From contig JANLPS010000147.1 in assembly GCA_031367385.1 (NCBI GenBank), positions 1 through 35,367 of the forward strand: DNA of 35,367 nucleotides, given 5' to 3'. Source of the stretch: Archangium sp. Lineage in GTDB: Bacteria > Myxococcota > Myxococcia > Myxococcales > Myxococcaceae. The notes under the pieces are model-generated. The model saw only the letters and a program-made list of their open reading frames with translations. It had not been told where the DNA came from and did no database searches. Below, one piece after another: positions 1-35,367 of the stretch (positions are counted from its first letter, which is position 1; each line of letters begins with the position of its first letter). The translations under genes and the position numbers were made by a program.

Positions 1-28
1 TGAGCCTGTCGAACCACGAACCACGAAC
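1..28. repeat. REP-like palindromic repeat, right half (truncated by window edge)
   Basis: TGAGCCTGTCGAACCACGAAC matches the right arm of the GTTCGTGG-TGAGCCTGTCGAA-CCACGAAC type extragenic palindrome as I recall it. An extra GAACCAC copy follows. It lies directly past the stop codon of the MBL gene. Confidence 0.5.
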
Positions 29-910
29 CTACAGCACCAACTTCAACCCCTCACTCGCCGCGATCGTGGCCTTGCGCACACGTCGCGCCTCTTTGACCAA
101 CTTGTCGAGGGCCGCATCGGTGCGCCCGGGCTCGTGGTGAAAAAGCACCAGCGTCTCGACCTCAGCCTCGTCGGCGAGCTTCACCGCGGTCTGCCACGTC
201 GAGTGCCCCCAGCCCGTCTTCGGCGACCCCGCGCGGCCCAAATACTCGTCGTCGGTGTACATCGAGTCGTAAATCAGCACGGTCGCCCCGTGGGCGAAGT
301 CGACCAGCTCGCCGTCACGATCGGTGCCGTGCTCGGTGTCTGTCGCGTAGACGAGCACCTTGTCGCCGGCGTCGATGCGGTACGCCAGGTTACCGCCGGG
401 GTGGTTGGTCTCGATCGCGGTGATCTCGGCGTTGCCGATCTTCACGCGGTCTCCTGCGGTGAACGGCTGGTAGTCGAGCTTCGCGCGAAACACCATCTCA
501 GCCGTGACGGGGAAAAACGGCTGCTGCATCTGCCCGAAGAGCACTTCTTTGACCGTGCGGCCATCGCGGGTCGGCCCGCGAATCGTGAAGCGGCTTCGAG
601 GGTCGAAGATCGGCGCGAAGAAGGGCAGGCCCTGCAGGTGATCGTAGTGGTAGTGCGAAACGAAGATCGTGCCGTCGAGGGGGCCGGCGGCGGCTTCTCC
701 CAGCTCGCGGAGCCCGGTGCCGAGGTCGAAGATCACCAGCTCGTCGCCGATGCGCACCTCGAGGCAGGGCGTATTCCCCCCGTACTTCGCCGTCTCGGGG
801 CCCGGGCTGGGTATCGACCCGCGAACGCCCCAGAACCGCACCGACAGACCGCTCTTGGCCTTGGCGCTTCGTCGGCTTGGTTTTCGAGTCTTCCCCGCTG
901 AGGCGCCCAA
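29..910 (-). CDS. MBL-fold metallo-hydrolase (PhnP/cyclic phosphodiesterase-like)
   Basis: FWGVRGSIP..YGGNTPC N-terminus, HxHxDH motif (SHYHYDH), later HPGG, TDTE, GWGHS and LFHHEP motifs. TTG start is uncertain. Confidence 0.88.
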   Translation of the reverse strand: MGASAGKTRKPSRRSAKAKSGLSVRFWGVRGSIPSPGPETAKYGGNTPCLEVRIGDELVIFDLGTGLRELGEAAAGPLDGTIFVSHYHYDHLQGLPFFAPIFDPRSRFTIRGPTRDGRTVKEVLFGQMQQPFFPVTAEMVFRAKLDYQPFTAGDRVKIGNAEITAIETNHPGGNLAYRIDAGDKVLVYATDTEHGTDRDGELVDFAHGATVLIYDSMYTDDEYLGRAGSPKTGWGHSTWQTAVKLADEAEVETLVLFHHEPGRTDAALDKLVKEARRVRKATIAASEGLKLVL

Positions 911-981
911 TGACGTTTTCCCTAGGTGAATCGCGGGGTTTTAGGGTCATTCGGTGAAACGGAGCGAGCGAATTCGAAAGC

Positions 982-1656
982 CTAGCCGGCCTTCTCGTTG
1001 CTCTGGTCGTCATCACGGGGGCCCAACAGCTCGAGCAAGTGGCCCGAGCGGTCGCGCTTGGTCTTCAGGTAGCCCGCGTTCACCCGCGTGACCGGCGTCA
1101 ACGACGGGATGCGGCGACGCACCGGCATGCCTTCGTCGACCAGGCCAGCGATCTTCAGCGGGTTGTTGGTGATGAGGTCGACGCTCTGAACGCCGAGCGA
1201 CCGCAACATCTCTGCCGCGATGTCATACCGGCGCAAGTCATCGGCGAAGCCGAGCGCGAGGTTTGACTCGACGGTGTCGAGCCCCTTCTCTTGTTGCAGC
1301 GCATAGGCGCGAATCTTGTTGCCCAGGCCAATGCCGCGGCCTTCTTGGCGCAGGTACAGCACTACGCCGCCGTGCTGACCGATGAAGTCCATCGCGCGGT
1401 CGAGCTGGGCGCGGCAGTCACAGCGCTCACTGCCGAACACCTCGCTGGTCAAACACTCGGAGTGAATGCGAACGGCGACGCCCTCGTGCCCCTGAACCGA
1501 GCCCTTGACCATCGCCACGTGCTCTTTGCCGTTGCGGCGATCGCGAAACACGATGATGCGAAACGCGCCCCGGGTGGTCGGCAAATCAGATTCGGAATAT
1601 CGCTCGAGAAAGTTCGAGGGCTTCTTCGAGGGCAGCATCTGGGGTGTACCGGTCAT
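982..1656 (-). CDS. ribA: GTP cyclohydrolase II
   Basis: RIHSECLTSEVFGSERCDC zinc motif, YLRQEGRGIGLGNK, DLRRY, LITNNP, YLKTKRDRSGH. Start trimmed to the ATG at 1656 (in frame with the called 982..1758 ORF). Confidence 0.95.
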   Translation of the reverse strand: MTGTPQMLPSKKPSNFLERYSESDLPTTRGAFRIIVFRDRRNGKEHVAMVKGSVQGHEGVAVRIHSECLTSEVFGSERCDCRAQLDRAMDFIGQHGGVVLYLRQEGRGIGLGNKIRAYALQQEKGLDTVESNLALGFADDLRRYDIAAEMLRSLGVQSVDLITNNPLKIAGLVDEGMPVRRRIPSLTPVTRVNAGYLKTKRDRSGHLLELLGPRDDDQSNEKAG

Positions 1657-1774
1657 GTCAGAAAGTCTCGCGAGCCTGCAAGTACGGAGGACGGCATGTA
1701 CTCCGGGTCTTTTCGTCTCAACGCCCGATTTGATGCTTCGGCTGACAGTTGGTTGCATGCCCTCGACATCAATT

Positions 1775-2968
1775 TTATGCGCCCCAAGCCACCGATATCA
1801 GGTCGACTTTCTCGCCATGGCCCACAATGGCAACCTCCGGAGCCACCGAGATCAGGTGGGTCGCACCAGACGCCGACGCCAACGCCCCCGACGACTGTGA
1901 ACCCAGGGGCACTGCCCACCATTCTTCACCTCGCCGTTCGATGTTCGCGCGCGCAAACAGCCGCACGCCGGTGGCCTTCGACAGCTGCCCCTCGAGCCGC
2001 GCCTTTCCCTCTGCGTGAGATGCCGCGTTCAAGCCCTGCAGCTGGCGGAGCGCCGGTCGTACGAACAGCTCGAAGCTCACCAGCGCCGACACCGGGTTGC
2101 CCGGCAGCCCGAACACCAATGTCGAGCCCTTGCGCCCGACCAACAGCGGCTTGCCCGGCTTCATCGCCACGCGCCAAAACTCAACCTCGACGCCCAGCAG
2201 TCGCAGCGCGTCTTGCGTGAAATCGCGCTCACCCACCGAGGCGCCCGAGACCGTCAGGAGCACGTCGAAGTCGAGGCCCTTCGAGAAGCTCTGGGTGATC
2301 ACCTCGAGGCGATCAGGCGAGAGCGCGAGCTGTGTCGGCAGGCCCCCCGCACGGGTCACGGCCAGCGCCAGCATCGGCGTGTTGGTGTCGATCAGCCCAG
2401 GCCCGGTTTCACCGACCGCAAACAGCTCGTCACCGCTCGAGGCAATCGCGACCCGCGGCCGGCGAAACACCTCGACGTGGGTCAGGCCTTGCGCCCACAA
2501 CACCGCGGCGTCGGGTACGCCCAGGGCTCTGCCAGCGTCGAAGAGCGTCTGCCCTTCTTTCACGTCTTCACCCCGCAGCCGCACGTTGCCGCCTGGCCTC
2601 ACCGGCAGCGGGAGGATCTCGACGCGATCGCCCTCGAGCACCCGTGTGTTCTCTTGCATCACCACCGCGTCGGCACCCTGCGGCATCGGAGCGCCCGTCA
2701 TGATGCGCGAGCACTGACCGGCACCAAGCGACTCCTTCGGTTGCTGACCCGCGAAAATTTTTTCGATGATCTGCAGCTGACCGGGGCAGTCGATCGATCG
2801 CACTGCGTAGCCATCCATCGCGGAGTTGTTCCACGGGGGGAGGGTGCGGCTCGCGGTGATCGCCACACTGAGCGCGCGGCCAACGGCGTGTTCGATTTCG
2901 ACCCGCTCTGACCCCAGCGGCTTCGCCAGCGCGAGCACCTTTCCCAGCGCTTCTTCGAAGGGCAGCAT
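1775..2968 (-). CDS. moeA: Molybdopterin molybdotransferase MoeA (gephyrin E-like)
   Basis: NSAMDGYA, IMTGAPMPQGADAVVMQE, SSGDEL, SGASVGERDF, MKPGKP, GLPGNPVS. Start trimmed to MLPFEEAL at 2968. Confidence 0.95.
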   Translation of the reverse strand: MLPFEEALGKVLALAKPLGSERVEIEHAVGRALSVAITASRTLPPWNNSAMDGYAVRSIDCPGQLQIIEKIFAGQQPKESLGAGQCSRIMTGAPMPQGADAVVMQENTRVLEGDRVEILPLPVRPGGNVRLRGEDVKEGQTLFDAGRALGVPDAAVLWAQGLTHVEVFRRPRVAIASSGDELFAVGETGPGLIDTNTPMLALAVTRAGGLPTQLALSPDRLEVITQSFSKGLDFDVLLTVSGASVGERDFTQDALRLLGVEVEFWRVAMKPGKPLLVGRKGSTLVFGLPGNPVSALVSFELFVRPALRQLQGLNAASHAEGKARLEGQLSKATGVRLFARANIERRGEEWWAVPLGSQSSGALASASGATHLISVAPEVAIVGHGEKVDLISVAWGA

Positions 2969-3102
2969 CGCGCGCTTCTGCCAGCTTCGTTCAGCTCTGA
3001 AAACCAAGAGGAATTGCAGAGGTTTGCATTGACACCCGAGCTTGAAATGGGTACTGGCACTCCATCTTCGCCGGTTCGGCGCAGACAACGAAGGAGACAG
3101 CG

Positions 3103-4440
3103 TTGGCCAGCAAGAAGGCGAAACCCGCTGCCCGAAAGACGAAGCCCACTCCGAAAGCAAAAGCTGCTTCGAAGAAAGCTCCGGCGAAAAAGGCAAAACC
3201 CGCAGCTCCCGCGAAGGCTAAACAGGTTGCGAAACCTGCGCCCAAGCCTGTCAAACCCACCAAGCCGGTCGCGGCCCTAGTTGCGGCCAAAATACCGAAA
3301 TCGCTGGCAAAAGCGGCAGGCAAACCGCCCGCGCCCCCGGCTGAGACCAAGAAGGCCGAGCCCACGCCGATGTTCAGTGCGCCCCCGCGCAGGGCCGATG
3401 GCTGGTTGGGGCCGCTGCCTGACAAGGCGCTCCCCCGGCAGACCAAGTTGCCGCCCGAGGCCGAGCTGCTCACCAAGCGCGAGATGGAGCAGGTGTTGAC
3501 CGTTGGTCAACGCGGCGCCGTCGGCGAAGGGTCGCTCAAGGGCAAGCTCGTCGTCTACCAGGGGTTCCCCTACCTCGAGGTGATCGGCCGCGACAAGCGC
3601 GAGCTGTGGTTCATGCTCCAGGGGCCTGATCAAGAAGTGTTGCCGGCCTACGGAGACCACCGCGTCTCGGTGAACGGCCTGATTCGCCGCAACCACGCGT
3701 ACGGCGGCCTGGTCGATGTGCGCAAGTACTCGGCGAAGAAGCCCGACGTCGAAGTCGTGGCGGTCGCGGCGACTGAAGAGCCGGTCGACGAGCACAAGCT
3801 GCGGCTGCTCTCGCCTGGCGAGGTCACCACCATCGCGAACCCCGGCATGGCCGTGGGCGTGAAGGGTTTTGCGACCCTGCGAGGCCGCCTCGAGATGAGC
3901 GGCGAAGAGTTCTACCTGGTCGTGTCGAACCCCGGCACGCGGCAGCAAGTCGCGTTCACGCTCGAGGGCAAGGCCACCAAGGGGCTCAAGAAGTACATCG
4001 GCGAAGTGATGGTCGCGACTGGCGTGGTCGAGAAATCGACTCCGTGGGGTGGCACCATTCAAGCCGAGTCGGCCGAGGCCCGCGCGCCAGAATATCCTCC
4101 GGTCTCGCGTGACTCGATCGACGTGGTCGCGGTCGAAGGCGTGAGCGCTCAGCCGAAGCAGGTCGAAGTTCGGTTGAACCACGGCCTCACCGTGAAGCTG
4201 CAAGAGAAGCAGGGGCACGTGTGGGCGATCGAGCCGCAGACGGCCAAGCGGGTCAGCCTCCGCGAAGTGTCATTGCGGCACGAAGCGGGCACGCCGGTGC
4301 GCGAGTTTTTCTTCACTCCGCGCAACCCGGGCCACCAAGAGATCGACTTCTTCTTGGGCAAGGTTCACAACCCGATGCAGTTCAGCAAAACGTTCAAAGT
4401 GATCGCCAACGTCAAGGCACCGGAGCCCGTCGTCCCGTGA
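3103..4440 (+). CDS. Protein with histone H1-like K/A/P-rich N-terminus, two tandem beta-rich (OB-like) repeats and a C-terminal chagasin/I42-like Ig domain
   Basis: AAGGAG SD before the TTG start. About 85 aa of AKP-rich tail. Internal repeat GSLKGKLVVYQGFPYL..GGLVDV versus ATLRGRLEMSGEEFYL..GGTIQA. The C-terminus has a chagasin-like pattern (LTVKLQE..GHVW..REFFFTPRNPG). Confidence 0.7.
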   Translation: MASKKAKPAARKTKPTPKAKAASKKAPAKKAKPAAPAKAKQVAKPAPKPVKPTKPVAALVAAKIPKSLAKAAGKPPAPPAETKKAEPTPMFSAPPRRADGWLGPLPDKALPRQTKLPPEAELLTKREMEQVLTVGQRGAVGEGSLKGKLVVYQGFPYLEVIGRDKRELWFMLQGPDQEVLPAYGDHRVSVNGLIRRNHAYGGLVDVRKYSAKKPDVEVVAVAATEEPVDEHKLRLLSPGEVTTIANPGMAVGVKGFATLRGRLEMSGEEFYLVVSNPGTRQQVAFTLEGKATKGLKKYIGEVMVATGVVEKSTPWGGTIQAESAEARAPEYPPVSRDSIDVVAVEGVSAQPKQVEVRLNHGLTVKLQEKQGHVWAIEPQTAKRVSLREVSLRHEAGTPVREFFFTPRNPGHQEIDFFLGKVHNPMQFSKTFKVIANVKAPEPVVP

Positions 4441-4441
4441 G

Positions 4442-4551
4442 GAGCCTCTGACGAAGCGGTCAGACACATGCATGCGCCACCGTCAGGGTGAACAGCGCAG
4501 CTCACAGGCCAGCGAACCGCGAAGGAGCGGGGCGCTGGCCTGTCGTCTTTT
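4442..4551 (+). promoter_or_regulatory. Structured intergenic/leader region with an 11-bp stem hairpin upstream of rnr
   Basis: ACAGGCCAGCG (4504-4514) pairs perfectly with CGCTGGCCTGT (4533-4543), with an inner CCGC/GCGG stem and CGTCTTTT following. Upstream stems are TCTGAC/GTCAGA and TGCGC-CACC/GGTG-GCGCA. Confidence 0.45.
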
Positions 4552-4569
4552 CAACAAAGGAAGTACCTC

Positions 4570-7428
4570 GTGAGTATCGATGCAGCCCAAGTTCTGTCGT
4601 TAATCGGCAGCGCTGGGCGATTAGTAGGTCTGAAAGAAATTTTGAGAGCAGGCGAACTGAACCCTGGGGTTCAGAACGACCTGAAGCGCATCTTGCGCGA
4701 ATTGGTTCGCTCGGGGCAGCTGGAGCAAGACGGTAAACGCTTCGGGCTGCCGGGCAAGAAGCACACGCAGAAGTCGGGCCCCGCGTGGAAGGGCAAGCCC
4801 GCCAAGGCGGCCACTCCGGCAGCACCGGTGAAGGGCGCGAAGAAGCCGGCGCCTCGCGGCCGGTTCGTGCGCCAGTGGGGTGAGGGGTTCGTGAGCGACG
4901 CGAAGGCGGCGGCTCCGGCGCCCGCGGCGAGAGGCAAGAAGAGCGCGGCGGTGAAGGCGATCTCCGCGCCGCCCCCGCCGACGCCACCGCGACCCGCGGC
5001 GGTTTCGAAGAAGGGTGCACCCAAGGGCCGGCACCAGCAGCAGAGCAAGGCCGCCGGGCCTCCGCCGCCAGCCGCGCGTGGCACCCTGGTCACCGGCATC
5101 ATCAATCACCACCGTGACGGCTTCGCGTTCGTCAAACCGCTGGGAGCGAAGACCGGCGAAGACATCTTCATTCCTCCCGAGCAGGCGCGGCAGGCGTTGG
5201 ATCATGACCAGGTCGTCGTCGAGGTCATTCGCGAGCGCGACGGCAGGTCATCGGGCCGGCTGGTCGAGGTCAAGGCGCGCACCCGGCAGATGGTGATCGG
5301 CGTGTACCACGAGCGACCCGAGGGCTGTTTCGTCACTCCGCGGGAGGCAGAGCTCGGCGGCATTCGGGTGCCGAAGACCCAGCTCGCGCGCGATGGAGAT
5401 CAGGTCAAGGTGCGCCTGGGCGTCGGCGAGAAGTTGCTCGGCCCTCACGTGCAGCTGGTCGGTGAGGTCGCGGGCTCGTTGGGGTCGCAAGACGACCACT
5501 CGATTGAAGTGCTGTCGGTGGCGTACTCGAAGGGCTTTCAAGACGAGTTCCCCCCCGAGGTGATGGACGAGGCCGACGCCTTTGCCCTCGAGGTCAGCGC
5601 GCAGGAGGCCAAGGCTGAAAACCGCCATGATCTTCGCAAGATGCAGCTGGTCACCATCGACGGTGAAGACGCGCGCGACTTCGACGACGCGATCTACGTC
5701 GAGCCCGATGGCCACGGGTGGCGGCTGGTCGTCGCGATCGCCGACGTGACCCACTACGTGCGTGAAGGCACCGAGCTCGACACCGAAGCCCTGCGCCGCG
5801 CCACCAGCGTGTACCTGCCAGGCCGTGTGCTGCCGATGTTGCCCGAGCGGCTCTCGAACGGCTTGTGCTCGCTCAAGCCCGATGTCGACCGGCTCTGCAT
5901 GGTCGCCGACATGAAAATCGACCGCACCGGCACCACCACCCACACCCAAGTGTACCCGGGCGTGATGCGCAGCGCGGCACGCTGCACCTACACCGAAGTA
6001 CACCAGGTGTTGAACGGCGAGAACGTGCCGCACCGCAACGCCTTCAAGCCGCTCTTCGAGAAGGCCAACACGCTGGCCAAGACGCTCACCGAGATGCGCC
6101 GCAAGCGCGGCTCGATTGAGTTCGACTTGCCCGAGACGCGGGTCGAGCTCGATGACAAAGGCATGCCCAAGGGCATGGTTCGCCGCGAGCGCTGGGAGAG
6201 CCACAAGCTCGTCGAAGAATGCATGCTCGCCGCCAACGAAGCGGTCGCGCGGTTCTTTCGCGAGCAGGAGCTGCCCACGGTCAACCGGTTTCACGACGAG
6301 CCCGACGAAGACAAGCTGTCGACCTTCATCAGCCTGCTCGGCGCGTACGGCATACCCGTCAAAGGGGGCGGCGACGCGCTCTCGTCGACCGAGCTCAACG
6401 TCATCTTGAAGAGCCTCGAGGGGCACCCGGAGCAACGGGCCCTCAACCAGCTGGCCCTGCGCTCGATGATGCAAGCCGTCTACTCGTCGAAGCACACCGG
6501 GCACTACGGCCTGGGCGCCGAAGACTACCTGCACTTCACTTCTCCGATTCGCCGCTACCCCGACTTGCTGGTGCACCGGCTGCTCAAGGAGCTGTGGGGC
6601 AAGAAGAAGAAGGGCGCGATGCAGAGCGACGCTCAGGTCGAGAAGCTCGAGGCGATGTCGCAGCAGTCGTCTGAGCGAGAGCGCGCGGCGATGCAGGTCG
6701 AACGAGAGGTGAACCAGCTCTACTCGTGCTTGCTGATGAAAGACCGGGTCGGCGAAGAGTTCGAGGCGACCGTCGCCGGGCTCTCGGAGAACGGGTTCTA
6801 CGTCGAGCTCAACGAGCTGTTCGTCGATGGCTTCGTCAAGGGCGAGACCATCTACCCAGACTTCGAGCTCGAGACCGCGACCTACTCGCTCAACTTCACC
6901 AATGGCCGGGTCGTCAAGGTCGGGCAGAAGTGCCGGGTCGTGCTGACCTCGGTCAACCTGAAGCGCAAGCAGATGGACTACGAGGTCATCTCGTTCGAGG
7001 GCGAGCAGCCGGTGCAGCGCCGATCGCCGGGGGCTCCTGTGGGCCGCGAGCGCGGTGGGCGAGACAAGCAGCCGCAGCGGTTTCAGGGCGGTGGCGGAGG
7101 GTCTCGTGGCAAGCCCAACCCGCATCGACGACAGGCGGGCGGCGCCTCGAACAGGCCTTACGACAAGCGCCGTGAACCGCCTCCGCAAATGCCGACGCCG
7201 CAGCAGCACCACGCGGCGACGCGCCCGGCTGCCCCTGCGACCGATGAGGCGGCTGGCCCGCGCAGCTTCGACCCTCGCGCCGTGCTCGACCGGTTGTGGA
7301 AAGAGCGGGGTGGCAAGCCCAAGGGCGAGGCCGAGAGCGCCCCCAGACGCTTCGAGTCGAAAGACAAGGGCAGCGGCGGCGATCGCGACCGTGGCGGTGG
7401 GTCACGCTCGGGCCGTTGGCGTCGATAA
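4570..7428 (+). CDS. rnr: Ribonuclease R
   Basis: N-terminal HTH, CSD (HRDGFAFV), RNB catalytic TIDGEDARDFDDA, VAIADVTHYV, TSVYLP, HFTSPIRRYPDL, S1 domain and a basic disordered tail. GTG start with AAGGAAG upstream. Confidence 0.96.
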   Translation: MSIDAAQVLSLIGSAGRLVGLKEILRAGELNPGVQNDLKRILRELVRSGQLEQDGKRFGLPGKKHTQKSGPAWKGKPAKAATPAAPVKGAKKPAPRGRFVRQWGEGFVSDAKAAAPAPAARGKKSAAVKAISAPPPPTPPRPAAVSKKGAPKGRHQQQSKAAGPPPPAARGTLVTGIINHHRDGFAFVKPLGAKTGEDIFIPPEQARQALDHDQVVVEVIRERDGRSSGRLVEVKARTRQMVIGVYHERPEGCFVTPREAELGGIRVPKTQLARDGDQVKVRLGVGEKLLGPHVQLVGEVAGSLGSQDDHSIEVLSVAYSKGFQDEFPPEVMDEADAFALEVSAQEAKAENRHDLRKMQLVTIDGEDARDFDDAIYVEPDGHGWRLVVAIADVTHYVREGTELDTEALRRATSVYLPGRVLPMLPERLSNGLCSLKPDVDRLCMVADMKIDRTGTTTHTQVYPGVMRSAARCTYTEVHQVLNGENVPHRNAFKPLFEKANTLAKTLTEMRRKRGSIEFDLPETRVELDDKGMPKGMVRRERWESHKLVEECMLAANEAVARFFREQELPTVNRFHDEPDEDKLSTFISLLGAYGIPVKGGGDALSSTELNVILKSLEGHPEQRALNQLALRSMMQAVYSSKHTGHYGLGAEDYLHFTSPIRRYPDLLVHRLLKELWGKKKKGAMQSDAQVEKLEAMSQQSSERERAAMQVEREVNQLYSCLLMKDRVGEEFEATVAGLSENGFYVELNELFVDGFVKGETIYPDFELETATYSLNFTNGRVVKVGQKCRVVLTSVNLKRKQMDYEVISFEGEQPVQRRSPGAPVGRERGGRDKQPQRFQGGGGGSRGKPNPHRRQAGGASNRPYDKRREPPPQMPTPQQHHAATRPAAPATDEAAGPRSFDPRAVLDRLWKERGGKPKGEAESAPRRFESKDKGSGGDRDRGGGSRSGRWRR

Positions 7429-7459
7429 CCTCTCGATTTGTAAGAATAAAATCATGAGC

Positions 7460-7499
7460 AAGTGCCTCGGGGGGCCTCGCGCCCCGTGGGGCACTTTTG
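7460..7499 (+). terminator. Possible intrinsic terminator after rnr
   Basis: AAGTGCCTC (7460-7468) pairs with GGGGCACTT (7488-7496), with an inner GC stem, running into TTTTGTT. Confidence 0.45.
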
Positions 7500-7514
7500 T
7501 TAGAACCGCCGGCC

Positions 7515-10500
7515 ATGTCGACCATCAACGTCAAGCCGGGTGTTCAGTTTCAGCCGCAACTCTACGCGCAGCCTGAGCCGAAAGAGTGGCTCGAGGCGGT
7601 CGGCAAACAGCTCGAGACGATGGGCGTCTCCCTGATGATCGACGATGCGGCCATGGGCAAGGTCACCGTCAGAAACAGCGCTGAGCTCCAAGCGGCGTTC
7701 ACCGCCCTGCAAGCCGCGTCGACGACGGCCGAGGCCAAGGCGTACATCAGCGATTTGTTCGAGGCGCTCGACGACGTGGTCAAGGGCGACGCGAAGACCG
7801 TGACTGGCGACAGCTTCGACTTCTCGGCCCAGAGCAATGCCTCGAAGGCGCTCGGGTTGGGTGACGGCGTCGCTGGCAACTACGCGGGGCCAGACAGCGA
7901 GTTCGGCAAGGCCGCGATCAGCAAGCCGCAGAGAACGATGGTGATCGACGCGAACACGTTTCAAGTCGTCGCCGGCCCGCTCGACAGCATCAACCACATG
8001 AGCACCGAGACCCTCAAGGGGGCCAAGGTCGCCTACGGCCGCGACGGTGAAGAGGTCGAAGACACCCGCGTCGTCACCGGGCTCACGACCGAACAGACGG
8101 TGCAGCTGGCGATCAACTCGCTCGACGACTTGCAGCGCTCCAAGGCCTCGGTTGGCCAGACGGTCGGCGTGGTGCCGCTCGATGAAATGACGTGGGACAG
8201 TGAGTCGCATGCCTTGCGCCGCGCCAACCCCTATGTGTCTTTCTCGCTCGACAGCCGCAGCCTCGAGCTGAACCCGAACACGGGGCAACCCCGCGTCGGC
8301 GTCGGCCGCGACTTCTTCTTCGACTCGTTCATGGCGAAGAAAGATCTGAGCACCGGGGCTCTGAACAAACAGCTTCAAGACGCCGACCTGATGTTCAGAA
8401 CCCGCATTCGCTACGGCAGCGACAAAGACCCGTTCACCGAGACGCGGGTGTTGGTCGGCATGAAGCAGGGCACGTCGATCGACTCAGACGGTACCAAGCA
8501 CGCTCGCAAGATCGACAACCGTACCGACAGCGCGAATCAGAAGGTGTTCGACACGCTCACCCAGACCGCGCAGACCGGCGTCATCGACGCCTCGTGGGGG
8601 TGGTCGGGCTCGGGCCAAGTCGCTCCGGCGGCCGAGGCGATGTACCGGGTGGCCCTGCAGAAGGGCATCACCGACGACGTTGGTGGAGAAACCGGCGTGC
8701 TGGCGATGGAGCCCGGCGCCGTCGCTCGGCAGATTCGCGGTCGCTATCACCTCAATGAGACCGATCAGTCGTCGCTCCTCCAGGCCTTCAGCGAGGCCGG
8801 AGAGCCGAAGATCAAAGAGCTCGCTGCGTTGATCTCAGCGGCTCCAGATTGGGCGGCGTCGGGTTCTTCGCTGTCGAAGGCCGATCTACTGGCACAGGCC
8901 AACGCCTTGCTCGATCGCAGCGCCATCGTCAGCGCGGCCGCCGCGGGTATCGAGAAGATCGCGCCCGGTACCACGGTCGACAAGAAGCTCATCGACTCGC
9001 TCTGGCCCGACCAACCGGTCACCACCCGTGAACAGGCCAAGCTGCAGCGCGCGGTCGTCGACGCGATTCGCACGCAGTTCGACGCGTTCTCGCAGAACGT
9101 CGATGACCTGCAGCGCAACATCGGCGGGAGCACCTCGAAGTCGGTTCGCGAGGCTGGCAACGCCACCGACGTACGTGACTTCTTGAGGCAAAAATCGGCG
9201 GTCTCGCGCTTCATGGCCGGTGCGCTGGCGAACCCAGAGAGCAAGGTCGACGCGGCCAAGCCCGAGACCTTCGTCGCCTACGCGAAGAAGATCATCGCGA
9301 TGACTGACGCGAAGGAGCGCGCCAAGCTGCTGCAAGGGCTCAGCCTCGGGCTCGATCAGCTCGGCGCGATGAACGAAGACGCGTTCACATCGGCGGTGAA
9401 GATCGACGGCGGGCTCGGCAAAAAGCAGACCTATGACGCGTACTTGGCGGCCTTCGATGCGCAATCGACTGGCGCCAACAAAGACGTGTTCACTGCCGAG
9501 TTGGGCGCGTATCTCGCGGCCAAGAAGAGCCCCGCGCTCTCGACCGCGGCGAACAAAGAGAAGGTCATCGGTGACCTGCGCAAGAACCTGCTGACCGCGC
9601 ACGCCGAAGTGCTGCATCGCCAGGTCGAAGGCGCCGGCGCATGGGGCCAGGGCACCTGGTTCAACAACTACCGGGAGAAGATGTTGAACATCAACCCCCA
9701 GGGGTGGAACTTCATCATCGGGTCGATGGACTACACCGAGTTCTACGACGCGAAGACCGGTGGAGCGCTGACCTTCCCCGAGCGCGTGAGCCGCAAGCCG
9801 CTCGACCCCGCGAAGATGACCGGCGCGATGATCTCGAACGACGTGCAGATCGAGCTCGAAGCCGAAGAGGGCTACACCGGTGCGATTCGCCGCGCGCAGT
9901 ACAGCCTCAATGGTGCCGGAGCGGGCCTGGCGATGGATTACGCGCTCGCCAAGGGCATCACCTCAGTGACCGCGGGCGACGCCGCCGGGTTCGAGAAGTG
10001 GTTCGCCGAGCAAGCTGCGCTGCCGACTGACAAGCGCGAAGCGTTCGTCAATGACGTCAATGCGTTCGCGAAGTCGAAGGGCTCCCCCATCGACATGGCC
10101 AAGGTGATCAACTCGCTGGCCGAGCAAGAGAAGTCGATCGGTGTCTTGGCGGGCTTCGCGAAGGTGTCGAACCCGACGTTGAACTCGGGCGATCGCAAGG
10201 CGCTCGAGGAGTGGTACCGCACCCAGGCCTCGCTGCCCGAAGAGAAGCTCAACGACTTCTTGACCCAGGTGGCGCAGTACGCGGCGGCGCAGAAGAGCGA
10301 GATTCCGCTTTCTCCGAACTTGCTGCGCACGCTCGACTTCAAGCCCTTCGCCGGCACCAACGTGGGCCAAGACGTGACGAAGCACGCGGTCTTGGTCGAG
10401 GACTACAACGTCTCGAACGAGGTCTGGTCGATGGTCAAGCAGTCACAGCGCGACCTGTCGAACGCGCGCGGTGGCGACGTGCAGCGGGTGCTCAAGCTCA

Positions 10501-10577
10501 ACAACATCAAGGGCGCCAAGTGGGAGCCGCCCACCAAGGCCAAGGGCGACTACGCCATCGACCTCGCTCTTCCTTAA
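7515..10577 (+). CDS. Large hypothetical protein (~1020 aa) with a split CYTH/VTC-like domain and helical repeats
   Basis: Long ORF with GC-rich third positions like its neighbours. Start is likely MSTINVK at 7515. Motifs in order: EVE, FFDSFM, FRTRIRY, GMKQG, RKIDNR, MEPGAVARQIRGRYHL, IIGSMDY, VQIELE, TKAKGDY. The CDS is secure but the function is inferred. Confidence 0.75.
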   Translation: MSTINVKPGVQFQPQLYAQPEPKEWLEAVGKQLETMGVSLMIDDAAMGKVTVRNSAELQAAFTALQAASTTAEAKAYISDLFEALDDVVKGDAKTVTGDSFDFSAQSNASKALGLGDGVAGNYAGPDSEFGKAAISKPQRTMVIDANTFQVVAGPLDSINHMSTETLKGAKVAYGRDGEEVEDTRVVTGLTTEQTVQLAINSLDDLQRSKASVGQTVGVVPLDEMTWDSESHALRRANPYVSFSLDSRSLELNPNTGQPRVGVGRDFFFDSFMAKKDLSTGALNKQLQDADLMFRTRIRYGSDKDPFTETRVLVGMKQGTSIDSDGTKHARKIDNRTDSANQKVFDTLTQTAQTGVIDASWGWSGSGQVAPAAEAMYRVALQKGITDDVGGETGVLAMEPGAVARQIRGRYHLNETDQSSLLQAFSEAGEPKIKELAALISAAPDWAASGSSLSKADLLAQANALLDRSAIVSAAAAGIEKIAPGTTVDKKLIDSLWPDQPVTTREQAKLQRAVVDAIRTQFDAFSQNVDDLQRNIGGSTSKSVREAGNATDVRDFLRQKSAVSRFMAGALANPESKVDAAKPETFVAYAKKIIAMTDAKERAKLLQGLSLGLDQLGAMNEDAFTSAVKIDGGLGKKQTYDAYLAAFDAQSTGANKDVFTAELGAYLAAKKSPALSTAANKEKVIGDLRKNLLTAHAEVLHRQVEGAGAWGQGTWFNNYREKMLNINPQGWNFIIGSMDYTEFYDAKTGGALTFPERVSRKPLDPAKMTGAMISNDVQIELEAEEGYTGAIRRAQYSLNGAGAGLAMDYALAKGITSVTAGDAAGFEKWFAEQAALPTDKREAFVNDVNAFAKSKGSPIDMAKVINSLAEQEKSIGVLAGFAKVSNPTLNSGDRKALEEWYRTQASLPEEKLNDFLTQVAQYAAAQKSEIPLSPNLLRTLDFKPFAGTNVGQDVTKHAVLVEDYNVSNEVWSMVKQSQRDLSNARGGDVQRVLKLNNIKGAKWEPPTKAKGDYAIDLALP

Positions 10578-12097
10578 AGCCCGGCGACTTTGCTCGCCGC
10601 GCTGAGCTCCCAGGAGAATTTCACCTTCTGGGTGCCGTTGGGCGGCAGGGTCAGCTCGATGCGAGCGATGCCCTCTTTGCTCACCGGGCCCGGAGCGGGT
10701 GAGCAGTCTTTGGGCAGCAGCTGCACCTCGACGTCTTTGACCTCTGAGACGGGTACCCGCTCTTCGAGAATCACTTTGTGCGCGTGCCGGCTGGCGTTCG
10801 AGACGTGCAGGGTGATGAATTTCTTCGTGCTTTTGCGCCCGGTGAGCTTGGCCTCGTCGCGTTTCTCTTCGACGTCGCGGCTGACCTGAACCCCGTCTTC
10901 GCTGCCGAACGAGAGCTTTACGGTTTCTCCGGCTGCGGCGAAGGGCAGCTGGCCCCGCCCGACGAAGCCGTCGTTGCGAATGAGATCGACCGGGCCGGCG
11001 AGCAAGACTTGACCACTGGTGTTGCCGAAGCGCGCGATGGTCGAAACCACGTTCGTCAGCTCGGCCGGGCACACCCGCTCGATTTGGGCAGGCGCGGTGA
11101 AGCTAGACAAGGCCACCCGGTGTGGCTGGCCATCACTGGGCACGGTGCGCTTGCCGGGGGCTTGAAGCAACCGGGCTTCGCCTCCGTCATCGAGGCCCGG
11201 CAGCTCGGGAGTCGCGCCGCCTTCGCCAGCGGTTTGAATGACCTCTTCGCGAATCGACACATCGATGACCCGCTTCTCTTCTGCAGCCTTGGGGCGCGTG
11301 TGCAGCCGATCTTCCACGAGGGTCGGGGGCGTGGTGCCCAGGGTCGGCCGCGCGGTCGAGAAGGCGAGCTCGACCTGGTGCCACGCTTCGCCGGTGCGCT
11401 GCCAGACCACCGCTTCGGCCTCGAGCAACACCGAGTCGCCGCGCAATGACGCGCGGTAGGCAGGCCTCCACACCGCGCACGGCACCAGGTAGCTGACCCG
11501 TGCCTCGACCTGGCCAGGGCTCGGCGCGTCGACGGTGATGGTCAAGAAGCACTCGAAGTCGGTCTCCTTCGCTTCAGACGCCGACACCGCGCGGCGGGCC
11601 TCGGTGAGCAGGGCCTGGCTCTGGGCATGGGCTTGCTCGGCTTCGCGAAGCTCGAGGTTCGCTTGGGCCTGGCGGCTGTCGAGCACGTCGAGCTGGGTGG
11701 CCCAGACGGCGATCTCGGCACGGCCCACCGCGGTGAGCTCGGCCATCGCTCGCAGCAGGTCGGCGCGGGTCTGTGAGAGCAGCAAGACGCGCGCGGTCAA
11801 TCGGGTGACGACGTCATGGTCGGCGGTGACCGTGTCGGTGAGCTCTTCGACCCGCAACCGCAGGGCCGAGGCGTCGACCGGCACTCCGCCAGCGGGCTTT
11901 TCACGCCAGCGCCGGGTGAGCCTCGAGTCAATCATCTTCGCGCCCTGCACCTCGACTTTGAGCGAGCGATCGACGGCGACCAGCGGCAAGCCATGAACCT
12001 CGAAGGTGGTCAGCCCCGCCTTGGCGGCGACGAGGGTGCCCTTGCGCTCGACCTGGGCGCGGTCTTCCATCACGACGACGCGGGTGACTGGGAGCAT
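10574..12097 (-). CDS. DUF4140/DUF4139 (mucoidy inhibitor MuiA-like) family protein
   Basis: VTRVVVMEDRAQVER N-terminus, coiled coil, SYLV..AVWRPAY, VWQRTGEAW..LAFSTARP, TVPSDG, LLAGP. GGAGGAG SD. Convergent 4-nt overlap (TTAA) with the gene on its left. Confidence 0.85.
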   Translation of the reverse strand: MLPVTRVVVMEDRAQVERKGTLVAAKAGLTTFEVHGLPLVAVDRSLKVEVQGAKMIDSRLTRRWREKPAGGVPVDASALRLRVEELTDTVTADHDVVTRLTARVLLLSQTRADLLRAMAELTAVGRAEIAVWATQLDVLDSRQAQANLELREAEQAHAQSQALLTEARRAVSASEAKETDFECFLTITVDAPSPGQVEARVSYLVPCAVWRPAYRASLRGDSVLLEAEAVVWQRTGEAWHQVELAFSTARPTLGTTPPTLVEDRLHTRPKAAEEKRVIDVSIREEVIQTAGEGGATPELPGLDDGGEARLLQAPGKRTVPSDGQPHRVALSSFTAPAQIERVCPAELTNVVSTIARFGNTSGQVLLAGPVDLIRNDGFVGRGQLPFAAAGETVKLSFGSEDGVQVSRDVEEKRDEAKLTGRKSTKKFITLHVSNASRHAHKVILEERVPVSEVKDVEVQLLPKDCSPAPGPVSKEGIARIELTLPPNGTQKVKFSWELSAASKVAGL

Positions 12098-12098
12098 G

Positions 12099-14252
12099 TC
12101 AGCTCCTCCTGTTGCCGCCGACCAACATGCGGTCAGCGGGGATTCGAACGGTGAACTGCGCTTTGAGCGTCGTGCTCTGGCCGGGCGGCACGGTGATCAC
12201 CCAGCGCCGCGCGCCGTTGGTGACGACGCCGTCGATGGGCTGTTCGAGCTTCTCCCACGGGGGTGAGACGTTCGATTCTTCGACCTTCACGTCTTTCTCG
12301 TTGGGGTCGGGCCAGGGCACCCGCTCGCGCACCTCGAGGTTGGCGGGGGCGGCCAGGCGGTTGCTCACCTCGATGCTCAGCTCGTGCGGCATCACCGCAG
12401 AACCGCCGAGAAAACCGCCAGTGGTCTCGGTGAATTGCGTCTTGCGAGCGACTTTAATCGCCTCTTCGACGCCGAGGCCGAGGCGCTCATTGTTCGCGCC
12501 GGGGGCGATGGCTGGCAGCGAGGTGGTCATCAAGAACTCGTCACCGGCCGAGACATCAACGGGCCCGGGGAGCAGCGCGTGCGGCGACGTATTGTGAATC
12601 GCCAGCGTTCGGTACACCTTGGGTTCGACCGACGGCACGCACACGTACTGCGGCGTGAGGCCGACCTGGCAGGTCATCACCGGCACCGTGACCCACTTGC
12701 CGCTCGAGGGCACGTCGAGGCGGGCCTGGCAGTCGTAGCGGTAGTCGAAATACTCGAGCGAATCGACGGTGCTCGCACCCGGTGGCAGCGGCAGGTACGT
12801 GACGTCGTTCGCTTTGCTGCGCGCGATGTTGACGACCTGCATCACCACGTCGACCTGCACCGAGACGCCCATCGCGAACGACATCGCCCACGGAGAGACG
12901 GGGGTGAGCCTGCCGCGAGACGTGCCGGCCTCGAGCGTTTCGGCCATCATCAGCAAGTCGTAGTCGCGCATATCATCGGCCAATTGCGTGGCGGCCCCAA
13001 CACCGCCGCCCCGTGCGTCTGGCAGCTGAAAGGAGCCGGTAGACTCGAGGTCTATGCCCTCTTCCATCGCGGCCTCTTTTTCGTATGAGGGTGCGGAGTC
13101 GGCGAGCGCGGAGAGATCGTCGATGCTCGAAATCTCGCCGAGGCGGGAGGCCTGCCCCCGTGGCGCAACGCTGCGCCTTCGAGCCATCTCCGGCGGAGAC
13201 GCGCCTCCAAAGCCCGCGGTCGGCGCCGGCATCGACGCGCTCACCATTGGCGCGGCGGCTTTCTTGGCCTTCATCGGTGCCGCCTGCGGCCTCATCACTG
13301 GGGGCGGCGGCGGGGCCACCGCGCGGGTCTCGGCGCGCTCAACGGCGGGCCGCATGGCATCGAAGGCTTCGAACAAGGCCTCGAGCCCCTGTGGGGGTTC
13401 ACGCCACCCTGATCTGGCCGGAGGCGGCTGCGCGCGACCGATTCGCAACGACTTGAGCTCGGGCAGATCGGTGCGGCGGGTCAACGACGCGGTCGACAGC
13501 GCCAGTGAAACGCCCGCCCAGTCTTCGCCAGTGTTTTGGGCAATCGAAGCGCGCATCGCGAGCACTCCGCCGCTGAAGCCTTTGCCCAATCGCAGCTGGT
13601 AGTTCGGAGCCCACCGTGCGCCCGGCACCTGGTACTCGACAGTTAGCTCGAAGGCCGTGCCGGTCGTGGGAGCCGAGAAGGTCACCACCGCTGCGCGAGT
13701 GACTTTCGCTCGCTCGGTGCGTACGGCGGTCGAGGCCTCCCCCAGCCGGCGATTGGCGAGGGTGAGCGCCTCTTGCGCGTCGGCGACTCGTTTTCGCAGC
13801 ACCCGGCGGGCCTTCAACCGCGTGACCAGCCGGCCTTCGACGAAATCGGCCAACGCCAGGGTGGCATCGACCGCGGCTTCGCGCGGCGGGTCACCCGGGT
13901 TGTGCTCGAGCGCCTGCGGCTGCAACGTCTGCAGCTCGTCGATGTCGTTTTCGAGCTGACGGAGCTCAGCGCTGAGCGCGTTGAAGCTCGCTTCAGCTGC
14001 CCGCACCGACTTCTGCTCGGCTGCCGCGTCGACCGCCTCTGAGAGCTCGACGTCGAAGGCCGCGCGCACATCGAGCACCCGCACTCCGGCTGACACCCTG
14101 GCCCGCAGGGAGCCCGGCAAGAGCGCCAGCGGCAACCCAACCACCCGGACCTGCTCGGGTATCGCCTGGTCGGCGCTCAGCTTGACCACCCGGGTGCAGA
14201 CCGCGCCCTCGCGGTAAATCGTTACGGTCTCAAGAGCAGAATGAAGGTTCAC
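12099..14252 (-). CDS. DUF4140/DUF4139 family protein (long paralog with a Pro/Ala-rich insert)
   Basis: VTIYREGAVCTR, coiled coil, YQVPGARWAPNY, QNTGEDWAGVSLALSTA, LLPGPVDV. GTG start with GGAG. Its stop lies 1 nt before the next gene's ATG. Confidence 0.85.
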   Translation of the reverse strand: MNLHSALETVTIYREGAVCTRVVKLSADQAIPEQVRVVGLPLALLPGSLRARVSAGVRVLDVRAAFDVELSEAVDAAAEQKSVRAAEASFNALSAELRQLENDIDELQTLQPQALEHNPGDPPREAAVDATLALADFVEGRLVTRLKARRVLRKRVADAQEALTLANRRLGEASTAVRTERAKVTRAAVVTFSAPTTGTAFELTVEYQVPGARWAPNYQLRLGKGFSGGVLAMRASIAQNTGEDWAGVSLALSTASLTRRTDLPELKSLRIGRAQPPPARSGWREPPQGLEALFEAFDAMRPAVERAETRAVAPPPPPVMRPQAAPMKAKKAAAPMVSASMPAPTAGFGGASPPEMARRRSVAPRGQASRLGEISSIDDLSALADSAPSYEKEAAMEEGIDLESTGSFQLPDARGGGVGAATQLADDMRDYDLLMMAETLEAGTSRGRLTPVSPWAMSFAMGVSVQVDVVMQVVNIARSKANDVTYLPLPPGASTVDSLEYFDYRYDCQARLDVPSSGKWVTVPVMTCQVGLTPQYVCVPSVEPKVYRTLAIHNTSPHALLPGPVDVSAGDEFLMTTSLPAIAPGANNERLGLGVEEAIKVARKTQFTETTGGFLGGSAVMPHELSIEVSNRLAAPANLEVRERVPWPDPNEKDVKVEESNVSPPWEKLEQPIDGVVTNGARRWVITVPPGQSTTLKAQFTVRIPADRMLVGGNRRS

Positions 14253-14289
14253 AGAGGCTCCAACGAGCGGGGTGCGAATTTGGTGACAC

Positions 14290-15954
<1,665 letters not shown>

Positions 15955-16014
15955 CGTGAGAGTCTCCTTGAAAAGTCGGCGGACTGTAGACCAGGCATCG
16001 GGTAGGAGCACTGC

Positions 16015-16239
16015 ATGTCGCGACAGCTGGCCATCGGCATTTTGGTCGGGTTCGCGGCGGCGATGGCGCTCATCTCGTGGGCTGCGAGGGGGCCAAAGCC
16101 TGAGGTGCATCAGTTCGATGCGGGGCACGAAGAAGCTGCAGCGACGCGCACCTTGCCGTACCTTCGCGGCGTGTCGACGCAGAGATTGACGATCGGGCCT
16201 CGGCCGTTCGGGCCTTTGGGCACCGACGGAGGCCTATGA
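16015..16239 (+). CDS. Small hypothetical membrane-anchored protein (74 aa)
   Basis: AGGAG SD, N-terminal hydrophobic helix [23 protein letters not shown] overlap with the next gene, divergent from hutU. Confidence 0.65.
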
Positions 16240-16640
16240 GACGTGCCACGCGATTGACCGCAGTGTTGATGCTCGCCGGGTGCGCCCACACGGCCGAGCC
16301 GGTGCCTCCCGTGATTGAGAAGCCGATCGTGTTGGCCGTGCTCTCGGACGCCGAGGCGCGCGCGGTGACCGAGCGGTTCGTGAATGCGGCCGAGCAACGC
16401 GACTTCGCCGCAGCGTTTTCAATGCTGTCTGGGCCGCTGCGGGAGCGGTACACGCCCGAGCGGCTTGGCCGTGACTTCGATGCCGAACCACTGGCCAAAG
16501 AGAGGCTGGCGAGAATTCGGGCTGCGCTTGGTGGGCCGTTCACGATGACCCCTCAGAAGGCCGTGCTGCCCCTGGGTGCTGAAAAAGCCTTCACGCTCGT
16601 GCACGACGGCAGCACCTGGCGGGTCGTGTCGCTCGAGTAG
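16236..16640 (+). CDS. Hypothetical lipoprotein (possibly NTF2-like fold)
   Basis: Basic N-region, hydrophobic core and LAG-C lipobox. The ARAVTERFVNAA..DFAAAFSMLS....LVHDGSTWRV pattern resembles NTF2-like small lipoproteins. Confidence 0.75.
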   Translation: MRRATRLTAVLMLAGCAHTAEPVPPVIEKPIVLAVLSDAEARAVTERFVNAAEQRDFAAAFSMLSGPLRERYTPERLGRDFDAEPLAKERLARIRAALGGPFTMTPQKAVLPLGAEKAFTLVHDGSTWRVVSLE

Positions 16641-16641
16641 C

Positions 16642-17781
16642 TCAGCTCTCTTTTTCGAGGGCCGCGATGATCATCGAGAGATCTTCTTCTTCTTCGACCA
16701 CCTCGACGTCTTCGGTTGGGCGCTTCGCTGGGGCGCGCGTCACCGGGGCCAGCTTCGGAGTCGCGAGTACGGGCTCCGCCTCCGCAGCGGCAGCGTGCAC
16801 GAAGTCAGTCTTGCGGTTGAGCCATTCGCCATAGCGCGCGAAGGTGTAGCTGCCGTCGGTGGCACCCGTCTCGATGGCGCTGCTCAGCTTGAAGAACTGC
16901 CCCGACCGAATCACCGCCTTCGTCGCGGTCGTCGCCATCAGAATTTCGCACTCGGGCACCAGCATCTTCTGCCCCTCGTGAAAGCGGAGCCGCTGCGCGA
17001 CGGCGCCGACGAGCACCTCGGCCAGCTGCGCACACATCGACGCCTGCACCTCGGGCGCAAAGGCACCGACCAAGCGTTGCATCGCCTCGACCGTGCTCGA
17101 AGAGTGCAGGGTGGCGAGCACCAGATGCCCGGTCTCGGCAGCGGCGAGGGTCAAGCGCATCACCTCGGGCTCACGGAGCTCTCCGACCATCAGCACGTCG
17201 GGGTCTTCACGGAGGGCGTCGATGAGGGCCTGCTCGAATGACGGCGTGTCGCGGCCCACCTCGCGCTGGCGAATGAATGATTTTCGGGGTGTGAGCGCGT
17301 ACTCGACGGGGCTCTCGACTGTGATGATGTGCCGGGCTTCGCGCAGGTTGATTTCCTGCAGCAACGCCGCGAGCGTCGACGTCTTGCCCGCGCCGGTGGG
17401 CCCGCAGACGAGCACCAGGCCGTGCGTGGGCACAACCAGCCGAGCGAGATCTGGGTGCAGGTTGAGAGTCTTGAGCGTCGCGTGTGAGCTGGCCAGGAGT
17501 CGAATCGCGAACCCGACCCCACGGCTACTTCGGAGAATGTTGAGGCGGCACCGCTGAGCGGCGAAGACGCGCGAAAGGTCGGCCGAGCCGCGATCGACGA
17601 ACGCGTTCCACTCGTCGCCGAGAATGTCGCGGGCCATCGCCGTGAGCACCGCCGGAGGGATCACCTCGGCGTGCTTTCGAAGCGCCCCCCGAACTCGAAA
17701 CGTTGCGGGCATGCCCCCCTCGAGGTGCACGTCGCTCGCGCCTTGCTCTTTGGCTGCCTGAATCAGTGATTCGATGCGCAT
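16642..17781 (-). CDS. pilT: PilT/PilU family type IV pilus retraction ATPase paralog
   Basis: ASDVHL, Walker A GPTGAGKT, Asp box ITVESPVEY, QREVG, ALREDPDVLMVGELR (Walker B), His box AETGHLVLATLH. Confidence 0.9.
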   Translation of the reverse strand: MRIESLIQAAKEQGASDVHLEGGMPATFRVRGALRKHAEVIPPAVLTAMARDILGDEWNAFVDRGSADLSRVFAAQRCRLNILRSSRGVGFAIRLLASSHATLKTLNLHPDLARLVVPTHGLVLVCGPTGAGKTSTLAALLQEINLREARHIITVESPVEYALTPRKSFIRQREVGRDTPSFEQALIDALREDPDVLMVGELREPEVMRLTLAAAETGHLVLATLHSSSTVEAMQRLVGAFAPEVQASMCAQLAEVLVGAVAQRLRFHEGQKMLVPECEILMATTATKAVIRSGQFFKLSSAIETGATDGSYTFARYGEWLNRKTDFVHAAAAEAEPVLATPKLAPVTRAPAKRPTEDVEVVEEEEDLSMIIAALEKES

Positions 17782-17910
17782 CGTCAGTAACCAAGCAGAA
17801 TGAGTACGGGTTTGCCGAGCAATTCAGCGGCCAGCGGTAACCGTCGAGAAGTCAGGTGTACGCCTGAGCTCACCGCGCCAGATTGTCGACGGCCACAGGC
17901 CCCGACGGCG

Positions 17911-19752
17911 TCATTCTGTCACCTCGGCACGAGGCGCGGAGATCATCGCCTCGAGCTGCCCGGAGAGGCCCAGGTGGTCGGCCGCGCTCTGGAGAAGGAG
18001 CCGCTCTTTGCGGTCGATTCGCCCATCGATCAAGGCCATCGCAATCAGCTCCTGCAAGAAACTCTCGGCCTCACCACTGCCCCTGACGATGAGCCGATCG
18101 AACAGGGCCGGGCCCGCCGTCAAGGCGAGCTCGACGTTCGCGAACGGCACGTTCCACCGTTCGGCACACAGTCGCAGCAGCTTCTTCTCTTTCGCGTCAA
18201 CCACTCCGTCTGCCGCCGCCATCGCAGCCATCAAGTAGAGCAACCGCTGGCGCTCCTCCTGATCGACCCGTCTGGGAGCCGCCTCGACCCGGTTCATTTG
18301 CCGCGCTTGGTGCCCCCATGACTCCCACGAGGCGATTTCTCGAATCACCCAATCGCGCTCGCCAGTCGCGAGCATCGTGCCGCAGAACTCGCACGACACC
18401 GACGCGTTGTCTGACAGGGGCGCTCCGCAATTGGGGCAGCGCGAGGTCGAGAGCCCGTTTGCCTTCACGGTCTGGGCCCCGCTCTTGCGATGCAACGTGA
18501 ACACCGAACGCTGGGGCATCGGGGGCAGGGTGCCCGGCTTCTGCGCGTTCACGACGGTGCCGCTGCGAGCGCTCCACCGAACCTCGAGGTGGGCGAGATC
18601 TCGGTCTGCGCTCTGCGACAACGCGAGGGTATTGACCGCGCCGACCGTGCACTCGAGAAACACCTTGTGCTTGCCCTGCGCGGCGAGCGCGTCGAGCTCG
18701 GTTTTGACCCGTGCCGTCACCTCGGGGTCGGCGATCTTCGACAACTTCGCTGCCTCGCCCGTTGCCTGCGCGTCGACCCACTTCCAGAAACACAGCGAGG
18801 CCCGGTCTTCGAGCGCCTCGGTGTTCAATTCGGGGTCACGCCGCCGTGAATCGGCCAGGCCAGTCACTTCGGCCCCCTCGGAGCCCCGGTACTCGCTGCC
18901 CTGCGTCATCTCAGCCAAGACCCAGTCGTAATTGCCCGAGTTGACGATGGCCTTACAGAACTCGCACTGATTCGAGGCACCCCCATTGAAGGGAGCGCCG
19001 CAATTGGGGCACCCGCCCTGGCTGTCTTTGGTGACCGCTCCGGGCTTTCGAACGAAGCTCCACACCTCGGTGAAGGGCTCGAGCGGCTTCTGCTTGGCCA
19101 GGCCACGCGCCTGCTCGTCGCTCATCGAGCTCGCCGCGTCGTCGTCGCGGGCCTGCGCGTTGACCCGCAGATGCACGGTATCGAAGAAGGGAGACTGCTC
19201 GAGGCCGATGATCTTCAGGTCGATCACCTGCGTGTCGGCGATCGCATCGCGCACACCTTGCAGGTCGAGCAACTTGAGCTGAATTGAAAGCCTGGTGAAC
19301 GTCGCGTCTGACAGGTACCGGCGCACCGGTTCGAGGTTGCGCGTGAACCATGACTCCTGAACCTCGAGAAACAGCTTTCGGGTGCGGTCGAGAAAGGCGA
19401 TCAAATCGAACTGCGGGTCTTGCTTCTTCAGCGCGCCGACCCAGCGATCGACATCGCGCGACGCGACCGTCGTCTGGCGTCGCATTTCGGCTTCATCGAG
19501 CGCCTGCCGGGTCGTGTCAGAGCCCTCGCGGCGCCGAATCACGAAGAAGATGATCACCACCACGACCACGAGGGGTATGCCGACGGCCGGGTAGCGAAAG
19601 ACCAGCTGAAACAGCACCTGAAAAATCAGCTCGCCGATGCCGCTGTCGCCGCCGGAGTCACTGCTTCGACCGGAGTCGTAGTGTTCTCCGCCGCCGACTC
19701 GAGCCAAGGCTGCGGTCGCGGTGACGAGCAAGGCCAGGGCGAGCGTTCGCAC
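17911..19752 (-). CDS. Membrane protein with two Tim44-like + zinc-ribbon modules and a C-terminal TerB-like domain
   Basis: Signal peptide (ATAALA-RVGGG), Gly/Ser linker and TM helices. DPQFD..FL..(Tim44-like)..FTEVWSFVR. Two CPNCGAP-x9-CEFC ribbons each followed by DWV. MAAADGVVDAKEKKLL and MALIDGRIDRKERLLL (TerB-like). Confidence 0.8.
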   Translation of the reverse strand: MRTLALALLVTATAALARVGGGEHYDSGRSSDSGGDSGIGELIFQVLFQLVFRYPAVGIPLVVVVVIIFFVIRRREGSDTTRQALDEAEMRRQTTVASRDVDRWVGALKKQDPQFDLIAFLDRTRKLFLEVQESWFTRNLEPVRRYLSDATFTRLSIQLKLLDLQGVRDAIADTQVIDLKIIGLEQSPFFDTVHLRVNAQARDDDAASSMSDEQARGLAKQKPLEPFTEVWSFVRKPGAVTKDSQGGCPNCGAPFNGGASNQCEFCKAIVNSGNYDWVLAEMTQGSEYRGSEGAEVTGLADSRRRDPELNTEALEDRASLCFWKWVDAQATGEAAKLSKIADPEVTARVKTELDALAAQGKHKVFLECTVGAVNTLALSQSADRDLAHLEVRWSARSGTVVNAQKPGTLPPMPQRSVFTLHRKSGAQTVKANGLSTSRCPNCGAPLSDNASVSCEFCGTMLATGERDWVIREIASWESWGHQARQMNRVEAAPRRVDQEERQRLLYLMAAMAAADGVVDAKEKKLLRLCAERWNVPFANVELALTAGPALFDRLIVRGSGEAESFLQELIAMALIDGRIDRKERLLLQSAADHLGLSGQLEAMISAPRAEVTE

Positions 19753-19831
19753 GGCACCCTAAAGAGCATAACGAGCCGTGTCATCGCAACTGCGGTGACG
19801 CGCGTGGGCGCTGTTGGTACACGGGCGCCCC

Positions 19832-21364
19832 ATGTCGATGAATCAGAAGCTCTCGAAGCTCACCCAGGCCGCGATGCACGGCGGCGCTGACAAGTACCAC
19901 GCGAAGAACACTGAAATCGGCAAGCTGTTCGCCCGCGAGCGCATTCGGCTGCTCATCGACGAGGGCTCGTTCATCGAAGAGGGCAAGCTCGCCAACAACC
20001 TCGACCCCGAGCTGCCCAGCGACGGCGTGGTCACCGGCCTGGGTCGCATCGAAGGCCGCATCGTGGCGATCATGGCCAACGACTCGACCGTCAAGGCCGG
20101 CTCGTGGGGCGCTCGCACCGTCGAGAAAATTCTCCGCATTCAAGAGATCGCGGCCAAGCAGAAGTGCCCGTTGTTCTACCTGGTCGACTCCGCTGGGGCG
20201 CGCATCACCGACCAGGTCGACATGTTCCCCGGGCGAAGAGGGGCAGGGCGCATCTTCTTCAATGAAGTGCACCTGAGCGGCGTGGTACCCCAGGTCTGCG
20301 TGCTCTTCGGGCCCAGCGCCGCCGGCGGAGCGTACATCCCCGCGTTTTGCGACCTGGTGATCATGGTCGACGGCAATGCCTCGATGTACCTGGGGTCTCC
20401 GCGCATGGCCGAGATGGTCATCGGCGAGAAGGTCACGCTCGAAGAGATGGGCGGCGCCAAGATGCATTGCGGCGTCTCTGGCTGCGGTGATGTGCTCGCG
20501 AAGACCGAGCCCGAGGCCATCGCGCTGGCCCGAAAATACATTCAGTTGATGCCTTCGAACTTCGCGCAGAAGCCTCCGCGCAAGGCCGATTCGCTCACCC
20601 CCAAGGCGGGGGGCAAACCCGTCGACGAGATCATACCGGGCGACCAGAACAAGCCGTTCAACATGCACGAGCTCATCAATGAGCTCATCGACGAAGGCAG
20701 CTGGTTCGAGATCAAGAAGCTCTTCGCGCAAGAGATCGTCACCGGGCTCGGGCGCATCAACGGCCATGTCGTTGGCATCGTCGCGAATCAGCCGAAATAC
20801 AAAGGCGGCGTGCTCTTCGTCGACTCGGCTGACAAAGCCGCGCGGTTCATTTGGCTGTGCGATGCGTTCAACATTCCACTCCTCTACTTGTCTGACGTGC
20901 CGGGCTTCATGATCGGCACCAAGGTCGAGCGCGCGGGCATCATTCGAGCGGGCGCGAAGATGATCAGCGCCGTCTCTGAAGCGACCGTGCCCAAGATCTG
21001 CGTCGTCGTTCGCAAGGCCTACGGGGCCGGTTTGTACGCGATGAGCGGCCCCGGCTTCAGCCCCAACGTCACCATCGCCTTACCGGGAGCGATGATCGCC
21101 GTGATGGGCCCCGAGGCCGCGGTCAACGCCGTCTTCTTCAACAAGATTCAAGAGAAGCCCGAAGCCGAGCGCCCCGCGTACGTGCAGCAGCTGCGCGACG
21201 AGTACAAAGAAGACGTCGACATCTTCAAGCTGGCCAGCGAGCTCATCGTCGACGAAATCGTCGCGGGCGACGCCTTGCGCAAAGAGCTGGTCGCCAGGTT
21301 CGACCTCTACGTCGAAGGCCAGACTCTGCCGACCCAGCGCAAGCGCGGCGTCTTACCGGTGTAG
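19832..21364 (+). CDS. Acyl-CoA carboxylase carboxyltransferase (beta) subunit, MccB/LiuB/PccB-like
   Basis: GKLFARERI, DGVVTG, LVDSAGARI, SAAGGAY, GGAKMH, DVPGFMIG, VVRKAYGAG, VMGPEAAV. Start at ATG 19832 or 19838. Confidence 0.93.
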   Translation: MSMNQKLSKLTQAAMHGGADKYHAKNTEIGKLFARERIRLLIDEGSFIEEGKLANNLDPELPSDGVVTGLGRIEGRIVAIMANDSTVKAGSWGARTVEKILRIQEIAAKQKCPLFYLVDSAGARITDQVDMFPGRRGAGRIFFNEVHLSGVVPQVCVLFGPSAAGGAYIPAFCDLVIMVDGNASMYLGSPRMAEMVIGEKVTLEEMGGAKMHCGVSGCGDVLAKTEPEAIALARKYIQLMPSNFAQKPPRKADSLTPKAGGKPVDEIIPGDQNKPFNMHELINELIDEGSWFEIKKLFAQEIVTGLGRINGHVVGIVANQPKYKGGVLFVDSADKAARFIWLCDAFNIPLLYLSDVPGFMIGTKVERAGIIRAGAKMISAVSEATVPKICVVVRKAYGAGLYAMSGPGFSPNVTIALPGAMIAVMGPEAAVNAVFFNKIQEKPEAERPAYVQQLRDEYKEDVDIFKLASELIVDEIVAGDALRKELVARFDLYVEGQTLPTQRKRGVLPV

Positions 21365-21389
21365 CGCTCTCGACGGGGCTCGAACCCGC
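21362..21389 (-). other. tRNA 3'-end fragment (T-arm + 3' acceptor strand), att-site-like remnant
   Basis: The minus strand reads GCGGG-TTCGAGC-CCCGT-CGAGAGC-G-CTA: 5-bp T stem, canonical TTCRANY loop, 7-nt acceptor strand, G discriminator, CTA in place of CCA. No matching 5' half upstream. Confidence 0.65.
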
Positions 21390-21620
21390 ACCACACCGCT
21401 CAAGAAAACCTTTGGGAAAACGCGCTTCCCCAACGGAACGTTCGTCACACCCCGTCAGGTGCCTCTGCAACCCGTGTCTTCACCGCACACCCAGACGAGC
21501 CTGACCTGGTAGCACGGGCCTGTGTGCCCTTGTGGGGTCCCGATTCAGTCGTTTTTCGGTGCTCGTCCAATTTGAGCAACGAGAGCACGAGGCTGACGAT
21601 GCGCCGGCGCGCAACCTGAC

Positions 21621-22901
21621 TTAGGTACTCGCGGTGACCACGCGGTTTCGGCCCGCTGACTTGGCCTCGTAGAGCGCTGTATCGGCCCGCTTCAAGGTGT
21701 CGCCCAAAGTCTCACCCGTGCGCCACGAAGCAACGCCTGCGCTGATCGTGAGCGGTACGGTGCGGCCCCGGTCAGTCAGACCCAGGCTCGCGACCGCCGC
21801 CCGAATGCGCTCACCGACCATGTACGCATCATTCGCCCCCGTCTCGGGGAACACCACGGTCAGCTCTTCGCCGCCATAGCGACCGACGTGATCTTGTTTA
21901 CGCAGCGCCTGCCGAATCGTCGACGCCACGCGCCGCAGCGCCTCGTCACCGACCGCATGCCCGAACGTGTCGTTCACCTTTTTGAAATGGTCGAGATCGA
22001 GCATCGCGACGCTCAGTGGGTGCTTGTAGCGCGCGGCCCGTTCGAGCTCGGCCTCTGCGATCTCGAGAAGTCGCCTTCGATTCAGCGCCCCGGTCAGCGA
22101 ATCGGTGGTCGCGAGCTCTCTCAGCTTCTCTTCGAGCCGCTTCTGCTCACTGATGTCGCGGGTACCCGAGAGCACGCCGCGGTCGCCGATGAGGTGCACC
22201 AGGCGAACCGCCATGTCGCACCAGAACGGGTCTCCACCGGCGCGCCGGAGCTGCGCCTCGTACCCGTCGACGAGACCCTCGGTGCGCAGCCGCTCGAACA
22301 AGGTCTTTCGCTCTTCGTCGTTGACCCAAAAATCAGGGCTCTTGCCGACCACGTCTTGCTGATCGACGTTGAACAGCTTCGCCGCCTCGCTGTTCGCCGC
22401 CACGATCGTGTTGTCAGAGAGCTTGCTGAGCACCAGCGCCACCGGCGACGCGTCGAACAGCTGACGAAAATTCTCTTCGCTCTCGCGCAGCTGCGCCGTT
22501 CGCTCTTCGACCAGGCGATTGAGCCGCTCACGCTCTTCTTCACTGCGGCGCTCGCGCTCTTTGACCAGCCCGGCCAGCTCACTGATCGTGTTGTTCACCA
22601 GGTAGACCAGCACGTCGGTCGAGTCGCCCTTGTTGTCACGCTCGGCCTGCACGGTCAGATCACCCGCGGCCACTTTGAGCAAGGTGTCAGAGAGCACGTC
22701 GGTCATTCGCGCGAGCCGCTTCTGCTGGTCACGCGCCTCGAGCATGATGCGCTCGAGCTCTTCGGCGACCGAGTTGTAGAAGAAGGCCTGGGTGTCGAGC
22801 TCGTCGCGCTTGAGCGTGCGCTCCATGCGAAACGAGAAGTCGCCCTGACAGAACCGAACGAAGGCCTGTTCGAGCTGCGAAGTGATGCCCGAGCTGCTCA
22901 T
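21621..22901 (-). CDS. Soluble diguanylate cyclase (two HAMP-like, PAS, GGDEF)
   Basis: TDSLTGALNRR, LDLDHFKKVNDTFGHAVGD, RKQD I-site, RYGGEEL. PAS from ENFRQLFDASP to RDISEQKR. Two GD(F/L)-type HAMP-like repeats and no TM segment. Confidence 0.93.
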   Translation of the reverse strand: MSSSGITSQLEQAFVRFCQGDFSFRMERTLKRDELDTQAFFYNSVAEELERIMLEARDQQKRLARMTDVLSDTLLKVAAGDLTVQAERDNKGDSTDVLVYLVNNTISELAGLVKERERRSEEERERLNRLVEERTAQLRESEENFRQLFDASPVALVLSKLSDNTIVAANSEAAKLFNVDQQDVVGKSPDFWVNDEERKTLFERLRTEGLVDGYEAQLRRAGGDPFWCDMAVRLVHLIGDRGVLSGTRDISEQKRLEEKLRELATTDSLTGALNRRRLLEIAEAELERAARYKHPLSVAMLDLDHFKKVNDTFGHAVGDEALRRVASTIRQALRKQDHVGRYGGEELTVVFPETGANDAYMVGERIRAAVASLGLTDRGRTVPLTISAGVASWRTGETLGDTLKRADTALYEAKSAGRNRVVTAST

Positions 22902-23313
22902 GATTTACCGACCATGTGTCGCACCCACGCCACCGCCTCGTCGAAGGTGCCGAACATTTTGGTCGGTACTTTGGGAGGGCTCAGCCCAATGAAAATTGAC
23001 GCCACGGCACGCCCGAACGACGTGCCACCGACCAGGGCGTAGCACACTTGAAACGCCGGGTCGGGAGCGTCGCGATAGACCTGCCTCGCGCTGGCGTCTT
23101 GCTCTCCGATGTTGTCCATCATCACCACGATGCCTGCGCGGCGCTGGAGGGGGCGAAGGTGCTCGAGCTGAATGCGAATGCTGTCGGTGGCCGTGTCGTG
23201 ATTATCGCGGGAGCCATCGGTCGGCACCACCACCAGCACCTGCTGATCCATCTCGAAGAACTTCGCGTTGGCGAGGTGCCAATCTGCTTCCAACTCGTGG
23301 GTTCGAAGGGCAT
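22898..23313 (-). pseudogene. STAS/SEC14 (SpoIIAA-like) small protein, frameshifted near codon 14
   Basis: ATG 23313 gives MPFEPTSWKQIGTS, and the body ANAKFFEMDQQVLVVVP...KMFGTFDEAVAWV is in another frame. One base appears to be missing at ~23270 (acc tc gcc aac). ATGA overlap with the DGC. A sequencing error cannot be excluded. Confidence 0.7.
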
Positions 23314-23566
23314 TCAGCGGCTCACTTTCGGGGCATGCTCGCGCAGCCATTGCAGGCCGGAGTCGATTGAGTCGACGATGCGTGTTTGTACTTTGGGTTT
23401 GGTCAACCCGAAGAAAAAGCTCGCGATTGCCCTTGCGGGCCCCCGAGTCTTGCGAGGGGTGGGGGTAGACGACCATCAGATCAGGTGCGGCCATGAAGTA
23501 GCGGGTGTTGAGGGTCACCCCAATCGGCTGCCACCCCGCCGGCACGTCGAACGCTGAATCGACCAT
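23314..23566 (-). pseudogene. Second STAS/SEC14-like paralog with an internal deletion and frameshift
   Basis: N-terminus [37 protein letters not shown], then in another frame ARAIASFFFGLTKPKVQTRIVDSIDSGLQWLRE..SR*. The stop (23316-23314) abuts the next ATG. Roughly 55-60 central codons are missing relative to the neighbour. Confidence 0.7.
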
Positions 23567-23671
23567 CGCCCGAGGGTTTATGGGCAAACCCCCGCCTCGG
23601 TCTACACAACACGATGCGTTAGCGTTGCTGGCTACAAATCGGGCTCCAAAGTCGCTAGACCACCCAAGCCA

Positions 23672-24811
23672 ATGGAACTCGAGCTGCCCGAAGACGTCGT
23701 CGCATTGAGAACCACGATTCGCGACTTTTGCGAGAAGAACGTCAAAGACAAAGCCCGCGGGTGGGACCACAGCGAGCAATTTCCCTCCGACGTGGTGCGC
23801 GAGCTGGGGCACCTCGGGGTGCTCGGTATTCGCGTCGCGCCTGAGTTCGGTGGCGCAGGCATGGGCTCGCTGGCCGTCGCAATCGCGGTCGAAGAAGTCG
23901 CCAAGTATGACGGCTCGCTGGCCCTGACCGTGGCATCGCACAACGGCCTGGGCACTTCGCACATTCGGGTCTTCGGCAACGACGCGCAGCGCCAGACATA
24001 CCTGCCCAAGCTCGCCACCGGAGAGCTGCTCGGTGCCTGGGGTCTCACCGAGGCCGGCAGCGGCTCAGACGCCGCGGGCATGAAGACCACCGCCCGGCGC
24101 GAGGGCTCGAATTGGGTCATCAACGGCTCGAAGATGTTCATCACCCAGGGCACCGTCGGCGGCGTCTTCGTGGTGCTCGCCTCGACCGACCGCGAGAAGA
24201 AGCAGAAGGGCATCACCGCCTTCATTCTCGACAAGGGCATCAAGGGGTTCTCGCAGCGCGCGATTCACGGCAAGTTGGGCATGCGCAGCTCCGACACGGC
24301 CGAGCTTGTCTTCGAGAATGTGGTCGTGCCTGACACCGCGCGGCTGGGCGAGGTGAACAACGGGTTCATCGACACCATGCGCATTCTCGACGGCGGCCGA
24401 ATCACCATCGGGGCGCTCTCGCTGGGCCTGCACGATGCGGCGCTGTCGGCCTCGGTGCGCTACGCGAAAGATCGCAAGGCCTTCGGCGCTCCGATTGGAG
24501 AGTTTCAGGCCATTCGGTGGATGTTGGCCGACATGCAGACCGAGCTCGATGCCGCGCGCCTGCTGGTGTACCGCGCCGCCGCGAAGGCCGACGCCAATCA
24601 GCCGTACACGTCAGAAGCCTCGATGGCCAAGCTCTTCGCCTCGGAGGCGGCGACGCGCGCTTGCAACAAGGCGGTGCAGATTCACGGTGGGTACGGCTTC
24701 ACCCGCGAATTTCCCGTCGAGCGGTACCTGCGCGACGCCAAGCTGTGCGAAATCGGCGAAGGCACCAGCGAAATTCAGAGATCGATCATCGCCCGCGAAG
24801 CGATGCGCTAG
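23672..24811 (+). CDS. Acyl-CoA dehydrogenase (short/branched-chain, LiuA-like context)
   Basis: [62 protein letters not shown]. Confidence 0.95.
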
Positions 24812-24824
24812 TCTGCCCCCCTGA

Positions 24825-25685
24825 ATGGATCGCGCCTTTCTCGAAGGTTTGGGCTTGTCCGTGCACGCCGCTGAGAACGGAGTGATCGGCGCTGAGCTCA
24901 GCCTGCTCGCCGCTCCGGCCTTCAACCCGCTGACCCGGCAGCCGATTGCCCAGGTCAGCTTCACATTGATGGGTGACCGGTTGATCTTCGTGGGCCCGGC
25001 CGAGCTGGTCGGGGCGCAGCCGATCAACCTCGCGTACCTGACCGCCGCGACGCGGCTCGAAGATTTGATAAGCCAAACCCTCACCTCGCACCTCTTTCAG
25101 CTCGAGCGGCGCAGCAATGAGCTCTCGGCGATCGGCATTTCTCCCAAGGTCGACCCCGGCACACTGCAGTTGTCGGCCGAGCTGCAGCGCGGGCCCTTTC
25201 GGTTCGGTTTGGGGGCCTCGCGCTCGGGGCAATTTCGCGTAACCCGCTGCGTGAAAGACGGCGTCGAGCTCACCGCGGCCGCGCCGACCCACTTCGAGCT
25301 GTCGGAGTTTCGCGACCGGGGCGCGTTGGAAGATTTTCTCTACGCGATGTTCAGCGATGTCGCGGCGACGGCCGAGGCACCCGCACGCAAGGTCGCCGAG
25401 CTGACCGAAGGCGCGTTGGCGGTGCTCGAGCTCTTTCGGGCCTTCGGTGACGGCTTGTTGCCCGCCCGCAGTGTGATCGAAATCGTCAGCGAGCTGCGAG
25501 TCAACGATCAGCGCTACCGCTTCGCTGCCGCGCGGGTGCAGGGGCGCACGTTTCGCGGGCTGCTGGCCGGCCCAACAGGCAAAGTGTGGGCTGAGCGCTT
25601 CGAGCTCGAAGACTTCGTCGGCATTCGGGTGTTGGTGGCACAGATTCTGTCGGTCCCCGTCGAAGAGGTCGAGGTGATTGGGTGA
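24825..25685 (+). CDS. Hypothetical protein (286 aa)
   Basis: Fills the gap between the dehydrogenase and rnc on the same strand, and its stop overlaps the rnc start (GTGATG). No recognisable motif. Confidence 0.75.
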   Translation: MDRAFLEGLGLSVHAAENGVIGAELSLLAAPAFNPLTRQPIAQVSFTLMGDRLIFVGPAELVGAQPINLAYLTAATRLEDLISQTLTSHLFQLERRSNELSAIGISPKVDPGTLQLSAELQRGPFRFGLGASRSGQFRVTRCVKDGVELTAAAPTHFELSEFRDRGALEDFLYAMFSDVAATAEAPARKVAELTEGALAVLELFRAFGDGLLPARSVIEIVSELRVNDQRYRFAAARVQGRTFRGLLAGPTGKVWAERFELEDFVGIRVLVAQILSVPVEEVEVIG

Positions 25686-26395
25686 TGCCGAACCACGATG
25701 ACCGCGTGAAGGCCCTCGAGGCCAAGGTTCAGACGATCTTCGCCGATAAGGCGCTGGCGCTCACCGCGCTCACCCACAAGAGCTACTGCAACGAGCACAA
25801 GACCGAGCCCTGCAACGACAACGAACGCCTCGAGTTTTTGGGCGACGCGGTGGTCGACATGGTCATCGGCCAGCGGCTGATGGAGCGTTTCCCCAAGGGC
25901 AACGAAGGCGAGCTGTCGAAGCTGCGCGCCTTGATCGTGAACGAAGAGGGCCTCTCACGGCTGGCCCGTCAGCTCGACATCGGCTCGTTGTTGCTGCTCG
26001 GGCGGGGTGAGGCGCAGACCGGTGGGGCCGAGAAGAGTTCGGTGCTGGCCGACGCGCTCGAGGCCATCTTGGGAGCGATGTACCTTTCGAACGGCATGGT
26101 CTCGGTGCTCGCCTTCGTCGACCGGGTGTTCGGTGAAGCCCTCGACGGCGTCGCCGAGGGGCGGCAGGGGCATGACTACAAGTCGCTGCTGCAAGAAGAC
26201 GCGCAGAGCCGGCTCAAGTCAGCGCCGCGGTACCGGGTGGTGCGTGAGCATGGGCCTGATCATGAGAAGATCTTCGAGGTCGAAGTGGTGATCGGCAGCG
26301 ATGTGTTTGCGCGCTCGAGTGGCAGATCGAAGAAAGAAGCCGAGCAGTCGGCGGCTCGCGAGACGCTGTCAATGCTGGCGAGCTCGCGACCCTAG
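25682..26395 (+). CDS. rnc: Ribonuclease III
   Basis: ALTHKS, NERLEFLGDAV signature, EGELSKLR, LADALEAILGA, dsRBD (DYKSLLQE..GPDHEKIF..GRSKKEAEQ). Start GTG 25682 or ATG 25685. Confidence 0.97.
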   Translation: MMPNHDDRVKALEAKVQTIFADKALALTALTHKSYCNEHKTEPCNDNERLEFLGDAVVDMVIGQRLMERFPKGNEGELSKLRALIVNEEGLSRLARQLDIGSLLLLGRGEAQTGGAEKSSVLADALEAILGAMYLSNGMVSVLAFVDRVFGEALDGVAEGRQGHDYKSLLQEDAQSRLKSAPRYRVVREHGPDHEKIFEVEVVIGSDVFARSSGRSKKEAEQSAARETLSMLASSRP

Positions 26396-27021
26396 CGCCG
26401 CCCAAAGCGCTTGCTGACCTCCTGAACCTCGAAGCCCGTGCTGGTCCCTCCGCGCGGCCGGGCCAGGAGCGCCTCCAGCTCGCGAACGAGGTCTCTCGCA
26501 TCGCCGAGGCCGAGCCGTTGAATGCGGCGGGTTGCATTGACCGCCCGGCGCCGCTCGCCGGCGCCAATGTCGAGCAAGAGACTCTCGAGGTCGGCCTGGT
26601 CTTGGAGCCGGTTCGCCAGCAGCTTCATCGCGACCAGGTGCCCGACGGTGACGACCGGCAAGGCCAGGGTGCGCCACTTTTCAACGGTTGCAGAACGAAC
26701 GATCTCGCGCTCGATGCCGCAGAATGAAATCAGTAAATCGATGATCGTCTTACTGCTCTCGTGTCGGAGCCGAACCGTTGCCAAGCGCTCGTCGTGCCTG
26801 GTGACCAATACAGCGCCGACGCGAAAGCCAGATTCCTGAAAAACATGAATCAAGTGTTCGGCGCGCAGGTCATCGAGCGCGATGGCGAAATCGACATCGA
26901 CGGTGGCGCGGGGTGTCGCCCGAAGCCCTAGCGCAATGCCGCCAATCAGCGCGAACGGCGTCTCTTCTTGGCGGAAGATGGCGATCGCCGCGGCAGTTGC
27001 TCGCTCGAGACGCGAGGCCAC
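26392..27021 (-). CDS. Nucleotidyltransferase toxin, MenT1 (Rv0078A)-like / AbiEii-like superfamily
   Basis: ALIGGIAL..PRATVDVD, RLATVRL, IDLL..CGIEREI, HLVAMKLLA, QDQADL, RDLVRE, collinear with M. tuberculosis MenT1 as I recall it. Start GTG 27021 preferred (alternative ATG 27072). Convergent CTAG overlap with rnc. Confidence 0.85.
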   Translation of the reverse strand: MASRLERATAAAIAIFRQEETPFALIGGIALGLRATPRATVDVDFAIALDDLRAEHLIHVFQESGFRVGAVLVTRHDERLATVRLRHESSKTIIDLLISFCGIEREIVRSATVEKWRTLALPVVTVGHLVAMKLLANRLQDQADLESLLLDIGAGERRRAVNATRRIQRLGLGDARDLVRELEALLARPRGGTSTGFEVQEVSKRFGRR

Positions 27022-27218
27022 GCGATTTGCTGCAGCCCGGGCATGTTTGGGAGCGGCCTTTCGAGAAGCCATTGGTCAACCATTCTCCAGATGCGGTGCG
27101 AGCTCAAACGTGGGTGCTCACGACGAAACCTCGAATACAACAAATCGAGGCCGAGCTCAGAGAGCTCGAACACGATGCCGAGTCGTTCACGCTGGGGCGG
27201 CACCGGGGTGGGCAGCAT
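26946..27218 (-). CDS. Small antitoxin, MenA1 (Rv0078B)-like (90 aa)
   Basis: The in-frame ATG 27218 within the called ORF 26946..27329 gives ..RERLGIVFELSELGLDLLYSRFRREHPRLSSHRIWRMVDQWLLERP.., resembling recalled MenA1 (QKLRLALDMYEVGEQMQRMRLGRERPNADVVEIEAAIDAWRMTRP). It lies upstream of and overlaps the toxin. Confidence 0.75.
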   Translation of the reverse strand: MLPTPVPPQRERLGIVFELSELGLDLLYSRFRREHPRLSSHRIWRMVDQWLLERPLPNMPGLQQIAWPRVSSEQLPRRSPSSAKKRRRSR

Positions 27219-27358
27219 TCGGGCGGTTGTAACAGATGTCTTGAGGCCCGATTTGACGCGCTGGCGCCCCCAGGACCGCGCCACTGCCAATCTGACGCGC
27301 GTGCCTGACCGGCCACCTCGAGAGCGCAACTGGCCTCTGCTTTGCTTTGCCCCAGCCG

Positions 27359-27538
27359 ATGCGCAAGCTCGACCTGTTTTTGTACCGGGCAGCCGGCGCG
27401 ATGGCAGCAGTCGTCATTGTCGGAGGCGTCTCCGCGATCGCGCTCCTCTGGTGGAGAGGGCGCGACGCGCGGCAATGCGCTTCACTCGGAGGGATCTCCC
27501 TCGACTCGAATGCCCGGGGCCCTGAACGCGCCGATTGA
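27359..27538 (+). CDS. Possible small single-TM protein (59 aa)
   Basis: MRKLDLFLYR, then hydrophobic AAGAMAAVVIVGGVSAIALLWW, then RGR. It fills the gap between the TA pair and the cyclophilins. No SD. Confidence 0.35.
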   Translation: MRKLDLFLYRAAGAMAAVVIVGGVSAIALLWWRGRDARQCASLGGISLDSNARGPERAD

Positions 27539-27585
27539 GAGATTGCTTTCAGCTTTCACCGCCCACAGGTAGTTTGCGCCGCCCT

Positions 27586-28227
27586 ATGAAAGCCGCGCTC
27601 CCCTCGACCCTTTGCTTGCTGCTCTTCGCGAGCACAGCGCACGCCGACGGGCGTTTCATGAAGCTGGCCCAAGACAAGAGAGACCTCTGGGCCACCCTGA
27701 CCACGAGCCAGGGCGAGATCGTCGTGCACCTTTTCTCGAAAGAGGCCCCCAAAACGGTCGCGAACTTCGTCGGCCTCGCTGAAGGCGAAAAAGACGCCAC
27801 TGACGACAAGGGCGTCACCAGCAAGAAGCGCCTCTACGACGAAACCGTCTTTCACCGCATCATCGACGGCTTCATGATTCAAGGCGGAGACCCCACCGGC
27901 ACCGGCCACGGCACACCCGGCTTCACCTTCGAAGACGAGTTCGGCAGTGGCCGAAAGTTCGACCGCGTCGGTCTGCTCGCGATGGCCAACCGCGGCCCCG
28001 CAACGAACGGCTCGCAGTTCTTCATCACCGTCTCGACCCCGACACACTTGAACGGCAAGCACACCATCTTCGGCGAGGTCGTCTCGGGCTACGACGTGGT
28101 CGAGGCGATCAGCAAAGTCAGCGTGGGCATGGGCAGCCGGCCGCTCCAAGCGGTGAAGCTCACCAAGGTCGTCATCTCTGACAAGCAGCCCAAGCTCACC
28201 TCGCCCATGAAAAAGGAGAAAAAGTGA
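27586..28227 (+). CDS. Cyclophilin-type peptidyl-prolyl isomerase with Sec signal peptide
   Basis: [58 protein letters not shown]. Signal peptide ending AHA-D. Confidence 0.93.
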   Translation: MKAALPSTLCLLLFASTAHADGRFMKLAQDKRDLWATLTTSQGEIVVHLFSKEAPKTVANFVGLAEGEKDATDDKGVTSKKRLYDETVFHRIIDGFMIQGGDPTGTGHGTPGFTFEDEFGSGRKFDRVGLLAMANRGPATNGSQFFITVSTPTHLNGKHTIFGEVVSGYDVVEAISKVSVGMGSRPLQAVKLTKVVISDKQPKLTSPMKKEKK

Positions 28228-28856
28228 AAACCGTTCTGTTCTCATTGGCCCTCGCCGTGCTCGCCGTCGGTTGCAAGAGCGGTGACTCGAAGGGCTCAGG
28301 CTCCAGCGGCGGTTGGTCAGACAAAGCCGCAGCGGGCAAAGATCTCTGGGCCGTGATGCGCACCTCTGAAGGCGACATCACCATCAAGCTCTGGTCGACC
28401 GTCGCGCCCAAGACCGTGAAGAACTTCGTCGGCTTAAGCACCGGCGAACGAGAATGGAAGAACCCCGCCACCGGCCTGCAGATGAAGACGCCGCTCTACA
28501 ACGGCACCGTGTTTCACCGCGTGATCCCCCGCTTCATGATTCAAGGCGGCGACCCGCTCGGCAGCGGCATGGGCGACCCCGGGTACCGCTTCGAAGACGA
28601 GACCGGCACCGGCAAGACCTTCGACCGGGTCGGGTTGCTCGCGATGGCCAACTCTGGGCCGAACACCAATGGCTCGCAGTTCTTCATCACCACCTCGACG
28701 CCCACCTACTTGAACGGCAAGCACACCATCTTCGGAGAAGTCGTGAAGGGCTACGACGTCGCCGAGAAGATCTCGAACGTGCCCCGAGGCCCCGGTGATC
28801 GCCCGAATACCCCCGTTGTGATCAAGCAGATCGATTTGTTCGACGCTCAGCCGTAA
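28224..28856 (+). CDS. Cyclophilin-type peptidyl-prolyl isomerase, lipoprotein
   Basis: AVG-C lipobox, [50 protein letters not shown] and GTGA overlap. Confidence 0.93.
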
Positions 28857-28891
28857 ACCAAAGCCGCACCCACCAAAGAGGAACTTGCTTC

Positions 28892-29443
28892 ATGGGAATG
28901 ATGGACGACGCCCGTTCGGGCCAAGAGCTGTACGCGAAGTTCGAGACGACCGAAGGCAACATCACCGTTCGGCTCTTCGCCAAAGACGCGCCGAAGACGG
29001 TCGAGAACTTCGTCGGCCTCGCCACCGGTGAGAAGGCGTGGACGCACCCGGCCACCGGCGAAGGGAAGAAGAGCGTGCCCCTGTACGACGGCACGATCTT
29101 TCACCGCTGCATCACCAACTTCATGGTTCAGGGCGGAGACCCGCTCGGTCGCGGCACCGGCGGCCCCGGGTTCAAGTTCGAAGACGAGTTTCAGTCAGGG
29201 CGCAAGTTCGACAAGCCAGGCCTGCTCGCCATGGCCAACGCCGGCCCGGGCACCAACGGCTCGCAGTTCTTCATCACCGTGACCCCCACGCCGTGGCTCA
29301 ACAACCGCCACACCATCTTCGGCGAGGTGATCAGCGGCCAAGAAATCGCCGATCGCGTCGCAAACGTCATTCCCAAAGGCGATGGCGACCGCCCGAAGAC
29401 CGACGTGGTAGTGAAGAAGCTCACGATTTCGAAGACGCCGTAA
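28892..29443 (+). CDS. Cyclophilin-type peptidyl-prolyl isomerase, cytoplasmic
   Basis: [42 protein letters not shown]. No signal peptide. GAGG SD. Confidence 0.93.
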
Positions 29444-29448
29444 AAACT

Positions 29449-30480
29449 ATGACGATCAGCAGCTCCGGCACCCAAGAAGCAGCAGCACCGTACCGGAGCG
29501 GCTTCGTCGCGCTGATCGGCCGCCCCAACGTCGGCAAGAGCACGTTGCTCAACCGGCTGTTGGGCGAGAAGGTCGCGATCGTCTCGCCCAAGCCTCAGAC
29601 CACCCGAACCCGAATTCTCGGCGTGGTCAGCAAGCCCGCGGGGCAATTGGCTTTTTTCGATACCCCAGGCGTGCACGAGGCCAAGGGCGCGCTGCACAAG
29701 TACATGGTCGACGCCGCGTTCGCCGCCGCTGACGAGTGCGACGTGGTGCTGTTCATGGTCGAGGCCGAGGGGCTGCGCGAAGACCGCACTCCGGAGATCG
29801 GGCCCGGCAACCAGATCGTGCTCAGCCAGCTCAAGAAGCTCAAAAAGCCCGTGATTCTCGTGATCAACAAGATCGACGAGGTGCAGAAGGGGCTGCTGCT
29901 GCCGTTCATCGACGTCTGGCGCAAGGCCTACGAGTTCGTCGACGTGCTGCCCATCGCCGCCAAGACAGGGGAGGGCGTCGAGCACCTCTTTGACGTCGTG
30001 CTGGGCCACATGGCCGAGGGCGAGCCGCTGTTTCCCCAAGACATGTTCACCGACCAGGCCGAGCGCGTGCTGGTCGGCGAATTCGTGCGTGAGCAGGTGC
30101 TGCGCCACTGCCGGCAAGAAGTGCCGTATTCCACCGCCGTCGTGGTCGAGGTGTTCGACGAGTCGGAGCGCTTCTCACCGCCTCCGCAGCGCAAGAAAAA
30201 GGGCGGCAAGGCGGCTCAGGCGGCTCCCAAGGCCGCTCCGCGGTTGACTGGCCTGGTGCGCATTCACGCCGCGATCTTCGTCGAGCGCGACTCGCAGAAG
30301 GCGATCATCATCGGCAAGTCGGGCTCGATGCTGAAGACCATCGGCACCGATGCCAGAAAGGGTGTCGAGCGGCTGCTGGGCACCAACGTGTTTCTGTCAC
30401 TGCAGGTCAAAGTCGAGCCCCGCTGGAGCGAGCGAATCGATGCGCTGCGAAAAATGGGCTACAGCGAGACCCCGGCCTGA
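29449..30480 (+). CDS. era: GTPase Era
   Basis: RSGFVALIGRPNVGKSTLLN, IVSPKPQTTR, DTPG, NKID, EVPYS, KH domain VERDSQKAIIIGKSG. Start ATG 29449; the 29038 extension overlaps the cyclophilin. Confidence 0.96.
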   Translation: MTISSSGTQEAAAPYRSGFVALIGRPNVGKSTLLNRLLGEKVAIVSPKPQTTRTRILGVVSKPAGQLAFFDTPGVHEAKGALHKYMVDAAFAAADECDVVLFMVEAEGLREDRTPEIGPGNQIVLSQLKKLKKPVILVINKIDEVQKGLLLPFIDVWRKAYEFVDVLPIAAKTGEGVEHLFDVVLGHMAEGEPLFPQDMFTDQAERVLVGEFVREQVLRHCRQEVPYSTAVVVEVFDESERFSPPPQRKKKGGKAAQAAPKAAPRLTGLVRIHAAIFVERDSQKAIIIGKSGSMLKTIGTDARKGVERLLGTNVFLSLQVKVEPRWSERIDALRKMGYSETPA

Positions 30481-30582
30481 GTCTAACTCACTGAATTCAC
30501 TCGCAGGTCGAGTCACCCGGCTGTCATGTCTTCGCCGATGCCTCTTGTTCGCCGAGGGCGGCGAGGTGAAAGAACTCCTCCC

Positions 30583-31497
30583 ATGACTGAGCACGTCGAC
30601 GACCGCGCCCTGTTGATTCAATTGCACGGGGTCTTGAGCGAGATCGACCCGGTTCGGTGGCGTGATGAAGCGGCGGTGGCGCTCAAGAGCCGCCTCACCG
30701 AGCTTCGCCGGCACCTCGCGCAACGCGAGCGCCTGGCGACCCTCGCAGGCGAGCTGCAGGTCAACCTCGACCAGCTCGACTCCAGGGGCACCGACCTGCA
30801 AGCACGCTGGCTCGACTTCAAGAGGCGCGTGCAGCCGGCCTACGAGGCCATCGCCGCAGGGTTTCGAGCGCAGAAGATTCATGTGCCCTCCCTGCGCCCC
30901 ACCAACTGGGCCCGCAGCGCGCTCCACGTAGGCACTGCCGCGCTCGCGGTGACCGCGATCGAGCTGATGCCCCCCACGGTACTGATCGCCTTCGCCGCCC
31001 TATGGGTCGTGTTCGTCTGGGGCTGCGAGATTGGCCGCCGCAACAGCGCCCGAATCAACGTCATCTTGATGAAGGTGTTCAAGCCCGTCGCGCACGTGCA
31101 TGAGACGTATCGAATCAACTCCGCCACCTGGTACGCGACCGCGCTGTTGCTGCTGGCGCTCACCCGCAACTCGGCGGTCGAGTTGGCTGCGGTCGGCATT
31201 CTCGGCATCGGCGACCCGATGGCCGGCCTGATTGGTCGCAAGTTCGGGCGCATCAAGTTGGTGCATGGCCGCTCGCTCGAGGGCACGCTCTCATTCTTCG
31301 CCAGCGCCGTCGCCGTGGCGTTCGGGTTGCTGATGGTCTTTGCCCAGTCGCTGAGCACCGGCGAGGCCCTGGTCGTCGCCGTTACCGCTTCGTTGTTTGG
31401 CGCCCTGGCCGAGCTGTTCAGCCTCCGCCTCGACGACAACATCTCGGTTCCCCTCGCTGCGGCCGCGGGCGCGATGCTCGTCCTCCAGTTCTTTTAG
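30583..31497 (+). CDS. SEC59/dolichol-phytol kinase-like membrane protein with an N-terminal helical domain
   Basis: NWARSALH, multiple TM helices, GDPMAGLIGRKFG, RSLEGT, LAELFS..LDDNISVP. Start ATG 30583 preferred. Confidence 0.85.
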   Translation: MTEHVDDRALLIQLHGVLSEIDPVRWRDEAAVALKSRLTELRRHLAQRERLATLAGELQVNLDQLDSRGTDLQARWLDFKRRVQPAYEAIAAGFRAQKIHVPSLRPTNWARSALHVGTAALAVTAIELMPPTVLIAFAALWVVFVWGCEIGRRNSARINVILMKVFKPVAHVHETYRINSATWYATALLLLALTRNSAVELAAVGILGIGDPMAGLIGRKFGRIKLVHGRSLEGTLSFFASAVAVAFGLLMVFAQSLSTGEALVVAVTASLFGALAELFSLRLDDNISVPLAAAAGAMLVLQFF

Positions 31498-31553
31498 TGG
31501 TTTAGGTGGCTTAGCCGAAGCAACTCGGTTCCGCTCCGAACCGATACTTCTGC

Positions 31554-32297
31554 ATGTGTCGCCTCTTTGCCGTTCACGCCACGAAGCCCTTTCAGCTGGC
31601 CGCACCGTTCGAAGGCCTCGCGCGCCTCTCGACCTCGCACAAAGACGGCTGGGGGGTGGCCAAGTTCGACGGCGCCTGGGAGCTCGAGCGCAGCACCTTG
31701 CCCGCCCATGCCTCACCGCGCTTCGCCCAGCTTGGCGCTGAACCGTCGGGTGACGTGACCCTCGCGCACATTCGCTGGGCCTCGGTCGGCGCGGCCCAAG
31801 ACATGAACAACCAGCACCCCTTCGTGGGCAACGGCTGGGTCTTCATGCACAACGGCACCTTGACGAACTTCGACGCGTCGCGAGCCAAGCTCGAGGCGGA
31901 GATCGCTCCCGAGTTTCGAATCGGGCTCAAGGGCACGACCGACTCTGAGCGCTGTTTCGCGCTGTTTTTGACCTTCTTGCAGGGCCGCTCTGACGTCGAA
32001 GTGCCCGAGGCCGCCCGCGCGTTGACCCGGGTGATGAACCTCGCCGCTGCGACCTGCGACGAGCCGGGTGGGTACCAGCGCTCGAGCATGAACTTCATCG
32101 CCAGCAACGGCAAAATCACCGTGGCCACCCGCCGCGGCCAGACCTTGTTCAGCAACCAGGGCAAAGATGCCGTCTCGCTCTCGAGCACCAACTCGCTCTT
32201 CGCCGCCGACCGCTGGGAGCAAGTGCCCGAAGATGGCGTGCTCGCCATTGACGACACCTTGAAGCCCTTCAAGTCATCGATCGTCGACTGGCGGTAA
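31554..32297 (+). CDS. Class II glutamine amidotransferase (YafJ/EgtC-like)
   Basis: N-terminal MCRLF nucleophile, HKDGWG, AHIRWAS, NQHPF, FMHNG, GTTDSE. Confidence 0.9.
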   Translation: MCRLFAVHATKPFQLAAPFEGLARLSTSHKDGWGVAKFDGAWELERSTLPAHASPRFAQLGAEPSGDVTLAHIRWASVGAAQDMNNQHPFVGNGWVFMHNGTLTNFDASRAKLEAEIAPEFRIGLKGTTDSERCFALFLTFLQGRSDVEVPEAARALTRVMNLAAATCDEPGGYQRSSMNFIASNGKITVATRRGQTLFSNQGKDAVSLSSTNSLFAADRWEQVPEDGVLAIDDTLKPFKSSIVDWR

Positions 32298-32330
32298 AGA
32301 AACGGCAGTTAGTGCTATGCGGCTCTCGTC

Positions 32331-33782
32331 ATGAGAACCCGCCCGGTTATTGCCATCGTCGGTCGTCCCAACGTCGGCAAGTCGACGCTTTTCAACCGCG
32401 TGGTGGGCCGCCGCCTGGCCATCGTTGAAGATACGCCCGGGGTCACCCGCGACAGGCACTTCGCTGACTGCGATTACGAAGACCGCCCGGTCAGCTTCGT
32501 CGACACCGGCGGGTTCGTGCCCGACAGCGATGAAGACGTGCTCGCCAAGCACGTACGCATGCAGGCCCAGGCAGCTGTCGAAGAGGCCGACATCGTGCTG
32601 TTCGTCGTCGATGGCCGGGTCGGCATCTCAGGCGGAGACCAGGACGTCGCCAGGTACCTGCGAAAGCATTCAAGGCCGCTGATCTTGATCGTCAACAAGG
32701 TCGACGGGCGCCGCGACAAAGAGCTTCTGACCTCAGACTTCTTCTCGCTCGCCCTCGGAGAGCCAGTGCCGGTCTCGGCCGAGCACAACATCGGCTTCGA
32801 TGTATTGGCCGACCGGTTGATCGCCCTGTTGCCGCCTGCGCCCCCCTACGAAGAGCCGATCAAGACGCCTGCGAAGGGCGATCTGGTGAAGCTGCCCAAG
32901 GGGCCAGACAAGTCAGCGCCGATTCGGGTCGCGCTGGTGGGCCGGCCCAACGTCGGCAAGTCGACGCTGGTCAACGCGGTGCTCGGTGAAGACCGCGTCA
33001 TCGTCAGCGAGATCGCCGGCACCACCCGTGACCCCATTGACACCGCCCTGGTGTTCAAGGGCCGCAACGTCATTCTCACCGACACCGCCGGCATTCGCCG
33101 CAAGTCGGCGATCAGCCAGAAGATCGAAGAATTTTCGGTCTTTGGCGCGATTCGGGCGATCGAAGACTCAGACGTCGCGGTGCTCGTGCTCGATGCCACC
33201 GAAGCCGGAGTCGATCAAGACCAGAAGATCGCCTCGATCGCCGAAGTGAAGGGCAGGGCGCTGCTGATCGTCGTCAACAAGTGGGACCTGGTGCGAGGCA
33301 CCGCCAAAGAGGAGCACTACCGGGACAGCCTCAAGTGGTACATGAAGTTCGTCTCGTGGGCTCCGATGGTCTTCATCTCGGCCAAAGAGGGGCACAAGGT
33401 CAGCAAGGTGCTCGAATTGGCCCTGCAGCTCTTCGACATGCAGCACTTTCGAGCCGGCACGCCGATGCTCAACAAGATCGTCGAGCACGTGACGACCGAG
33501 CACCCCTTGCCGGTGGTCAAGGGCAAGCCGCTCAAGCTGTACTACGCGATGCAGGTGGCCACGGCGCCTCCGACCTTCGCGTTCATCGCGAATTCGCCCA
33601 AAGACGTGCCCGACCGGTACATCCGCTACGTGACCAACTACCTGCGCGAGACCTTCAACCTCAAGGTGCCGATTCGCATGTTCTGGAGAGAGCGCCCCGG
33701 GCAGAAAAAGCGCGAAGCCAAGGGCATTCAGTTCAAGAACCGCTCGGAGTCGATTCGCAAGGCGAAGAACCGCAAACGGTAG
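32331..33782 (+). CDS. der: Ribosome biogenesis GTPase Der (EngA)
   Basis: Two G domains: GRPNVGKSTL/GVTRD/DTGG/NKVD and GRPNVGKSTL/GTTRD/DTAG/NKWD. C-terminal KH-like domain. Confidence 0.97.
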   Translation: MRTRPVIAIVGRPNVGKSTLFNRVVGRRLAIVEDTPGVTRDRHFADCDYEDRPVSFVDTGGFVPDSDEDVLAKHVRMQAQAAVEEADIVLFVVDGRVGISGGDQDVARYLRKHSRPLILIVNKVDGRRDKELLTSDFFSLALGEPVPVSAEHNIGFDVLADRLIALLPPAPPYEEPIKTPAKGDLVKLPKGPDKSAPIRVALVGRPNVGKSTLVNAVLGEDRVIVSEIAGTTRDPIDTALVFKGRNVILTDTAGIRRKSAISQKIEEFSVFGAIRAIEDSDVAVLVLDATEAGVDQDQKIASIAEVKGRALLIVVNKWDLVRGTAKEEHYRDSLKWYMKFVSWAPMVFISAKEGHKVSKVLELALQLFDMQHFRAGTPMLNKIVEHVTTEHPLPVVKGKPLKLYYAMQVATAPPTFAFIANSPKDVPDRYIRYVTNYLRETFNLKVPIRMFWRERPGQKKREAKGIQFKNRSESIRKAKNRKR

Positions 33783-33798
33783 AAGGCGTAAACCCTCA

Positions 33799-33827
33799 TT
33801 GACACGGGGGTTTCGGGCTCCTAGACA
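33799..33827 (+). promoter_or_regulatory. Sigma70-type promoter for the TPR/BamB genes
   Basis: TTGACA (33799-33804), 17-bp spacer, TAGACA (33822-33827), ATG 9 nt later, no SD. Confidence 0.55.
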
Positions 33828-33836
33828 GCCCGCGCG

Positions 33837-34628
33837 ATGTCATACAAAGACGAACAGCGAAATCTCAAAGCCCCCGATGAGTTGCAGAAGCTTGGCGCGA
33901 GCGCAATGCCCTGGCTCGAGGTGCACGGCCGCAACGTGATTCTCGGCGTCATCGGCGTGGTCGTGGTCTTCTTCATCGGCGCTGGCCTGCGTGAGCTGAG
34001 CACCCGTGGCGAGGTCAACGCGACGCATGCGTTCGGCGCGTCGCTCAAGGTGCTCTCACGTGAGGTCAACGCGAGCCCCACCGCGGTGACGGCGGCGGGC
34101 GAAGATGCCCCCTTCAAGACCGAGCAAGAAAAAGACGCCGCGTTGGTGACCGCGCTCACCGACTTTCGCAAGGCGAACGAGGGCCGCAAGGCCGCCTCGA
34201 GCGCTGCGCTGCCGCTGGCCCAGGCGCTCCTGCGTGAAGGCAAAGCCACCGAGGCCCTGCCTTTGGTCGATGAATATTTGAAGAACGCCGACGCGAATGA
34301 CCCGTTGCGCCCGGCGGCCTTCGAGGCCCGTGGCTACGCCTATGAGGCCCAGAACAAGTACGACGAGGCGATGGCCGCGTTCGAACAGCTCTCGCAAGAG
34401 AACAAGACCGACTTCATGAAGGGCATGGGCCTGTATCACCGCGCGCGCTTGCTCGAGCTCAAGGGCGACAAGCAGGCTGCCGCGAAGCAGTTCGCTGAGA
34501 TTCAGAGCGCCGCGCCCGACTCATCGGCGAGCCGCCTCGCCAAAGAGCGCATCACCTTGCTGGCCGGGCAGGGCATCATCGCGCCAGTCATTGCGATGGC
34601 GCCCTCCGCGGTTGATGCGGGCCGGTAA
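33837..34628 (+). CDS. YfgM-like membrane-anchored TPR protein
   Basis: LKAPDE N-terminus, one TM helix, TPR helices (RGYAYEAQNKYDEAMAAFEQ; RARLLELKGDKQAA). Lies between der and the BamB-like gene. Confidence 0.8.
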   Translation: MSYKDEQRNLKAPDELQKLGASAMPWLEVHGRNVILGVIGVVVVFFIGAGLRELSTRGEVNATHAFGASLKVLSREVNASPTAVTAAGEDAPFKTEQEKDAALVTALTDFRKANEGRKAASSAALPLAQALLREGKATEALPLVDEYLKNADANDPLRPAAFEARGYAYEAQNKYDEAMAAFEQLSQENKTDFMKGMGLYHRARLLELKGDKQAAAKQFAEIQSAAPDSSASRLAKERITLLAGQGIIAPVIAMAPSAVDAGR

Positions 34629-35367
34629 ACCCGTGCGTGCCTCAGCGGTCATTGCGCTCGTCGTCGCGCTGACAGGGTGCAAGTCGATACCGCTCGTGGC
34701 TGACCCCACGGGCGCCAAGGGCCAAGCCCACATCAGCCCGCGCAAGATGTTCTCGGTCGACTGGTGGACACCGTTGGTCAAGAGCGAGCTGCTCGAGTGG
34801 CAACCGCGAGAGACCGCGAGGCCTGCCGTCGACCCCGACACCGAGCGGGTGATCGTCGCGACCCGTGACGGCTTCATTCGTTGCCTCGCGCCTGACACGG
34901 GCCTGGTCGTCTGGTCGGTGCAGACTCGTAGCCGTTTCTACGCAGGCGCGACCGTCGTCAATGGCGTCGCCTATGTGCCGGGCGGCGACGGCGTGCTCTA
35001 CGCCTTGCGCTCGGTCAGCGGCGAAATCATCTGGCAGTACGCCGCGAATGAAGAGCTCGTCACCGTGCCGGTCGTCAAAGAGGGCAAGGTGTACGTCGCG
35101 ACGCAGTCAGAGGCCGTCTACGCGGTCGATGCCGCGACCGGTAAATGGGTCTGGCAGTACCGCCGTGATGCGCCCAGCGGGTTCAGCGTTCGAGGCACCT
35201 CGGCTCCCGTGGTCACCGAGGGCATGGTCTACATGGGCTTCGCCGATGGGTGGCTCGCCGCGCTGGGGTCTGATGACGGCGTCATTCGCTGGGAGCGTAA
35301 GCTGACCCTCTCGGGCGGCAACCAGTTTCTCGACATCAACAGCAGCCCCGTGCTCGACGACGAAGGC
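34615..35367 (+). CDS. bamB: BamB-like PQQ beta-propeller lipoprotein (runs off the window)
   Basis: Absent from the ORF track because there is no stop in the window. Reads MRAGKPVRASAVIALVVALTG-CKS (lipobox), then repeated blades DGVLYAL..SGEIIWQY, VYAVDAATGKWVWQY, DGWLAAL..DGVIRWE. Alternative start GTG 34633. Confidence 0.8.
   Translation, partial: MRAGKPVRASAVIALVVALTGCKSIPLVADPTGAKGQAHISPRKMFSVDWWTPLVKSELLEWQPRETARPAVDPDTERVIVATRDGFIRCLAPDTGLVVWSVQTRSRFYAGATVVNGVAYVPGGDGVLYALRSVSGEIIWQYAANEELVTVPVVKEGKVYVATQSEAVYAVDAATGKWVWQYRRDAPSGFSVRGTSAPVVTEGMVYMGFADGWLAALGSDDGVIRWERKLTLSGGNQFLDINSSPVLDDEG

What the first reader, a model, noticed from the sequence alone, without database searches (positions are those of the whole stretch)
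7515..10577. Giant orphan with a CYTH/VTC triphosphate-tunnel domain split by large helical insertions
Seen, in order: EEVEDTR (~8050), FFDSFM (~8320), LQDADLMFRTRIRY (~8375-8414), LVGMK (~8460), ARKIDNR (~8505), MEPGAVARQIRGRYHL (~8705-8754), an ~320-aa helical insert, IIGSMDYTEF (~9715), VQIELE (~9845), an ~220-aa helical stretch, then PPTKAKGDYAIDL at the C-terminus. Known: CYTH/TTM and VTC polyphosphate-polymerase domains have this motif order (ExExK; D-Y; L..LRxR; hK; RxE; L-P...R; hD; hEhE; SKY) in about 200 contiguous aa. Inference: a novel discontinuous TTM enzyme (triphosphatase, nucleotide cyclase or polyP-related) that profile searches may miss because of the inserts.
Basis: partly seen in the sequence, partly recalled or inferred. 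Interest (0 to 1): 0.8.

Follow-up and report, generated by a model that had tools for sequence, protein, structure and literature searches.

The report
Split triphosphate-tunnel protein of myxobacteria
This gene encodes a large protein of myxobacteria whose predicted fold is a complete "triphosphate tunnel" enzyme barrel cut into pieces by two long helical insertions, so it is likely a (poly)phosphate-binding, probably phosphate-cleaving, enzyme of a family that standard annotation misses.

Summary
These motifs are the most conserved parts of the protein. It is not an orphan: 61 homologous clusters, a 598-aa paralog in the same genome, and 163 representatives in an exhaustive profile search.

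An AlphaFold2 model (pLDDT 89.7, pTM 0.78) contains a whole CYTH-type triphosphate tunnel. VIA-align gives Z 16.1 to AtTTM3 (198 of 203 residues, rmsd 3.1) and Z 15.9 to E. coli YgiF, spanning model residues 177-1018. The tunnel is interrupted by helical inserts at 416-733 and 781-1001 and preceded by an N-domain with no known fold.

Charged residues on the tunnel-facing side of each strand are near-invariant in 73 distant relatives. Two canonical residues differ: the Lys of ExExK is Thr/Val/Ala, and the metal-1 Glu is probably an invariant Gln.

Hydrolysis of a polyphosphate-type substrate is predicted, not shown. Cyclase, thiamine triphosphatase and VTC polymerase signatures are not met.

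Most distant relatives carry signal-peptide or lipoprotein-like N-termini, and many sit beside a phytase-like beta-propeller gene.

Verdict: new variant of a known kind.

The parts
7515..10577 (+). Whole gene, 1020 codons plus stop. It has no signal peptide, no transmembrane segment and no Cys.
   Evidence: max Kyte-Doolittle 19-residue window 1.09
7515..8024 (+). N-terminal domain (residues 1-170). It is family-specific and has no known fold.
   Evidence: Folded alone it gives pLDDT 84.9. Best Z is 4.2, with 0 of 48,161 chains at Z>=5. Its profile finds only this gene and the paralog in the own genome. It is absent from signal-peptide-bearing relatives.
8037..8078 (+). Tunnel strand 1 (175-188), carrying R176, E180 and E182. 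T184 sits where ExExK has Lys.
8304..8342 (+). Tunnel strand 2 (264-276), GRDFFFD, with D266 and D270 invariant.
8388..8414 (+). Tunnel strand 3 (292-300), R295-x-R297-x-R299. R295 and R297 correspond to AtTTM3 R52 and R54.
8445..8525 (+). Tunnel strands 4 and 5 (311-322 and 327-337), carrying R311, K317, K332, D334 and R336.
8706..8759 (+). Tunnel strand 6 (398-415), carrying R408, R410 and H412.
8760..9713 (+). Helical insert 1 (416-733), lying between strands 6 and 7. Long helices run out and back.
   Evidence: Only generic helical-bundle matches, Z<=8.1. Net charge +1 with 2 His. About 130 aa shorter in distant relatives.
9714..9749 (+). Tunnel strand 7 (734-745), carrying I735, S737 and D739.
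9822..9854 (+). Tunnel strand 8 (770-780), carrying D776, Q778 and E780.
9855..10517 (+). Helical insert 2 (781-1001), lying between strand 8 and the C-terminal plug.
   Evidence: About 90 aa shorter in distant relatives.
9960..10313 (+). Tandem internal repeat inside insert 2, residues 816-862 and 887-933.
   Evidence: Local alignment score 77, z 13.3, with 0 of 300 shuffles reaching it.
10518..10574 (+). C-terminal short strand and plug helix (1002-1020), with invariant K1010 where AtTTM3 has K200.

Best explanation
The ORF at 7515-10577 encodes a 1020-residue protein whose predicted structure is a complete CYTH-type triphosphate tunnel interrupted by two helical arms. It likely binds a polyphosphate-type substrate with a divalent metal and would hydrolyse it.

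What is shown or predicted by computation:
- Eight long strands (175-188, 264-276, 292-300, 311-322, 327-337, 398-415, 734-745, 770-779) plus a C-terminal plug helix (1010-1018) rebuild the whole ~200-residue TTM domain.
- A 318-aa helical module is inserted in the strand 6/7 hairpin, and a 221-aa helical module replaces the short helix between strand 8 and the plug.
- A 170-aa domain of no known fold precedes the barrel.

What is inferred, by homology to AtTTM3 and YgiF:
- E180, E182 and E780 would hold the catalytic (site-2) metal that activates water.
- R295 would contact the bridging oxygen of the leaving group.
- R297, R299, R311, K317, K332, R336, R408, R410, H412 and K1010 would bind the phosphate chain.
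- The basic lining is denser than in canonical CYTH proteins, which suggests a longer or more highly charged ligand than PPPi.
- The site-1 glutamate is probably replaced by Q778 and the ExExK lysine is lost, so the chemistry may be modified.

The helical arms vary in length and grew partly by tandem duplication. They are predicted to be accessory, for partner binding, substrate selection or regulation.

The protein belongs to a Myxococcota- and Bradymonadia-centred superfamily. Most of its members carry signal-peptide or lipoprotein-like N-termini. The window's branch has the N-domain instead.
For: Fold:
- The AF2 model has pLDDT 89.7 and pTM 0.78.
- Foldseek's best hits are YgiF, AtTTM3, HpAC1 and SaTTM.
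- VIA-align gives Z 16.1 to AtTTM3 5a68 (rmsd 3.1, 198 of 203 residues), Z 15.6 to YgiF, and Z 13.1 to SaTTM (177 of 177 residues), over model range 177..1018.
- In the unbiased search of 48,161 chains, ranks 1-17 are all TTM folds, led by YgiF 5a61 at Z 15.9.

Homology chain:
- A1 against the compact paralog family A2: probability 98.9%, E 1.2e-17.
- A2 against 11 canonical CYTH proteins: E 4.3e-4 for strands 2-5, E 5.2e-5 for strands 2-3 and E 2.7e-5 for the plug.
- The paralog scores 22.5 bits against Pfam CYTH, whose cut-off is 23.2.

Residues:
- In every strand the invariant charged residues lie on one phase and hydrophobic residues on the other.
- Over 73 representatives of at least 550 aa: R176 63/63, E180 62/63, E182 63/63, R295 67/67, R297 67/67, K317 67/67, K332 67/67, D334 67/67, R336 67/67, R408 68/68, R410 68/68, D739 53/54, Q778 52/53, E780 52/53.
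- The mapping to AtTTM3 E2/E4, R52/R54, K76, E90, E167/E169/E171 and K200 comes together.
- The roles of those residues come from PMC4641920 (passages read).

Subfamily signatures in PMC8233210 (section 10 read):
- There is no HF motif before the first Glu; Y174-G175 occupy that place.
- The first Arg of RxR is kept.
- There is no aromatic residue two before it; that position is M293.
- Together these give a TTM-type signature, not a cyclase or thiamine triphosphatase signature.
Against: - No experiment exists. The structure is predicted only, and I could not read coordinates, so co-location of residues rests on strand phase and on whole-domain superposition scores.
- The hallmark ExExK lysine is absent: position 184 is V27/T17/A16 among 63 aligned relatives.
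- Q778 most likely occupies the position of AtTTM3 E169, the metal-1 Glu. PMC4641920 calls that Glu invariant in characterised TTMs, and its mutation strongly reduces activity. That register rests on a weak alignment (E 0.008, probability 4.9%).
- E782 is Gly in most relatives.
- Pfam, NCBIfam, PADLOC and PDB sequence searches find nothing for this protein.
- Gene neighbourhood gives no support for this gene. It has RNase R upstream and DUF4139 convergent downstream, and this arrangement is not conserved in relatives.
- TTM folds without catalysis exist: Med18/20 and RESC score Z 6.4-9.7 here.
Confidence: 0.55

Rival explanations
1. It is a non-catalytic tunnel. The TTM barrel would only bind a polyphosphorylated ligand, acting as sensor, carrier or anchor, or would serve as a scaffold as in Med18/Med20 and the RESC proteins. 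The helical arms would carry the real function.
For: Two canonical catalytic-site residues are changed in the whole family: Lys of ExExK to T/V/A, and probably the metal-1 Glu to Gln. Non-enzymatic TTM folds are among the structural matches, with Med18 at Z 9.7 and RESC at Z 6.4-6.6. More than half of the protein is helical arms plus an unknown N-domain.
Against: The residues equivalent to the catalytic site-2 metal triad (E180, E182, E780) and to the essential Arg (R295) are kept in 52-67 of 53-67 aligned relatives. The matches to enzymes (Z 13-16) stand well above those to scaffolds (Z below 10).
Confidence: 0.25
2. It is an RNA or nucleic-acid 5'-triphosphatase. The tunnel would take the triphosphate end of a polynucleotide, as Cet1-type enzymes do, and the arms would hold the nucleic acid.
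For: Cet1 (1d8h, Z 8.7), mimivirus RNA triphosphatase (Z 8.4) and T. cruzi Cet1 (Z 8.0) are structural matches. RNase R is the upstream gene in the window.
Against: CYTH-branch enzymes match much better (Z 10-16). The RNase R neighbourhood is not found beside any of 19 relatives' loci. The arms are charge-neutral, at +1 and 0. Most relatives look exported.
Confidence: 0.07
3. It is a nucleotide cyclase of the class IV (CyaB) type.
For: Y. pestis AC-IV 2fjt matches at Z 10.9. In distant relatives the residue after E780+1 (position 782) is Gly.
Against: Three AC-IV signatures from PMC8233210 are not met. There is no HFxxxxExExK; Y174-G175 sit there instead. The first Arg of RxR is invariant, not small. 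The third acidic position (E780) is kept.
Confidence: 0.05
4. It is a VTC-like polyphosphate polymerase.
For: The plug-helix lysine K1010 corresponds to AtTTM3 K200, which is the position of the catalytic K458 of Vtc4p. The basic lining is dense. Vtc4 and Vtc2 match at Z 9.3-9.6.
Against: The acidic patch that Vtc4p lacks (PMC4641920) is present and invariant here as E180 and E182. No SPX domain or membrane partner was seen. The CYTH branch matches far better.
Confidence: 0.03

Closest known systems
CYTH-type tripolyphosphatases AtTTM3 and E. coli YgiF (PDB 5a68, 5a67, 5a60, 5a61)
   Same: The whole tunnel domain superposes: Z 15.6-16.1, rmsd 3.1-3.2, 198-200 residues. Equivalents of E2/E4, R52/R54, K76, E90, E171 and K200 are kept. 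There is a C-terminal plug helix.
   Different: The domain is split by inserts of 318 and 221 aa and preceded by an extra N-domain. It has no ExExK lysine and probably Gln at the metal-1 Glu position. Extra basic residues are present (R176, R299, R311, K332, R336, R410). YgiF's helical CHAD domain is appended, not inserted, and did not align (chain range 0..201 only).
Archaeal and bacterial stand-alone TTMs (SaTTM 7nsf, PH1819, BH2851)
   Same: Same fold, at Z 11-13.4 with 160-187 residues aligned. The motif signature is TTM-type by the criteria of PMC8233210.
   Different: Those proteins are about 180 aa, cytosolic and matched by Pfam CYTH. This one is 1020 aa and invisible to Pfam.
Plant TTM1/TTM2 (PDB 7z67)
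   Same: Multi-domain TTM proteins. Their cluster lacks the ExExK hallmark according to PMC8233210. Z is 10.3.
   Different: Their extra domains (kinase, coiled coil, membrane anchor) are appended, not inserted into the barrel.
Vtc4/Vtc2 tunnel domain of the VTC polyphosphate polymerase
   Same: Tunnel fold (Z 8.1-9.6), a plug-helix lysine and many basic tunnel residues.
   Different: Vtc4p lacks the acidic patch that is invariant here. It has an SPX domain and membrane partners.
Med18/Med20 and RESC1/2 (non-enzymatic TTM-like folds)
   Same: Barrel topology, at Z 6.4-9.7.
   Different: I did not compare their tunnel residues with those kept here. They rank below the TTM enzymes (Z 10-16).

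Membership tests
CYTH-like / triphosphate tunnel metalloenzyme superfamily | Eight-stranded antiparallel beta-barrel tunnel closed by a C-terminal plug helix | tested here: met
   In the predicted model, 198 of 203 residues of AtTTM3 align at rmsd 3.1 with Z 16.1. The top 17 of 48,161 chains are TTM folds. This is a prediction, not an experimental structure.
CYTH-like / triphosphate tunnel metalloenzyme superfamily | Conserved acidic and basic residues lining the tunnel | tested here: met
   Invariant charged residues lie on one phase of every strand. They are kept in 52-68 of 53-68 aligned distant relatives. Their actual geometry could not be inspected.
CYTH-like / triphosphate tunnel metalloenzyme superfamily | N-terminal ExExK hallmark motif | tested here: not met
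   E180-x-E182 is invariant, but the Lys position is T184. Among 63 relatives it is V27, T17 and A16. In the paralog family it is Trp.
CYTH-like / triphosphate tunnel metalloenzyme superfamily | Metal-1 glutamate on strand 8 (AtTTM3 E169), described as invariant in characterised TTMs | tested here: inconclusive
   The most likely register puts Q778 there, but the alignment is weak (E 0.008). Residue-level superposition was not available.
Pfam CYTH (PF01928) | Profile match above the gathering score of 23.2 bits | tested here: not met
   0 of 47 members match at E<=0.1. The paralog scores 22.5 bits. 5 of 39 paralog-family members match at E<=0.01.
Class IV adenylyl cyclase (CyaB) | HFxxxxExExK, the first Arg of RxR replaced by a small residue, and ExA on strand 8 (PMC8233210) | tested here: not met
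   Y174-G175 stand in place of HF, R295 is invariant and E780 is kept.
Thiamine triphosphatase | W/YxRxR motif | tested here: not met
   M293 lies two residues before R295, and that position is variable in relatives.
VTC polyphosphate polymerase | Tunnel without the acidic patch, catalytic plug-helix Lys, SPX and membrane partners | tested here: not met
   The acidic patch E180/E182 is invariant. K1010 is present. Pfam found no SPX domain. Z is 9.3-9.6, against 16 for the CYTH branch.
CHAD (the helical polyP-binding domain of YgiF) | Conserved histidines and a basic helical-bundle surface | tested here: not met
   The inserts carry 2 and 1 His and have net charge +1 and 0. There is no Pfam match. 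The YgiF CHAD part did not align, and that fold-level absence is itself inconclusive.
Any TTM enzyme | Divalent-metal-dependent phosphohydrolase, cyclase or polymerase activity | not testable with these tools
   This needs biochemistry.

The most novel reading that the evidence does not exclude
The gene belongs to a previously unrecognised, mostly exported branch of the triphosphate-tunnel superfamily. The branch is confined largely to predatory Myxococcota and Bradymonadia. Its barrel is split by helical arms, the metal-1 Glu has become Gln, and the gene often pairs with a phytase-like beta-propeller lipoprotein. This would be an extracytoplasmic system for capturing or cleaving polyphosphorylated compounds (polyP, phytate, nucleotides) during predation or phosphate scavenging. 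The window's protein would be a signal-less offshoot in which a new N-domain took the place of the signal peptide, perhaps as a different export or targeting device.
Probability: 0.2. Interest if true: 0.75.

Novelty: new variant of a known kind. Interest (0 to 1): 0.6.

Why it matters
The TTM/CYTH proteins described in the two papers I read are compact enzymes or have appended domains.

This family differs in four ways:
- The roughly 200-residue barrel tolerates two insertions of more than 200 residues each while nearly every tunnel residue stays fixed.
- The family escapes Pfam, NCBIfam and PDB sequence searches.
- Most of its members look exported.
- Two residues treated as hallmarks are changed in a fixed way: Lys of ExExK, and probably the metal-1 Glu.

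If the family is active, it widens the known chemistry and cellular location of tunnel enzymes. It would also give a handle on (poly)phosphate handling in predatory soil and sediment bacteria. If it is inactive, it is a bacterial example of a tunnel turned into a binding module.

In either case about 160 sequence clusters now labelled 'hypothetical' can be annotated at fold level.

Tried and rejected
- Sequence libraries. Pfam gave only sub-threshold noise for the protein. NCBIfam gave 0 families and PADLOC gave 0 for the protein, its paralog and three neighbours. A PDB profile search with A1 gave nothing below E 0.045, and A2 gave 0 hits.
- ESM Atlas. No usable hit for the whole protein or for the N-domain.
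- Earlier notes of this scan. Nothing near this place.
- Direct profile comparison of A1 with canonical CYTH. Whole length gave E 0.19 and strands 1-6 alone gave E 0.28.
- My first by-eye register for strand 8 (Q778 = His, E780/E782/E784 = ExExE) was dropped. Position 782 is Gly in most relatives, position 776 is Glu in most, and two sub-alignments agree on D776/Q778/E780.
- Helical inserts as pore-forming-toxin-like (AhlB, MakB, XaxB at Z 5.2-6.6), talin-rod-like (Z 8.1) or designed four-helix bundles (Z 8.0). All are below the level the tool gives as noise for helical bundles, so no claim is made.
- CHAD-like inserts: rejected on composition.
- N-domain fold: no match, best Z 4.2.
- Operon logic for the window's gene. 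The neighbours are RNase R, two DUF4140/DUF4139 proteins and urocanase, and none recurs beside relatives. The paralog's neighbourhood is also uninformative.
- Rfam on the upstream region: 0 matches.
- Expression. No RNA holder was listed among the sequencing runs. The stretch is held by 6 DNA runs of sediment and freshwater-sediment metagenomes from 2 studies, one of which may be the source. No reads were laid.
- Taxon names for exported relatives. The cluster look-up gave none.
- A ComEA-like helix-hairpin-helix motif that I thought I saw, from recall, in the N-terminal region of exported relatives got no Pfam support.
- Complex prediction was not used. The protein alone exceeds the 1000-residue limit, and no binding claim is made.
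- Paper searches found no description of this family: 'triphosphate tunnel metalloenzyme / CYTH / insertion', 'CYTH / Myxococcus' (4 papers, none relevant by title or abstract), and 'triphosphate tunnel / bacterial / uncharacterized / AlphaFold'.
Full report
THE GENE

The only long high-GC3 frame over the finding is 7497..10577 (+). Homologs all begin at the Met encoded at 7515, so the gene is 7515-10577, 1020 codons.

Pfam gives only sub-threshold noise and NCBIfam gives nothing.

The neighbours are housekeeping-like:
- MoeA and GTP cyclohydrolase II further upstream;
- an RNase R with long basic tails directly upstream (4570-7428);
- two convergent DUF4140/DUF4139 genes downstream (10574-12097 and 12099-14252), then urocanase.

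NOT AN ORPHAN

A word-indexed search found 61 clusters with E<=0.001. Almost all are 1000-1100 aa and 46-68% identical. All are 'hypothetical', and the named ones come from Myxococcota, Myxococcaceae or Archangiaceae MAGs.

In 301 Myxococcota genomes, 27 have a match at E<=0.001. These include relatives of 860-1070 aa at 24-40% identity in other families. There is no match in two large genera of the same family (0 of 18 and 0 of 29).

The own genome holds a 598-aa paralog, P0063:
- BLASTP gives E 4e-8.
- Profile against profile gives probability 98.9%, E 1.2e-17 over residues 3-441.
- Its family has 127 clusters.
- It occurs in 19 of 301 genomes at E<=1e-10, mostly in the same genera.

STRUCTURE

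AlphaFold2 on the 47-sequence alignment gave pLDDT 89.7 and pTM 0.78. The model has the following elements:
- eight long strands at 175-188, 264-276, 292-300, 311-322, 327-337, 398-415, 734-745 and 770-779;
- a short strand at 1002-1004 and a last helix at 1010-1018;
- all-helical stretches at 416-733 and 781-1001;
- a mixed alpha/beta N-domain at 1-170.

Foldseek's best PDB hits are YgiF (E 7.2e-4), AtTTM3, HpAC1 and SaTTM.

VIA-align on those hits gives:
- AtTTM3 5a68: Z 16.1, rmsd 3.1, 198 of 203 residues;
- YgiF 5a60: Z 15.6;
- SaTTM 7nsf: Z 13.1, 177 of 177 residues;
- ThTPase: Z 9.9;
- Vtc4: Z 9.6.

The model range is always about 177..1018, so the whole canonical domain is rebuilt from the separated segments.

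The independent search of 48,161 representative chains puts TTM folds at ranks 1-17. YgiF scores 15.9, class IV cyclase 10.9, Cet1 8.7 and mimivirus RNA triphosphatase 8.4.

Insert 1 matches only generic helical bundles (Z<=8.1), which is below the tool's stated noise level for such folds.

The N-domain folded alone (pLDDT 84.9) has no match at Z>=5. Its profile finds only this gene and the paralog in the genome.

SEQUENCE LINK TO CYTH

Pfam CYTH matches 0 of 47 members at E<=0.1. It matches 5 of 39 members of the compact paralog family at E<=0.01, the best at 22.5 bits against a cut-off of 23.2.

I built an alignment, A3, of 11 canonical CYTH proteins from Myxococcota genomes. The paralog family aligns to it in three collinear pieces:
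- strands 2-5, E 4.3e-4;
- strands 2-3, E 5.2e-5;
- the plug, E 2.7e-5.

The long family aligns to A3 only weakly, and only at strand 8 (E 0.008).

A PDB profile search with the canonical set aligns it residue by residue to AtTTM3. This ties its invariant columns to AtTTM3 E2/E4/K6, R52/R54, K76, E90, R143, E154/D156, E167/E169/E171 and K200. PMC4641920 describes the roles of most of these; R143, E154, D156 and E167 did not come up in the passages I read.

THE TUNNEL LINING

In a 16-sequence alignment reaching 25% identity, these residues are invariant: R176, E180, E182, D266, D270, R295, R297, R299, R311, K317, K332, D334, R336, D338, R405, R408, R410, H412, D739, Q778, E780, E784 and K1010.

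In each strand most of them, and in most strands all of them, fall on one alternation phase, while the other phase is mostly hydrophobic. Conservation is 0.88-0.97 in the strands and 0.72-0.75 in the inserts.

Through the chain of alignments:

| This protein | AtTTM3 equivalent | Role or status |
|---|---|---|
| E180/E182 | E2/E4 | site-2 metal |
| R295 | R52 | essential; thought to contact the beta-gamma bridging oxygen |
| R297 | R54 | |
| K317 | K76 | |
| D334 | E90 | |
| K1010 | K200 | position of Vtc4p K458 |

There are two departures from the canonical set:
- The ExExK lysine is Thr here, Val/Thr/Ala in relatives, and Trp in the paralog family.
- On strand 8 the family consensus is E/D776-x-Q778-x-E780.

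The best register puts Q778 on E169, the metal-1 Glu, and E780 on E171. Three observations support it: two sub-alignments agree, the helix starts right after E780, and position 782 is Gly in most relatives. The paralog family keeps ExExD. This register is an inference and needs a residue-level superposition.

SUBFAMILY

By the three signatures in section 10 of PMC8233210, the protein is neither a class IV cyclase nor a thiamine triphosphatase:
- Against a cyclase: no HF before the first Glu, the first Arg is kept, and the last acidic residue is kept.
- Against a thiamine triphosphatase: no aromatic residue before RxR.

By PMC4641920, Vtc4p lacks the acidic patch, which is invariant here. That leaves a hydrolase-type tunnel with modified site 1, or a tunnel that only binds.

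THE INSERTS

They are charge-neutral and poor in His, so they are not CHAD-like. They are shorter by about 130 and 90 residues in distant relatives.

Insert 2 contains a tandem duplication, 816-862 against 887-933, with score 77, z 13.3 and 0 of 300 shuffles reaching it.

THE WIDER SUPERFAMILY

An exhaustive HMMER search of 1.84 billion representatives with the divergent alignment found 163 proteins at E<=0.001, 145 at E<=1e-10 and 103 at E<=1e-30. Many are 580-980 aa and match from profile position ~155 onward, so they lack the N-domain. hhalign of the long family against ten of them gives E 4.9e-55 over residues 154-805.

I classified the 68 representatives of at least 550 aa that start with Met, using a hydrophobicity heuristic rather than a trained predictor:

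| Class | Count | Note |
|---|---|---|
| No N-domain, signal-peptide-like N-terminus | 40 | 18 of these have a lipobox-like Cys |
| Neither | 17 | several are borderline or truncated |
| N-domain present | 11 | 0 of these have a signal-like N-terminus |

Some relatives are fused to domains I know, from recall, mainly from secreted proteases. Two carry Peptidase_S8 ahead of the tunnel. One has a PPC domain and one a proprotein-convertase P domain.

The tunnel residues are kept in 52-68 of 53-68 aligned sequences.

In species-representative genomes, 55 loci of this exported type were found. Their record titles name Kofleriaceae, Haliangiales, Polyangiaceae/Polyangiales, Nannocystaceae, Bradymonadia/Bradymonadales and Myxococcales, plus two Planctomycetota MAGs.

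In 38 loci longer than 9 kb, a lipoprotein of the SdiA-regulated / phytase-like beta-propeller families (PF06977, PF13449) lies beside the gene in 13. In 11 it is immediately upstream and divergent, in one it is one gene away, and in one it is downstream. The same family neighbours 3 of 5 distant N-domain-type loci. One of those, L046, is the same contig as L093.

The own genome has PF06977 genes, but they are elsewhere.

READING

Shown by computation:
- the motifs and their coordinates;
- the gene family and the paralog;
- the predicted split CYTH-type tunnel;
- the conservation and strand phase of its charged residues;
- the failure of profile libraries to detect it;
- the variable and partly duplicated arms;
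- the predominance of signal-like N-termini in relatives;
- the recurrent propeller neighbour.

Inferred:
- metal-dependent binding, and probably hydrolysis, of a polyphosphate-type substrate;
- the Glu-to-Gln change at site 1;
- an accessory role for the arms;
- any extracytoplasmic role.

Location and substrate of the window's own protein remain open. It has no signal peptide, no transmembrane segment and no Cys.

I put about 0.95 on membership of the TTM fold class, about 0.55 on a hydrolase, and about 0.25 on a binding-only tunnel.

PAPERS

- PMC4641920: passages found by term search.
- PMC8233210: passages and section 10 in full.
- PMC12995831: two passages only, not relevant.
- All other papers: search listings only.
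- No supplements were opened. Table S1 and Figures S7/S8 of PMC8233210 (cluster logos) could bear on whether any known CYTH cluster already has Gln at the metal-1 position.

Noticed in passing
window 7474-7499: A terminator-like GC-rich hairpin (8 pairs, 6 of them G-C) followed by ACTTTTGTTA ends about 20 nt before the ATG at 7515. An AT-rich stretch at 7435-7460 precedes it. It probably terminates the RNase R gene. It leaves almost no room for a promoter or ribosome-binding site for the tunnel gene. No sigma-70-like promoter was found in 7200-10900, and Rfam has no match.
   Followed up: partly
window 4570-7428 (+): A 952-aa RNase R homolog (RNB, OB_RNB, CSD2 and S1 domains) carries long Lys/Pro/Ala/Gly/Arg-rich low-complexity tails at both ends.
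   Followed up: no
window 10574-12097 and 12099-14252 (-): Two adjacent DUF4140/DUF4139 proteins of 507 and 717 aa lie convergent with the tunnel gene. The first one's stop overlaps the tunnel gene's stop codon region.
   Followed up: no
window 17911-19752 (-): A 613-aa protein combines a Tim44-like domain, a zinc ribbon and a TerB-like domain, which is an unusual combination.
   Followed up: no
G000:C50:61072-62868 (L002:751-2547, L050:9073-10866): This is the compact 598-aa paralog, with the same N-domain and a tunnel with only small inserts. It keeps ExExD on strand 8 and SKxxR on the plug, and it is the only CYTH-like match in this 98%-complete genome. No canonical CYTH gene was found at E<=1e-5.
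   Followed up: partly
proteins P0232 and P0235: Relatives of 1547-1689 aa fuse a subtilase (Peptidase_S8) domain N-terminal to the split tunnel. One of them also carries DUF4056 at the C-terminus.
   Followed up: partly
alignment A7, residues ~85-130 of P0208: The region between the lipobox and the tunnel in exported relatives has a conserved acidic motif. From recall only, it reminded me of ComEA-type helix-hairpin-helix motifs. Pfam gave no support.
   Followed up: partly
L060-L094, clusters c2 and c4: Ser/Thr-kinase-like genes of about 1040 aa (named from sequence motifs only) and a sucC-like gene (named from its N-terminal sequence by recall; neither was scanned against Pfam) recur near the exported tunnel gene in several Kofleriaceae-type loci. 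This is probably plain synteny among relatives.
   Followed up: no
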